From Candidatus Culexmicrobium cathedralense (GTDB taxonomy: Archaea; Thermoproteota; Methanomethylicia; Culexarchaeales; Culexmicrobiaceae): a stretch of 64,000 bases of DNA. Shown one piece after another: positions 1 through 64,000 of the stretch. The stretch is from contig JANZKC010000002.1 in assembly GCA_025061115.1 (NCBI GenBank), forward strand, positions 1-64,000, given 5' to 3'. Each line of letters begins with the position of its first letter. The stretch's first letter is position 1. The notes under the pieces are model-generated. The model was not told the origin of the DNA and searched no databases. It saw nothing but the letters and a program-made list of their open reading frames with translations. Position numbers and translations under genes: made by a program.

Positions 1-34
1 TACAATCCTTACATACGTATCGCACTTTACCCAC
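1..34 (-). CDS. 5' end of a gene running off the window edge (MGKVRYVCKDC..., probable zinc-ribbon start)
   Basis: GTG at 34 with GAGGGTGA RBS 5 nt upstream; CxxC appears immediately; only 11 codons visible. Confidence 0.45.
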   Translation of the reverse strand, partial: MGKVRYVCKDC

Positions 35-728
35 GCCAATCACCCTCAGCCAATTACTAATTAGGACATTAAATCTCTTGCCTATGGTAATTCAAGCTTA
101 GCTCCTAAATGTACTTTGCTGAATGTTAAAAGAGCAATTAATTGATTCCCGCCAGTAATCAATGAAATATGAAAAAGTCTATGAAATTTTCTTTTTTACT
201 TTCATCATGAATAATGTTATAATCAAAAATGTGTCATCAAGTTTTGACAGCTCTCAAAGTTTATTTTTTCTAATTTTATTTGTTCACCATGATTGCCACT
301 TTTATAATAGAAGTTTTAAGAAGTCGCTTCAAGCCCCACGAGAATTATTGGAGAAATGGAAGATTTTGGATCGGTATTTTGCAAGCGAAAAAGCATTTTA
401 GGTTAAATTGTATTTTAGGAGAAGAGATTTATGGCAGCATACTGTATAAGCCGTGGTTTGTGAAGCCAGTAATAGCTACAAGCATGACATGCAGAGCGGT
501 TAAATTTTGAATTTAATAAGCAGTACGATGAGCTCGTTGTCACCAAGCATCCTATAGAGATATCACCTCATTGAAGAAATGTCAATTAAAGTTCCACCAG
601 CTGGATTTTGCGCCAATAATATACATGGCAGAATACCTAAATATTGGTAACAGTAACTAAAAAAGCATTATTTCTTTAAAGACATGTAATTAAGAAGCGG
701 AGCAAAGAGCAAGGAAAAGTGAGAATAA

Positions 729-2147
729 TTATTTTTTAATTCTTGTTACAATTATGATTGAAGTAATTACTATTATTGTAATAATTGCTACTGCTTCTGT
801 CCAAACCCAATCTAGCCACTGTCTACTTTCTAGCTTTTTCATTGGAAGATGTTGCCAAGTGGGGGTGACAAGCGGACAATAATCAATATTATTTGCATCA
901 AAGACTCTTTGCGAATCATAGATCCCATCACTATTTGAGTCTGTAAAGCTATAGTCGCTATAATAGTTTCCAAGAAAACTGGTAAACCGCTTGCCATCAT
1001 AATAATAGGTTAACTTTCTCGTAGAATTCCAATAGTTCATTCCTGCCCCATCAAGACCTACATGGTTAGTATTATTGAAGAAATTATTCAAGTAGAAAAT
1101 ATTACCACTACAATAAATAAGATAAACGCCATACTTACTGCCAGCCAACGTACAGTTAACTACAGTGTTATTGTTGGAAGAGTCTAGCATTATGCCGTGC
1201 TCCAAGTTGTTTGTTATTGAACAGTTGGCAATGGTATTATTGTTACTGGAAAGCTTAAGGCATATGCCATTTTCATTGTTATTACTTATTATACAGTTAA
1301 TTATTCTATTATTGCTACTTGAGTTGTGGAGACATATACCATCATAGTTATCTCTTATTGTGCAGTTGACTATAGTATTATTTTTGGATTGGCGAAGGAA
1401 TATGCCAGGCCACCCATTGCTGTTTATTATCAGATTAACTATATCATTATTGCTAGAATAGGTGAGATACATACCATAACAGTCGATGTTGCTTATTGTG
1501 CCGCTAACTATAATATTATTATCGGAGTACACTATTTCCATCCCTGCATGTTTACTATTCTCTATTGTAAAGTTAATTATAGTATCATTGTAGGAATAGT
1601 AGAGGAACATGCCAGTATGACTGTTGTTTATTATAAAATTTTCTATATAATTATTGCTGGCAAAGTAAAGGTATATGCCGTAAGTGTCGATATTATTTAA
1701 TGTACAGTTAATTATGGTATTATTGCTTGAATAGAATAGGCTTATGCCACCCTCATCATTATTTAACATACAATTAATTATTCTGTTCCTTGAACTATAG
1801 AGGAACATACCGCTTAATGCGTTTCTTACTGTTAATCCGTTTATCGTTGCTCCATTTGCGGTTATTGTGATTCCTTTTGATCCTTGTGCATCGATTATTG
1901 TTTTGCCTATATTTTCTGCCTTTATTGTTATCGGCTTATTTATAGTTATGGATTCATAATATATTCCATCCCTAACAACTATCATGTCCCCAGGAGAAGC
2001 AGCATCCACAGCTCCTTGAATGGTCGAATAATCATCAGGAACATATATTGTCCTAGGAGAGACTGCGGGCAATGGTAAACTTAATAGAGAGAGCAGGTAA
2101 GCCAACATTAAAATAAATGTTAAATATTTTCTCAAAGCGAGCACCAA
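729..2147 (-). CDS. Secreted/membrane-anchored parallel beta-helix (NosD/CASH-like) protein
   Basis: Signal peptide, IYVPDDYSTIQGAVDAASPGD start, many GIxLxxSSNNxIxN repeats, GNYYSDY...D motif, C-terminal TM plus KK. Confidence 0.85.
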   Translation of the reverse strand: MVLALRKYLTFILMLAYLLSLLSLPLPAVSPRTIYVPDDYSTIQGAVDAASPGDMIVVRDGIYYESITINKPITIKAENIGKTIIDAQGSKGITITANGATINGLTVRNALSGMFLYSSRNRIINCMLNNDEGGISLFYSSNNTIINCTLNNIDTYGIYLYFASNNYIENFIINNSHTGMFLYYSYNDTIINFTIENSKHAGMEIVYSDNNIIVSGTISNIDCYGMYLTYSSNNDIVNLIINSNGWPGIFLRQSKNNTIVNCTIRDNYDGICLHNSSSNNRIINCIISNNNENGICLKLSSNNNTIANCSITNNLEHGIMLDSSNNNTVVNCTLAGSKYGVYLIYCSGNIFYLNNFFNNTNHVGLDGAGMNYWNSTRKLTYYYDGKRFTSFLGNYYSDYSFTDSNSDGIYDSQRVFDANNIDYCPLVTPTWQHLPMKKLESRQWLDWVWTEAVAIITIIVITSIIIVTRIKK

Positions 2148-2269
2148 AACAAAATATTTTAACAGATAGTTTATAAAAGTTTAGATGAAAGTTAATTCAG
2201 TGGGGTTGACTGCAATTAGATTTTTTCAATATGAATATTTTAAATACTCCATACTATAAATGTTTGTAC

Positions 2270-3808
2270 ATGTATTTTCGCGCTCCATTTTACTCCACTC
2301 GCGGCGTTGTTGCTTCTGAGCATCCTTTAGCTTCAGTTGTTGGCGCAAATGTCCTTAGATCTGGCGGTAATGCTGTTGATGCAAGTGTTGCCGTTGGCTT
2401 TACTTTGAGTGTTGTCTTACCGCATTTATCTGGTTTGGGTGGAGATTTCTTCGCTATTCTACGTGACCCTAGTGATAACATATATGTTATCAATGGTAGC
2501 GGTTATTCGCCTAGAAAATTGAGTATTGAATATATGCGTGAGCTAGGATTTAAGTCTATGCCAATTCACAGTGTACATTCCATTACAATTCCTGGAATGG
2601 TTGATGGCTTATATGGTTTATGGAAAAAGTTTGGTTCTATAGATTGGAAAAAACTAATCTCTCCTGCTATTAAAATTGCAAAGGAAGGTTTTCCAGCTTC
2701 CAGAAGTCTTTGCAGAGCCATTCGAACTTTTAGTGATAAGCTTGTTGAGGATCGTGGTTCTAGAATCACATACCTCAATAAAGGCATTCCATCCGAAGGC
2801 GACATAATAGGCTTTAAAGGCTTGGCCAAAGCATTAGAGTTAATTGCTGATAATGCTAGAAGTTTCTATGAGGGCGATATTGCTGTTAAGATCGTGGATT
2901 ACCTTAATTCTCTAGGCGGCATAGTGGATTTAGATGATTTTAAGAATTACCATCACGAGTTTCAGAGTCCAATAAAAATTTACTATAAGGGTAAAATCAT
3001 ATATGAGATGCCTCCAAACTCTCAGGGAATAACCACGTTACACATAATGAAGCTCCTGGAAGATTTTGATTTCAACAAAATAAACTCCAAATCTACTGAT
3101 AGGATCAAGCTTTTTATTGAAGCTGCTAAGATAGCTTATCATATTAGGGATAGATTTATAAGTGACCCGAATTTTATGACCGTCCAAGTAGACGATTTAC
3201 TCTCACATAAATTCATAAGAAGTATGAGGAAAATGAAAATAGAAAAACAAAATGCCAATGCATCAACAAATGTTGATACAACATTTTATGCTATTGCCGA
3301 TAGTGAAGGATGGCTTCTATCATGCATACAAAGCATATTCCATCACTTTGGTTCATACATAACAGAGCCAACGTACAATATTACATTAAATTCTAGGGGT
3401 TCATCATTTGCATTGGTCGACGACCATGTGAATAAACTTGAACCAAATAAGAAACCTCTCCACACGCTTTCAGCAATAATATTGAAGGATGATTTAAAAT
3501 GGATGGCCATAGGTCTATCGGGAGGACATTATAGACCACTACTCCATGCACAAATACTAAACTCCATAATTGATTATAAAATGCATCCACAAGTAGCCAT
3601 TGAACATCCCAGGTTTAGATGGCATCCATTTAGCGATAAAATTGAATATGAAACGGGATATCATGGCAAAGTTATTGATGGTTTTAAGCTTAAAGCTTTA
3701 AACTATCCATCAAGAATGGGTGTAGCAGCAATAGTGGAATTAAAGGGCAAATTAAGAGCAGGATATACGGATATACGTGGTGATGGAATTCCAATAGGAC
3801 TGGAATAA
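2270..3808 (+). CDS. ggt: Gamma-glutamyltransferase family protein
   Basis: GGNAVDA, SGLGGDFF, PPNSQG, DTT nucleophile, KKPLHTLS, DIRGDG; start placed at ATG 2270. Confidence 0.92.
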   Translation: MYFRAPFYSTRGVVASEHPLASVVGANVLRSGGNAVDASVAVGFTLSVVLPHLSGLGGDFFAILRDPSDNIYVINGSGYSPRKLSIEYMRELGFKSMPIHSVHSITIPGMVDGLYGLWKKFGSIDWKKLISPAIKIAKEGFPASRSLCRAIRTFSDKLVEDRGSRITYLNKGIPSEGDIIGFKGLAKALELIADNARSFYEGDIAVKIVDYLNSLGGIVDLDDFKNYHHEFQSPIKIYYKGKIIYEMPPNSQGITTLHIMKLLEDFDFNKINSKSTDRIKLFIEAAKIAYHIRDRFISDPNFMTVQVDDLLSHKFIRSMRKMKIEKQNANASTNVDTTFYAIADSEGWLLSCIQSIFHHFGSYITEPTYNITLNSRGSSFALVDDHVNKLEPNKKPLHTLSAIILKDDLKWMAIGLSGGHYRPLLHAQILNSIIDYKMHPQVAIEHPRFRWHPFSDKIEYETGYHGKVIDGFKLKALNYPSRMGVAAIVELKGKLRAGYTDIRGDGIPIGLE

Positions 3809-4419
3809 TGTAGATCAAACCTCTTATCTCTAACTTCAAGCTTATCTCCTAAATATGCAGAGCTTACAATAAATAACGTTGAGAAGTCGGAAAGGTAAAA
3901 GACAAATAATTGACATACAATTTCCAATTCTTCTTTAGCTGGCCTATTATCGGCAAAAAGCTTCTCTCCTTCTATAGACAATGAAGATGAACAAGTCAAT
4001 ACTCTATTAAATATTAGGGCATATGAAAGAAAATGTCTCTATGTTGCTTCATTGTTGTAAGTTCTTTAAAGAAATTTTCTTAGAGATTAATTTGTTGAAG
4101 CCAAGTCATCTGGCACACTAGAAGCGCTGCTCATTTTTAATACGCATGCCTGGCTCTTCTACAATTGATTTAAAAGCTACAGGAGTGAATCCCCATCTTT
4201 CTAGCATAACCATGATCGCATTACGATAACATAAGCTGGATTAATATTGACTATATAAGGGCCTCATGATTTCCTTACATTGTCAGACTCTTAAATACAG
4301 TGTGGCCAGCGAATCTGACCTTAGAAGCATATATCAAATCTTTTCCCGCATCCTTACAAAAATAGATAAAGGTTTATTTTGTGAAGCGACAACCATTTTT
4401 CCCAAAAAGTGAAAATTAA

Positions 4420-4658
4420 ATCATCTTCTACTAGATAACCAACAACTGGAAATTTCAAAGTAAATTCTTCTCCATGATGAGCCTCCTTTAGAGCCTCTGC
4501 TAAATCCATACCCGTGCTATGTAGAACTTGATGAATACCATTTCTCCAAAGGAAACTGTTGCTTACATCATATACCTTTCCCTTATAGGAAATATGGGAT
4601 GAATTACCATTTTCACCATTAAATTTTTCAACTCCTTCATTGTGAAGTCCTTATTTAT
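4420..4658 (-). pseudogene. Cytochrome b5-like heme/steroid-binding protein, frameshifted
   Basis: Manual translation NKDFTMKELK then -1 frame FNGENGNSSHISYKGKVYDVSNSFLWRNGIHQVLHSTGMDLAEALKEAHHGEEFTLKFPVVGYL; shift at A5 run 4624-4628. Confidence 0.75.
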
Positions 4659-4705
4659 GCCATTATTTCATTTAATTTTGGTAACTCTTCCCCTAATTAC
4701 ATCGA

Positions 4706-5254
4706 CTACCTGAGGAATTTGGATACGAAGGGTGAGGTTTCACCACGTCGCGTGAAGTGCCCTGATGGCCTTTCCCCTAGGAATTCAGAGAACCATGCTT
4801 CATGTTGAACTTCTTCGTGAAGAATAGCTAGGGACAAATCGTAGGTCCGATGATCCTTACCAGCCGTCATACTACAAATTTGAGTATAGCCTCTGACTGC
4901 ACATCGTTCTGCCTCGACGAGAACTTTAACAATTTTCATGGCAGTTGGATTTTCAGGTAATCTTGCAGGCGGACATGCAGATAAGTCATGAAATTCCTTC
5001 ATACAATTAGGAAGCCTTCCTCCTAGTTCATAAATTCGCGGAACAAGAGCCTCAAAATGATTTCGATCCTCAATACGAGCAGTCTCAGCTATCTCTTTAA
5101 TACCCTCACCTTCAAGACCAATAAGGTTAACCCTTAAAATCGTATAGTAATAGTAAGTAGTTAATTCTGCAGCAGCATTCTTAACAAGCAATTCAACAAG
5201 CTTATCGACGTCAACTCCAGCTCTCTCAACCATTTCTCTAGTTACATTTACCAA
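4706..5254 (-). CDS. dps: DPS-like (DPSL/thioferritin) ferritin-family protein
   Basis: AELTTYYYY, EDRNHFE, SACPPA, EAERCAV, HEEVQHE motifs; TTG start with GGAGGTGA RBS at 5259-5266. Confidence 0.93.
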   Translation of the reverse strand: MVNVTREMVERAGVDVDKLVELLVKNAAAELTTYYYYTILRVNLIGLEGEGIKEIAETARIEDRNHFEALVPRIYELGGRLPNCMKEFHDLSACPPARLPENPTAMKIVKVLVEAERCAVRGYTQICSMTAGKDHRTYDLSLAILHEEVQHEAWFSEFLGERPSGHFTRRGETSPFVSKFLR

Positions 5255-5897
5255 AATTTCACCTCCTTAACAAAAATATACTTCATTATGTATATAATAT
5301 TTTTTATTAATCATAAAAATAATTTATAACACTATGATGATTAAATTTATTAGTTAAAAATTAAATTTAAGTTATAAAAATAAATAAATTATGTTAATTC
5401 TAATTTTCAAATCTTTTAATCAATATTCTTAATTTTTCTTCACGATTCTTTAAAATTGGTTCGCCGTGTAAGAGCACAACAATATACAATTAATATTTAA
5501 TATGCAATAATTCACGGTATTTTTATTGTGTTGCAGTTTTGCTTATCATATTTATTAAGCAAATTTATGATTAATTTGATTTCTATTTCTCATTCTTCAA
5601 GTAAATAAGAAACAAATCTTAAATGTTCCTAATAAAAACATTCTTGATATATTTTGGGTAGTTAGTGGTATCGCAATTATTGTGCGTGATATCACATTTA
5701 TCTCCTTGAAGCACTTTACATTCCCAAATCTATTCCAGAGAACATTCAGAATAACCATAGACTACCACTAAAACTGATTTTAGCGCTTTTGTCTTTGATC
5801 AGCATAAGTTTCCAGTGAACCTTTAGGTAGACTCTTAGCAAGCTTTTTAAAGTAATTTAATTTAAAATTGATTTTCAGGCTAATTGGGATGAGGTAA

Positions 5898-6677
5898 TTA
5901 TAGCCATTTTGATTTTATGATTGCACCTATTATGGTTAATATCATTGCTGCGATGATCATACTTTCGGTTATATAGGTTTTATGAGTATATGAATTTACT
6001 TTTAATACATACTTCCCCGAACCAGAAGTACACTTTACTATTATGATTGATCTATGACATGGTGGTCCTAAGGTGAATGAAATTTCTTGACCAGCTAAAA
6101 TATCTTCTATTCTTAGAGTTTTGAGTTCTCTGTTTAGTATTGTTAATTGTAGGTTTGCTGTTGATCGTGCTTTTAGCTTAATTTTAATTGCAGTCCACTT
6201 ATTAGGTTCTGGCCCAGCTAACACATAATAGCCGTAAACGTAGTTCTTCTCAGAATTCAATTCTTCTTCAAGAGCTACTACTTCACCATCAACATACGTA
6301 TATACTGCTTCAAGAAAGACAAAATTACATAAACCATCAACTAATATTTTGTAGATACCATCTTTGACGGGGCCAAAGTTAAAGACATTAAGACCAGATT
6401 TAACTCTAGATTGGAAAATAGTTTTGCCCATAAAATCTAGGATGGTGACTTTGCCATCCTCACTTAAGCAATTTATATATATGAAATAGCCTTTATGACT
6501 TCTAAGCCATATTGCATATTCTCCTGTTGCATTCCAAATAACTTCACCAACAAAAACTTGATTAATGGAATAATCATTTAGACTTAAAAATGATGTGAAT
6601 AGTGTATATTGAGTTATGTTGAATAGTGCAAGAAATATGATGAAAGTTATATACAATGTGTTGTTAAATGCTTTCAT
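5898..6677 (-). CDS. Hypothetical membrane protein (N- and C-terminal TM, beta-rich ectodomain)
   Basis: Long ORF; likely start MKAFNN just after the upstream stop; two hydrophobic segments. Confidence 0.6.
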   Translation of the reverse strand: MKAFNNTLYITFIIFLALFNITQYTLFTSFLSLNDYSINQVFVGEVIWNATGEYAIWLRSHKGYFIYINCLSEDGKVTILDFMGKTIFQSRVKSGLNVFNFGPVKDGIYKILVDGLCNFVFLEAVYTYVDGEVVALEEELNSEKNYVYGYYVLAGPEPNKWTAIKIKLKARSTANLQLTILNRELKTLRIEDILAGQEISFTLGPPCHRSIIIVKCTSGSGKYVLKVNSYTHKTYITESMIIAAMILTIIGAIIKSKWL

Positions 6678-6678
6678 T

Positions 6679-7878
6679 TTAGCCAAACCGCCTATAATAC
6701 CAGTATAAATCGCTAATATCAAATATCACTTCCTCAGTGTCCAATTTTAATTTATCTCGAATAATGTATTCAGTTGGATCTACTAGCAGTACTAGTGGAT
6801 GATCCTGAATCCCTATTAAGTATTTGACTTTTATTAGTCCATATACTTGATATATTCCTATGAGTTTAGCGGGATATATGAATTCTTTAAGTTCTTTTTC
6901 TGGAAATACTTCATTATTTAATGGTGTTGCTCCACCAGTAATTTCATCTCTGCCCAATTTTGCTTTAAATCTAAATGAGATAACCACGATATTGTATTTA
7001 TTAACGATTAATTTTGCTGTGCTCATATCTAGTGGTTTCTTAAATGTTATGACAATAGGTATTTGAAAATCTTCATGCAGCTTTTTAGTAATGGTTAATA
7101 ATTCATCTATTCTCTCATTTAAATATTTTATCAAATCATTCTTGCTTTTTATTCTAAAGTGAACAACTATTCTTGCATAGACGCCTTTTACTCCATATAC
7201 CTTGATAATTCTTATTGGAAGCACTTTATAATAGAACATAGTTTCATTTATTTTAGGTGGATCAACCAATTCCGGCGGATGATTACATTGATCAGCATGA
7301 TAAAATGACGTCTTGTTAAGCTCTTCATAATCTATTGGATATCCTGGAGGTGATAAGTATGCCAATGGATGTGTTTCATCACATAATTCAGCCTCTAGTG
7401 TCATAGTACCGCTACCGGCAGTCTCGACACAGTAAGATATTTTGACCCAATATGGATAATCAGGTTCAAATAATTCTGGGTTTCTTAGGACAGCTAACTA
7501 CTAACACTTTTACATACGCTTGATAGTTAACTGTGGTATCACTTCAGTTTATTATCATGAAACCCCAATAACTAAAGTAAGGAAATTAACATAAATACTT
7601 CCACCGCTACCAGTCCAATAAGTACATCTAATACCATTTAGATAGTTCCATAAACCAATCGAAATAATAGCGGTAAATGGTTCTCATAATACATTTGCTA
7701 TGACTAATGAATCTCCATTTAAATAACCAAATGGACGTACATCACCAGTGCTTGGATCCAAAGTTCCTCCAAAGTAAAGGTTGCTAATACTATTGTAGCT
7801 GGAGTGGAAAATAGCAGCAAAACGGTTAACGGTGTGATAATTTTGGCCTTTTCTTCGCCTAAACTCATAAGTCCACAA
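6679..7878 (-). pseudogene. Degraded hypothetical protein; intact 3' part 6679-7404, 5' part broken by stops/frameshifts
   Basis: Frame of 6679-7404 stays open upstream (LAVLRNPELFEPDYPYWVKISYC); further coding-like fragments to ~7878. Confidence 0.5.
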
Positions 7879-7910
7879 ACAGCTTCCTCAACCATTTCAA
7901 TTATTTGTGT

Positions 7911-8417
7911 TCAGAAGTAATAGACTGTCCTTGCTGGCCTAGCCATAGCTTCACGAGGTTCAGGCAAACCGATTATGGCAGTTGCATGCCTAGACTTCAT
8001 TAGTATTCTTACTATTTCACATGCTTCATCATAAGTCAACTCTCTAAAAACTGCCTGTCTATATTTACCTTTAAGGCATGCCTTTAATGCTTCAAAAAGT
8101 TTGTCGGCCCAATTCTTAGCTAAATCTAAATTTTTATCTGTAACTGCAATTCCATAACACCAAATTAACCCAAATCTCTTAGAAAAAGCTACTAATAGAA
8201 TAAGTCTAGCATTGGTTTCATGCTCAAAAGCACTAACTACATCTTGAAGCATATCTAAAAGAGTTTCAATTTGAGCTATTTCAAGTGGATTTCTAAGTAA
8301 GCGTAATAGTTTTAAAACTCTATAATAATGTCTGCTTTCATCTCAAATTTCGTATATTATGGAGTTTAGTAATCCTTTTCTACTTAACAGCCTATAACCA
8401 ATAAGTTTTAAGGACAT
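7911..8417 (-). pseudogene. Hypothetical protein with in-frame TGA (8343-8345), probably a truncated fragment
   Basis: MSLKLIGYRLLSRKGLLNSIIYEI*DESRHYYRVLKLLRLL... is in frame with ORF 7911-8252. Confidence 0.5.
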
Positions 8418-8588
8418 CAATTATTTTGATACTTAAATTATAAACGCTCACTAAATGACTTACTCAAAGTAGCGTATAGTACACTAGTACTTCATGACGT
8501 ATTCAATAAGGCCATCAATCAAGGTGATTCAAGGAAGTTACTGCACGGTTAACTGGATTCTATTGATAGCATCAACATTGAGCACAGA

Positions 8589-8891
8589 ATGTTCACACTG
8601 AGACCATTTACAGCGCTGCGAATGGTCGAGGAGAGGCAAAAAGTGCTCAAGTCCCTTGTAAGCGAATATAAGTTGCGCTTCGTGCACGTAGCTTGGAAAA
8701 TCTTACTTAGAAAACTCGCTGCCAGGCTCGTCACTGGAAGTCGAGGCGGGGATCTAACCATTAAGTGCAGGGAAGGCAATGGAACTGTAACGCTGGAGAT
8801 TAGGTTAAGCGAGAAGCAAGTAAAGGGCATGGCTAGGTCAAACGTCACCCAGCTCTGGCTTCTAGCGTTAAGGCTCATGACCTCAAGCTAA
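8589..8891 (+). CDS. Hypothetical protein or gene fragment
   Basis: 100-aa ORF with coding-like composition; frame extends upstream past a stop; no family recognised. Confidence 0.35.
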   Translation: MFTLRPFTALRMVEERQKVLKSLVSEYKLRFVHVAWKILLRKLAARLVTGSRGGDLTIKCREGNGTVTLEIRLSEKQVKGMARSNVTQLWLLALRLMTSS

Positions 8892-8950
8892 AGTAAAACA
8901 TGAATTAAAAAAGACTGGGCCGGCATACGTGTGCTGTTTATTTAGTATGT

Positions 8951-9217
8951 CATCATAGTGATGGCGTAAGCACATCAAAAATCAGTGCATCTTTGCTTCA
9001 AATATTCATCAATTTACAATCCTTTGATGTGAAATGTCATATTTGACGCAAATATATTGCAGCTCATTGCACTAGTTTCCGCCCGGCAATGAGCTACGAA
9101 ACCATCAAATGAAAGTCAGGAAAATGAAAGGATCATCACGCGGCATCATAGCGTCTAAATGCAAATTCACTTAGAAACACATCAATTGGAGAATTTGATG
9201 ATCATGGTTACCATCAA
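8951..9217. repeat. Non-coding patch with seven CATCAA/TTGATG hexamers and a 10-bp-stem hairpin
   Basis: CATCAA at 8973, 9007, 9103, 9180, 9212; TTGATG at 9024, 9195; AGCTCATTGC (9061-9070) pairs with GCAATGAGCT (9086-9095). Confidence 0.65.
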
Positions 9218-9261
9218 TTTCCGGCCCGCAATTCACAGTGAAGGCTTTATTGTTACCCCCG

Positions 9262-11076
9262 TTAGCTAACAACTAATCCTTTTATTATCTCTTCAAGCGG
9301 TACAAGGGTCTTCGTATAGATGTTTGGGATGAGAAATTTTACATCTTTATTTTGCTGTTTTAATTCTCTTCTCAAGATGCTTTCAGCCCAGTAAAGGTCG
9401 CCTAGGTGTAGTGTGGCTGGCCAATTGCGAATTATAACCCAGATTTCGCTTACGGGTGTTTCAGCTTTTAAGCTTGTCTCAACATATTTCCTAACGGATT
9501 CGAAGATTTTGAGTAGTGGGGCTGGTGCGACGCCTAGTAGTGTTTCACATTCTACTGCTAATGCTTTACCTTTAACATAAACATCAGCAACTACATTAGC
9601 GCCGACTTCGCAAGTACAAATTATATCCTCGAGTTTAACGTTAAATCTTTCGTGAAGATCTTTAACTACTAAAGTCTTCATTGCTAGGTGGTCTTCGCTT
9701 TCACGCTCACCAATATCTCTTCTCACATGCGCGATATAGTTGCTTGACAAAAGCTCATCAATAAAGTCATGATATGCACGGTCAACTGTTGAAATTACTG
9801 CGTCAAAGGTTCCTTCTCGTATAAAAACAACTTTACTCTCAGGACTTAAACCTCCAATTCTACATAGCTCCACATAGGGTATGCCGAAGGTTACGCTTAA
9901 TATCTTAGCTAGACGATTCATTAGCATGTTAAACTCGGGGATCTCGAGCAGGTCATAGACCCTTGGCATGTAGGGTTTGCAGAGGCTTTCCACAAGTTTC
10001 CTAGCTTTATGAACGTCTTTGGCTATAAGTATGAGAAATCCGAGACCCTGTGAGAAAGCTTCTTGAAGTCTTTTCTTAAGCCATCCAAGCCATTCCTTTT
10101 GCTCCGCTACTTTCTCTTCATGCAAAACTACAACTTTACCTGAGATATACCCATGAAACTTAAGCCAATTCTCAATTCCCTTTTCAAGTAAAATGACAGG
10201 CTCTGGGTACTCTCCCCTAACCTCCCTATAAACTTCCCTGCAAGCAACCCAGAAGAGATACCACAAGTACAGTTTGTTTTCTGGCAGTATAATGATAACT
10301 GGTTCTCCAGTATATTCTCCGGAAGCCCCTAAGAACTGTTTAATTTTATCCTTCTCCTCAGGTAGTAAAAACTCCAGTAAGCCCATACCTTTTAGTTGCT
10401 GAGCTTGAGCAATATCTTGCAAGGTTTTGATAGCCTCCGTAAGCCTCACATTAATTATTTGCTGTACTAAAAACTTTTCAACAATCAAGACTGGAAGTTT
10501 AACTGAAGCCTTAACTTCAGCTATGACCGGAAATCTTAGTGGAATTTCAACTAGTCTCAGTAGATGCTTTAACGTAAATGTAGATATGCTCGTTTGCTTA
10601 GAAAAGCTTACGGGTTTATTTACATCCCTAAACCAGGCATAAAAATTCATCCGCAAAACATATGGTAAGTTTAAGGATAGGAGCCTTCCAGCTTCAGGCT
10701 TAACACTTGTCATTGTCAAAGTAGACGGGTTGTGTGGGAATGTAACTTTGGCTAATGAGAGTAATCGCATCTCTGTTGAAATTTCATCCTCTATAGTTAA
10801 TGTCAGTTGAATATTTTGTGGTGGAGGTCTAGCTACAACCTGCTCTAGGTTGGGTATATTCATCAAGACTAATTTGGGAGACTCACTGACGCTTTCAAAT
10901 CTCTTTCCATCAGGCAATGTTGTGACAACTCTTATTCTCAGGCTTTCCGCTTTCTCCTCCTCCACTTTAACTTCTACCCTTGGTTTCGGCTGAGTGGCAA
11001 TGATATACAAAAGCTCTTCTATGTAGTCCTCAACATAGCGTAGGATTATTCGGGGCTTCCTTCTTTTTTCCGACAT
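9262..11076 (-). CDS. Hypothetical protein with C-terminal CoiA-like PD-(D/E)xK nuclease domain
   Basis: 604-aa ORF; ESEDHLAMK...E...VADVY...AVECET near the C-terminus. Confidence 0.65.
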   Translation of the reverse strand: MSEKRRKPRIILRYVEDYIEELLYIIATQPKPRVEVKVEEEKAESLRIRVVTTLPDGKRFESVSESPKLVLMNIPNLEQVVARPPPQNIQLTLTIEDEISTEMRLLSLAKVTFPHNPSTLTMTSVKPEAGRLLSLNLPYVLRMNFYAWFRDVNKPVSFSKQTSISTFTLKHLLRLVEIPLRFPVIAEVKASVKLPVLIVEKFLVQQIINVRLTEAIKTLQDIAQAQQLKGMGLLEFLLPEEKDKIKQFLGASGEYTGEPVIIILPENKLYLWYLFWVACREVYREVRGEYPEPVILLEKGIENWLKFHGYISGKVVVLHEEKVAEQKEWLGWLKKRLQEAFSQGLGFLILIAKDVHKARKLVESLCKPYMPRVYDLLEIPEFNMLMNRLAKILSVTFGIPYVELCRIGGLSPESKVVFIREGTFDAVISTVDRAYHDFIDELLSSNYIAHVRRDIGERESEDHLAMKTLVVKDLHERFNVKLEDIICTCEVGANVVADVYVKGKALAVECETLLGVAPAPLLKIFESVRKYVETSLKAETPVSEIWVIIRNWPATLHLGDLYWAESILRRELKQQNKDVKFLIPNIYTKTLVPLEEIIKGLVVS

Positions 11077-11088
11077 GAATTTTTTCCT

Positions 11089-12090
11089 CTAATATTTCCT
11101 CTCAAGAGTTAGGGCGACCCTTCCATCAGCACTCAATAGTAATTCCGTACGGCCTGTAACCAAGCTTGGCATTAACCATCTAAGAAAACTCAGTAAATTT
11201 GTTTCTTGACGCACGACATCCCATTCTTCTGGCGAACGAAGAGTATCAACACATCTTATAGCAAAGCCCTGAATGCTCCATGCGTAGTCATGTCTAAATC
11301 TGCAAAGTTCACCGAACTCCCTATAACTTCTCCTCCATGAAAGCTCAACCCAAGAGTACTCATACACTTCTGTTGGTCTCGCTGGACACCTATCCAGATA
11401 TAGTTTAACAACATCAGCTGAAGGTTCAACGCCTGACAATATACCTGGCCTGCTAAGTGTGGCGACGAGCCCGTCAACAAACTTACATATGGAGCCTCCC
11501 AACGTAGGTTCTCGTGCAGGTAAAATACTTAACGTTACATAGCTACCCCATTCTTCAACACGACAGATTGTCGGATAGTCGGGATATCCCAGTATTGTTA
11601 ATTTGTCTGTTAACGGTGACTCAACTGCTGGCTTAAACAGAGGCATGTCTTCCTTTATTCCAAGAAGCTCAAACGTTTTCTTCCTCTTCTCTTCATCCAT
11701 AAGCGTTGAATACAGTGCTTCAAGCAAATATTCACGTGTAACTTTTCTAAGCGTCCAAGCAAATAATGTGTATTTGCCTGCTTCACCAACACCTAGAAAC
11801 GTGTTTCCGCATTTCTCGACGAGTTGCCTTAAGCATTCAATAGGATCACTTGGAACTTCGAACTCGACTTTAACTTCGCCAATAACGTTTTTAACCACAT
11901 TAATAATTTGTGAGGCACTCTCGCTTAGATGTTTTGCAACCTCTGCAGCAAGATCACCAACAAATTGTTTTGCAACAGAATCAGCAAGAGCTTTAACTGG
12001 TACCACATGAGCCTCTACAAACTTCCTCCAAGAATCTTTTTCCCAAGGCTTAACCTCGCTAATGAGGGCCTCAGGAGATATAACGGACAC
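11089..12090 (-). CDS. Hypothetical protein, co-oriented 12 bp upstream of the nuclease-like gene
   Basis: 333-aa ORF, GTG start with GAGGG upstream. Confidence 0.7.
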   Translation of the reverse strand: MSVISPEALISEVKPWEKDSWRKFVEAHVVPVKALADSVAKQFVGDLAAEVAKHLSESASQIINVVKNVIGEVKVEFEVPSDPIECLRQLVEKCGNTFLGVGEAGKYTLFAWTLRKVTREYLLEALYSTLMDEEKRKKTFELLGIKEDMPLFKPAVESPLTDKLTILGYPDYPTICRVEEWGSYVTLSILPAREPTLGGSICKFVDGLVATLSRPGILSGVEPSADVVKLYLDRCPARPTEVYEYSWVELSWRRSYREFGELCRFRHDYAWSIQGFAIRCVDTLRSPEEWDVVRQETNLLSFLRWLMPSLVTGRTELLLSADGRVALTLERKY

Positions 12091-12406
12091 GTTGTCCCCT
12101 CATACTCTGATTTTCTGAAAATCTTAATATATGGTTTTCCAAGGTAAGCCAGGAACTTCCAAAAAAGATGATCAAGAATATGGAATCTGCAGCTCCCATG
12201 CTTTGAGATCACAAAGATGAAAGACAGCCTCCTTATTGCAGTTTGCCTGTTCAATTGTGAATGATGGAGCAACTATCTTCATAGGATCCATTTTGGGTTT
12301 ACACCCATTATCTTGACAACTTTAAAAGATTTAGTGCAAATATATATGTATATAATGAAATCAATTTAAGCATTATTGACTTAGCTGCAGGCTTTTTCTC
12401 AACCTC

Positions 12407-13428
12407 TCAATTTTCTCTATGAGGAATCCTAAAAGCTTCTCCTACATAACCAAATAAATCCCTATCGATCAAATATAGTAGCACTAGTTGTGTGATCCCC
12501 AAAATAATTAGTAACCACACATCACTTAAGCTAACTATATTTTGAAGGTAAAATGCCAGTAATAATTGGATTGGAATAATTGTTAAGGCTCTTTTGCGAT
12601 TAACTCTGATTAGCTGGGGAATCGCTATGATGTTCAACATTAATGGTAATGCAATCAAGGTATAGTCGTAGGTTCGGGAATAGTTCTCAACTTTCACTAA
12701 TCCATTACCAATCAATGTGAACTTGCTACTCTCAATAACTACATTAACTTCAAAGCAGCCTATGAGCGGTTTTCAATAACCCATTTAAAATTATAGCTGT
12801 TTGATTCTAATGTGTATTTTAGGCCGCCAACATCAAGTTTAAGAATGTATGGTGGTTTGTATATGCACTTAACTTCAATTAAACCAGGTCTAATCTGAGT
12901 AATAGCTAGCACTGCATTTTGTCCATGTGAAATATGATGGTAGAAGTTCAATTTGCGGCCATCAACTATAAATGTGCTTATTATTGAACTATTATTAATG
13001 CTCCACGAGAAACTGTAGTTGCTGATTATTTTGTCTGGCCACTTAATAGCTCTAAAATAGGTGACTTGAGGTTTAGATCGTGAAATAATTAAGGGCTCAA
13101 TGGTGACGTTAATGAAGGTTGGCTTGAAGATTAGTAGCGTTCAATGTTGAACCATTCATCAGACTTCAATTTTTTGAAAATCATCATAGGTGTAGTTTCT
13201 TAGCATTATCTTTGCTCTAACCTTCGCTGAGAACTCTCTTGAATTATCAATTAACCACTTAGCTTTCAAGCTATCATTGAAAATTGATATCCACATTACA
13301 GTTGCTCTTGGGCTTGGTTTACTTGAATTTCTAATCCATGAAGCTGCATACCCTAAATCAAATTCACTAAGCAAACTCCTATTTACATGGAGAGCTAACT
13401 TAATTATTTGAAAATCTATTAATTTCAT
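12407..13428 (-). pseudogene. Fragmented secreted/membrane protein gene (pieces 13159-13428, 12760-12951, 12407-12715)
   Basis: Collinear same-strand ORF fragments, N-x-S/T-rich, ending in three TM segments. Confidence 0.5.
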
Positions 13429-13440
13429 GAAGGTGGATTT

Positions 13441-13692
13441 ATGCCAGAGAGTCTAGAACATGAAAGGTGTAAGATGCTACTAGCAAGACTGACTAGGTGT
13501 AAGACAGAGAAATATATAGAGACGAGAAGAAGGCCCGATGTTGTTTGTTCAAACAATTTGTTTTTTGAATTTATATGTGCAAAGAAACCATCAGGAAAAA
13601 GGGTCTGCTATATTGAACCTAGATTGAGAATAGGGAGAAAAGAATTCGCACTTGGAAAAATCAGCTGTGACAAGTTGGAATCTGCTTCCTAA
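13441..13692 (+). CDS. Small CoiA-like PD-(D/E)xK protein
   Basis: ESLEHERCK...E...RRPDVV...FEFIC; AAGGTGG RBS-like sequence upstream. Confidence 0.55.
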   Translation: MPESLEHERCKMLLARLTRCKTEKYIETRRRPDVVCSNNLFFEFICAKKPSGKRVCYIEPRLRIGRKEFALGKISCDKLESAS

Positions 13693-13696
13693 AGTA

Positions 13697-13918
13697 TCAA
13701 ATACCTTTAGCCATCAATTCCCAGATAATTGAATCTAAAAACATTCTTCTATCTGTTGCTTCTAAATGGATTGGTTGTTTATTAATCATTATTATCTGTC
13801 TTCCTATGCAGTTAAAGAAACAATGAATGTAACGCTCTAAAAAGCTTCCTCGATCCTGTGGTTTAAGTGACAATGAAAAGAAGGTTGCTAAAGAAGCTTT
13901 GAAGGTTGGCTTTATCAT
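13697..13918 (-). CDS. Hypothetical protein or fragment
   Basis: 73-aa ORF; may belong to the neighbouring fragmented gene. Confidence 0.3.
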   Translation of the reverse strand: MIKPTFKASLATFFSLSLKPQDRGSFLERYIHCFFNCIGRQIIMINKQPIHLEATDRRMFLDSIIWELMAKGI

Positions 13919-14004
13919 ATTAATAGTTGCAATATATTTTGGGAGAGATTGGAATGTTATAATAGAATTAAAAGAATATAAATGACATGAATATAATAAT
14001 TATT

Positions 14005-14140
14005 TTTACGCTTTAACTTAATTATAAATTCAGAAACTTTGCCTGTTCGAGGGCTTAAGCCGTAATAATAATTGAATTTTCCATTACACTTTGGACATTT
14101 AATAATCTTAACTTCGTAGAACCGGAACTTCCATTTTTAA
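14005..14140 (-). pseudogene. Remnant of a small zinc-ribbon protein
   Basis: Manual translation KWKFRFYEVKIIKCP/CNGKFNYYYGLSPRTGKVSEFIIK with a frameshift inside the CxxC. Confidence 0.5.
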
Positions 14141-14251
14141 TGATAAAAGCTTCGCATTAAGTACATTGAGGCCAATATCAATAAGAATGGATAAAGTAAA
14201 GGATGGCACCAAAATTATAAATAATGCTAGGAGACAACTCGATGCATTAAT

Positions 14252-14503
14252 CTAAGGGACGAAGGGCGTCATTAATTTAAGCCAAACACTTGTAATTTCA
14301 AGGATTACATCCCAATTAATCGACTCAACTCGTCTTAAATACTATCTAAGATAATTCAACATCCCTTAGAAGGCTTCATGAAAAGCTATTCTCACCTTAA
14401 GTTCATCTAGATTCTCCATAACAGTAAATATTGCTTGGTTAACTTGACTTATAAGCCACTTATCAACTAATGTTTGCTAAGTCCTATAGCTCTTCATAAC
14501 CAT
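14252..14503 (-). pseudogene. leuS: Internal fragment of leucyl-tRNA synthetase (anticodon-binding helical domain)
   Basis: LVDKWLISQVNQAIFTVMENLDELKVRIAFHEAF*GMLNYLR*YLRR...SVWLKLMTPFVP* matches the archaeal LeuRS DxW...LRWYLRR...W.RLMAPFTP pattern, with nonsense codons. Confidence 0.7.
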
Positions 14504-14790
14504 TGGGTATAAACTGAGAATTAAAAACTCAACATCAACTAAACCTCAAATCTATTCTATCAAAAACATTTTAAAAGCTTATCCAAAACAGCTTGGAAAG
14601 CAAAATAATTGAGGCTAATTAAATCTTTCAATTCAATATATTTTACTCTTTATCACAGAGACTTTAATTACTAAAATCAAATCTTTTCCGCGAACTTTCG
14701 AAAAATAATCTTAATGTAACCTAAATATAAAGATATTATCAGTTTATTTAGTTATGAAAGTAGATTGAAAGAATGTTGGAGGGACTATAA

Positions 14791-17700
14791 ATGAACCCCT
14801 CGAAGACGATGGAAAAAATTTCAAGAGGAAAGAAAATATTATCCTCTAAGCAATTACGCATTCTAGTCTTAGCAATTATCTTCGTCTCAAACCTATTTCC
14901 AGCTTCATGGACTATAAAGCCAATTGAAGCACACTTGGAGAAACAGTCGGAGAAGAAAATGTATTATATTAAAGAGGTAAACACTTCCTACAACACGAAG
15001 CTTGATCCCATTGAGTTCTATGGAGACTACAGCTGTGACTTCCCGCTTAGGGCAACACTGGCAGGTGATCCATTTAGCCTAGACTTCTATGAAGACTTCG
15101 AGCAAGCAAGAGCAATTTATGCGATGTATCGTGCCATGGGATTAAAAGTCATACTTTACAGAGCATTCTCAAGCTTGAGTGAAAACATGGAATTCATGAA
15201 CTACTGGAATTTAACCAAAGAGGAAATTTCTCCAATGGACTTAAACGGATTCTACTGGGTGGCTCTCCCATACACGATAGGATATGAAGGAAGAGAAGCT
15301 TGGCGTGCCTTCTTTATAAAATTTATAAAACTTCTCTTTGATGCAGGTGTTGACGGCATAGAAATAGATGGAGGTGAAGGATGCTATGACTTCGGTAGCT
15401 TCGACCCTGAAACCATACAGAAATTCAATCAATATCTATCATCCAAATATACAAAAGATGAATTACTGGAAAAGTTTGGTATAACTGACATTAATAGCTT
15501 TAACTTCACACAGTATCTTAGAGATCGTGGCTACCACAAGTATGAGCGAGCCACTGATGGTCCAGTAATAGCCAATCCAGGAAATGAGCCGGCAAAAGAT
15601 CCAGACCCACATGTTAGATCTCTCTGGGAAGAGTGGGACAACTTTAAGAAAACCATGCTCCTAGAGTTATATAAACTTCTATGGAAAAACGTTAAACAAT
15701 GGGAACAAGAGACTGGAAGAAGATTTTACATCTCAACACGTGTTGGATTATGGCCTTTAGACCTTCCAGTTCTACCATTTGTTGACGGAGTCAACTGGGA
15801 GTACGTATGGTTCAGTGCACCAGCCTTCGGAGATAGACCAGACATTATAGGCTACCCTAATAGAACAGCAAGCACAGACTTCAGAGTACTTCAAAGTCTA
15901 GGAAAAAGATTTAACCCATGGATCACACCTGCCAGCTCTCTTGGAGCAACAGGCTTCTCAGCATGGTTTTCCTGCGGATGGAACATGACAAGTGATCCAG
16001 AAGAGCAATATCTAGCACTCTCGGAGATAATAGTATGTGGCGGTCTCCCAGGCGTGAAGGGGGGTGATGAAGGTCAAGCAGTAAACACTACACATTGGAA
16101 GCAGTTCACCCAGCTTGTCCAAGAGAATCCTCAGCTCTTCGGGCAATCTCAGTTTGGCGAAATTGCTTTAATCTATCCTGCTGCAACAGCTTTAAACTGG
16201 AATTACAAGCTAAACTTCACATCTCCAGTCGCCTATGGACAAGAAATACCTCTTAGCTATGATGGATATGAGGGAACATACTATCTCCTTGCAGATTCAC
16301 ATAGAGTCTTCGACATAATAGTGTTTGGTGACAACGTCTGGGTTAACATTACACAACCCCTCTCCAAGCTTCTGGAATATAAAGCAGTAGTATTGCCAAT
16401 GGCACTTTGCCTCACAGACGACCAAGTTGAACTACTTGAACAATACTTGCAGAGCGGTGGAATAATAATAGCACTTGGTGATGTAGGCATATATAATGAA
16501 TATGTAGAACGTACAAATAGAAAGTTCTCCAGCTACTTTGACGGCCAAATTCATCAAGTCGGCCAAGGCTTAATTATATCGATAAAGGACATATCACCAA
16601 TAGACTACCTAGCCTACAGAACTAAATACGATCCAAAGGCAACCCCTATCTTAGAGCGATTTAGAGAAATCATAGATACCTATGTGCCCAGAGAAGTCAA
16701 TACAAGTTTACCTTCAAGAGCTCACATCTACAGATTCTTCAATTACAAGGAAAACATCCTGATCTTCCACATAATAAACTTCGTATACGACTACAAACAA
16801 GACAAAGTCATTAGAGCCTATAATGTCAATTTCAACTTTACCTTGCCACCTCAACTACAAGGAAAGAAGCTTTCAATATGGATTTATAGTGAAGACCTAC
16901 CTTGCGGAATGGAAATCCCATATAAGCAGAATGGCAATGTCATTTCCATAACAATTCCCAAAGTCTCAATACTAACAAGTATAGAAGTAAGACCACACTT
17001 CGAAGTCCCTGAGCCACTAGTAATTGATGAGCCAACTATACTAAAGGATAGTAAATACATCTTTGATAGAAGTGTAATCATCAAATCCTCCCTCTCAATA
17101 ATAAACTCGCAAATTGAAATAAAGGGCGATGTCAAACCAGTCAAAATAGAAGTTCTGCCAGGCGGCTCATTAACAATAATAAACTCTACAATACGTAAAG
17201 TAGCAGGGTCCTACTACATAGTAGCGAGAAAAGACTCTTCAATCATCATTAAAGGATCGGATATCTCTGCTGCCGGTTTATTCGGCCCCTTAGAAAAAGG
17301 AGGAATTTGCATACAAACAGAGGGAGCGGTCATCCTCAACAGCAAAATACATGACAACTACGATTATGGCCTACTACTATTCAACGCCAATTACTCATTA
17401 ATCGCAAATAACGAGTTTTATGGAAATAGGCTAGGTGTATCAATTGTTGATTCCTCATTCATTCAATTCCACAATAACACCGTTAAAAACAATTATGCTG
17501 GCGTACTAATACGCTCTTCTCACGTTGAATTAGGAATAGCGGATTTGGTTAGAATGTACAATGAACGCGGAATCCTACCGCCACGAGGCCCTGCAAAACA
17601 AGTAATTTCCAATTGCCGTATAATCAACAATCAACATATAAACATAGTACTCGCAGGAACAAACTTTGCAACAATTGCAAATTCTGAGTGCGGCAGCACA

Positions 17701-19596
17701 TCTGTAATAAACATACTAGTCTACCGATCCATAGCAAAAATTTTCAATTGCACTATTCATACAAGCTGGATGGGTATTTTACTCTATGAAAGCCCAATAG
17801 TCACAATTACAAACAATAGAATATACAATCACACTCGCATTGGAATAAAAATTTATAAATGCTGTGGAATGGGCATACTTCACTGGTTACACCTAGAACC
17901 CATTGCAGCCTATTCAGATGAGGGAGACATTAGAATAATAGGAAATCACATTGAAAACAATGGATACGGCATCCACATGGATTTCGAGGGAGGCCCGTAT
18001 GGATACTTCAACCGTCACATAAGAATATCAGATAACATCATCTCACACAACCTCGTCGGTATATTTGTGAGCCGAACAGTTGGAGAGATAATACGGAATA
18101 ACTTCATTGAAAATAAAAGGCAAATTGAAGGCGGCAAATATGAGCCACTTCCAGCACTCTCCATAGACTATCCAAAAGCCATTGGAAACTACTGGGATAC
18201 ATATACCGGACCCGGACCATACGAGGTACTGCCCAATTACTATGACTACTATCCATTGAAATCCCCTGTCAAAATCCCAATAATCACCGACTATGAAGGA
18301 CCAATAGTAAAAATAGAGAACGCTAAAATCAAAATATTCAATGAAACACATGTAGTAATAAACTTCAACCTCCACGTCTCAGATGACCAAAGCTATCTAG
18401 GCGATACAGAATTTCGAACCCACTTTGGCTTCGTAAGCTTATTAAGCCCCAATATGAAAGAACGAGATTTCGGATGGATAGGCTTAACAGTAGGTGTCCC
18501 AGGTCCAGAAAAACTAGCAAAAACCCACAGCATATACGACTTTACATTTGTTCAAGGATGGACAGCTGAGATGAAACCAGTGCCATTACCAGAAGAATGG
18601 GTAGAAGATGCAATCCTATCAGCTTATGCAACAGACATTTGGGGCAATTGGAATAAAAACGACACTGTACCTCCATACATCAAAGTCGCATATATAAGCC
18701 CAGAAACAATAAGTCCAAGCAACCCAGTCACTCTCAACATACTTGTAATTGACTGGAATAAAATCTCAAAGGTTCGAGTAATCTATAAGATTAATGGCTC
18801 AGAATGGCGTAAAGCAGATATTAAATTCGATAAAACAACAAAACTCTATCGCGCCATTATACCACCACTTAGAGAGAAAGGCTTTGTAACATACAGAGTT
18901 TATGCAGAAGACATTTATGGAAATGGTGCCACCTATACAGGTAAATTCTACATCCAAGAAAGCTACACCATATCATTCTATGTAAAAGACACCCAAGGCA
19001 ATATAGTCTCTGAAGCCACATTAGTCTTCAATGGAGTAGAGCATCATCATGGAGAGAAAATAGACGCCCAAGCAGGAACATATTCACTATCCATTGGAAC
19101 AATACCGAGTGGATACAAGTTCAGTAACTGGAGTACATCAGGAGACATAAGCATAGAAAATCCAAGCACCAGTTCAACAACAGCCATAGTAAATGGTGAT
19201 GGAAACATCACAATGATCCTGAACAGAATAGTCATAATATCAAATTTAACAGTGAAACCACAGAAAGTAAATCCCGGAGAAACAGTCACCATAACCATCG
19301 AAATCACCAACACCATTGAAGACAGCCTCACATACACCATAAAGCTACTAGTAAACGACTACACGGAGGCAACAAAAGAAATCAAACTATCACCACGCGA
19401 AACAAAAACTATTACCTTCACCATCACAAAAAATAAACCTGGAACCTATAGCATCGAAATCAATGGACTTAAAGGCAAGTTCACAGTAGAGGAGAAGATT
19501 ACACCCCCTACAATTGAAACATTCCTACCATATATTATAGCAGCATCCATCATAGCCATAGCACTAATAGCCCTAAGATTCATAAAGAAAAAGTGA
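14791..19596 (+). CDS. Large cell-surface protein: GH42-like TIM barrel + trimerisation-like domain + beta-helix + Ig/CARDB + C-terminal TM
   Basis: AGVDGIEIDG, FDPETIQKFNQYLSSKY, YKAVVLPMALCLTDDQVELLEQYLQSGG, NosD-like repeats, VNPGETVTITIEITN, TM plus KKK. Confidence 0.8.
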   Translation: MNPSKTMEKISRGKKILSSKQLRILVLAIIFVSNLFPASWTIKPIEAHLEKQSEKKMYYIKEVNTSYNTKLDPIEFYGDYSCDFPLRATLAGDPFSLDFYEDFEQARAIYAMYRAMGLKVILYRAFSSLSENMEFMNYWNLTKEEISPMDLNGFYWVALPYTIGYEGREAWRAFFIKFIKLLFDAGVDGIEIDGGEGCYDFGSFDPETIQKFNQYLSSKYTKDELLEKFGITDINSFNFTQYLRDRGYHKYERATDGPVIANPGNEPAKDPDPHVRSLWEEWDNFKKTMLLELYKLLWKNVKQWEQETGRRFYISTRVGLWPLDLPVLPFVDGVNWEYVWFSAPAFGDRPDIIGYPNRTASTDFRVLQSLGKRFNPWITPASSLGATGFSAWFSCGWNMTSDPEEQYLALSEIIVCGGLPGVKGGDEGQAVNTTHWKQFTQLVQENPQLFGQSQFGEIALIYPAATALNWNYKLNFTSPVAYGQEIPLSYDGYEGTYYLLADSHRVFDIIVFGDNVWVNITQPLSKLLEYKAVVLPMALCLTDDQVELLEQYLQSGGIIIALGDVGIYNEYVERTNRKFSSYFDGQIHQVGQGLIISIKDISPIDYLAYRTKYDPKATPILERFREIIDTYVPREVNTSLPSRAHIYRFFNYKENILIFHIINFVYDYKQDKVIRAYNVNFNFTLPPQLQGKKLSIWIYSEDLPCGMEIPYKQNGNVISITIPKVSILTSIEVRPHFEVPEPLVIDEPTILKDSKYIFDRSVIIKSSLSIINSQIEIKGDVKPVKIEVLPGGSLTIINSTIRKVAGSYYIVARKDSSIIIKGSDISAAGLFGPLEKGGICIQTEGAVILNSKIHDNYDYGLLLFNANYSLIANNEFYGNRLGVSIVDSSFIQFHNNTVKNNYAGVLIRSSHVELGIADLVRMYNERGILPPRGPAKQVISNCRIINNQHINIVLAGTNFATIANSECGSTSVINILVYRSIAKIFNCTIHTSWMGILLYESPIVTITNNRIYNHTRIGIKIYKCCGMGILHWLHLEPIAAYSDEGDIRIIGNHIENNGYGIHMDFEGGPYGYFNRHIRISDNIISHNLVGIFVSRTVGEIIRNNFIENKRQIEGGKYEPLPALSIDYPKAIGNYWDTYTGPGPYEVLPNYYDYYPLKSPVKIPIITDYEGPIVKIENAKIKIFNETHVVINFNLHVSDDQSYLGDTEFRTHFGFVSLLSPNMKERDFGWIGLTVGVPGPEKLAKTHSIYDFTFVQGWTAEMKPVPLPEEWVEDAILSAYATDIWGNWNKNDTVPPYIKVAYISPETISPSNPVTLNILVIDWNKISKVRVIYKINGSEWRKADIKFDKTTKLYRAIIPPLREKGFVTYRVYAEDIYGNGATYTGKFYIQESYTISFYVKDTQGNIVSEATLVFNGVEHHHGEKIDAQAGTYSLSIGTIPSGYKFSNWSTSGDISIENPSTSSTTAIVNGDGNITMILNRIVIISNLTVKPQKVNPGETVTITIEITNTIEDSLTYTIKLLVNDYTEATKEIKLSPRETKTITFTITKNKPGTYSIEINGLKGKFTVEEKITPPTIETFLPYIIAASIIAIALIALRFIKKK

Positions 19597-19758
19597 AAAC
19601 TCACCCCTTACCCCCTATTTTCTTTTCCCAACCTATAACAAGCCCAATAAACAAACCTCTTCATCAATCAGAAAACTACATATCAAAAGATCCAAACTTT
19701 ACAGTTAAAACTAACTCAATTTACTACTAATGATCCTAAATGTGATCTCAATACTATT

Positions 19759-20067
19759 TCACCACTCTTGTAAGACTACATGTACTAGTCTTGCTTTACT
19801 TGTGTTGTCTTGGAAGTATGCTGTGAACTTTATTCCAATTACTTTTACTATTGCTAGTCCTGTTTTGTATATTTTTAGGTCATTTATTGCTCCTACTTCT
19901 CCACCCTTCAAATTAATTGTTACTGTTGATGAAACGCCAACTGTTAAGTCTATTCTTATAGTTTTTATTGCTATATTTCCAGTATTCTTTATTGTTGCGA
20001 ATATGTGTACGTACTTACCATCATAATAGGCATTCACATTATAAATTGTGAAATCCTTATTTGTCAT
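19759..20067 (-). CDS. Hypothetical protein (Ig-like, IKNTGN motif)
   Basis: 102-aa ORF whose ATG overlaps the upstream TGA (ATGA). Confidence 0.5.
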   Translation of the reverse strand: MTNKDFTIYNVNAYYDGKYVHIFATIKNTGNIAIKTIRIDLTVGVSSTVTINLKGGEVGAINDLKIYKTGLAIVKVIGIKFTAYFQDNTSKARLVHVVLQEW

Positions 20068-20367
20068 GAATTTTTATGGCCAAGCCATACGTGTGTTGCA
20101 TTACAATTAATTGCTATTACTGGACCATAATCAGTGCTATCAATAGTTTTAACTTTAAGCTTAGATTTAACAATATAGCCTTGATAATGAATTATTAATG
20201 CGTTGTTTTGAATTTCAATTATCGACATTTCCACATACACTATCTATTTCAAGTGCAATTTGCTTTGCAATTTGATTTATGTCTGGCTGATGATTCATTA
20301 AGTAGCTTGAAGCGACTAGCAATGTTGTTAATGCAATAATTAAGCATGAAACTTCTAAGCTCCTCAT
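20064..20367 (-). pseudogene. Frameshifted small secreted, possibly pilin-like, protein
   Basis: MRSLEVSCLIIALTTLLVASS...CGNVDN* then other frame EIQNNALIIHYQG...HVWLGHKNS*. Confidence 0.45.
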
Positions 20368-20393
20368 AAGAATAATGCATAAACAAATTTAAT

Positions 20394-20621
20394 TTAAAAA
20401 GAGTGGAGGAATTTAAGGCCAAATCTTGCTACCTTTCCTAACAATGCATACTCTAGCTTTTTAGAGCCTCTAATGTCAATTTCAATGCAGCCTTTATCTG
20501 CTAATTCTTTTAATCGCATTCCTATTAAGGCTAGAATTCCCGGAGTTAATGGATAACTTAAGACTTTAAATGTAACATTATTAACCATTATATAGATTCT
20601 ACAAGATTTATAATTGAGCAA
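20394..20621 (-). CDS. Hypothetical protein or fragment
   Basis: 75-aa ORF only. Confidence 0.35.
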   Translation of the reverse strand: MLNYKSCRIYIMVNNVTFKVLSYPLTPGILALIGMRLKELADKGCIEIDIRGSKKLEYALLGKVARFGLKFLHSF

Positions 20622-20945
20622 GTAGCACTTAAGGATAAGTTCTCCATAATGTTCGTTTTCATTAACTTTTAAAGCTTCTGAAACTTTGTTTCTTGGCTCT
20701 TGTCTTTGTTTCGAAATCTATCTTTTAGGTTTTCTATGTGGTTGCAAGCGTTTTATTTGAGTTAGTTTAGACGCTTAACGGTTTGGCTTTGCAATCCTTA
20801 TATAAGTATCGCATTTTCACATGGCGATCATCCTCAGTTGGTTGCTGATTGGGATTATTGAGGGAAAGGGCTGCAATCGCTTTATTGAGCTCTTTAGTGC
20901 AACGTCAATAGCCTTTTAAATTTCGCTTTAAGAACCTATATTTGA

Positions 20946-22211
20946 TTGGAAATGATTCATCCATCGAAGGAGATAATTGGCACTAAAAGCAGCTTCTTGA
21001 AAGGCAGGAAAATCGTCTTATGTATATGTGGAAGCGTGGCTGCAATTAAGTCTCCTGAAATTGCAAGAGAGCTCATGCGCCATGGAGCAGAAGTATATCC
21101 CGTCATGAGCAAAGCTGCAACTGAAATCATCCACCCATACTTAATGGAGTGGGCTACAGGAAATCCAGTTGTGACCAAGCTTACGGGCAATGTAGAGCAT
21201 GTAATGCTCTGCGGCAAAACTGAAACTAGAGCAGACTTAATTCTAATAGCGCCAGCAACCGCCAATACCATTAGCAAAATCGCATGTGGTATTGATGATA
21301 CGCCAGTTACGACCTTCATTTCAACGGCATTGGGAACTGGAATTCCCATAATGATAGTACCTGCAATGCATGAAACCATGTACAATAATCCATTCGTAAG
21401 TGAAAACATTGAAAAACTCAAAAGGCTTGGAGTCATTTTCGTTGGCCCTAGAATAGAGGAGGGTAAAGCAAAAATTGCAACTGTCGATCAGGTAGTTAAT
21501 GCAGTCATAAAATTCTTTACGCCAAAGCTCCTTCAGAACAAGCGAGTCTTAATAACCGCAGGACCAACAAGAGAATACTTGGATGACGTTAAATTCTTAA
21601 CAACTCCAAGCTCTGGTAAGATGGGAATAGCTTTAGCTGAAGAATGCCTAGCTCATGGAGCTAAAGTTACACTTATCCTGGGCCCAGCCCAAGTACAAAC
21701 TCCACTAGAAGCAAAGGTAATTAGAGTTACATCATGTAGCGAAATGAAAGATGCTGTAATAAGCGAACTAAAAAGGGATAATTACGACTACATCTTCCTG
21801 CCAGCGGCTCCGTTGGACTTTACATTCTCAAAGAAAATTGATGGCAAAATACCCAGCGAATTGAAAAATCTCACCGTGGAACTAATTTCAACCCCCAAAA
21901 TTGCCGGCGAAGTCAGGAAGTATGCTCCAAAAAGCGTAATAGTTGGATTTAAAGCGGAGCATGGTGTTCCGGTTGAAGAAATGATTGAGAGAGCTTATCG
22001 AAGATTAATTGAGCATGAATTAGATTTAATAGTAGCAAACGATGTTTCTAGGAAAGACATTGGATTTGGTTCGGACTTCAATGAAGTTTACATCATTGAC
22101 AAGAATAAAAAGGTCATTCACATCCCACGAATGAGCAAAAGAGAAGTTGCAAGGGAAATAATTAAAGTAGCGCTAAGATATGAAAACAAGACTTATCATA
22201 AACGACCATAA
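20946..22211 (+). CDS. coaBC: Bifunctional phosphopantothenoylcysteine decarboxylase/ligase
   Basis: GSVAA, APATANT, PAMHETM, TAGPTRE, SSGKMG, VGFKAE, ANDV. Confidence 0.97.
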   Translation: MEMIHPSKEIIGTKSSFLKGRKIVLCICGSVAAIKSPEIARELMRHGAEVYPVMSKAATEIIHPYLMEWATGNPVVTKLTGNVEHVMLCGKTETRADLILIAPATANTISKIACGIDDTPVTTFISTALGTGIPIMIVPAMHETMYNNPFVSENIEKLKRLGVIFVGPRIEEGKAKIATVDQVVNAVIKFFTPKLLQNKRVLITAGPTREYLDDVKFLTTPSSGKMGIALAEECLAHGAKVTLILGPAQVQTPLEAKVIRVTSCSEMKDAVISELKRDNYDYIFLPAAPLDFTFSKKIDGKIPSELKNLTVELISTPKIAGEVRKYAPKSVIVGFKAEHGVPVEEMIERAYRRLIEHELDLIVANDVSRKDIGFGSDFNEVYIIDKNKKVIHIPRMSKREVAREIIKVALRYENKTYHKRP

Positions 22212-22244
22212 TCGAAAATATAACAAACAAATCATGAAATTAAA

Positions 22245-22258
22245 TCGTTAATTAACGA
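22245..22258. promoter_or_regulatory. Perfect 14-bp palindrome TCGTTAATTAACGA upstream of the aminotransferase
   Basis: Seen in sequence ~80 bp before the start; function inferred. Confidence 0.35.
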
Positions 22259-22336
22259 AGTAATTAGCAATAAATTTTATAAGGACATAAAACCGACTTC
22301 CCTCAGACTTAAAAACGAATTTTTGGAGGCGCAAAA

Positions 22337-23551
22337 TTGATTTATGAAAAATTGTGGTCAGAGAAAACAAAGCACATGAAAGCTTCAGAGATAAGAGAGC
22401 TTCTACGCTGGGTTGTAAAGGGGGATGTCATAAGTTTTGGAGGGGGGATGCCGGACCCCAAGATGTTCCCCAAAGAAGATTTAGCTGAAATAGCGCAATA
22501 CGTAATACGAGAGAAAAGCAATACAGCATTACAATATGGACCAACACAAGGAATTTCAGAATTAATAAATGAATTAATCAAATTTATGAATAAGGAAGGC
22601 CTAAAAATAGATGGTCCTGAAAGCATAATAATCACAACTGGTAGTCAGCAAGTACTAGACATTTTAGGAAGAATACTTGTAGATCCTGGAGACGTGGTTA
22701 TAGTTGAGCTTCCAACGTATCTAGCAGCCATAAATGCTCTGAAAGTATATGAGCCAAAATTAGTTGGCATACCATTAGATGATGAAGGCATGAAAACCGA
22801 CGTTTTAGAGGAAAAAGTTAAGGAGCTTAAAAAAGAAGGGAAAAGAATCAAATTCATATACACGATACCAACATGTCAAAACCCAACTGGACTTTCAATG
22901 AGTATGGATCGCAGAAAGCACCTCCTAGAAATAGCCTCAAAGTACGACTTATTAATAGTTGAGGACGATCCCTACAGCTACTTCCTATATGAGCCAGTGG
23001 AATTCAAGCACTTAAAGGCAATGGACACCGATGACAGAGTAGTGTACATGAGCACGTTTAGCAAAATACTATCTCCAGGACTAAGATTAGGGTGGATGGC
23101 CGGCAATCCGGAGTTCATAAGGAAAATTGCAATTGCCAAGCAGTCAATGGACCTATGCACCTCACCACTAACGCAATACATTGCCGCCGAAGCATTGAAG
23201 AGAGGAGTCATTGAAAAGCACATTCCCAAGATAAAAGAAGTGTATAGGAAAAAGAGAGATGCCATGCTGAACGCGCTGGAAAAGTACATGCCGAAAGGAT
23301 CCAAATGGGTTAAGCCTGTTGGAGGCATGTTCATATTTGCATGGGCACCGAAGCCTATAAACACCAAGCAGATGCTCATAAAGTGCGTTAAAGAATATGG
23401 CGTGGCATACGTGCCAGGACAAGCATTCCACGTGGATGGCAGCGGCAAAAATTCAATGCGACTGAACTTCACCTACCCAACCATAGAACAAATAGAAGTA
23501 GGCATAAAGAGAATATCCAAAGCAATTTCAGAAGAAATGGAAAAATTTTAA
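22337..23551 (+). CDS. PLP-dependent class I aminotransferase (LysN/ARO8 multi-substrate type)
   Basis: SEIRELL, FGGGMPD, QNPTG, EDDPY, TFSKILSPGLRLGW, MRLNF. Confidence 0.93.
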   Translation: MIYEKLWSEKTKHMKASEIRELLRWVVKGDVISFGGGMPDPKMFPKEDLAEIAQYVIREKSNTALQYGPTQGISELINELIKFMNKEGLKIDGPESIIITTGSQQVLDILGRILVDPGDVVIVELPTYLAAINALKVYEPKLVGIPLDDEGMKTDVLEEKVKELKKEGKRIKFIYTIPTCQNPTGLSMSMDRRKHLLEIASKYDLLIVEDDPYSYFLYEPVEFKHLKAMDTDDRVVYMSTFSKILSPGLRLGWMAGNPEFIRKIAIAKQSMDLCTSPLTQYIAAEALKRGVIEKHIPKIKEVYRKKRDAMLNALEKYMPKGSKWVKPVGGMFIFAWAPKPINTKQMLIKCVKEYGVAYVPGQAFHVDGSGKNSMRLNFTYPTIEQIEVGIKRISKAISEEMEKF

Positions 23552-23632
23552 CTTAACGAAAATTAAAATCACCAACCATTTTTGACGCTAAATTTAAAAT
23601 CAGCGGCGCGGTATTTAGTCAAGGGTGTAAAC

Positions 23633-24172
23633 ATGTCTTGGAGAAGGAGAAGAAGCTTTTTCGACGATTTTTTCAGAGAGTTCTTCGAAGAATTTGAAGA
23701 ACTAGAAAGAGAGCTGCAGAGGATAGCTAGAAGATTTTCAAGACTCAGCCCAGAAGAGCTTTTTGAAAGGGCTGAGGTAAGAGGTCCATACGTATATGGA
23801 TTCTCAATTACAATTGGGCCGGACGGCAAGCCAATAATTAGGGAGTTCGGCAACGTTCGAAGAATCGCTGGAAGGCCGAGTATTGGAGAGGAGAGAGAGC
23901 CATTAGTAGACGTGTTTGAAGATGAAAAGACTGTTACAGTTATAGCCGAGCTTCCTGGAGTAAATAAGGAGGATATCAAAGTTAAAGCCACCGACAACAT
24001 CCTAGTCATAAGCGCACAGACGGGAGACAGAAAGTACTATAAAGAAATAGACTTGCCGGCGAAAGTTAAGCCTGAAACTGCTAGAGCCAACTACAAGAAT
24101 GGAGTATTAGAAGTCAAACTAGAGAAAGTGAGCAAAGGAGAAGAGAAGGGCTTCGAAATTAAAATCGAGTAG
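23633..24172 (+). CDS. hsp20: Small heat shock protein Hsp20
   Basis: GPYVYGFSITIGPDGKP..EFGN, REPLVDV, AELPGV, NGVLEV; start at ATG 23633. Confidence 0.95.
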   Translation: MSWRRRRSFFDDFFREFFEEFEELERELQRIARRFSRLSPEELFERAEVRGPYVYGFSITIGPDGKPIIREFGNVRRIAGRPSIGEEREPLVDVFEDEKTVTVIAELPGVNKEDIKVKATDNILVISAQTGDRKYYKEIDLPAKVKPETARANYKNGVLEVKLEKVSKGEEKGFEIKIE

Positions 24173-24989
24173 TTAAATCTCCATAAAGCTCCGGTCTACG
24201 CTGATTTAAAAGTGGAAGAGCACTCCTAACCTTTTTTAGTCTTTCTAAACTTAAATCGGCGCATATCATAGTCTCCATCTCGCCGGCATCAGCCATTACA
24301 ACTCCAAAGGGATCTATAATTGCACTTCTACCGCAAAATGTTGGAGGGGACTGATTAGCTAGAACAACGTAAAGCCCATTTTCAATAGCTCTAGCTTTAG
24401 CCATGGTGAGAAGATGCTCCTCCTTAAGAGTTCCCGAAAACCACGCTGCAGATACACAAAGCAAATTACAACCCTTCAAAGCAAGAACTCTAGCCGTTTC
24501 AGGAAATCTAACATCATAGCAAATTAGGAAGCCAATCTTAAAGTCGCCAATAGAAGCGGGATGCGAAATGCCATCTCCAGGCTTAATGAAATCGGACTCT
24601 CTAAACTTGAACGCATCAAACAAGTGCGTCTTGCGATATTTGGATAGAACTTCGCCACCACTTGAAATCAAAATTGAAGTATCATATATTCGACTTGGAT
24701 CATCCACACACTTTTCGCACAAGTTCAATACAACATTTACATTGAACTTCTTTGCAGCCTCCGCAACTGAGCGCGTGAACTCCCCATCTAAATGTTCAGC
24801 CAGCCTAGTAAACTCACCTCTAGGTAGCGGGTAAAACATCGAATATTCAGGGAAAACTATTAAGTCCACCTTTGCTTTCGAAGCAAGCTTAATGGCATTA
24901 AGGATCTTCTTTAAATTTTCCTCCTTAATCCGCGAAGCACTAAACTGGAAAGCAGCTACCCTGAAATCGCCCATTTCACCCGAATACAT
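24159..24989 (-). CDS. Carbon-nitrogen hydrolase (Nit1/YafV-like amidase)
   Basis: Catalytic triad in FPE, YRKTHLFD, ICYDVRFPE; ARAIEN. Confidence 0.92.
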   Translation of the reverse strand: MYSGEMGDFRVAAFQFSASRIKEENLKKILNAIKLASKAKVDLIVFPEYSMFYPLPRGEFTRLAEHLDGEFTRSVAEAAKKFNVNVVLNLCEKCVDDPSRIYDTSILISSGGEVLSKYRKTHLFDAFKFRESDFIKPGDGISHPASIGDFKIGFLICYDVRFPETARVLALKGCNLLCVSAAWFSGTLKEEHLLTMAKARAIENGLYVVLANQSPPTFCGRSAIIDPFGVVMADAGEMETMICADLSLERLKKVRSALPLLNQRRPELYGDLTTRF

Positions 24990-25013
24990 ATCATAAAATT
25001 AAGATGTAATTAA

Positions 25014-25436
25014 TTATAACCATTTCCTCCACAATCTTATAGCCTCGTAAATCCATGAAATAAATGCGATCGCACACACCGATAATGAGAATATGTGAAA
25101 TCCAGTTACCGGCTGAGATTTAAGAGCTGAGTATAATAAAAGCAGAAAAGTTGAAGCAAAGAAAATAGCGTAAAAGAAGTACCTTGGAAGCGTCAGCCTC
25201 CCAATTTTGATTAAGCCATAAAGTACATCAACTTTAACGAATCCTTGAATTTCATATAGCCCATTCCTATTTTTTCCGATCAAACCTGCCTCCTGAAGCT
25301 TGGAAAGGTGGTAATGAGCTAAACTTGGACTACTAAACTTCAACGCCCTCTGAATCTCCCTTACACCCACAGGCCTACCAACCTTAAGCATGTACCTGTA
25401 CACTAGAAGCGTCTTACCCTTAAGCACATCTTCCAT
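25014..25436 (-). CDS. Membrane-anchored winged-helix transcriptional regulator
   Basis: VGVREIQRALKFSSPSLAHYHLSKL helix-turn-helix plus two C-terminal TMs. Confidence 0.85.
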   Translation of the reverse strand: MEDVLKGKTLLVYRYMLKVGRPVGVREIQRALKFSSPSLAHYHLSKLQEAGLIGKNRNGLYEIQGFVKVDVLYGLIKIGRLTLPRYFFYAIFFASTFLLLLYSALKSQPVTGFHIFSLSVCAIAFISWIYEAIRLWRKWL

Positions 25437-25642
25437 TACAATCGCCTAACATTAACCGTGAAGCTAAGTGCATTAAATAATTAGGTGCAGCTCATTTAAA
25501 GGTCTAACTAGACTTAAACCGCAAGGTTTTCACAGATTTCCTCCACACATAATTAAGGAGCTACAGTTGAGGTAATCCTAGTTAAATAAGCTCTGAACCG
25601 TTAACCCTATAACCACATAGTTCTGAATTACTGCTGAGAAGT

Positions 25643-26065
25643 ATGAGGATCCTAATAATTCACGCAAAGAGCTTCTGGTGGAAAGTTCGTCAGCCAGCAA
25701 GAATTAGCTTAAGAGATGAAGTAACTGAGGAAAATGCGGAGTTTAAAATTGAAAATGCACTAATCGCATTTACAGCAGTCGAGAAGAGCGATGAACAGAA
25801 TCTTGAAAAGTCATGTGAAAGAGCTGTTGAAGCCATCAAGGAAGTAGCTGGTAGAGTTAAAGTTAAGCAGATAATACTTTACCCGTACGCGCATCTCTCC
25901 ACCAATTTGAGTAAGCCTAGCACTGCAATAAAAGCATTAAAAACAATTCATGAAAAATTGGTGAGACAAGGTTTCAGCGTTTATAGATCCCCATTCGGAT
26001 ATTATAAGGAATTCATACTTCACTGCAGCGGCCATCCACTAGCAGAATCCTTAAGAGTCGTTTAG
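25643..26065 (+). CDS. Free-standing archaeal ThrRS editing domain
   Basis: MRILIIH, AVEKSD, YPYAHLS, PFGYYKEF..C.GHPLAE. Confidence 0.9.
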   Translation: MRILIIHAKSFWWKVRQPARISLRDEVTEENAEFKIENALIAFTAVEKSDEQNLEKSCERAVEAIKEVAGRVKVKQIILYPYAHLSTNLSKPSTAIKALKTIHEKLVRQGFSVYRSPFGYYKEFILHCSGHPLAESLRVV

Positions 26066-26166
26066 GCAAGCATCACCAATGTTCTAGAAATATGAACGAG
26101 TATTAAACTGAAATGTACACCGCTAACAATAAGCGATAACTAATCAATTATTAATTGGGTTTAATA

Positions 26167-28308
26167 ATGACTGAAAACGAAATAAAGCGAAAGATAATTG
26201 CGGAGGCTTTAATTGCAGTAATCCTATCAATTGCATTATTCGGTTTAAGCGAGTACACTGGAAATATACTTGAAAGGCGGTGGGTTGAAGAAAATATTTT
26301 TTCAACCAAAATATCACCAATAACGCGAACTAAAATTACATTTCAAGTAGAAGTTAAAACACTAGGTCAAGAGGAAGCCTGGAAGGTAAATGCTCCACAA
26401 TACATTTTGCCCCTAAATGCAGATGAAATATCGAACTTGCATCAAGTAATAAGTGCCTTCAAGCTAAATGACAGTCAATTAAGGAAAATGCAAGAAAATG
26501 GATTCGTAGCAATTAAAGGCCATGAAATAGATAATTTCTTAGATGCATATCTTAATCTTCAATCCCTAGGCATTCCAATATTCATTACAGCAGATTCAAT
26601 ACTGCACGCCTATCACGTCATTTTCGAAGACACTTTAATTACACTGGAGAAGGAATTCTTCATCAACTGGCTTAAGCAACTAATCAAAACGCTAACGGAG
26701 AAGACATATGACATCTATACGTATTTACCTGAAGATTCCCCTAAACTAAAGAAGGCATCGGAAATAGCGCTGTGCTACTTCGCTGTAGCATCAAAACTCC
26801 TAGGAATAGAGTCAAAACTGCCAAATCAAATTGAAAAAATTGTGAATGCAGAATTAACCTTAATCGAAGAGCATAGTAAAACGGCTGAGAGCCCAATATT
26901 CAAATATGAGGAAGACTACACCCAGTACAAGCCGAGAGGACATTACACCAAAAATGAAGACTTCAAAAGATACTTTAAGGCCATGATGTGGCTTGGAAGA
27001 ATGTTCTTCAAGGCAAAGTCGAAAGAGCATACCATAGCTGCAATCATAATCGTCAAAGCCCTCAACGAAGCCGAATTAAACTTGAATGGTGAAAGAGTTA
27101 AAGCTAAAGATGTTTGGGAGAAAATCTACTTAACTACGGCATTCTTCATAGGCTATTCGGATGACCTAACAATATATGATTATGAAAAGGCAATTAGCCA
27201 AGTTTATGGAGAAGAATTCAAGCTACAAGACTTGAAGGATGATGCAAAACTAGAGAAGCTACAATCAACACTCATAAAAATGAACAAAAGCAAAATCATA
27301 TCCTTCCCAATATACCCCATAGAGAATGATGAAATTATAGGGTTAAGATTCATGGGGCAACGATTCATCCCAGACTCCTACATTTTCCAGCAATTAGTTT
27401 TCGATAAAGTGCCAGGAAGAATCATGCCCAAAGCATTAGATGTAGCTGCAGTATTAGGATCCAAAAGAGCTGAAGTGCACCTAACCATCGACGATAAAAA
27501 ATACCCAAATTACAAGGTTCAACTTGAAAAATTAAAGTTGGAATTTAGCGAATTAACATTGGAAAATTGGACTCAAAATCTCTACTTTGGCTGGCTATAT
27601 TCCGTCAAAGCCGCGATTCAAAACTTCACAGATCACCATCCAACGTTCATGCAAACCCAAGCATGGCTCGATGAAAAGCTAAATACGTTTCTAGGCTCCT
27701 GGGCTGAGCTTAGACACGACACGATATTATACGCCAAGCAATCATATACCCTTAAAACATCATCAACAGAGGCATTGAACATAGGTTATGTCGAACCAAT
27801 ACCAGAACTATACCAGCGATTAAGACTTTTATGTGATATAACATTAAATGGACTTCAAAAATTAAAACTACTCAAAGATGAATATAAGGAAAAGCTACTT
27901 GAATTCTCAAACATGCTAAAGCAATTAGAGCTAATCTCAATTAAAGAGCTATGTGGATATGAATTAACAAGCGAAGACTACCAGCTAATCATGAATATAG
28001 GATATAAACTTCAAACGATAATGGCTGGAATTAGAGGGAAAACATTAAAAACTACATTAATAGCCGACGTCCACACCGACACAAATACTATGAGAGTATT
28101 GGAAGTCGGATGCGGCTACGTGGACTACATAATAGTAGTGGTGAAAAAGCCAAGTGGAGAAATGTATGTAGCGGCTGGACCAATATTCACATACTACGAA
28201 TTTACCCTGCCAATAAACCAAAGATTAACCGACGAAGAATGGATAAACATGCTCAGAGGAAGAGAAGCTCCGGGCAGGCCAGAATGGGTAAAAAGCTACT
28301 ATAGCTAA
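26167..28308 (+). CDS. DUF3160 family membrane-anchored protein
   Basis: FITADSILH, DYTQYKPRGHYT, YFKAMMW, RFMGQRF.PDS, SWAELRHDTILYAKQ, ADVHT, RLTDEEW. Confidence 0.88.
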   Translation: MTENEIKRKIIAEALIAVILSIALFGLSEYTGNILERRWVEENIFSTKISPITRTKITFQVEVKTLGQEEAWKVNAPQYILPLNADEISNLHQVISAFKLNDSQLRKMQENGFVAIKGHEIDNFLDAYLNLQSLGIPIFITADSILHAYHVIFEDTLITLEKEFFINWLKQLIKTLTEKTYDIYTYLPEDSPKLKKASEIALCYFAVASKLLGIESKLPNQIEKIVNAELTLIEEHSKTAESPIFKYEEDYTQYKPRGHYTKNEDFKRYFKAMMWLGRMFFKAKSKEHTIAAIIIVKALNEAELNLNGERVKAKDVWEKIYLTTAFFIGYSDDLTIYDYEKAISQVYGEEFKLQDLKDDAKLEKLQSTLIKMNKSKIISFPIYPIENDEIIGLRFMGQRFIPDSYIFQQLVFDKVPGRIMPKALDVAAVLGSKRAEVHLTIDDKKYPNYKVQLEKLKLEFSELTLENWTQNLYFGWLYSVKAAIQNFTDHHPTFMQTQAWLDEKLNTFLGSWAELRHDTILYAKQSYTLKTSSTEALNIGYVEPIPELYQRLRLLCDITLNGLQKLKLLKDEYKEKLLEFSNMLKQLELISIKELCGYELTSEDYQLIMNIGYKLQTIMAGIRGKTLKTTLIADVHTDTNTMRVLEVGCGYVDYIIVVVKKPSGEMYVAAGPIFTYYEFTLPINQRLTDEEWINMLRGREAPGRPEWVKSYYS

Positions 28309-28386
28309 CCAATCTAGTTAAAACCTATTTTACATTCCAATCCAAACCAAACACCTTTTAAGTATAAGAACAAAAATATTGCAAGC

Positions 28387-28983
28387 ATGAGTTTAACTAA
28401 ATGCATATTTGATCTTCTAGTTCGAATTGTTAGGAAATACTCTTGGATTGGAGTATTTATATCAATGATAATGGAGAGTGCATGCCTACCAATTCCAAGC
28501 GAAATTGTGATGCCATTAACTGGATTTGCACTCTGCACAAACATAAACAGCATTATTATTGCCGCATTAATTGCTTCAATAGCGAATTTAATTGGCTCAT
28601 GGATAGCGTACCTAGTTGGATATTGGGGTGGAAGAAAAATAATTCTAAAATATGGAAAGTATTTCTTAATAAGAAGAAAAGAGTATTTAAAAGCTGAAGA
28701 ATTATTTGAAAGACATGGAGCTATAGTGATCCTTATTGGCAGAATGCTACCAGTCATAAGAACAATCATCTCCCTTCCAGCAGGGATATTCTCGATAAAT
28801 CCAACAAAATTCACGACCTATACCCTTATAGGTTCAATTCCATGGAATCTGGCCCTAACATATTTAGGATACCTCCTGGGTGAAAATTGGCATTTAATTG
28901 CAGATTACGTAAGCTACTTAGACTACATTGTCATAATAGCATTAATAATCCTTATCATTTATATTTTAAAGAGAAATAAATAA
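28387..28983 (+). CDS. DedA family membrane protein
   Basis: ESACLPIPSE, GRMLPVIRTIISLPAG. Confidence 0.92.
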   Translation: MSLTKCIFDLLVRIVRKYSWIGVFISMIMESACLPIPSEIVMPLTGFALCTNINSIIIAALIASIANLIGSWIAYLVGYWGGRKIILKYGKYFLIRRKEYLKAEELFERHGAIVILIGRMLPVIRTIISLPAGIFSINPTKFTTYTLIGSIPWNLALTYLGYLLGENWHLIADYVSYLDYIVIIALIILIIYILKRNK

Positions 28984-29525
28984 AATCACTGCTAAATCAA
29001 TCAACAGATAATAGTTCTAATTCAGAATAATATTCATTTTTTAATTATTATAATCTGAATAATTAAAAATTTTAAATCAATTTAATTATTTAATTAAAAT
29101 TTGCTTAAAGAATCATGTTGTGGACGTGAGATAAAATGATTCATTAATTTATGGCTTTGATTAAAAATTGGAGGTAAAACTTCACTCCACCTTTTAATCA
29201 ATTCAACCGCATATTTGAACTCATCTAATGCATTCTTTCTACACCAATATCAGAGTTAAAATGGACATCCCACCATGAGATTTTGCATTCAACGAAAAAG
29301 CGATTCAAAATGTTGTTGGCCTTTTCAACAATTTTTGAAAATCAATTGGAGGTATGCCGAATAATTCTCTAAATCTTGGAAAGTCAATTTTCACATCAAA
29401 TTTCTTCGCTAATCTATGAGGGAACCGTAATCCTAGTAACTGTAAATTAATGACCACAGCATCCAACTCCAGTAACTTAAACTTTTTACTAAATATATTA
29501 TTAACATTACGCTAAATAATATAAT

Positions 29526-29938
29526 TTAATTAAGTAGTAATGCGATCCAAGTTGCCATTATTAAAATGCCAATAATATCGCTCAGCCTTTCGTGATTGCT
29601 TTCACTAGCAAATGGATGGCTTTGATAAAAGCATTCATCCACCCACAATATAAGTGCAGCCACATAAAACGTTGAGCTTGAGGCCCAGTCAAATCGCGAT
29701 AATAATGTCGACAATATTGTTGAGACCATCGACCAATGATAGTGCTCAAAAACTCCAGATTTCTATCATATTTTGAGCCTACATAGCCTCCATGCCACCA
29801 AATCCAGTTGACCAACCCCATAGCAACAAACCTAAAGATGAAATAATTATTCCAGACAACGAATTGCGATGATAATACTATGGGTAAGGAGAATAATATG
29901 GCCCTTAAGGATTTGAGCAATCTTTTAAGCATTGACAC
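29526..29938 (-). pseudogene. Frameshifted multi-TM hypothetical protein
   Basis: Two overlapping hydrophobic ORFs joined by a single shift near 29730. Confidence 0.55.
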
Positions 29939-30001
29939 TTCATCTTCATGTTATATTCTCATTGTATAAGCTTTAAGATTAAAGGAAAACTCGACTCAAT
30001 T

Positions 30002-31804
30002 TCACGTTACTGCGGTAGCTTGCATTCCTAACTGAGAAGTGTAGAGCTTGTAGTAAAGACCTTTCCTCTCCATGAGTTCATTATGAGAACCCTCCTCAAT
30101 GATTTCTCCATTATGTATAACTATAATTCTATCACAATCCCTAGCTAAAGTTAGTCGATGTGCAATTATAATTCCTGTTTTTCCTTGGAATAGTTTTTTA
30201 ATGGCATTTTTAATCATTTCTTCAGTTTGAGGATCTACACTTGACATTGCCTCATCGAGAATTAATATTGATGGATTACGCAGCATAGCTCTGGCGAATG
30301 CTATTAATTGCTTTTCTCCAGTTGATAATTTTCTGCCTGCTTCTCCTGCATCTGTTTCATATCCATGAGGAAGCCTCATTATGAAGTTGTGGATTCCAAG
30401 TTTTTTGCATACGTTAATTACATCTCGCTCGGTTGCTCCGGGCTTTCCTATCTTAATATTCTCCATTATTGTTCCTGGAAATAGGTATGTTTCCTGTGGA
30501 ACGAAACCTATAAGCATGCGAAGTGATTTTTGCTTGATTTTTCTTATATCATGTCCATCAATCAATATGGATCCTCTCTTAACATCATAAAATCTGCATA
30601 ATAAGCTAACTAAAGTTGTTTTACCTGCTCCTGTTGGCCCAACTAGGGCAACTATTTCTCCAGGATTTATCGTTAAATTAATGTTTTTGAGGACAGGCAT
30701 GCCTGGATTATACTCAAAGTAGACATTTCTGAACTCTATTTTACCCTTTATTTGAGTTAGCTCAATTGCATCTGGAGCATCTTTAACATCCAATTCTACA
30801 TCTAATATGTTGAATATTCTTTCAGCAGCTGCAAAGGCAGCTTGAATTGCGTCATACATGTTTACAAGCGTCATTATTGGCATCGTAAATCGAGTAACAT
30901 AGGATAGAAATGCTACAAGAGTCCCTATGCTCACTGCTTGAATTGAAGTCAAGTAACCACCATACCATAATACGAGGACGGTGGCTACAGTTGAAAGCAT
31001 TCGTATTATTGGCCAGAAAAGAGCCATCAATCTTCCTGCAGCCACGTTTGCCTCCAGGGTCTCCCTTGAAGCAGCTCTAAAGGATTTAGCTACAGCATCT
31101 TCCCTTCCAAATGCTTGAATCACCTTAATTCCAGATATGCTTTCTTGAACTTTAGCTGTAACTTTAGCTATTTTCTCCCTAGTCATCCTGTATGCTTTCC
31201 TCATTTTAGAGCTAAAAACATAGGCAACCGCAATCATTACTGGAATTATTGTAAGAGACACCAATGTGAGAGGTATACTTAACATAAACATGGCTGCCAA
31301 AATGCCTACCAATGTTATTAGATCTCCAATCACGCTGAAAACTCCAGTTACCAAGACTTCTTGCAGCGTTGAAGTGTCATTCACGACTATGGATATTAGC
31401 TCACCCACTCTTCGCTTATTATAGAAGCTAAAGGACAACTTCTGAAGCTTTTCAAAAATTTGCCTCCTAATGCTATTAAGGAATTTTTGTCCAACCCACT
31501 CGAGAGCATATCCTCTTAAACTTTGGGAGGCCCATTGACCAACAGCGCAAACCACATATAGACCCGCCATAATTAAAAGACCAGCTAAATCCCCCCTCAA
31601 AATGTAATTGTCAATTGCCAATCCAAGTATATAGGGTGCAGCTAAGCTTGCAAACGAGTTGACTATAGTTAAAATAGCAACCGCCACGAAAGCCAATTTA
31701 TAAGGCGCTAAGTTTCTAATTAACCTCCTCAGAAGAACTGTGGATGGCGTGGTCACCTTAACCTTTTCTTGCTTCCACATTCTCCTAAAATGAAAGCCCG
31801 TCAA
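30002..31804 (-). CDS. ABC exporter, fused permease/ATPase (consensus Walker B/H-switch subunit)
   Basis: TMD plus GPTGAGKT, LSTGEKQ, LDEA, AHR. Confidence 0.95.
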   Translation of the reverse strand: MTGFHFRRMWKQEKVKVTTPSTVLLRRLIRNLAPYKLAFVAVAILTIVNSFASLAAPYILGLAIDNYILRGDLAGLLIMAGLYVVCAVGQWASQSLRGYALEWVGQKFLNSIRRQIFEKLQKLSFSFYNKRRVGELISIVVNDTSTLQEVLVTGVFSVIGDLITLVGILAAMFMLSIPLTLVSLTIIPVMIAVAYVFSSKMRKAYRMTREKIAKVTAKVQESISGIKVIQAFGREDAVAKSFRAASRETLEANVAAGRLMALFWPIIRMLSTVATVLVLWYGGYLTSIQAVSIGTLVAFLSYVTRFTMPIMTLVNMYDAIQAAFAAAERIFNILDVELDVKDAPDAIELTQIKGKIEFRNVYFEYNPGMPVLKNINLTINPGEIVALVGPTGAGKTTLVSLLCRFYDVKRGSILIDGHDIRKIKQKSLRMLIGFVPQETYLFPGTIMENIKIGKPGATERDVINVCKKLGIHNFIMRLPHGYETDAGEAGRKLSTGEKQLIAFARAMLRNPSILILDEAMSSVDPQTEEMIKNAIKKLFQGKTGIIIAHRLTLARDCDRIIVIHNGEIIEEGSHNELMERKGLYYKLYTSQLGMQATAVT

Positions 31805-33606
31805 TCACTATCACCTCTGATGGGCATTTCGACTGGACTAACCTTTTTCTGATCCTCCAACATGATTGAATACATTTTGGCGTATAATCCCCTCCTAGCC
31901 ATAAGCTCCTCATGGGTGCCCATTTCAACTATTTGACCATCATCGAGAACAATTATCTTGTCAGCCAATTTAACCAATGACAAGCGCTGAGTAACTATGA
32001 AGGTTGTTCTCCCTTTCATTACTTCCTTCAAGTCTTCAACTAAAGCTTTCTCCGTTTCAGCATCCAAATTTGAGGTCGGATCATCCAAAATTAATATTCT
32101 CGGATTGGTTAGTAATGCCCTTGCTATGGCCAGCCTTTGCCTTTGACCTCCTGAAAGCGTAACCCCCCTCTCACCTATAACGGTATCATACTTCCTAGGC
32201 AAGGTCATTATAAAATCATGAATTTTTGCAGCTTTAGCTGCAGCAATTATGTCCTCCATCGAAGCATCAGGCTGCCCAAAAGCAATATTTTCTTTAATTG
32301 TTCCGCTGAAAAGAAATGGTTCCTGAGAAACGAAGGCAACTTGCCTTCTTAATGACTTAAGCTTAACATCCCTAATATCGACATTATCAATTAATATCCT
32401 ACCTCTATCCGGGTCGTAAAATCTCGGAATAAGCCTTATCAACGTGCTTTTCCCTGAGCCAGGTGGACCCAATAAAACTACCTTCTCGCCCGGATTAACT
32501 TTAAATGAAATATTTTTGAGGACAGGTTTACCTTTAATATAGCTGAAAGTTACATCTTCAAATTTAACTTCACCTTTCACAGGCGGAAGCTCTATTGCAT
32601 TTGGCTTTTCTTTAACTTCAGGAAGCCTCTCCATTATTTCAAATAATCTTTGAGCTGCAGTCATTGATCTTTGAAAACCGCTAATAAAGAATCCCAAGGC
32701 CCTCATCGGCCACATTAACATAAGCAAGTATGAATTAAATGCAGTTAACTCGCCAATCGTAAATTCTCCTCCAATTATCGCATAACCACCATACAGAAGA
32801 ATGAAAGCCATTCCCAACCCCAATATCAAGCGACCGCAATAACCATAAATCGACCTAATCTTAGCTGCCTTAACATTTAATTCAAAAAGCCTGTCATTCT
32901 CCCTCGAAAACCTCTCCAATTCAAAATCCTCAATTGCCAATGCCTTAACTGTCTTTATTCCACTTAAATTGCTGTTAACTATTGACGTTAAAACGCCAAT
33001 TTGATACCTTATGGTTGAGTAAAGTGGTCTAATCATGGAGCTATACTTCAAATTCACGATAATCATCACAGGCAGTATGAGCATGGTCAACAGGGAAAGC
33101 TTAAAGTTCATCTGAAACATGTAGACATAAGCCAAAATAGTAAGAGTTATCGCATTTATAAAGCTCCTTAATTGAAAAGATAAGAACCTTGACATAGCAT
33201 CTGTATCATTAGTTACTCTAGCAATTAGTTGACCGGTCGGAACTTCATCAAAGAAAGCGTAGGACTGCCTTTGAATTGCCTTAAAAACATCATTACGTAA
33301 ATCGAAAACAACATTTTGAGAAAAAAGAATGCTGGCATACCTTTCAAAGTAGCCTAGAAGGCTCATTAATGCCGTAACTATAATTATCAAAGCGGAATAA
33401 TATGGGATAACTTGGAAATTACCTGCACTTATCCCTTCATCAATTATGACTCTAGTAAACGAAGGTATTAAAACGCTTAGTAAAGATGATAAAAACATGC
33501 TTGCAACTGCAATTGCAAAATACTTTCGTTTCCTCAAAATATATGGTATCAACTTCAAAAACGTCTTAAAACTAGAACTTCTAGACTTTATCGTAACTGC
33601 GTCCAC
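31801..33606 (-). CDS. ABC exporter, fused permease/ATPase (degenerate Walker B/H-switch subunit)
   Basis: TMD plus GPPGSGKS, LSGGQRQ, LDDP, TQR; overlaps partner by 4 nt. Confidence 0.95.
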   Translation of the reverse strand: MDAVTIKSRSSSFKTFLKLIPYILRKRKYFAIAVASMFLSSLLSVLIPSFTRVIIDEGISAGNFQVIPYYSALIIIVTALMSLLGYFERYASILFSQNVVFDLRNDVFKAIQRQSYAFFDEVPTGQLIARVTNDTDAMSRFLSFQLRSFINAITLTILAYVYMFQMNFKLSLLTMLILPVMIIVNLKYSSMIRPLYSTIRYQIGVLTSIVNSNLSGIKTVKALAIEDFELERFSRENDRLFELNVKAAKIRSIYGYCGRLILGLGMAFILLYGGYAIIGGEFTIGELTAFNSYLLMLMWPMRALGFFISGFQRSMTAAQRLFEIMERLPEVKEKPNAIELPPVKGEVKFEDVTFSYIKGKPVLKNISFKVNPGEKVVLLGPPGSGKSTLIRLIPRFYDPDRGRILIDNVDIRDVKLKSLRRQVAFVSQEPFLFSGTIKENIAFGQPDASMEDIIAAAKAAKIHDFIMTLPRKYDTVIGERGVTLSGGQRQRLAIARALLTNPRILILDDPTSNLDAETEKALVEDLKEVMKGRTTFIVTQRLSLVKLADKIIVLDDGQIVEMGTHEELMARRGLYAKMYSIMLEDQKKVSPVEMPIRGDSD

Positions 33607-33705
33607 TGAAGTTTTAATCCCAACACCTCCCTGTAGCTACATACTCGTATGGAGCTTGATTATATAGAATATAATCATCCTAGATAAAAATGTTACGTAG
33701 ATAAC

Positions 33706-34832
33706 TCACAAACTATTACCTTTACCTCCATGCTTATATGCTATGGCGCAGGCACCTTCGCTAGAAACCATGCATGGCCCAACTGGATTTAGCGGATTAC
33801 ACGTCCTAGCAAAGAGCGGGCATTCCCATGGCATTATTAGACCTCTTAAAACATCGCCACACCTGCATCCCGGAGGCATTTCATAGCTCTCTTCAACCTC
33901 AAGGTCAAATTTCAACTCTGCATCATACTTCTCAAACTCACTTTTAAGCTTCAATCCCGAATTCGGAACCCTACCAATTCCCCTCCAGTCGGCATCGTAA
34001 ATGTCAAATACTTCCTTCATCATTCTCTGCGCCTTCACATTGCCCTCCTCCTTAACAACCCTCGCATATTCATTGAAAACATCATAGTGACCCTCCCTAA
34101 TCATTTGAATGAGCATCGCAGTTCCTATCAAAACATCAATCGGCTCAAATCCAGCTATGACCATTGGAGCCCTAAACCTCTTCGCAATCGGTCTATAAGG
34201 TTTAACTCCAATTATAGTTGAAACGTGACCTGGACAAATGAAGCCATCTATTTTAAGTTCACCGAGCCTAAGCAGGAACTCCATGACCGGCGGAATAAGC
34301 AGGTGAGTGCATATTATCGAGAAATTGCTGGGAGGCTTTTCAAGCAGAACTGCAGCTGTGGATGGAGCAGTAGTTTCGAATCCAATTGCAAAGTGAACCA
34401 CCTCCTTATCCGGATTATTAAGAGCTAACTTAACCGAATCCCAAATACTATACACCACAACAACATTTCCACCCATGGACTTAGCTTCCATAAGCGATTG
34501 CCTCGTCCCCTTAACCCTAAACATGTCTCCAAAAGTAGTTACTATCACGTCATTCCTCATTGAAAGCTCAACCGCCTCCTGAACTTTAACTGGAGAAGCC
34601 ACGCATACTGGGCATCCTGGACCTGCTCTCAAATCTACTTTAGAAATTAAACTTCTAATTCCAAAGTGGGTTATCGTATATTCGTGAGTCGGCCAGCCGC
34701 TTAATGCGGCTGTGTGCCGCACACATGCATAACTAGGAACCTATCCTCACCGCACAACCTATTTATATATGCAACCAACTTCTCAGCCAATTTCCTATCC
34801 CTATACTTTGAAATCAAATCGAGAAGTTCCAT
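33706..34832 (-). CDS. hypD: Hydrogenase maturation protein HypD, interrupted by a 26-nt candidate intron (exons 34832-34714 and 34687-33706; 366 aa spliced)
   Basis: GPGCPVC, GFETT, PGHVS, CRCG..C..C..GPCMVSSEGAC; MHVCGTHEY restored on removing 34688-34713; GGGGGTGA RBS. Confidence 0.92.
34688..34713 (-). other. Candidate bulge-helix-bulge mRNA intron
   Basis: GUG-CGGC-AC^A-CAGCCGC-AUUAA-GCGGCUG-GCCG-AC^U-CAC: 4-bp helix, two 3-nt bulges, 7-bp inner stem, exon-exon outer helix. Confidence 0.88.
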
Positions 34833-34846
34833 CACATTCACCCCCA

Positions 34847-35329
34847 TCAGCTTGCCAATGCATAATATAGAAGTGAAAATGCAAATGCGCAAACCGCAAA
34901 GTTAGCTAAATGATTATCATACCTTACATTTGCAATTTTAAAGTCCATTCCATGCTTAATAAAGAAATCCAATGTGAAACCAATAGTTCTAACTCCAGAA
35001 GGATTTAGCGCATCCAAAAGCCAGTGAAGAAAGACAGCTAAAGCAGCAACTACGGGATTAAAGCGAATCAAATACGCAACTATTGGAGCCAATGCAGTAA
35101 ACGTATAAACGCTATGCGTTAACCCGCACCTATGCTGAATTAACCCCTTAAACAAGTGGTCAAAATCAGGAGCTATACCAAATATTGCACCCTGAACTCC
35201 AAGAGAAATAAACGAAAGATCAACAAATGAAGCTAAATCGGATTGAATATCAACTTCAAACCCATATAGAAGCTTAGCTAGAATTACAGAAAAAGTCCAG
35301 CCCACAACTAAATGCGTGTACTTCTGCAT
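34847..35329 (-). CDS. Membrane-bound metal-dependent hydrolase (YdjM-like)
   Basis: TH...PDFDH...HRCGLTHS...HWLLDALNPSG. Confidence 0.85.
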   Translation of the reverse strand: MQKYTHLVVGWTFSVILAKLLYGFEVDIQSDLASFVDLSFISLGVQGAIFGIAPDFDHLFKGLIQHRCGLTHSVYTFTALAPIVAYLIRFNPVVAALAVFLHWLLDALNPSGVRTIGFTLDFFIKHGMDFKIANVRYDNHLANFAVCAFAFSLLYYALAS

Positions 35330-35736
35330 TACAATCTCCACAAATGAGAAGCAGGTAAGCACTTATTAAATTTTGGAAGTTAATGGTGCAACCTTAATTT
35401 GAAACTTTTAAAAAGGCTTGATTTGAAGGTGCCCTAGAACCTACCTCCTAAAAAGACTTAGAAGCAGCTGAGCAGTATAGGGAAGAGATCGAGAGCCTGT
35501 CTTGCAACGTTAAATAAATTAGTTAACTAAGGAATTCATAGGTAATGAAATTTACAAGCAGTTTTTAGCTTAGGTAGCTAGAGAGCTCCTTTAAGTTAGT
35601 GGTTTTCCATTCCGTTAGTTTAGTTACTCTAGATGTTTAAAATAACTATGGACGCTGAGTTAGGAGAACGTTATCTCGTTCATATTGCAGTCTGATATCT
35701 GCTATAATTGGCCGTTGAGTTGGCTTAGAAAATTAC

Positions 35737-36570
35737 TTAAAATATGTTATTGTTTTTGGGTTTTATTTTGAATTGGCAGTATGGATCTCCTCTTGCTATG
35801 CATTTGGTTTCGATGGCGATTACTTCCTTATTAAAGAAGCTGCCAAACCATCCTGCCATCATTCCTCTAACGAGGTGTGATTCTGGCTTGTTAGATCCTT
35901 TGAAGAGTTCACATTCGAAGCCGTCATATATTTTCACCGTTGCTTCGCATTTATCTAAATCATAGTATTCAACTTTCATAATTCCGCTTCCTGCATGTTG
36001 GAATAAGGTCTGTGCAGTCTTAATCAGCTTCTCCGGATTCCTCCCCGCAATCTTTTTATGCGATTCATACGCTAATCGTCCAATCTCATATCCCGCGAGG
36101 TAAAGGATCATATCATATCCGGTGCCTATCTTCTCCCTCAGCACTTTACTTAATGCTAAGTAGTTTCTCTTGTAAAATATAATTGCCCTTTCACCGCCAA
36201 CCATAAATGGGAAGAAGTAGGAATCAATTGTGAAGCCATCGAACAATGGAGTAATAATCCTAACATCCTTAACGTATGACAGCCTCCTCAAAATTGTGAG
36301 AAGATTAAAAGCGACGTTCACGTCTCGCCCACTTAAATCAATAAAGACAACCGCATGAGACTTCCCTTTAGGATTAAAAGAGACAGCAAGATGAATGATC
36401 GGAATACCTCTTGAAGAAAAGGCCTTAGTAATTTGCCCCAAAATACCAGCATGATAAATCGCCCTCTCATCCAATACAAAATGAAAACCATAAACAGTCC
36501 TATTGGGAAAATGAACAAACAACTGAAAATTAAAGGGAACCTCCCCTTCAACCAAACCTATCATATCCAA
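35737..36570 (-). CDS. ACT-like + V4R domain protein
   Basis: GILGQIT..FS (ACT-like), FEC, RGMMAG, ETKCIARGDPYCQF (V4R). Confidence 0.85.
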   Translation of the reverse strand: MDMIGLVEGEVPFNFQLFVHFPNRTVYGFHFVLDERAIYHAGILGQITKAFSSRGIPIIHLAVSFNPKGKSHAVVFIDLSGRDVNVAFNLLTILRRLSYVKDVRIITPLFDGFTIDSYFFPFMVGGERAIIFYKRNYLALSKVLREKIGTGYDMILYLAGYEIGRLAYESHKKIAGRNPEKLIKTAQTLFQHAGSGIMKVEYYDLDKCEATVKIYDGFECELFKGSNKPESHLVRGMMAGWFGSFFNKEVIAIETKCIARGDPYCQFKIKPKNNNIF

Positions 36571-37271
36571 TTTTAAACCTCCACGAAATAATGTATAAGA
36601 TATATTTTTAACAATTTATCTTACAAAATCATTTAGCCTAGGATACAATTAAATAGTTGTCCATTATGCTTAATATTTCACATAAGACATACTTTTGCAC
36701 TTGTTACCTTCACTTTCTTTTCCTTTCAGGATGCCTGTCTTATAGGAGTGTGACTGCATTACATAACGCATGAATCTTCGGATGGGACTTACAGCTACAA
36801 TGCTTTGAGTGATCATCATGTTCCATTTAGGTTGAATTGCACGGCTGTGATTTTCTACAATTACTTAACTACCGCTCCCTATCAACACCATCCAATGTCT
36901 GAGAGAATCCTAAGGAGAATTCATTCGAGAAAATTGAGATTAGAAATGGCGGGAGTTAAATTAAATGTCTAAGTAATAAGGATCTCAATAGGCTACTTAA
37001 AACGGCTAGAGAAACATATGCATTTAAAGAACAACTAAATAATTTATCAAAGTAAATTATAGCATAAAGCAAAATCCAATAAACTCTTTATTGCATAAAA
37101 TTATTATTTCTTAGTGTTTCACTTACTTTCTGCTTAGCAGTCGTTTTACTTTGAATTCTCTAAATACATTCTATGTTTACAGCATCCCTCGATCGTAGAA
37201 CGTATTTAAATCACCACCGAAATACCATTAAGTACTTAAAATTCCCTTCAAAATCCATTCTAGTGGAGAGT

Positions 37272-38522
37272 ATGCCAGCTAGAATCTCGCCAACATTATG
37301 CGCGCAGTGTAAGGGAAGTCGAAGGCTTTGTGGGAGAATTAAGTGTCCAATATTAGTTAGACTTGAAGCTCAATTGGATCTCGAGGAAAAGCTAAGGCGA
37401 AATGTAGTTTTTGGAGCAACGCCGCCGGAGATTCTTGTTGGAGAATTTGGGTACCCTGAAGTTAGAGTCGGTCCTTTAATACCTCCAATTCTTGATGATG
37501 AAGTCGCAGCAGAATACGGAAATCCTTCGAAATGGTATGGCAAAAAGCTTGAGGATATCATTAAGATTAGATCTAAAATTGTAAGAGCAAGTTTTAAAGT
37601 TAAGGTTAGAGAAGCCTCAACGCTAAGTAGTAGGCTTTTAAATTTAACTCAAGAGTTAGCAATGTCCATTAAGCCAGTCGATACTGAAGCGCACTTCCGT
37701 AAGCCTCCAACGCCGAGAATAGCTTTTGACGGAGTATTATCTCCAATTGGCCCATCAGCTAACATTAGGAAGTTAATTATCGCAGAAAATCCATCAGTTC
37801 CAAAGCGAGTCGAACAGGCAATATATGATTATGATGCTAGAGCCAGCATAATTGTTGGAGAGCTCTACGACAGAGGATACTCAAACTATTATTTAACACA
37901 ACTATTAACAGCAGGGCTTCTCGGCCAAAGACGCGAAAGACGCATAGTACCAACTCGATGGGGAATAACAGCCGTAGACTCCATAATTGGAGATCACATC
38001 CTAGAGAAAATTAGGGATTATCAAGAGCTCAACCAAATACTACTATACTCAAACAGCTACCTCGACAATCACTACTACATTCTACTAATGCCAGGAGCGT
38101 ATGCATTTGAAATGATCGAAATCTGGCTTCCACAGACAGTTTGGGTAAAAGAGGTCAAACCCTACATAGTAGAAAACTTCGAACTATACGATGGTAAGTG
38201 GAGGAGGAGCGACATAGACGGAGGATACAAGGCAATGCGACTGGCTGTACTAGAACATTTAAACAAGATTAAAAGGCAAGCAATGACCCTAGCAGTAAGG
38301 GAAATAGGTCCAGGATATTACTGCCCAGTTGGCGTTTGGCAAGTTAGAGAGGGGATGAGAAAAGCATTTCTGAAAAAGCCACAGAGATTCTCCAGCATAG
38401 ATGAAGCACTAAAAATTATTCAAACAAAAATTAGAGTAAAGCCTCAATACTGGATTAATGAAGCGCGAATTGTGAAGTTATTCAAGTTTCAAAGAAAAAT
38501 AACATCATATTTTAAGCAATAA
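37272..38522 (+). CDS. nreA: Archaeal DNA repair protein Nre
   Basis: CAQCKG...LCG...CP, VPTRWGITAVD, GGY, PVGVWQVRE, C-terminal PIP box QRKITSYF. Confidence 0.92.
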   Translation: MPARISPTLCAQCKGSRRLCGRIKCPILVRLEAQLDLEEKLRRNVVFGATPPEILVGEFGYPEVRVGPLIPPILDDEVAAEYGNPSKWYGKKLEDIIKIRSKIVRASFKVKVREASTLSSRLLNLTQELAMSIKPVDTEAHFRKPPTPRIAFDGVLSPIGPSANIRKLIIAENPSVPKRVEQAIYDYDARASIIVGELYDRGYSNYYLTQLLTAGLLGQRRERRIVPTRWGITAVDSIIGDHILEKIRDYQELNQILLYSNSYLDNHYYILLMPGAYAFEMIEIWLPQTVWVKEVKPYIVENFELYDGKWRRSDIDGGYKAMRLAVLEHLNKIKRQAMTLAVREIGPGYYCPVGVWQVREGMRKAFLKKPQRFSSIDEALKIIQTKIRVKPQYWINEARIVKLFKFQRKITSYFKQ

Positions 38523-38589
38523 GCAAAATTGTTCTAGAAAAATTGTTGCATATATTAATAATCTTAAAGTTGATGCGAAAGAATCCATA

Positions 38590-40302
38590 TTATGAGATGA
38601 TGAATGGACGCTTAATTTTCTTCCTAACTTCATTTAGTTCAGCATTAATTCTATTTAGGAAGTCATCCGGGAGCTTCTTGAAAAGCAGTTTTGGTTTGGC
38701 AATCTCATGGCCAGGTTTTAAAGTTAGCTTTGCCGCGTAATCCCACCTGGAATCATGAACCGAGCCTTCCAACTTAAGAAGAGACCACAATTTTTCAGCT
38801 GTAAAAGGCATGAAGGGCTCCATTAAGATTGCTAAGGACTTCACTGCGTTGGCGGCAAGCCAAAGCGTAGTGGATGCATCTTTCAAATTCACCTTGATTT
38901 TGCGCCACGGCTCTTTTACATTTATATACTGATTGCCTTGCCTTGAAAACTCCAGAAGAGCTTCAGCCGCTAGCTTTAACCTCATATTCATAATGAGCCC
39001 ACCAATTTTTGATGGCGCTCTCTCAATTTTCTTGACGAAATCCTCATCTTCAACATCGAATTCAGCTGGCTCCGGAACTTTTGCTTTGAAGTACCTATAA
39101 ATGAAAGTGAGCGTCCTATGCACAAAATTTCCAAGGTTATCGTTTAGCTCAGCATTGACTATCCTATAGAAGTCCTTCCAAGTGAAGTTTAGATCCCTAA
39201 CTTCAGGCCTCATCATTATGAGAGCGAATCGCCAATAGTCAGCCTCAAAAAGCTCCAGCGCTTCATCTAACCATACACCTATGCCTCTACTTTTGCTAAA
39301 CGCTTGACCTTCAAACATCAAGTACTCTATGGCAGATATTTGCCAGGGAAGCACGTAGTTTTCACCCGAAGCGATAAGCATGGCTGGAAGGATGATTGCA
39401 TGAAAGGGAATGTTATCTTTACCAATAAAGTACACTGTTCTAGCATCACTATTTAGCCAAAACTCCTTCCACCTATCTGGCTCACCTTGATTTATGAAGT
39501 ATTGTAAAGTAGCTGAAAGATAGCCTAGCAGCGCTTCAAACCACACATAAATTGTTTTACCTTCAGCACCTGGGAAGGGAGCTGGAATTCCCCACTCATT
39601 ATCCCTAGTTACCGATCTGGCCTTCAAACCCTCCTTTAGCCATGACTTACAGTAATTTTTAACGTTATCCGGAAAACGCGGGTGATTCTCTACAAATTCA
39701 GCTAGCCTACTGGTGAGCTTAGGCAAGTCAAAAAACCAGTGCTTAGTCGACTTAATGATTGGAGGCGACTTGCAGAAAACGCAGTAAGGATCAATAAGGT
39801 CAAGTGGGTCTAGAAGCCTTCCACAATTATCGCATTGATCTCCCCTAGCTGACGGATAACCACAATATGGGCATTTCCCTTCCACAAACCTATCTGGAAG
39901 AAAAGTCTTACAGTTTTCGCAGTAAGGCAGGCTCACATTTTTCTCATAAACATAGCCATTTTCATAGAGTTTCATGAAGAACTTTCTAACAAAGTCTATG
40001 TGAACTGGGTTTTCAGTTCTTGTGTAATTGTCGTAGCTTATTCCAAACTTCTTAAAAAGCTCTACAACATAGTTATGCAACTCATCCGTTAAGACTTTAG
40101 GCGAAATGTTCCTCCTTCTAGCTTCAACCTCGATTGGAGTACCATGCTCATCAGAGCCACTTACAAAAACAACTTCCTCTCCTTTAAGCCGAAGATATCT
40201 GGCTAATACATCCGGTGAAACTACGCATGCAATTAAAGTACCTAAGTGTGGAATAGCATTAACGTATGGCCATGCTCCGCATATCACCCATTTTCCCATC
40301 AC
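38590..40302 (-). CDS. metG: Methionine--tRNA ligase
   Basis: [19 protein letters not shown], zinc knuckles, [18 protein letters not shown]. Confidence 0.97.
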
Positions 40303-40345
40303 TTATCTCCTCGCGGCTCGCATAATTTAAGTGCGTTAGAAAAAA

Positions 40346-41218
40346 TTAAGTATTACTGGGCTCCTGAGAAGCGGCAGGCTCCATGAGCTTTCTCTTAAAC
40401 CTAACTGCGCCAGATTTTACGTGAGGAGTGCGAATCACCGAGTCAATTGACTTTTCAATTTCCCTAGCTTCATCAGCGAGCTTCGCTGCAAATCTCATTA
40501 GCTCATGTGCAGCAGCAACAATTGGAATATACTGCTCCCTACGCTTAAGTACGTAGCATCCCCTCGTCGATAGGCGAGCAACTCTTCTAGCAGCTTCATA
40601 GCACGCAATGGCCTTGGCTCTCGCGTATGGGTTTGTGAAGCCCCCATAATTGTTCACTACGAATTCCGCTGAACCAATTATTTTTGGAAGATCAACTTTA
40701 CCTCCAGACTTAATTTGACTTATAATGCGGTCAATTTCACTGACAATCATCCTAAACACGCCAGCTACTGCAAGAACCCTTAAGACATCGCTGTTGAATA
40801 GCACCATTTCAGTCGCATCCAAGAAATCCCTTCTAGCACCAATCATGGAGTCAGCTTCAACAATTATGTACCCAAATCCCTCAGACTCAAGCTCATCGGC
40901 AACTTTCTTGGCAGGCTCATCAGATATTATAATGATTGAAGCGTTAGGCAACCTTTTCCTCAATTCCCTTCTACCAGCAGTCGGCCCTTCGAGAGCAGCA
41001 TTTGGAGTAACAACTACTACTAGTTGAGGCTCAAACCTTGCAGCTTCAACTGAAACTTCAATACAGTCCTCTGGACTCATTTTACCGCCAGTGGAGTACA
41101 CTCTAACTTTAATGTCCTCCCTATTAGAACGCTCGTCCAAAGCTATCTCTAGTAGGGGAGAGCAACCTATGCAGCCAAACTTGACAACCGCAATTCTAAC
41201 TGGCTCCAAATCATTCAC
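40346..41218 (-). CDS. mtd: F420-dependent methylene-H4MPT dehydrogenase
   Basis: KFGCIG, LDER..REDI, GKMSP, PNAA..GP, DSMIGARR.FLD.TEM..FN, AAAHE, RTPH. Confidence 0.93.
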   Translation of the reverse strand: MNDLEPVRIAVVKFGCIGCSPLLEIALDERSNREDIKVRVYSTGGKMSPEDCIEVSVEAARFEPQLVVVVTPNAALEGPTAGRRELRKRLPNASIIIISDEPAKKVADELESEGFGYIIVEADSMIGARRDFLDATEMVLFNSDVLRVLAVAGVFRMIVSEIDRIISQIKSGGKVDLPKIIGSAEFVVNNYGGFTNPYARAKAIACYEAARRVARLSTRGCYVLKRREQYIPIVAAAHELMRFAAKLADEAREIEKSIDSVIRTPHVKSGAVRFKRKLMEPAASQEPSNT

Positions 41219-41293
41219 CCCCCTAAATTAGCTTTCTAAAAATATAAGTATATGAGTGTAAGATTTGGTGAAAGTGACTGAATTTACGGAGGT

Positions 41294-42952
41294 TTGCGGA
41301 TGTCCTCATGCGAAATGAAACCAATTATTGAAATAGCTAAAATGCTTGGATTAAGCGAAGACGACATAGAGCTCTACGGCAAGTATAAAGCCAAGATCAA
41401 ACTTGAGGTTTATGAGCGATTAAAGAACAAGCCAGACGGGAAACTCATAGTAGTAACAGCAATAACGCCAACCAAAGCAGGCGAAGGAAAAACAACTGTA
41501 GCAATAGGACTTGGAGAAGCGCTTGGAAAGCTAGGTAAAAAGAATATAGTAGTACTGAGGCAGCCATCACTTGGACCAATTTTTGGAATAAAGGGAAGCG
41601 CATGTGGAGGTGGACGCGCCCAAGTAGTTCCAATGGAAGACATCAGCCTACACTTCACAGGAGACTTGCATGCAATCACAGTTGCGCACGACCTATTAGC
41701 TGCAATGCTAGATAACCACATTTACAGAGGCAATGAACTAAACATCGACATACACAACATCCTACTAAAGAGAGTACTAGATGTCGAAGATAGGCCGCTT
41801 AGACATATAGTTATAGGACTTGGAGGAAAGTTGGGCGGAATACCCAGAGAAAGCGGCTTCGAAATAACCGCAGCATCAGAGGTAGCTGCAATACACGCAC
41901 TTGCAGTCAATTTGAAAGACCTAAAAGAAAGGCTGGCCAGAATGACGATAGCATATACAAAAGATGGAAAGCCAATAACCCCAGCAGACATTAAAGCCCA
42001 CGGAGCAATGACTGCACTCTTAAAAGACACACTAAAGCCAAATCTAGTTCAAACCTTGGAGAATACGCCTGCAATAGTTCACGGAGCACCATTCGCGAAC
42101 ATAGCTCACGGCTGCCCCAGCTTAATCGGAATAAAGATGGCGTTAAAGCTCGCAGACTACGTGATTGTAGAGCCAGGATTCGGAGCAGACTTAGGCTTAG
42201 AAAAGTTCTGCGATATAGCTTGCAGAATCGGCAATTTGAAGCCAGATGTAGCAGTCATAGTTACATCAATACGAGCTCTCAAAGTTCATGGAGGAGTTAA
42301 ATTTAAAGAAGTAGACAAGCCTAATGTTGAAGCAGTCCGAAAAGGACTTGAAAACCTCGAGAAGCAAGTTGAAAATGCAAGGAAATTCGGACTGCCAGCA
42401 GTAGTTGCGATTAATAGATTCCCAAGCGACACGGATGAAGAGGTAGATTGCGTCAAAAAGTGGTGTGAAGAAAAGAAAATACCAGTAGCAGTAGTTGAAG
42501 TATTCCAGAAAGGCGGGGAAGGAGGAATAAAATTAGCTGAAAAAGTACTCGAATTACTTGAAAAAGAAAAGGCAAACTTCAAATTCCTCTACGACCTAGA
42601 CATGCCGATTGAAGAAAAAATCAAGACAATTGCAAGAGAAATGTATGGAGCTGACGATGTCGAATTCACACCCGAAGCCAAGAAGGCAATAAGAAAGATA
42701 AAGAAACTTGGATTCGACAAACTACCAATAAACATGGCCAAAACACCGCTCTCATTAACCGATAACCCAAAGAAGGTTGGAAGGCCAAAAGGATTCAAAA
42801 TTAAAATTACGGATATAAGGCCATTCACTGGCGCAGGATTCCTCGTAGCATACTGCGGAGAGATTAACACGCTGCCAGCACTGCCGTCAAAGCCAGCAGC
42901 AGAGGAAATCGACGTTGATGTTGAAACCGGAAGGATAATTGGACTTAGATAG
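41294..42952 (+). CDS. fhs: Formate--tetrahydrofolate ligase
   Basis: TPTKAGEGKTT, LRQPSLGP.FG.KG, LHFTGD, PFANIAHG, GFGADLG.EKF, MAKT. Confidence 0.96.
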   Translation: MRMSSCEMKPIIEIAKMLGLSEDDIELYGKYKAKIKLEVYERLKNKPDGKLIVVTAITPTKAGEGKTTVAIGLGEALGKLGKKNIVVLRQPSLGPIFGIKGSACGGGRAQVVPMEDISLHFTGDLHAITVAHDLLAAMLDNHIYRGNELNIDIHNILLKRVLDVEDRPLRHIVIGLGGKLGGIPRESGFEITAASEVAAIHALAVNLKDLKERLARMTIAYTKDGKPITPADIKAHGAMTALLKDTLKPNLVQTLENTPAIVHGAPFANIAHGCPSLIGIKMALKLADYVIVEPGFGADLGLEKFCDIACRIGNLKPDVAVIVTSIRALKVHGGVKFKEVDKPNVEAVRKGLENLEKQVENARKFGLPAVVAINRFPSDTDEEVDCVKKWCEEKKIPVAVVEVFQKGGEGGIKLAEKVLELLEKEKANFKFLYDLDMPIEEKIKTIAREMYGADDVEFTPEAKKAIRKIKKLGFDKLPINMAKTPLSLTDNPKKVGRPKGFKIKITDIRPFTGAGFLVAYCGEINTLPALPSKPAAEEIDVDVETGRIIGLR

Positions 42953-42962
42953 GTGCAAGGAT

Positions 42963-43811
42963 ATGGCAAGAATACTCGACGGAAAAGCTCTTTCCAATAA
43001 AATACTAAATAACTTGGCCGTTGAAGTTGAAAGGTTGAAGAGGGAAGGAGTAATTCCGAAAATTGCACTCGTACTAGTAGGCGAAGACCCATCATCAAAA
43101 ACCTATGTGAAGTTGAAGGCTAGGAGAGCCAAAAAAATTGGAGCTCAATCCGAGGTCCACAATTTACCTGAAAGCATCGGTGAAGAGCAGCTCATAAAAC
43201 TCATTGATAAACTAAGTAGAGATGAAAGCATCCATGGAATAGTCATTCAAATGCCACTTCCAAGCCACATCAACGAAAGGAACGTCATAAATGCACTAGA
43301 CCCTAAAAAGGATGTAGATGGCTTACACCCATTAAACCTCGGAAAACTATTGCTGGGGGAAGAATGCCTAGCCTCACCAGCAGCAGAAGGAATAATTGCA
43401 CTACTAGAAGAATACGATGTCCCGATTAAAGATCAAGAGGCAGTAATATTGGGTGCCACCGAGCTAACGGGCAAGCCGCTAGCAGCAATGCTAATAAATA
43501 AAGGAGCAGATGTGACAATCTGCCATTCAACATCAACTAGAATTGAAGATTACACCAAAAGGGCAGATATAATAGTTGCTGACATCGCTAAGCCTAAAGC
43601 AATCCACGGCTCAATGATTAAAAGAGGAGCAGCAGTCATAGATTGCGGATTCAACTACATTGAAAATAAGCTGGTAGGCGATGTGGACTTCGAATCAGCC
43701 GTGCAAGTTGCTTCAGCAATCACTCCAGTTCCCGGCGGCGTCGGCCCAATGATCATAGCAATGCTGCTATCTAACCTAATTAAAGCAGTAAAAGCATATT
43801 TTCTTACGTAA
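42963..43811 (+). CDS. folD: Methylene-THF dehydrogenase/cyclohydrolase (divergent)
   Basis: YVKLK, QMPLP, KDVDG, GDVD, ITPVPGGVGPM; start at ATG 42963. Confidence 0.9.
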   Translation: MARILDGKALSNKILNNLAVEVERLKREGVIPKIALVLVGEDPSSKTYVKLKARRAKKIGAQSEVHNLPESIGEEQLIKLIDKLSRDESIHGIVIQMPLPSHINERNVINALDPKKDVDGLHPLNLGKLLLGEECLASPAAEGIIALLEEYDVPIKDQEAVILGATELTGKPLAAMLINKGADVTICHSTSTRIEDYTKRADIIVADIAKPKAIHGSMIKRGAAVIDCGFNYIENKLVGDVDFESAVQVASAITPVPGGVGPMIIAMLLSNLIKAVKAYFLT

Positions 43812-43832
43812 ATAACAATCAGCCAAGAAAAC

Positions 43833-44198
43833 ATGAAGTACGTGAGACTGAGAGATGCAATTAAGGACTTCCTGAAAGATAATCAAATTGAAATTCAAGA
43901 CATCCTGGACGCAATGGACGAAAGCAAAGAAAACGCTGAAAAAGCATTGCTACGCAGAACAAACTTAAGTAAAAAAGAGGTAAGAGCTCTCGTAAATTCA
44001 ATATCAAGTAAAAAAATAAACCTCCTTCTTTTTGCACTACAAACATTTTACATTTCAAATCCAAGCGGAATGTATAAAGGTCGAATATTAATCCCCTTAA
44101 GAAATGAAGTTATTATCCACGGAAAAGCTTCCAAACGAGGATTAAGACTACTAATGCATGAATTGCGAATTACAGCCGATTGGGCTAAAACAATTTAA
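43833..44198 (+). CDS. Hypothetical protein
   Basis: 121-aa ORF co-oriented directly after folD. Confidence 0.7.
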   Translation: MKYVRLRDAIKDFLKDNQIEIQDILDAMDESKENAEKALLRRTNLSKKEVRALVNSISSKKINLLLFALQTFYISNPSGMYKGRILIPLRNEVIIHGKASKRGLRLLMHELRITADWAKTI

Positions 44199-44296
44199 TG
44201 AAAAATTTTCATAAAAGCTCAGCATACAGATGGAAGCCCCATCACAGTTGCTGAAAAAATTGACCAGCTAATCAAAAAATTATGAAAAAATTTTAT
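44198..44296. promoter_or_regulatory. Putative Lrp-type operator array upstream of glnA
   Basis: Palindrome ATGAAAAATTTTCAT (44198-44212) and variant ATGAAAAAATTTTAT (44282-44296), with weaker copies between. Confidence 0.5.
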
Positions 44297-44335
44297 AGAA
44301 AAATATAAATTTATAAAAAATATTCAATAATAAAC

Positions 44336-45679
44336 ATGATTGCAAGTAAAACTTACGACGTAGAAAGCGCAATTAAGAAGCTTGAGCAGGAAGACGTGAA
44401 GTACCTCAGACTCATAATAGTTGATATACACGGAGTGCCAAAAAGCTTAATCATCAAAAAGGACGATTTCGAAGATGCATTAACCTATGGAGTTGGCTTT
44501 GACGGATCATCGATTCAAGGGTATGCCCAAATTGAAAACAGCGATTTAATTGCAATTCCTGATCCATCGACTTTAACATTAGCGTATTGGGAAGAAGGGA
44601 AAACAGCCGCAGCCATATGCGACGTATATACTCCGGAATACAAGCAATTCCAAGGAGACCCTAGATTTATATTGAAGAGAATTGTTGAGCAAACTTCATC
44701 AAGAAACTTGAAAGTTAAAGTTGGAATCGAACTTGAATACTTCATTGTAAATAAAAGCGTTGAAAGCGAAATTAAGCCTCAAGACTCTGGACAGTGCTTC
44801 GACACTGTGCCAATGGACTATGGAGATGATCTAAAGAAGAGGTTGGGAGAAATCATATGCAGAGTAGGATCTTCATTTGAGAAAATGCATCACGAAGTAG
44901 CCCCAGGACAACATGAACTGTCCATTTCAGCTACAGATCCAGTTAGGCTAGCAGACATAATGATAATATCAAAGCTAGCTGTAAAATCGATAGCTAGGAA
45001 AGTAGGATTCACGGCTACATTCATGCCTAAGCCATTCTTCGGAGTAAATGGCAGCGGCGCCCATGTCCACGTAAGCTTGCAAAGCAAAGAAGGGAAAAAC
45101 CTATTCTATGATAAAGCGAGTAATGGGCTTTCGCAATTAGCCATCCAATTCACTGGAGGAATCCTATCTCACGCAAAAGGCTTATCATTATTAGTTGCGC
45201 CTCTAGTAAATTCATATAAGCGCCTAGCTCCAGGATATGAGGCCCCAGTATACATATGCTGGGGATATAGCAATCGCTCCACGCTCATCAGGATACCTAG
45301 ACCAATAAGGGAAAAAACTTGTAGAATCGAGTATAGACATCCAGACCCATCATTCAACCCATACTTGGGGTTGGCAGCCATAATAGCTTCAGGATTAGAT
45401 GGTATAGACAGAAAGTTAAATCCTGGAGAGCCATGCCAATTAAACGTCTATCACGCCGAAAACAACTTTGAAAGACTACCTGAAAACCTCCATGAAGCAA
45501 TCATAGCATTTGAAAACGACAAAACAGTTAAAAGAGCAATCGGAAAGCATGCTTCAAGCAAAATTGTCGAATTAAAGATAAAGGAGTGGAATTCATATAT
45601 AGAGTCTGAAGGAGACTGGAATTCAACTAAAAACAAAATTACCGCATGGGAAATTCAGAAATATTTGGAGAGAGTCTAG
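44336..45679 (+). CDS. glnA: Glutamine synthetase type I
   Basis: FDGSS, GIELEY, HHEVAPGQHE, TFMPKP..G.NGSG.H, SYKRL.PGYEAP, NRS, RIEYR. Confidence 0.95.
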   Translation: MIASKTYDVESAIKKLEQEDVKYLRLIIVDIHGVPKSLIIKKDDFEDALTYGVGFDGSSIQGYAQIENSDLIAIPDPSTLTLAYWEEGKTAAAICDVYTPEYKQFQGDPRFILKRIVEQTSSRNLKVKVGIELEYFIVNKSVESEIKPQDSGQCFDTVPMDYGDDLKKRLGEIICRVGSSFEKMHHEVAPGQHELSISATDPVRLADIMIISKLAVKSIARKVGFTATFMPKPFFGVNGSGAHVHVSLQSKEGKNLFYDKASNGLSQLAIQFTGGILSHAKGLSLLVAPLVNSYKRLAPGYEAPVYICWGYSNRSTLIRIPRPIREKTCRIEYRHPDPSFNPYLGLAAIIASGLDGIDRKLNPGEPCQLNVYHAENNFERLPENLHEAIIAFENDKTVKRAIGKHASSKIVELKIKEWNSYIESEGDWNSTKNKITAWEIQKYLERV

Positions 45680-45681
45680 CG

Positions 45682-46131
45682 TTGAAAAGTGTTGAGCTCG
45701 ACGAAATAGATATCAAAATCATTAAAGAACTGCAGAAAAATGCAAAGCAAACCTACAGAGAATTATCAGACAAGCTGGGACTAGCAATTGGAACAATATA
45801 CAATAGGATTAAGAAGTTAGAGGAAAATGGAGTAATAAGAAACTTTACAATTAATTTAGACTACTCCAAGCTTGGATACGATTTAACAGCAATAATAATG
45901 ATGCAAGTTGAAGGTCCATACATCATTGAAATAGAAAAGCGACTAGCCAACTACGAAGAGGTAATGAGCGTATATGATATAACTGGAGAATTCGACATCG
46001 CAGTAATTGCAAAATTTGTGGATAGAGAACACCTAAACAAATTCATTAAAGGAATACTCACTATGCCCCACATAAAACGAACAGTAACTAGCATCGCGCT
46101 AAGCGTAGTAAAAGAAAACTTTAAACAATAA
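45682..46131 (+). CDS. Lrp/AsnC family transcriptional regulator
   Basis: LDEIDIKIIKELQ...RIKKLEENGVI HTH; YDITGEFD RAM domain; TTG start 2 nt after the glnA stop. Confidence 0.93.
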   Translation: MKSVELDEIDIKIIKELQKNAKQTYRELSDKLGLAIGTIYNRIKKLEENGVIRNFTINLDYSKLGYDLTAIIMMQVEGPYIIEIEKRLANYEEVMSVYDITGEFDIAVIAKFVDREHLNKFIKGILTMPHIKRTVTSIALSVVKENFKQ

Positions 46132-46826
46132 AGTATTTATTTAAAGATACAACCCTATTAAATCAGCTTATAATGATTGTTTGATAAATGATCTTCTCCA
46201 GCCGGCTTTTAGCTTCCTTCAGCAATTCGCCGCAATTAAAACTGCTGAAGTAATTTCATATCCAACTTACTTATCCTGCACCTTTGCTACTTCAAATTCG
46301 TTCGGTTTTGCGCACTTTATGTCCACATCCATAAGGGTTTCTAATTTAGTGGACATCTCTTCCCCTAAGGAAAAACAATGCAACCAAACAAGATGCTGCA
46401 ATATGAATTGCAGGTACATATAACACGTTTAATTCAGCATCCGTAATAATTCGTTTGCATATTATGGTCGGAAGCCCATTGCATGACGTGCTTGAAGAAG
46501 AGATGACACCGCCACCATATCAAGCGTGCGCAATAAGCCTAAACTCAACGCAAATATAGATTAGGGAAACATAAGCTATATGCTTCATGCGTTGCGGCTA
46601 CTCCATAGGGAGAAGCATGAGCAGGGGTAAGTACGGCATATTTTAGACCTAGTGAAGATAGTTATTGAAGACTGCGCTTAGCAGCTAATTCACATACGGA
46701 TTATATTGAAGAATGTTCTTGGAAAATCGAGTTAAACCTGAATATGATTGGCCAATAAGATCCGATTCAAATAGCTTTGCATGGCAAAAGTTATAACTGA
46801 AATAGAGTAAATATTAGTTAAAAGAG

Positions 46827-48059
46827 GTGCTCATCTTGAAACAGCTTGATAAACCTGCGATTGAAGGAGGAAAGCCCATTAGGAGCAAGCCGATTTCCGC
46901 ATTCCCGAAATTCACTAATGAAGAGATAGAGGCAGTTGTTGAAGTTCTTAAGTCTGGCAAGCTGACGACGCTCGTCGGCGAAGTAACGAGGAAATTTGAG
47001 GAGGAATTCGCGAAATTCCATGGAGTTAAGCACGCCATTGCGGTTTCGAATGGAACCGTAGCCCTTCATGTAGCATTGAGGGCAATTGGAGTTAAACCTG
47101 GAGATGAAGTAATAACTACTCCATTTACCTTTGTGGCTTCAGCATCATCAATACTTCACCAAAATGCAATTCCAATATTCGCCGACATAGACAGGGAAAC
47201 ATTCAACATAGATCCAGCCAGCATAGAGGAGAGAATAAGCAATAAAACCAAGGCGATAATCGCGGTTCACCTGTGCGGTCATCCAGCTGAAATGGATCAA
47301 ATAATGAAGATAGCCGATGACCACGACTTAATGGTAATTGAAGACTGCGCACAGGCAATAGGAGCAGAATACCGAGGAAAAATCGTTGGTGGATTAGGTC
47401 ATGTAAGTGCATTCAGCTTCTATCAAAGTAAAAATATAACGACAGGAGAAGGAGGCATGGTTCTCACAAACGATGATGAAATTGCTGAGAAGGCTAAATT
47501 GATTAGGCATCACGGCGAACCTGAGTGGTATCACTACGTGCTTCTGGGCTACAATTATAGAATGACTGAAATGCAGGCAGCATTAGGATTAGCTCAACTA
47601 AATAGGCTTGAGGAATTGAACAGGAGAAGAATGGAGATAGCAAAAATATACACTGACGAGTTGGAAGATGTTGATGCACTAACACTGCCTACAGCTAAGC
47701 CGCACGTAAAGCACGTCTGGCACATATATAACGTTCTAATTGACTTAAAGAGAGTAAGGAAGACTAGAGATGAAATTGTCAAGGCAATAAAAGCTGAAAA
47801 TGTTTGGGTGGGAATCTGCTATCCAACAGTATTATACCTAGAGCCAATATTCCAAGAAAAAATAGGTCATGGCAACGGCTGCCCATGGAAATGCCCACTG
47901 TATGGAAGAGAAGTAGAATATAAGAAGGGATTATGCCCAAATGCAGAGTGGGTCAGCGAAAGAGTATTCACACTGCCAACCCAGCCAGCGCTAAGCGACG
48001 ATCAAGTCATCGATATCGCGAGAGCAGTGAAAAAGGTAATCAAGTATTATCAGATCTAA
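46827..48059 (+). CDS. DegT/DnrJ/EryC1/StrS aminotransferase
   Basis: SNGTVAL, TFVAS, IEDCAQA, FSFYQSKNITTGEGG, GYNYRM. Confidence 0.95.
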   Translation: MLILKQLDKPAIEGGKPIRSKPISAFPKFTNEEIEAVVEVLKSGKLTTLVGEVTRKFEEEFAKFHGVKHAIAVSNGTVALHVALRAIGVKPGDEVITTPFTFVASASSILHQNAIPIFADIDRETFNIDPASIEERISNKTKAIIAVHLCGHPAEMDQIMKIADDHDLMVIEDCAQAIGAEYRGKIVGGLGHVSAFSFYQSKNITTGEGGMVLTNDDEIAEKAKLIRHHGEPEWYHYVLLGYNYRMTEMQAALGLAQLNRLEELNRRRMEIAKIYTDELEDVDALTLPTAKPHVKHVWHIYNVLIDLKRVRKTRDEIVKAIKAENVWVGICYPTVLYLEPIFQEKIGHGNGCPWKCPLYGREVEYKKGLCPNAEWVSERVFTLPTQPALSDDQVIDIARAVKKVIKYYQI

Positions 48060-48298
48060 GCACGTCCAGCTTAAATCCAAGAAAGCTCCCAGCAAACATT
48101 CAGGATGAATTTCACGAATTCAAGCTCCAAAGCATGCAAGAAAATGAAAATCATGGCATTAATACGCATCCCCTTTTACTTGACTGCGCAAAGATGCACA
48201 AAATAACTACTAAGAGTGTTTCAAAATGAAACTTACACCAAATCCCCTCCACTTTACCTAAAACTTTGGAAGTCAATTCAAGCCACTGCAAAATTGCG

Positions 48299-48328
48299 CT
48301 CATCATAAAAACTCTCATCATAAAAACT
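48299..48328. repeat. Exact 15-bp tandem duplication CTCATCATAAAAACT x2
   Basis: Seen directly in an intergenic/degenerate region. Confidence 0.85.
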
Positions 48329-48553
48329 ATTACTCCAGCACGCACCCATATCCAAATATTTACTATAAATAAACTCTAAAATTAGCTGGATACGCGAGTT
48401 TAAAGAAGCTCTAAGTATCATTTATCCGATAATGAGCATGAGAATCCAAGTGCAGCTCTAGAATGAAACAAAATAAGCTTCAGCATCAATTATAAGCTTC
48501 AACCAATCATTCTTTAATGGTGATTTAAACTGAAATCGCACGATCTCGATAGG

Positions 48554-49618
48554 GTGGACATCCTAATAAAAACAACCCTGGGCATGGAAAAAGTTGCAGC
48601 CACAAGAGTCGAGGAAACAATACCTGAGGTGCAAGTCATACCTAAGCCATATGGATTCATGGGGCTAGTAGCAGTAAAAACAGAGCTCGATAAAAAAGAG
48701 GCGGCGAAAAAGATTGAAAGCAACGTATTGGAGGCAGATAGGGTAATAGTAGTTGAAGAGTGCGTTCCCGCCAATCTAGATGAAATAGCTGAAGCAGCAG
48801 CAAGAATAGCCAAAAAGAGCATTGGAAGCAAAGATACTTTTGCAGTAAGAACAGTTCGAAGAGGCAAGCATGAATTCACGAGCATCGATGTTAACGTCGT
48901 AGCTGGAGCTGCAGTTAAAAAAGCAACTAGAGCACTTGTAGACTTAAAATACCCATCAAAAATCATTAGAATTGAAATTTTGAAGAACCTAGCATTAATA
49001 GCGATTGAAGATGGAGAGAAAGAGCTGAAAAAAATTAGGCCTGGCAAAATCCCAGTTATAGAGTTCTTGAGGAAAATTGCCATAATTCAAATGCCTTACC
49101 TCGGACCGCTAAACGCCATTAGAGCCATTGGAGTTAGAGTAGGAAGGGAAGTTCAAACATTTGAAGTTAGAGAACTAGTCATATCTCCAATAGGAGCAGT
49201 AAAAGCCGAGGAATTAAAGGTATTTATTGAAGGAGTATTTGAGGGAATAAACTCAAGATATGAAATTCAACGAAAAACTTATGGAAGAAAAGTGTGGAGA
49301 GTTCCAGTTTTCATCCAAGATCTACATCAGCTAGTTAGGGAGAGAAGAAGGAGAGAACCAATAATCGTGCTTGAACCGGAAGGAGAACCCCTACCTAAAG
49401 TTAAAGATAACCTCGCCGAGATACTGCTAAGTGAAAAGAAAAGAATTAATGTTCTCATTGGAGCTAGAGAAGGCATTCCACTTGGAATCTATAGATTCGC
49501 CAACCTAGTAGTTGATATATGCCCTGGAATAACAATTTCAACAGATTATGCTGCAGCTTCAGCATTGATAGCATTCTCAACAATAATCGAGGAAAAACTT
49601 CTTGAAAAGAAATCATAA
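48554..49618 (+). CDS. THUMP-SPOUT RNA methyltransferase
   Basis: IKT.LGMEK, FAVRTVRRGKH.FTS.DVN..AG (THUMP); QMPY, GAREGIP.G (SPOUT). Confidence 0.9.
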   Translation: MDILIKTTLGMEKVAATRVEETIPEVQVIPKPYGFMGLVAVKTELDKKEAAKKIESNVLEADRVIVVEECVPANLDEIAEAAARIAKKSIGSKDTFAVRTVRRGKHEFTSIDVNVVAGAAVKKATRALVDLKYPSKIIRIEILKNLALIAIEDGEKELKKIRPGKIPVIEFLRKIAIIQMPYLGPLNAIRAIGVRVGREVQTFEVRELVISPIGAVKAEELKVFIEGVFEGINSRYEIQRKTYGRKVWRVPVFIQDLHQLVRERRRREPIIVLEPEGEPLPKVKDNLAEILLSEKKRINVLIGAREGIPLGIYRFANLVVDICPGITISTDYAAASALIAFSTIIEEKLLEKKS

Positions 49619-49694
49619 AATGCTTTGACCCGAAATGAGTTGATGGACATCCCTACCTAAAAAGACAATGAAGAAGGGTGGTGTAATTATTAAA

Positions 49695-50695
49695 CTAAAA
49701 GCCTGGAGACCTTACTTGCACAACCTCCCTATTAACTAGGTTTGGAGGAACTTCTCCTTTGGCAAATAAAATTAAGTTATCTGCAACCATCATTGCAATC
49801 CTCTCCCTAGCTTCCCTGGAGTCACTGCCAATGCGCGGCGCAACAACATTTGGAAACTTTAGAAGGGGATTATCCCTAGGCGTCGGCTCAACCTCAAATA
49901 CATCCAATGCTGCACCCGCAATCCACTTGTTCCTTAAAGCTTTAATTAGAGCCTTCTCATCAACAATAGCTCCCTTTGAAGTATTTATCAAGTAGACTGT
50001 GGGCTTCATTAATTTAAGCTCCCTCTCGCCTATCAAGTGGTATGAAATTTTATTTAATGGAACATGTAGGGAAACGAAATCCGAGTTACTTAGAAGGTAG
50101 TCCAGATCCACATACTCTGCGCCAAGCTCCTTCTCCAATCCAATCTTCCTCTCAACATCAAAGTACAGGATTTTCATGTTGAAGCACTTAGCCCTCCTAG
50201 CTACTGCTGAGCCAATTCTGCCTAATCCAATTATGCCCAAAACCTTTCCATGAACATCCAATCCCAACATCATTGTTGGATGCCAGCCAGTTTGCGTCTT
50301 CTCCCACGACCCGCTTCTAACGAACCTATCTGCCTCAACAATCCTCCTAGCAACTGCCAAAATTAAAGCCCAAGTCAAGTCAGCTACAGCTTCGGTCAAT
50401 ACGCCAGGAGTGTTAGTTACATATATTCCCCTTCTCGTGCACTCTTCAACGTCGATATTGTCGTAACCCACAGCATACTGGGCAATTATCCTAAGCCTAG
50501 GCGCCTCATCGAGAAGAACTTTATCTATCTTGTCAGTCAACAGAGAGGCAAGTGCATTTACATCCCTAATTTTTCAAGCAATTTGTGCCTTGGCAGAGGC
50601 TGATACTCCCCCCAAACTTCCACTTCATAGTATTCTGAAACTCTATTAATGGCATCTCCAGGAAGCTCCCTAGTTATAAACACTCTCGGCTTCAC
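49695..50695 (-). pseudogene. gyaR: Glyoxylate reductase / D-2-hydroxyacid dehydrogenase, frameshifted
   Basis: MKPRVFITRELPG... start at GTG 50695; 1-nt loss in A run 50570-50574; GLGRIG intact but NTSKG (for NTARG) and APRIGS (for APHIGS) lose catalytic residues. Confidence 0.85.
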
Positions 50696-50802
50696 GGCAA
50701 TCACCAGCAGCAATCAATCATTTCCAACTCATCATGATTTAGCGTCAAAGCTACATTAATATGACTGAAAGTAAATGGTTAATAGAGCATCGAGGTTAAA
50801 TT

Positions 50803-52722
50803 ATGCGCAGAAGTTCTAAATGGACTATCAAAGCAGATTTGAGATGGTGCAAAAACTGCAACATTCCACTCCTCAGCCCAAAGTGCGATTTATGCGGAGA
50901 AGTTGGAGGAAGAATTCATGCATCTCCCCCATTAGATGTAAGGCCAGCATTTGAAAAAGACCTTCAAAAAATAAGGAAAAGCATTGCCGAAGAATTTGAC
51001 GACTGGAAATTGGCATACATGCTTATACCAAAAAGGAAAGTCGCTCTACTAAACAAAGTCACTTACATTGATCAAGCAGACGAAGTAATAGTTGACGGCT
51101 GGACTATTGGACACTGCTTTTACGACCCATTAAAGAACAAATGGAGATTTAAGCCAGTTGCAGAGGGATGCGCAAGAATAATTAATTTAGAAAGAGGCTA
51201 CTGGGCTCAGCTAAAAACCCATAAAGTCAAATTATGGGAAAAAATTCCAATTTCAAATGTCCTAAGGGGAAACATACCCCCACAAGAAGAAAAGTTCACA
51301 GCCATAGCTTCAAGAACAGGAAGCGCAATTGGAGTAGCAGTGAGAGAAGGCGACTACTTGAAGGTCATAAAGGTATGGAAGCCTCAAAAAACCCACATAA
51401 TAGAAGTCAACTCCACAATTAAAGACACCATTAAAGGAAATAGAAACCACATAGCGCACTTGGAAAGAAGAGCAATAGCATTCATAAAAGAAGTTAGCAA
51501 GAAAATAGGAAAACCAGTTATCGTCTCTTTCTCCGGAGGAAAGGATAGCCTCGCAACACTTCTACTCACTCTTGAAGCAATAGGCGAAACACCAATAATG
51601 TTCAACGACACGGGAATCGAAATGCCCGAAACAGTAAGCTACGTAAAGGAAGTTGCCGAATACTATGGATTAAAGCTCATTGAAGCAAGCGCACACAACG
51701 CTTTTTGGAACTCATTCGAAGTCTATGGCCCCCCAGCTAGAGACTACAGGTGGTGCTGCAAAATATGCAAGTTAATTCCAATAGCCACAATCATGAAAAA
51801 CCACTTCCCAGAAGGATCACTAAATCTAGTTGGCCAGAGAAAGTACGAGTCACTTGCCAGATCAAAATCCCCACAAGTATGGAAAAACAAGTGGATGCCA
51901 AGAATAATTGGAGCAAGCCCAATAATAGACTGGACTGCACTGCACGTATGGCTATACTTGATATGGAAGAACGCCAAGGTAAATCCGCTCTACTACATGG
52001 GCTTCGATAGAATTGGTTGCTGGCTATGCCCTTCATGCGAACTAGCGGAATTTAAGCTAGTTGAGGAAATACATCCAAGCTTATGGTTAAAGTGGGAGAG
52101 AAAGCTAAGTTCATGGGCTAAGCTCAAAGGATTCCCGGAGGAATGGGTTAAATATGGATTTTGGAGATGGCAGAGGATCCCGGGAGACCAAATGAAGTTG
52201 GCAAGCAAAGTTGGACTTAAAATAAACTTGCAAGAATACAGGGTGCATCGAGCGCCAGCTAAAATAGTTAAAATCAAAGGATTTGAACCATGTGCAGGCT
52301 CATACACTATCGAAGGAATCCTAGACACAAGCATAGACATAATTAAAGTCAAAAACATAGCTCCCGTCATTGGAGAAGTAAAGGCCTCAACAAATCTCGG
52401 AGCCATCTCAATCAAGTCCGAAATTGGAGAATTAGTCATAAGCACAACAGGAAGAATTGCAGCAACCTCCACAGACGAGATTTCTGCAGAAAAACTATTC
52501 AGCGAAGCATTAAAGGTCATATCAAGAAGCATGTACTGTACCCTATGCGGATCATGCATCAACATTTGTAGAGCTCAAGCAATATCATTAAATAATCCGC
52601 CTAAGGTAGATTTTAAGAAGTGCAATAGGTGTGGAAGATGCCAAGAAGCATGCCCAGCCTCAAGCTACATCGGTAAGCTACTGGCAGATCAATTTAAATG
52701 GCAGGTAGCAAAACATGATTAG
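50803..52722 (+). CDS. PAPS-reductase family protein with N-terminal Zn ribbon and C-terminal 4Fe-4S domain
   Basis: WCKNCNIP, SFSGGKDS, RWCCKICK, RIGCWLCP, CTLCGSC..C and CNRCGRC..C. Confidence 0.9.
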   Translation: MRRSSKWTIKADLRWCKNCNIPLLSPKCDLCGEVGGRIHASPPLDVRPAFEKDLQKIRKSIAEEFDDWKLAYMLIPKRKVALLNKVTYIDQADEVIVDGWTIGHCFYDPLKNKWRFKPVAEGCARIINLERGYWAQLKTHKVKLWEKIPISNVLRGNIPPQEEKFTAIASRTGSAIGVAVREGDYLKVIKVWKPQKTHIIEVNSTIKDTIKGNRNHIAHLERRAIAFIKEVSKKIGKPVIVSFSGGKDSLATLLLTLEAIGETPIMFNDTGIEMPETVSYVKEVAEYYGLKLIEASAHNAFWNSFEVYGPPARDYRWCCKICKLIPIATIMKNHFPEGSLNLVGQRKYESLARSKSPQVWKNKWMPRIIGASPIIDWTALHVWLYLIWKNAKVNPLYYMGFDRIGCWLCPSCELAEFKLVEEIHPSLWLKWERKLSSWAKLKGFPEEWVKYGFWRWQRIPGDQMKLASKVGLKINLQEYRVHRAPAKIVKIKGFEPCAGSYTIEGILDTSIDIIKVKNIAPVIGEVKASTNLGAISIKSEIGELVISTTGRIAATSTDEISAEKLFSEALKVISRSMYCTLCGSCINICRAQAISLNNPPKVDFKKCNRCGRCQEACPASSYIGKLLADQFKWQVAKHD

Positions 52723-53443
52723 TCAACTAGAGAAGGTTAAGGCAATAGCTGTAGATGTAGATGGAACAATCACAGATGAAAGTGGAGCACTTCACCTGGA
52801 AGCAATAAAAGCACTGAGGGAAGTCAAAGAGAAAACAAGCGTAAAAATAGTATTAGCCTCAGGAAATGCGTACCCCGTGCTCATGGGCCTAGCCAGGTAT
52901 CTCGGAAATGTAGATCTGGTAATAGCCGAAAACGGAGGTGTAGTTGGATTTCAAAATAACTTCAAAATAATTGGCAGACCTGAAATAGGATTAAAAGCAA
53001 GAAAGCTCGTAAGCAGCAAGCTGGGATATATGCTATATGAAAGCTGGCAAAACAAGTTCAGGTTCGTGGACTTCGCATTCAAACTGAAAAGGGGATACAA
53101 TTGGAACGAAGCATTAGAAAAGGTTAGGCAACTAATTGAAAATGAAGTGCCTGAAGCAACAGCAGCATTTAGCGGAGTAGCAATACATGTTAAAGATAAG
53201 GTCGTTAACAAAGGTGCAGGATTAATCATGGCAGCCAAATTGTTAAGGCTAAGTCCAATGGACTTCCTAGCTATTGGAGATAGCGATGTCGACGTTGAAA
53301 TGATGATTAAAGCTGGAATCGGCATTGCAGTTGCAAACGCTTCTGAAAAGGCAATTAAAGTAGCCAAGATAATTACTAAAAATCCGAGAGGGCAAGGATT
53401 TGCTGAAGCCGTAAAAATGCTAATAAATGCTAAAATTAAATGA
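52715..53443 (+). CDS. Phosphoglycolate phosphatase (HAD IIB, archaeal type)
   Basis: DVDGTIT, ASGN, AENGG, NKG, GDSDVD. Confidence 0.9.
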   Translation: MISQLEKVKAIAVDVDGTITDESGALHLEAIKALREVKEKTSVKIVLASGNAYPVLMGLARYLGNVDLVIAENGGVVGFQNNFKIIGRPEIGLKARKLVSSKLGYMLYESWQNKFRFVDFAFKLKRGYNWNEALEKVRQLIENEVPEATAAFSGVAIHVKDKVVNKGAGLIMAAKLLRLSPMDFLAIGDSDVDVEMMIKAGIGIAVANASEKAIKVAKIITKNPRGQGFAEAVKMLINAKIK

Positions 53444-53445
53444 AA

Positions 53446-53838
53446 TCAAGACTCAGCAATTTTACCTAACTTATCTATCACGCTATTAACATCATCATAA
53501 AATAGCGCAGTAACCTGTTTAGGGCAGAACATTAGCTCATCTTTAGCATTAACTGGAAGAACAACAACAGTCTTAAAGTCTTTTAAATCTATAGCCTTTG
53601 CGCATGAAGCTAAGGTAGCAATATTAACATCTTTAGGAGGAAGCACAAAGTCAATAGCCAATTTCCTATTATGACTACTAGCGACGATGTCGAACTTATG
53701 TCTAATGCCACTCTCACCTATGACGAAGCCTTCAACTTCAACTTGAAAACCCATACTTCTCAACGTTTTAACAATTAGTTCTCTCACAACTTTCACCTTA
53801 TTAATATACTCATCATCAGCCACCAGCATTCTACTCAA
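53446..53838 (-). CDS. Restriction-endonuclease-like (Mrr-type) domain protein
   Basis: GESGIRHKFDIVA motif. Confidence 0.65.
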   Translation of the reverse strand: MSRMLVADDEYINKVKVVRELIVKTLRSMGFQVEVEGFVIGESGIRHKFDIVASSHNRKLAIDFVLPPKDVNIATLASCAKAIDLKDFKTVVVLPVNAKDELMFCPKQVTALFYDDVNSVIDKLGKIAES

Positions 53839-53969
53839 ACTCAGCTAGGTTTGATATTTTAATATTATGTAATTAATTTACAAATCTTTACCATCAACAA
53901 TTTGTAAAAAAGAAAAAATTAAACGCCAAGCTAATAAGCATACTACAACCAAAAATAACCGGCGATCAA

Positions 53970-54428
53970 ATGACGTCCGATCCAATACCGATAATCACGC
54001 CAGATAACTTCATCCCATATCTATCTGGAAACTGGACGAGAATGGTGATTTACACCGCAATATCCATGCTAGTTGAAGCTGCACTATTCAAAATAGCTTA
54101 TAGGGAAAGCAAATGCCATAAGGCCATTGCATTTTTCAATCTAATATCAACGCCGATTTCCTGGATCTTCGCCGTCCTTTTGGCTTTACCCTTCACCTAC
54201 AACATAGTCATTGGCGAATTGAATCCAACGTCCCTACCAGAGTGGAAAATGGTTTCATGCATATACGCCTCGGTATACTTCATGACTTTCATCTTATTAA
54301 CATCACTTATAGAAATAGTATTATACTCAGCACTGAAAATTAAATGTAAAAAATTAACTTCAACAGTTTTAATTGCAAATTTCATTTCCTTACTTGCAAT
54401 TCTATTCGCATCCACCACTTTGCCCTAG
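53970..54428 (+). CDS. Hypothetical multi-TM membrane protein
   Basis: Four hydrophobic segments with internally repeated E...N.IS pattern. Confidence 0.7.
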   Translation: MTSDPIPIITPDNFIPYLSGNWTRMVIYTAISMLVEAALFKIAYRESKCHKAIAFFNLISTPISWIFAVLLALPFTYNIVIGELNPTSLPEWKMVSCIYASVYFMTFILLTSLIEIVLYSALKIKCKKLTSTVLIANFISLLAILFASTTLP

Positions 54429-54443
54429 CTTTGGGATGAGCTC

Positions 54444-55427
54444 ATGAGCGCAAAGATAGGGATAAATGGAGCAATAAAAATTGGAAAGTACTTCGCATGC
54501 GATGCGCATGACCCAGCTAGCGAAGTTAGAGTAGTTACCCATGCTCACTTCGACCACATAATAAACCTCAATTCAAGCTTAAAGGAAAGCAAAAGGGTTG
54601 TCATGACCGAAGCAACGAGAGACCTACTTCAAGTAATTAAGAGAAAGCTCAATCTTAAGAGCAAAGTTCTACCAGCACGGTATGGTGAAACGCTCAAGTG
54701 GAAGGATCAGAAGCTAACTCTCCATTATGCAGACCACATTATTGGTGCTGCCCAAGTGCTCGTCGAAGATGAGAAAGGAAATAGAATCGTCTATACGGGG
54801 GATTTCAGGCTGCCAAAAACTCCAATTCTGGATGCAGACATACTCATAATGGAAGCAACATACGGTAAGCCGGACCTCAAAAGACCTCCAACAGACGTCA
54901 TAAGAGAAGCACTAGTCAAGTTGGTGAAGAAAAGCCTCGCTATAGGACCCGTCCACATATTCGGCTTCCATGGCAAAGCTCAAGAGGTCATGGAGCTTCT
55001 AAGGAACAGCGGATTCACTCAGCCATTCATAGCCACATCCAAAGTTTATATAGTAACCGAAGTTTGCAGAAAGCATGGAATGAGAGTGGGGGAAGTTCTA
55101 CTTAAGGGAACTATGGAAGCCGAGGAAGTCATGAAGAGTGGAGAGTACATAATGTTCCACCACGCTTCAACCCTAAGAACAGTTAAGATTAACGGAGTAA
55201 AAATACACTTAACTGGCTGGGAATTTAGAAAAATTATTTGGAAAGTAGCAAACAAACATTACAGAGTGGCACTTAGCGACCACGCAGACTTCACACAACT
55301 AATACTTTACGCGGCTACAAGTAAGCCTAAACTCGTCATAACCGACAACTATAGAGTTGGATACGCAGCCATTCTTGCGAAGGAAATAGAAAGGCGCCTA
55401 GGCATAAAGGCAATTCCAATGCCATGA
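54444..55427 (+). CDS. MBL-fold (beta-CASP-like) nuclease
   Basis: THAHFDH, HIIGAAQ, YTGDF, EATYG, SDHADF. Confidence 0.9.
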   Translation: MSAKIGINGAIKIGKYFACDAHDPASEVRVVTHAHFDHIINLNSSLKESKRVVMTEATRDLLQVIKRKLNLKSKVLPARYGETLKWKDQKLTLHYADHIIGAAQVLVEDEKGNRIVYTGDFRLPKTPILDADILIMEATYGKPDLKRPPTDVIREALVKLVKKSLAIGPVHIFGFHGKAQEVMELLRNSGFTQPFIATSKVYIVTEVCRKHGMRVGEVLLKGTMEAEEVMKSGEYIMFHHASTLRTVKINGVKIHLTGWEFRKIIWKVANKHYRVALSDHADFTQLILYAATSKPKLVITDNYRVGYAAILAKEIERRLGIKAIPMP

Positions 55428-55496
55428 TCGCTCAAGTAACTTTATAACTGAAAAAACCAAAAATGAATTGGCGAAAAGATAAGGCAAAGTGGTAGT

Positions 55497-56051
55497 ATGA
55501 GAATATTCAAGTTCTTCCGCAAAGAGAAAAAATCCCCTGAGCAGCTAGTTAAGGAGTTCGAAATTGGAAGAAAAGCACTTTTACAGAAAGTGAGGGAGGT
55601 GTCCAGCGACCTTAGAAGCAAAGGTTACAGGGTTCTGGAACTAATTCCACTAATAGCTTCAGTTGGAAAAGCAGAAAAGAAAAAGCCATTCGGCCTAATG
55701 CTAGTAGTTCCAACCGAACTATTTAGGAAATTCCACGAATACGCTGACATGGGCAAGTACAGCAACAATCAGCTAAGCATGTTCTTTGTCGGAGACTATG
55801 CATTCCTCTTAATTACAGCTAGAGATGACGAGAAGAAACTTGCAATATGCTATTCATCAGCATTTAGGAAGAAACACGTTAAGAAAATTCGAAGTATGGA
55901 TACTATATACGTATACATAATAGATGGCCAAACCTCAAAGTACACCCTAATATACTTCCCAAACGTCAAATGGGAAGCACCTAAAGCTTTAAAGAGCGGC
56001 CTTGAAGAAAAGAGTAAAAGCGAAAAACGCCCCTCAACGCAAAGCTGGTGA
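55497..56051 (+). CDS. Hypothetical protein
   Basis: 184-aa ORF with typical codon usage. Confidence 0.75.
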   Translation: MRIFKFFRKEKKSPEQLVKEFEIGRKALLQKVREVSSDLRSKGYRVLELIPLIASVGKAEKKKPFGLMLVVPTELFRKFHEYADMGKYSNNQLSMFFVGDYAFLLITARDDEKKLAICYSSAFRKKHVKKIRSMDTIYVYIIDGQTSKYTLIYFPNVKWEAPKALKSGLEEKSKSEKRPSTQSW

Positions 56052-56060
56052 GGTGAAAGC

Positions 56061-56258
56061 GTGAAAAGCGCAATTAAAAGCATAGTAATACCAGTAGCAT
56101 CATTTATGATATTTCTCTCAAGCTACATTTCCTGGATGGCTGAAAGAATTCTGCGCTTTAGCCACACTTCAAGTGCAGTATTAGGTATAATCGTAATAAT
56201 CTTAGGCATTTTAACAATATACTACTGTGAGGGAAGAATAAGGTTCAAGAGACCGTAA
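56061..56258 (+). CDS. Small two-TM membrane protein
   Basis: GAGGTGA RBS before GTG; two hydrophobic helices. Confidence 0.7.
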   Translation: MKSAIKSIVIPVASFMIFLSSYISWMAERILRFSHTSSAVLGIIVIILGILTIYYCEGRIRFKRP

Positions 56259-56262
56259 AGAA

Positions 56263-57426
56263 CTACCTCGCCCTAATCTCCACCACATCTCCATCAGCGA
56301 GAACGTGATTAGCTCCAACCTTCTGCCCGCCAAATTTCACGGAACTACCCCAAACTTTAGCATATTTAAATTCCTTGTAAAGCCTGCTGTGAATCATTTT
56401 TGCAACATCAATAACCCTAGTTCCAACCGGAACTACTAGCGGTTTACTAGCAACTTCACCTCCAACCTCCTTAGTGTAAATTCTAATAACTCCCAAAAGG
56501 CTGAAAATTTCACGCTTAACCACATCCAAATTTTGCTTAGAAATTGTAGAGAATGGAATTACCTTAACAGCCCCCTTAAGAGCCCTAGATAACCTATCAA
56601 AGTTAACTCTAGCTATTTCGGAGTCATATTTGTTCGCAATGATTATTGAAGGCTTATAAACGACGTTTAAGCCGATGTATTCTTCAACATCCTTGATAGA
56701 TACATCTCCCCATATCTTCACTATAGCGCTCGTTATTCCATAATCCGCAAGCAATTGTTTCACATCATCCAAGCTACAGTCAATGAAATTGCCAGTGCAA
56801 AAAACTTGAATGCCACCTGAGGATTTTCTTTCAATATCTATCCTAACTTTAGGCCTCTTCAGGATAATTCTAGCTTGCCTCAAGCTTTCAACCATAAATT
56901 TAAGTTGATGAAATGGATTCCTAGTCAGGTCAACTAGCAATATTAGAGCATCAGCGTTCCTAGCTAAACTTAAAACCTGAGATAGCCATGGAGCTTCGGG
57001 AAAAATGGCTGGAGCCTCAACCAACTGCACTTGCACTCCATCAAAAATCATCATTCCGGGAACAGGCATCCTAGTGGTACACGGCACATCAGATATCCTC
57101 GGCTTAGCATTGGTTAAAGTAGCTAAAAAGCTGCTCTTTCCACTTTTAGTATCTCCTAGAATAACTACTTGGCCCGCCCCATCTTTCTTTATTGCAAATT
57201 TCCCACTTGTAGCTTTAGTCCTCTTCCTCTTTCTCTCCTCCAGCTCAACCTTAAGCTGAGAAAGCCTTCTCCTTAATTGCCTTCGAATCTTCTCGGTGCC
57301 CTTATGCGCAGGAATTGCTGAAATTAAAGCTTCTAGAATCCTAATCTTCTCTGGTAAAGTTCTAGCCTCTTGATATTCCCTCATAAGAGCTTTTGCTTGT
57401 GGAGGAAGGTTTGCAGGCATACCCAA
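56263..57426 (-). CDS. DRG/OBG-family GTPase with TGS domain
   Basis: MPANLPP, HKGTEK, GKSS, ANKYD, RIYTKE, IHS..FKYAKVWG...DGDVVEI. Confidence 0.92.
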   Translation of the reverse strand: MGMPANLPPQAKALMREYQEARTLPEKIRILEALISAIPAHKGTEKIRRQLRRRLSQLKVELEERKRKRTKATSGKFAIKKDGAGQVVILGDTKSGKSSFLATLTNAKPRISDVPCTTRMPVPGMMIFDGVQVQLVEAPAIFPEAPWLSQVLSLARNADALILLVDLTRNPFHQLKFMVESLRQARIILKRPKVRIDIERKSSGGIQVFCTGNFIDCSLDDVKQLLADYGITSAIVKIWGDVSIKDVEEYIGLNVVYKPSIIIANKYDSEIARVNFDRLSRALKGAVKVIPFSTISKQNLDVVKREIFSLLGVIRIYTKEVGGEVASKPLVVPVGTRVIDVAKMIHSRLYKEFKYAKVWGSSVKFGGQKVGANHVLADGDVVEIRAR

Positions 57427-57468
57427 GAAAAAATAGCATATGACTCTAATATTTCGTTCGCAATGAAC

Positions 57469-58458
57469 TTAACTCAAAATTGGAAAGGGCTCTTCATCAA
57501 AAATGGCCACTGCAGGCTCATCCATTCCAGAAGCCATTAAAGCCCTTCCCATTCCTGCAGTGTTAAATGCAAAGCCCCAATTTCCCTTATCATCAACGGC
57601 TATTATACCAGCATTACCTTTGCCAAATTTATTCGTAATCAAGTCTATGGCTGCTTCACATGCCTTCTGCGCAGATACGCCTGCTCTCATCAAGTCGCAG
57701 CAGAATTTCGATAGAGTTAATCTTGCAATAAGCTCTCCAATTCCAGTTGCAGATGCAGCTCCACCATTATTGTCAGCGTAAAATCCGCAGCCAACTAGAG
57801 GAACATCGCCCACTCTGCCTGGAAGCTTAAGCCAATATCCTCCGGTTGAAACTGCAGATGCAACATTACCTTCCGAGTCTATAGCAACTGCTCCAACAGT
57901 TCCAGTAAAATCGAAAAGCCCCTTCCTCTCGAGAATCATCTTCCTTATTTTAAGCATTCTGGAGCGCTTACCTTCAATCCAATCATTATATACGCGCTCA
58001 AAGCGCTTCAATTTAGCTTCAGTAATTAAATTCCCGCATCGCTTAAATCCAAAGAATTCAGCCAGCCTTTCGGCAGCCTCACCAACAATCAATATGTGGT
58101 CAGTTTCCTCCATAATCCTCCTCGCAATTGAAACTGGATTTTTAAATCCACTTATGCAGGCAACTGCTCCAACGCACAGGTCTCTGCCATCCATAATTGC
58201 AGCGTCCATTTCAACTTTCTTATTAAGGCTTAGAACCGAACCTAAACCTGCATTAAATACTCCGCTGTCCTCCATCACTTTAACTGCAACTTCAACTGCG
58301 TCAAGAGCAGACTTGGAGCTCAAAGCATCAAAGCCCTCAGCAGCGGCTTTCTTAAGCCAAACTCTGCGCTTCTCAAGATCCTCAGCGGCAAATCGCTTAT
58401 AGTTGCCAGCTCCACCATGAATTAAAATTACAGGTCCAACCTTCAATTCAACCACCAT
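57469..58458 (-). CDS. Isoaspartyl peptidase / L-asparaginase (Ntn hydrolase)
   Basis: IHGGAG, FNAG.GS, EMDA, GTVGAVA, STGG, GRVGD, TGIGE. Confidence 0.93.
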   Translation of the reverse strand: MVVELKVGPVILIHGGAGNYKRFAAEDLEKRRVWLKKAAAEGFDALSSKSALDAVEVAVKVMEDSGVFNAGLGSVLSLNKKVEMDAAIMDGRDLCVGAVACISGFKNPVSIARRIMEETDHILIVGEAAERLAEFFGFKRCGNLITEAKLKRFERVYNDWIEGKRSRMLKIRKMILERKGLFDFTGTVGAVAIDSEGNVASAVSTGGYWLKLPGRVGDVPLVGCGFYADNNGGAASATGIGELIARLTLSKFCCDLMRAGVSAQKACEAAIDLITNKFGKGNAGIIAVDDKGNWGFAFNTAGMGRALMASGMDEPAVAIFDEEPFPILS

Positions 58459-58462
58459 CCAA

Positions 58463-58756
58463 CTAGCTTTCTTCTTCAACAGCTTTACTCATAAACTTCT
58501 CCAAGTACTCCTCAATAGAGCGAACCTTAACATTCTTAACTTCCAATAGCCCCCAAACACCTGGCGATAAGAGCTTAAACAAGTGCTCAAAACCGCAATT
58601 AAAGCACATCATTAAAGCGTATATTTCTTCATTAGGCTTCATGAAATTCTCCGCATAAACTTTGCAAATCTCAAGTGAGCCCCCGCACTTACTACACCTT
58701 AAAATCATCCTTCCATCCCTGACAACCTCTAAAACTTGATTGTAATTCAATGCCAT
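58463..58756 (-). CDS. Small zinc-ribbon hypothetical protein
   Basis: CSKC and CFNC; GGAGG RBS. Confidence 0.75.
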   Translation of the reverse strand: MALNYNQVLEVVRDGRMILRCSKCGGSLEICKVYAENFMKPNEEIYALMMCFNCGFEHLFKLLSPGVWGLLEVKNVKVRSIEEYLEKFMSKAVEEES

Positions 58757-58922
58757 CCCTCCTAAGGGTCAACTGCCAACGCTAATTGAAGAATAGATGA
58801 AGTTAATTTAAGCATTACTCCCTTATAGATTAAAGTGCAAGTCAAGCGCGCTTACACCAATCAACATTTGATGAAATCACAACAATCACATAAGGTAGCC
58901 ACTTAAAATAAAAGCTAGGAAA

Positions 58923-59657
58923 TTAAATCTCAAGACTCAAAAAATCTTCAGCCACAATTACTTCACCGTCAAAAATGGAAGATGCTTCCTCCACCAACTT
59001 AGCCTCATCTTCACGGAAAATGTGAAACAAAGCCAGCTTCTTAACCTTAGCTAGACGAGCTACTTCACCAGCAACACTCGCAGTTGAATGACCAGTTCTG
59101 AATGCAAGATCTGCACGGCTACTACTAAAAGACGATTCATGAATTAGGAGATCAGCATTTTCAGCCAGCTTAACGAGGTTACCGCTAAATCTCGTGTCGC
59201 CGCTATAGCAAATGCTAATTCCACGCCTATTAACTCTATAAGCAATAGTTGGTATAGTGTGAGAAACCTCGCAAGTTGCGAACTCTTCCAGCGAAGTGCC
59301 GCCTACAATCTCCTTGACATCAATGGCATATGATATAAAGTCATCAGGAGTGTTAAGCGCTTGAAGTAGCGTGCAAATAGTTCTTCGAACTCCAACTGGA
59401 CCAAAAATAACAAATTTACTCCTCCTACCCTCAAGCTCCATAGCCCAAAGCAAAGGAACAATATCTGCAATGTGATCAGCATGACAATGCGAAATCAATA
59501 GGCAACTTAAGTCGAGCAAATCAACTTTTAAATGCCTCAAATTTCTCAGTGCTCCACTGCCACAGTCAATTAAAACGTCATTATCAACTAGAATACATGG
59601 GCAACATCTCTTTTCAGTTACAACAGGGCCGCCTGATCCAACAAACGTGACTTTCAT
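58923..59657 (-). CDS. MBL-fold hydrolase, RNase Z-like
   Basis: DCG, SHCHADH, YSGDT, LIHE, GHST, LFH. Confidence 0.9.
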   Translation of the reverse strand: MKVTFVGSGGPVVTEKRCCPCILVDNDVLIDCGSGALRNLRHLKVDLLDLSCLLISHCHADHIADIVPLLWAMELEGRRSKFVIFGPVGVRRTICTLLQALNTPDDFISYAIDVKEIVGGTSLEEFATCEVSHTIPTIAYRVNRRGISICYSGDTRFSGNLVKLAENADLLIHESSFSSSRADLAFRTGHSTASVAGEVARLAKVKKLALFHIFREDEAKLVEEASSIFDGEVIVAEDFLSLEI

Positions 59658-59703
59658 GGAAACACCCCAAACACGCCATGGGAAATAATGATGATTACCC
59701 GCA

Positions 59704-60264
59704 CTAAAGTGAAATTTTTCCAGACTTCTCCAACCTCTTAACTATCAATAGAGTGAGCATAATGGAAATAGGCGCAGGCGCATAAACCATAAGAAATGAA
59801 GCTTGAAGAGCATAGTCAAGGCTAGCAAACGACCCAAGTTCAGGCATCAAAGTCATGGCTAAAAACCATAACCCAAAAGCAATGATAATCGATCCAACAA
59901 ACAAGCCTAGAATAGAAGATAAAATAATAGCGTATATCCAGCCGACATTCCTAAGCCTCAAACGCCTATAAGCAAAGCCCATCAAACAGAAGCCTGCAAA
60001 GTTGGCCGGAGTGCCGCTAAATATTGTTAAAAGTGGAGTGTGATATCTAGCTATACTTGCAATGAAAGTTCCCAAAGCAGCGCTCAATCCAGCAACTATG
60101 GGGCTAAACATTACTGAAGCAATCATAGGAATAGCTATTGCTGGTCTAAATTGAATGAAAAACGGCCCAGTAGGAATATATGCAGTTAAAAGTGAAGCTA
60201 CAGCGTAAAGTGCAGCAAATATGCTCACGTTAACCGCATCCTTAGAGCTAAGCAATAGCACCAC
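59704..60264 (-). CDS. ECF transporter S-component-like membrane protein
   Basis: IFAALYA..., IQFRPA, multiple TMs, GTPANF. Confidence 0.75.
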   Translation of the reverse strand: MVLLLSSKDAVNVSIFAALYAVASLLTAYIPTGPFFIQFRPAIAIPMIASVMFSPIVAGLSAALGTFIASIARYHTPLLTIFSGTPANFAGFCLMGFAYRRLRLRNVGWIYAIILSSILGLFVGSIIIAFGLWFLAMTLMPELGSFASLDYALQASFLMVYAPAPISIMLTLLIVKRLEKSGKISL

Positions 60265-60598
60265 CGCTAAACAATAAATTCAGCCACATTATTACGTTTA
60301 CCGTTTCCTGTCCTAGGTCATTCTAGGTCCTTGGTAGAATGCTCCGCGTCTCTACCCATGCTTCATTGCAGTTACAATCCACTTCACATAGGCGTAATTG
60401 CCGCCCTTCATCCTCACCGGCATGGAGGACACATCTAGGAAGTGTTTTATAAACAGATTCATAGCACCCATATAACGTCTCTATCAACGTGCGAAACGCA
60501 TCCAGGGCATTTCATTATCCTCGATTCAACGTAAATTGAGACAAACATTGAAAGGTTTTTAATACTCTTTCTAATTAGTCTAGAGGGGAGAGAGTAGG

Positions 60599-60994
60599 GT
60601 GAAAGTTTTGCCTGGAAGAATAATGACTACGCTAATCATAGAAGTACCTGAAAGCGATTTAGCCAGCAAAATGGCGATCATAAGTGAACTTCACCGAAAT
60701 AGAATAGTGTATGACGTTGATGATGCAGGGAACATCCTCATAGACGGTTTTGAGCTAGAGAAAGTTAAGGAAAATAGAACTGATTATTTCTTCATAAAAT
60801 ACGAGCTTTCAGGCAGAACTTTAATTAAGTGGGTGTATGTCAGGGCCAGAGAGCCTGGCGCGTATTATCGAATCAAAGCCGTGCACTGCGCTTCCGCAAA
60901 GTCTTACATTAAAGCTTTAAAGCGAAGAATGCTGCCTGCAAGCTACGTCAAACTAGCAATGTGCGCGCAGAAAGTTGAAGAGAACTACGCTTAA
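60599..60994 (+). CDS. Hypothetical protein
   Basis: 131-aa ORF preceded by TTTTTAATA TATA-like box and purine-rich RBS. Confidence 0.75.
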   Translation: MKVLPGRIMTTLIIEVPESDLASKMAIISELHRNRIVYDVDDAGNILIDGFELEKVKENRTDYFFIKYELSGRTLIKWVYVRAREPGAYYRIKAVHCASAKSYIKALKRRMLPASYVKLAMCAQKVEENYA

Positions 60995-63972
60995 GGCTTT
61001 AAGCACAACTTGCAGCCCCTCTTAGTTCTAAATAGCCTTTTAACTGTTATTAAGCAGGATGAGCATACTTTCCTCCCGCAATTAGGGCATTCCACCACGT
61101 GATCAGGGCAAACCTTTCTTCCACATGCTGGGCAGGTAAAAGCATCATCATTACAAAGGGTTTTTCCGCAGATAGCGCAAGTATAGCTTTCCTCTTTAAC
61201 GCAATAAGTTTTACCGCATACATCGCATTTCCACGAGTGCTCTACACAGACATTTGAGCCGCACGCACTACATTTCGCAATACAATTTGGACAAAATAGC
61301 TTGCTGCACACATCGCATCTAATTAATGCTAAGCTACATACTTCTCTACCGCAGCGTTCGCATATTGCCAAGTGATTTTTATAGTGCTCTTCACAATAAG
61401 GCAGCCCACAATCCTCGCAGATTAAGATGTGGTTTTTACAGTAGGAAACATCTAACCCGCATTTAACGCAGTGCTCAATGCAGTCTTCACATAGGGGAAT
61501 GCCACAAACTTCGCAGTAACTTTTACTTTCATTTGTACATAAAACTGAATTACAGTACTCGCATTTCCACGAATGGTCAGGGCAAATCGTTAGATTACAC
61601 TTTTCGCAATGCAAAGCATGATTACTGCAAATTGGTTTTAAGCATAAAGCACAAAGCCAAGTTGAAGTTAGATTCGTAATCGCATCTCCACAATAACTAC
61701 AGTTTCCAAAGAAGCCCCTTCCATTTAATGCATTCCACTCAACTTCAATTTCATTTTCAGCATGCTGATTCGAAACAATCAATTTAGCACTGTAAATTGG
61801 AAGCCAAATTAATTGCATTTCCTGGACATGAACTTCGCTCCTTTTCGGCGTAATCATCAGCGACCTAACATTTTGTTCTTTAAGATCCAACAATTTTTTC
61901 TTAATACTATTTAACTTCCCTTTCAGCTCCTCCTTAAGCCTCTTTAAAAATTCACTTTCACCTTTAATTTTAACCGACAATTCACTTAATCGCCTATTCA
62001 GCCTTGCAAGCTTGAGCTCCCTACTTCTAATTTGACTTGCAACTCTAAGCGAAGATTTCTCCTCCTTAACAAGCTTAGAGAGCTTTTTCTTGAGCAGTTC
62101 AATTTCCTTAATCAAGTCCTTTGCAACTTGAGCAGTTATGGCAAGCTCATCCTTCAAAGCTTTAAGTTGAGCTTCATGGCGCTCAATTTCCAACCTATAA
62201 TTATTCCTTATCTGACTTGAAGCTTCATTTAGACGTTTATTAAACTCCTCATCAATTCTAAGTTTAAATTCTTCCAGCGACTCCTGAGGCTTTGAAGTTA
62301 ACTTGAAGCCTGGGTGGTATAGGATGTGAGTAGCTGAAGCTAGGGCTGAGTAGTCAATAAAACTATTTTTGAGCTCCTCAATACCACTTACACTTTTAAG
62401 TTCACTTATAACTTCCAAGTAAGTGGACTCTTCTTCAGCCTCGTCAAGTAAATCGCAACTTTCAATATCATTTAAGCTAGCCCAATAAGCTGACTTTGAA
62501 CTCCAATCAACTTTCTCCAAGCCTCCACCTACCGGAATGAAGCTAACCACTTCAGATTCATAAATCAAGTTTGGACGCCTTCTCTCAACTCGAATTATAG
62601 CTTTAAGCAGGAGTGCTGGAGCATACTTCAATTTAAGTGAAGTTAGCTTGAAGTCGTATGGCATTAACTCCCTTAGAGTATTTAGCAAAGCTTTATCATC
62701 AAAATTAACAGCAGCAAAATACTGCGGGATTGCCGTTGGAATTCTCGGCTTTCTAGCCTTTCTAACTCCACTAACCCCTTTAAATTTCTCCAAAGCTACT
62801 TTAACTTTCCATCTAGCCTTATCAAGCTCCTCTTTGGAAACGAAATCTAATGGATTAAATCCAGGAGCCCCATGCTTAGTCTCTCTACACCTAATTCTAA
62901 CGATTATTGGAACCCTTTCAACTGCCTCTCCAGTTATTATTGCTTCACCGGGCTCAAGCCAATTTATGTCCTTTTCCCAAGCTTTCGAAAGCCCTCCACT
63001 TTCGATAGCTATTTTAACATCATTAGGGTCTGTTAACCTGTGAATAATCCAAGTTCCACTCAAACTTCTAACAGTCATATCTAAAAGCTGTGGGCGCTGA
63101 GTAACAACAATCAAATTCGCGCCAAACTTTCTACCTTCCTGCGAAAACTTCCTCAAAACTAAAGCAGACTTAGATTTTTCTCTGCCAGCAAATCTATGCG
63201 CTTCATCTAGAATCAAGTAGAAGGGCTTAACCTCACCTTTAATGGCAGCTTCAAGCAGCTGTGAAGCAATATCAGCAACAATTGAAACCTGATCATCATG
63301 AGTTAAACCGCGCAAGTTAATTATAACACATTGCCCGGTCAAAACTAACTCTTGCGGAGAAATATCCTTTAAGTAGTAAATGTCTAGGTCGGCTCCAGGA
63401 TTAATATTGAGATCGGCGAACTCGAGAATTTTATCAGCATAACTGATTGGAGTAACATCAAATTCCGGACACGGCTCTTCACATGGAATTTTGAGGCTTG
63501 AGTATTCTCCATGAACATCAATTACTATAACGGGAACACCCTTCTTCAGGAACTCTTCAATTATAACTCCAACCGTATATGACTTTCCAGATCCAGGCTT
63601 ACCAACAATGAAAATTCTATTCAACTTCTTCACTGGAAGGTGAATTTTATATGGATAGCCCTTCAAAAGCCCCAGGTAAATGGACTTTTCGACATCAACT
63701 TTCAACCCTAACGCTCGCAGAATGCTCTCCTCACCTGCAGCGTAAACTGAAGCACCAATTTCGAAGGGAGTTTTAGGAAAACTACCTAAAACCTCGCACT
63801 CAGCATAAACATTAGTCCTACTCCGCCTAACGTTTTTAACTATAAGAACGTAGGTCTTGCCTTCATGATCAACTTCAACGAAATCATTCACACCAATTTT
63901 GCCAGTGACCTTTAATGTAAATCCAAATGCAGTTGGCTCTCCTTCAACCACGCCAACTACTTTTCTAGTCAA
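60991..63972 (-). CDS. HerA/DUF87-like ATPase fused to a coiled coil and Cys/His-rich zinc-finger repeats
   Basis: HAS-barrel-like N-terminus, GKPGSGKS, LDEAH, EGRKFG, TQRP; heptad region; 13 CxxC-x4-Cxx(H/C)-type units. Confidence 0.88.
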   Translation of the reverse strand: MTRKVVGVVEGEPTAFGFTLKVTGKIGVNDFVEVDHEGKTYVLIVKNVRRSRTNVYAECEVLGSFPKTPFEIGASVYAAGEESILRALGLKVDVEKSIYLGLLKGYPYKIHLPVKKLNRIFIVGKPGSGKSYTVGVIIEEFLKKGVPVIVIDVHGEYSSLKIPCEEPCPEFDVTPISYADKILEFADLNINPGADLDIYYLKDISPQELVLTGQCVIINLRGLTHDDQVSIVADIASQLLEAAIKGEVKPFYLILDEAHRFAGREKSKSALVLRKFSQEGRKFGANLIVVTQRPQLLDMTVRSLSGTWIIHRLTDPNDVKIAIESGGLSKAWEKDINWLEPGEAIITGEAVERVPIIVRIRCRETKHGAPGFNPLDFVSKEELDKARWKVKVALEKFKGVSGVRKARKPRIPTAIPQYFAAVNFDDKALLNTLRELMPYDFKLTSLKLKYAPALLLKAIIRVERRRPNLIYESEVVSFIPVGGGLEKVDWSSKSAYWASLNDIESCDLLDEAEEESTYLEVISELKSVSGIEELKNSFIDYSALASATHILYHPGFKLTSKPQESLEEFKLRIDEEFNKRLNEASSQIRNNYRLEIERHEAQLKALKDELAITAQVAKDLIKEIELLKKKLSKLVKEEKSSLRVASQIRSRELKLARLNRRLSELSVKIKGESEFLKRLKEELKGKLNSIKKKLLDLKEQNVRSLMITPKRSEVHVQEMQLIWLPIYSAKLIVSNQHAENEIEVEWNALNGRGFFGNCSYCGDAITNLTSTWLCALCLKPICSNHALHCEKCNLTICPDHSWKCEYCNSVLCTNESKSYCEVCGIPLCEDCIEHCVKCGLDVSYCKNHILICEDCGLPYCEEHYKNHLAICERCGREVCSLALIRCDVCSKLFCPNCIAKCSACGSNVCVEHSWKCDVCGKTYCVKEESYTCAICGKTLCNDDAFTCPACGRKVCPDHVVECPNCGRKVCSSCLITVKRLFRTKRGCKLCLKP

Positions 63973-64000
63973 TACTGGACACCGCCAATAGCTAAAGCAT

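What the first reader, a model, noticed from the sequence alone, without database searches (positions are those of the whole stretch)
34683..34723. Canonical bulge-helix-bulge intron inside the hypD mRNA
Seen: hypD is split into two frames at its first conserved motif. The minus-strand RNA reads UGUG-CGGC-ACA-CAGCCGC-AUUAA-GCGGCUG-GCCG-ACU-CACG. That gives a 4-bp central helix (CGGC/GCCG), a 3-nt bulge 3' of the helix on each strand (ACA, ACU), a perfect 7-bp GC-rich inner stem and an outer exon-exon helix (3 Watson-Crick pairs plus U-G). Cutting after the second nucleotide of each bulge removes exactly 26 nt (34688-34713) and gives UGC GGC ACU CAC GAA = C-G-T-H-E, a stop-free 366-aa HypD. Unspliced RNA hits an in-frame UAA within the insert. 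All other HypD motifs are intact, which argues against decay. Established: BHB is the substrate of the archaeal tRNA splicing endonuclease (EndA, ligation by RtcB), and crenarchaeal cbf5 is the well-documented protein-coding precedent. Inference: [NiFe]-hydrogenase maturation here depends on mRNA splicing, possibly as a regulatory gate, and other apparent pseudogenes in this lineage may be spliced genes. I do not know of a reported hypD intron but cannot verify novelty.
Basis: partly seen in the sequence, partly recalled or inferred. Interest (0 to 1): 0.95.

Follow-up and report, generated by a model that had tools for sequence, protein, structure and literature searches.

The report
tRNA-type intron splits the hypD gene
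A 26-base insert with the exact shape that the archaeal tRNA-splicing enzyme cuts interrupts the only copy of a hydrogenase-maturation gene, and relatives carry differently spelled but identically shaped inserts at the same codon, so this looks like the second archaeal protein gene known to need RNA splicing.

Summary
Minus strand 34723..34683 forms a canonical hBHBh' motif. Removing 34688-34713 (26 nt) joins the two hypD frames into C-G-T-H-E and an open 371/366-aa HypD.

It is real DNA: contigs of 4 runs carry it unchanged.

The decisive evidence is comparative. In the class (Methanomethylicia by record titles), 13 of the 53 genomes whose hypD junction I could see have an insert at the same codon, and 40 are intact. 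A metagenome scan raised this to 44 distinct variants of 20-42 nt. Central helix, bulges and outer helix are kept, and all five modelled inner-stem pairs show compensatory changes: 96.2% of cells paired against 30-38% when slid.

- Exons are under purifying selection (dN/dS 0.07-0.10).
- hypD is single-copy beside four [NiFe]-hydrogenase loci.
- Two EndA paralogues and RtcB are present.

No RNA data could be reached, so splicing itself is inferred. The 'regulatory gate' is untested, and my insensitive scan found no other spliced gene. Seven literature searches found no hypD intron; only cbf5 (coding) and one 5'-UTR case appear.

Verdict: new member of a known kind, confidence 0.85.

The parts
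34714..34847 (-). hypD exon 1. It runs from ATG 34847 (an alternative ATG lies at 34832) to the second base of the Thr codon, and encodes the N-terminus through ...M-H-V-C-G plus AC of Thr.
   Evidence: tblastn finds exon-1 homology in relatives. The first ATG overlaps the stop of the upstream YdjM-like ORF.
34688..34713 (-). 26-nt bulge-helix-bulge intron: last base of the 5' bulge, 7-bp inner stem with AUUAA loop, 3' strand of the central helix, and the first two bases of the 3' bulge. It holds the UAA that ends the unspliced frame.
   Evidence: It is unchanged in contigs of 4 runs. It is single-copy in the genome, with no other copy at up to 5 mismatches.
34683..34723 (-). The whole hBHBh' motif: 4-bp exon-exon outer helix, 4-bp central helix (5' strand exonic: Cys third base plus the Gly codon), two 3-nt bulges, and the inner stem-loop.
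   Evidence: Covariation in 13 and in 44 distinct homologous inserts. It is the only match of model R1 in the 64-kb window.
33706..34687 (-). hypD exon 2: third base of the Thr codon, then H-E-Y-T-I-T-H-F... to the stop at 33706-33708. It carries the GPGCPVC, GFETT and PGHVS regions.
   Evidence: Pfam HypD 9.1e-133. 2Z1D 3.7e-93. It is the only HypD match in the genome.

Best explanation
hypD of this archaeon is interrupted by a genuine tRNA-type (bulge-helix-bulge) intron in phase 2 of the Thr codon of the C-G-T-H motif. The organism is a Culexarchaeales-like member of the class Methanomethylicia. The pre-mRNA folds into hBHBh'. The exon supplies the outer helix (Val/Cys codons pairing with His/Glu codons) and the 5' strand of the central helix (UGC GGY), and the intron supplies the rest. 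The heteromeric splicing endonuclease (two EndA paralogues) cuts after the second base of each 3-nt bulge, and RtcB joins the exons (AC + N = Thr) and probably circularises the 26-mer. Only the spliced mRNA encodes full-length HypD, which the cell needs to mature its [NiFe] hydrogenases.

Shown here: the motif, the exact frame restoration, its reality as DNA, its conservation with compensatory changes, purifying selection on both exons, and the presence of the enzymes. Inferred: cleavage, ligation and translation of the spliced form. The intron is probably old in this HypD clade and was lost precisely several times. It needs no function of its own to persist.
For: (1) Anatomy and frame restoration.

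(2) Unbiased comparative set. 30 hypD loci were fetched by protein similarity alone. 12 (own included) have an insert at the same codon, and all 12 show the canonical motif when read by eye; the formal counts follow in (4).

(3) Class-wide tally: 13 insert, 40 intact, 1 junction not on its contig, of 54 genomes with hypD. One genus holds both states (G004 insert, G003 intact).

(4) Structure counts. 13 sequences: 97.1% of cells paired, 7 pairs with double changes, 0 of 500 shuffles reach it, slid controls 28-41%. 44 distinct variants: 96.2% paired, 73 double-change cells, 0 of 500, slid 30-38%.

(5) In 43 variants the junction codon is always ACN, while the first two bases of the 3' bulge vary (AG 12, AC 7, AT 7, AA 14, GG 3). 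All 16 in-frame inserts hold an in-frame stop.

(6) Synonymous exon sites bend to the helix. Val3/His3 can pair in 37 of 43 insert alleles against 14 of 40 intact ones. Gly is GGY in all 13 protein-found insert alleles, against GGR in 30 of 40 intact ones.

(7) dN/dS is 0.10 (own vs G004, both with insert) and 0.075 (own vs intact G003).

(8) hypD is single-copy, with four NiFe large-subunit loci and hypC present.

(9) Two EndA-family genes and RtcB are present.

(10) The insert is present, without change, in contigs of 4 runs. Two of these are other strains, with 5 and 4 SNPs elsewhere.
Against: - No RNA evidence of any kind: no RNA holder among the listed runs.
- No intact, spliced-type HypD was found for the Nezhaarchaeales lineage. 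All 12 clusters at 70% identity or more are 278-345 aa and lack the C-G-T-H-E joint.
- The motif by itself is not statistically exceptional genome-wide: best reversed-genome control -19.0 against -20.4.
- The MFE fold draws the 3' bulge differently.
- Six of 44 variants do not pair at the variable outer-helix position, and 12 share an A.C mismatch in the inner stem.
- L135 and L156 fit the motif poorly.
- The 47 metagenome contigs were fetched with a pattern that fixes the central helix, the 3-nt 3' bulge and three of the four outer-helix pairs (their bases are spelled out in it). For them only the inner stem and the Val3/His3 pair are independent tests.
- Relatives are not independent samples.
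Confidence: 0.85

Rival explanations
1. Conditional splicing. The intron is real, but its removal is regulated (by temperature, EndA/RtcB availability or ribosome occupancy), so that HypD supply and hence hydrogenase maturation is gated.
For: Unspliced mRNA always ends early: 39 of 43 variants meet a stop within the matched stretch, and 16 of 16 in-frame inserts carry one. The insert is kept in all 9 Nezhaarchaeales-like genomes that have hypD.
Against: Nothing here measures splicing. Close relatives do without the insert (G003; G006-G008; all 30 f5 genomes), so no essential regulatory role is indicated. Early stops are also what any AU-rich loop gives.
Confidence: 0.1
2. Translational recoding. 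Ribosomes bypass or frameshift over the insert, helped by the hairpin, without RNA cutting.
For: In this genome both bulges read as Thr codons (ACA, ACU), so a hop from ACA to ACU would give the same protein.
Against: In relatives the would-be landing codon is AGN, AAN, AUN or GGN in 36 of 43 variants. Insert lengths of 20-42 nt fall in all three phases. What is conserved is the two-bulge geometry, not a take-off/landing pair.
Confidence: 0.03
3. Decaying or split gene. The insert is a disabling insertion, or exon 2 is translated on its own.
For: Public gene calls treat it so: ORFs start inside the insert.
Against: dN/dS is 0.07-0.10 and both exons are conserved. No other stop occurs in any of 12 insert-bearing genes. 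There is no conserved start for exon 2. Exon 1 holds the Cys of the C-G-x-H motif. hypD is single-copy while hydrogenase genes are intact.
Confidence: 0.02
4. Assembly or binning artefact.
For: The genome is a 25-contig assembly with 7.65% contamination on record.
Against: Contigs of four runs cover 34683-34723 with no indel or substitution. Homologous inserts occur in 12 other genomes and 47 metagenome contigs.
Confidence: 0.005

Closest known systems
cbf5 pre-mRNA intron of Crenarchaeota (Watanabe 2002; Yoshinari 2006; Yokobori 2009, PMC2738675)
   Same: A short BHB intron inside a protein-coding ORF, presumably removed by the tRNA-splicing endonuclease and ligase. Its distribution is patchy, with precise presence or absence among close relatives, and it occurs in organisms with a two-subunit EndA.
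   Different: The host gene differs (a hydrogenase maturation factor, not an RNA-modification enzyme). The lineage differs (Methanomethylicia: Culexarchaeales-like and Nezhaarchaeales-named genomes, plus an unplaced metagenomic clade). cbf5 of this genome is unsplit. cbf5 splicing was shown by experiment (abstract of PMC2738675); hypD splicing is not.
HVO_1309 5'-UTR BHB intron of Haloferax volcanii (PMC7714728)
   Same: An mRNA substrate of the archaeal splicing endonuclease outside tRNA and rRNA.
   Different: That one lies in the untranslated leader. The hypD insert breaks the reading frame, so the protein sequence depends on splicing.
Archaeal tRNA introns with canonical hBHBh' motifs
   Same: Identical geometry and cut rule. 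In this genome the rule reproduces the tRNA-Gln(CUG) intron exactly.
   Different: The outer helix and half of the central helix are built from codons of invariant residues (V-C-G ... H-E) instead of an anticodon stem.
HAC1/XBP1 unconventional mRNA splicing (IRE1 plus tRNA ligase/RtcB) in eukaryotes
   Same: Protein-enzyme cleavage at two stem-loop sites in an mRNA, followed by tRNA-ligase joining that changes the reading frame (recalled; touched on in passages of PMC4090602).
   Different: The nuclease (IRE1) and the motif differ, and that system is known to be regulated. No relation of descent is implied.

Membership tests
Archaeal bulge-helix-bulge (hBHBh') intron, substrate of EndA | Two 3-nt bulges on opposite strands separated by a 4-bp helix | tested here: met
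   The central helix is paired in 100% of cells in 13 and in 44 distinct variants. For the metagenome set this helix was fixed by the search pattern.
Archaeal bulge-helix-bulge (hBHBh') intron, substrate of EndA | Flanking helices h (exon-exon) and h' (within the intron) | tested here: met
   The outer helix is 4 bp and the inner stem 7 bp. The outer helix is paired in 96.6% of cells and the inner stem in 92.7%, and all 5 modelled inner pairs show double changes.
Archaeal bulge-helix-bulge (hBHBh') intron, substrate of EndA | Cuts at the symmetric bulge positions give a functional product | tested here: met
   In silico only. The joint gives C-G-T-H-E and an open HypD frame. The junction codon is ACN in 43 of 43 variants. 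The rule reproduces the tRNA-Gln intron.
Archaeal bulge-helix-bulge (hBHBh') intron, substrate of EndA | Splicing endonuclease and RtcB ligase encoded | tested here: met
   PF01974 matches twice (5.6e-32, 6.7e-23) and PF01139 once (6.2e-181). Calling the two EndA copies catalytic and structural rests on recalled catalytic residues and was not tested.
Archaeal bulge-helix-bulge (hBHBh') intron, substrate of EndA | Spliced RNA, excised or circular intron, or in vitro cleavage observed | not testable with these tools
HypD (PF01924) | Full-length match to the family profile and to a solved HypD | tested here: met
   Exon 2 alone: 9.1e-133 over profile positions 28-350 of 351, and 2Z1D at 3.7e-93. 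The spliced product aligns without a gap at the joint to intact orthologues. Exon 1 alone gives no Pfam hit.
Programmed translational bypass (phage T4 gene 60 type) | Matched take-off and landing codons flanking the skipped stretch | tested here: not met
   The first two bases of the 3' bulge are AC in only 7 of 43 variants.
Self-splicing group I or II intron, or any curated RNA family | Match to a ribozyme or Rfam model | tested here: not met
   0 Rfam matches at E up to 1 in 34400-35000. At 26 nt it is far below ribozyme size.
Pseudogene | Relaxed selection, further lesions | tested here: not met
   dN/dS is 0.07-0.16 in the four pairs with unsaturated dS. No other stop occurs in 12 insert-bearing genes.

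The most novel reading that the evidence does not exclude
The hypD intron is an ancient pre-mRNA intron. It would have been inherited since before the Culexarchaeales-like, Nezhaarchaeales and a third, unplaced lineage diverged, anchored at this site because invariant codons (V-C-G-T-H-E) themselves form half of the endonuclease's recognition motif. Its splicing would act as a checkpoint coupling RNA-processing capacity to hydrogenase maturation. By extension, endonuclease-dependent mRNA splicing would be a wider, systematically mis-annotated feature of TACK archaea.
Probability: 0.15. Interest if true: 0.9.

Novelty: new member of a known kind. Interest (0 to 1): 0.8.

Why it matters
In the passages and reference lists I read (2009, 2020, 2025), cbf5 is the only archaeal protein-coding sequence reported to need endonuclease splicing. 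The other mRNA case sits in a 5' UTR.

A second host gene has now turned up in a different class, with 44 natural variants that form a ready-made covariation series. This shows that the tRNA-splicing machinery shapes proteomes beyond one curiosity.

It also gives a clean natural substrate for studying how EndA and RtcB act on translated mRNAs.

It matters for annotation too. Public gene calls for these HypDs start inside the intron and lack the essential Cys-bearing N-terminus. Metabolic reconstructions of Culexarchaeia and Nezhaarchaeia that rely on such calls may therefore misjudge hydrogenase maturation.

Tried and rejected
RNA evidence. The look-up of sequencing runs listed no RNA holder. 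Read laying could therefore only show DNA contigs.

Protein collection as a proxy for spliced transcripts. No intact HypD was found among the 12 clusters at 70% identity or more to a Nezhaarchaeales-like exon 2. This neither supports nor refutes splicing.

Genome-wide search for further spliced genes in this genome:
- The loose hBHBh' scan was not enriched over the reversed genome (8787 vs 8689).
- The ORF-fusion filter was not enriched over shifted controls (429 vs 426-483).
- Only hypD combines a stable motif with ORF fusion.
- The runner-up, C4:21495-21629, lies in GC-rich sequence without a credible ORF, which looks like rRNA but was not checked.
- The scan recovers 1 of 15 aragorn tRNA introns. 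It does not see relaxed motifs or introns over about 143 nt, so the negative is weak.

Other checks that led nowhere:
- Mobile-element idea: no second copy of the intron or motif in the genome, at up to 5 and up to 8 mismatches.
- Rfam: nothing.
- The sigma-70 promoter scan is irrelevant to an archaeon and is not used.
- Phylum sample of 401 genomes: the pattern hits only the same 13 genomes. The metagenome-only clade with 28-37-nt inserts therefore remains unplaced. One of its clusters carries the source name 'Candidatus Bathyarchaeota archaeon', unverified.

Literature. I ran seven full-text searches. No paper holds both 'bulge-helix-bulge' and 'hypD'. The one paper holding all four terms (hypD, intron, archaea, splicing endonuclease), PMC3087415, I saw only in the listing and did not open. 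I read passages only of PMC2738675, PMC7714728, PMC13149111, PMC12817955, PMC12397907 and PMC4090602. For PMC12700198, PMC10306296 and the Culexarchaeia preprint I saw only the search listing (term counts: hypD 0, intron 0). Supplements were not opened, and expression tables there might bear on hypD. A passage stating the cut position inside the bulge was sought in PMC4090602 and not found. The rule is recalled and was checked on tRNA-Gln.

Full report
**Observation**

It has:
- a 4-bp outer helix (three Watson-Crick pairs plus U.G);
- a 4-bp central helix, CGGC/GCCG;
- a 3-nt bulge 3' of that helix on each strand (ACA, ACU);
- a perfect 7-bp inner stem closed by AUUAA.

Two ORFs meet here in different frames. 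A 63-aa ORF (34701..34892) ends ...M-H-V-C-G-T-Q-P-H-stop at the loop's UAA. A 338-aa ORF (33706..34722) matches Pfam HypD at 9.1e-133 from profile position 28 onward.

Slicing out 34688-34713 (26 nt, cut after the second base of each bulge) gives one open frame with C-G-T-H-E at the joint. It is 371 aa from ATG 34847, or 366 aa from ATG 34832. Exon 2 aligns to the solved T. kodakarensis HypD 2Z1D from chain residue 41 (3.7e-93).

**Is it more than chance?**

On its own, only modestly:
- The 71-nt context folds with z = -2.6, and 3 of 200 shuffles fold as well. The MFE draws the 3' bulge differently.
- My loose genome-wide hBHBh' scan finds 8787 motifs against 8689 in the reversed genome.
- The hypD motif is the most stable of all (-20.4 kcal/mol). 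The tRNA-Gln(CUG) intron comes second (-18.8), but the best control motif reaches -19.0.

The weight comes from place and from relatives. The same cut rule gives exactly the 19-nt intron that aragorn calls in tRNA-Gln(CUG).

**Real DNA**

Contigs from four public runs cover 34683-34723 with no indel or substitution. One run may be the source. Two are other strains, with 5 and 4 differences elsewhere in the 601 bases.

**Who is it?**

The genome (1.98 Mb, 25 contigs, 41% GC) belongs to a class of 62 species genomes. Record titles for the same contig ranges name members of its order as Candidatus Culexmicrobium thermophilum and Candidatus Culexarchaeum nevadense. Other class members are named Methanomethylicia or Methanomethylicaceae. 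Family f7 corresponds to proteins that NCBI names Candidatus Nezhaarchaeales.

**Relatives, found by protein only**

A search with exon 2 found hypD in 54 of 61 genomes. In the 30 loci fetched, 12 (own included) have an insert between the Gly codon and the His codon, 20-28 nt long. Read by eye, all 12 show CGGY/GCCG, two 3-nt bulges and an inner stem of different spelling. The other 18 read C-G-T-H-E without interruption.

A pattern scan of the class adds G038, giving 13 of 62 genomes with 0 control hits. The 23 remaining junctions I fetched are all intact.

Tally: 13 insert, 40 intact, 1 junction not on its contig (G002).

By family:

| Family | Insert-bearing genomes | Note |
|---|---|---|
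| f1 | 2 of 3 | junctions seen |
| f2 | 1 of 1 | |
| f3 | 1 of 5 | G009 also has an intact, 46%-identical second copy |
| f7 | 9 of 9 | |
| f5 | 0 of 30 | |
| f4 | 0 of 4 | |
| f9 | 0 of 1 | |

G004 (insert) and G003 (intact) share a genus.

Outside the class:
- 77 of 80 named loci are intact (bacteria, Bathyarchaeia, Hadarchaeota, Aenigmatarchaeota). The 3 with inserts are class members already counted.
- A 401-genome phylum sample gave only the same 13.

**Metagenomes**

The pattern found 47 contigs. With the 13 genome loci this makes 44 distinct variants of 20-42 nt. They include a clade seen only in metagenomes, with 28-37-nt inserts. Two variants fit poorly (L135, L156).

These contigs were selected by a pattern that fixes the central helix, the 3-nt 3' bulge and three of the four outer-helix pairs, whose bases are spelled out in it. 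For them only the inner stem and the Val3/His3 pair are independent tests.

**Structure counts**

- On the 13 genome sequences: 97.1% of cells pair, 7 of 15 pairs show changes on both sides, 0 of 500 shuffles reach the score, and slid controls pair at 28-41%.
- On a model-based alignment of 60 matches (44 distinct): 96.2% pair, there are 73 double-change cells, all 5 modelled inner pairs covary, and slid controls pair at 30-38%.
- Departures: 6 of 44 are unpaired at the variable outer pair, and 12 share an A.C mismatch in the inner stem.

**Splice, not hop**

In 43 variants the junction codon is always ACN (Thr). The first two bases of the 3' bulge vary freely (AG 12, AA 14, AT 7, AC 7, GG 3). 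This excludes a conserved landing codon.

All 16 in-frame inserts contain an in-frame stop, and 39 of 43 variants meet a stop within the matched stretch.

**The exons bend to the helix**

Three outer pairs are fixed by invariant residues: Cys2-His1, Cys1-His2 and Val2-Glu1. The fourth joins two synonymous sites, Val3-His3. That pair can form in 37 of 43 insert alleles (10 of the 13 unbiased ones) against 14 of 40 intact alleles.

Gly is GGY in all 13 unbiased insert alleles. It is GGR in 30 of 40 intact ones. Relatedness inflates such contrasts.

**Not decay**

dN/dS is 0.10 (own vs G004), 0.075 (own vs G003) and 0.16 (G005 vs G009). Spliced products align gap-free to intact orthologues.

hypD is single-copy. 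Four loci match the NiFe large subunit and one matches hypC. Two EndA paralogues (186 and 174 aa) and RtcB are encoded. cbf5 is unsplit. The intron has no other copy in the genome and no Rfam match.

**History**

On a quick ML tree of 72 HypD rows, the insert state needs at least 3 changes. Rows left out: 61 bacterial loci (5 of 66 kept as outgroup), proteins under 300 aa, and duplicates.

The insert-bearing groups and intron-less f5 form one clade (SH-aLRT 86). One old gain with precise losses, or several gains at one site, both fit. The metagenome rows are biased toward inserts by how they were found.

**What is missing**

There is no RNA evidence. No RNA run holds the locus. The protein collection holds no intact HypD for the Nezhaarchaeales lineage: all 12 clusters at 70% identity or more are 278-345 aa.

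My scan found no other spliced gene here, but it recovers only 1 of 15 predicted tRNA introns.

**Known or new?**

Passages of PMC7714728 (2020) state that cbf5 is the only BHB intron in an archaeal mRNA reported before their 5'-UTR case. PMC2738675 (2009) says that no gene other than cbf5 was confirmed. A 2025 paper still cites only the cbf5 work.

Seven full-text searches found no hypD intron.

**Verdict**

This is a genuine, conserved bulge-helix-bulge intron in hypD: a new member of a known kind. Confidence is 0.85 that it is spliced as described. The regulatory reading is open.

Noticed in passing
P0003, P0005, P0023, P0037, P0045, P0060, P0096 and others; window ORF 33706-34722: Public gene calls for insert-bearing hypD start inside or upstream of the intron in the exon-2 frame. 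This gives spurious N-termini and drops the Cys-bearing exon 1. 27 of the 120 best clusters lack C-G-[TSG]-H-E in their first 120 residues; some of these are merely cut by contig ends, and at least one (P0105) reads C-G-T-H-T there, a normal variant of the motif.
   Followed up: partly
L129, L131, L139-L141, L146, L158, L161-L163, L167-L169 (metagenome contigs): A metagenome-only HypD clade carries 32-33-nt inserts. They begin with an in-frame UGA right after the 5' cut, and most share a conserved A.C mismatch at the third inner-stem pair (A-U in L161). A sister group has 37-nt inserts. The lineage is unplaced; one cluster is named Bathyarchaeota by its source.
   Followed up: partly
G009: L009/L035 and L196 (C11:2186-2336): One genome holds two hypD copies: an insert-bearing one (71% identical to the window's) and an intact, divergent one (46%).
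   Followed up: no
window 34845-34849: The stop of the upstream YdjM-like ORF (34847..35362, minus strand) overlaps the first ATG of hypD (TGATG). This suggests co-transcription and leaves the true start (34847 or 34832) open.
   Followed up: no
G000 C2:258860-259571 and C4:125827-127817: aragorn calls tRNA-Phe and tRNA-Ser with 637- and 1895-nt 'introns'. These are probably artefacts or split or large-intron genes. 15 further tRNAs have predicted introns of 7-64 nt.
   Followed up: no
G000 C4:21495-21629: A BHB-like motif (-10.8 kcal/mol, 135 nt) lies in GC-rich sequence with long composition-driven open frames. It looks like an rRNA gene region, possibly a processing or intron site.
   Followed up: partly
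G000 C4:48765-48863: A tRNA-Arg(ACG) gene of 99 nt carries no aragorn intron call, but it contains a strict BHB motif predicting a 22-nt intron at 48811-48832.
   Followed up: no
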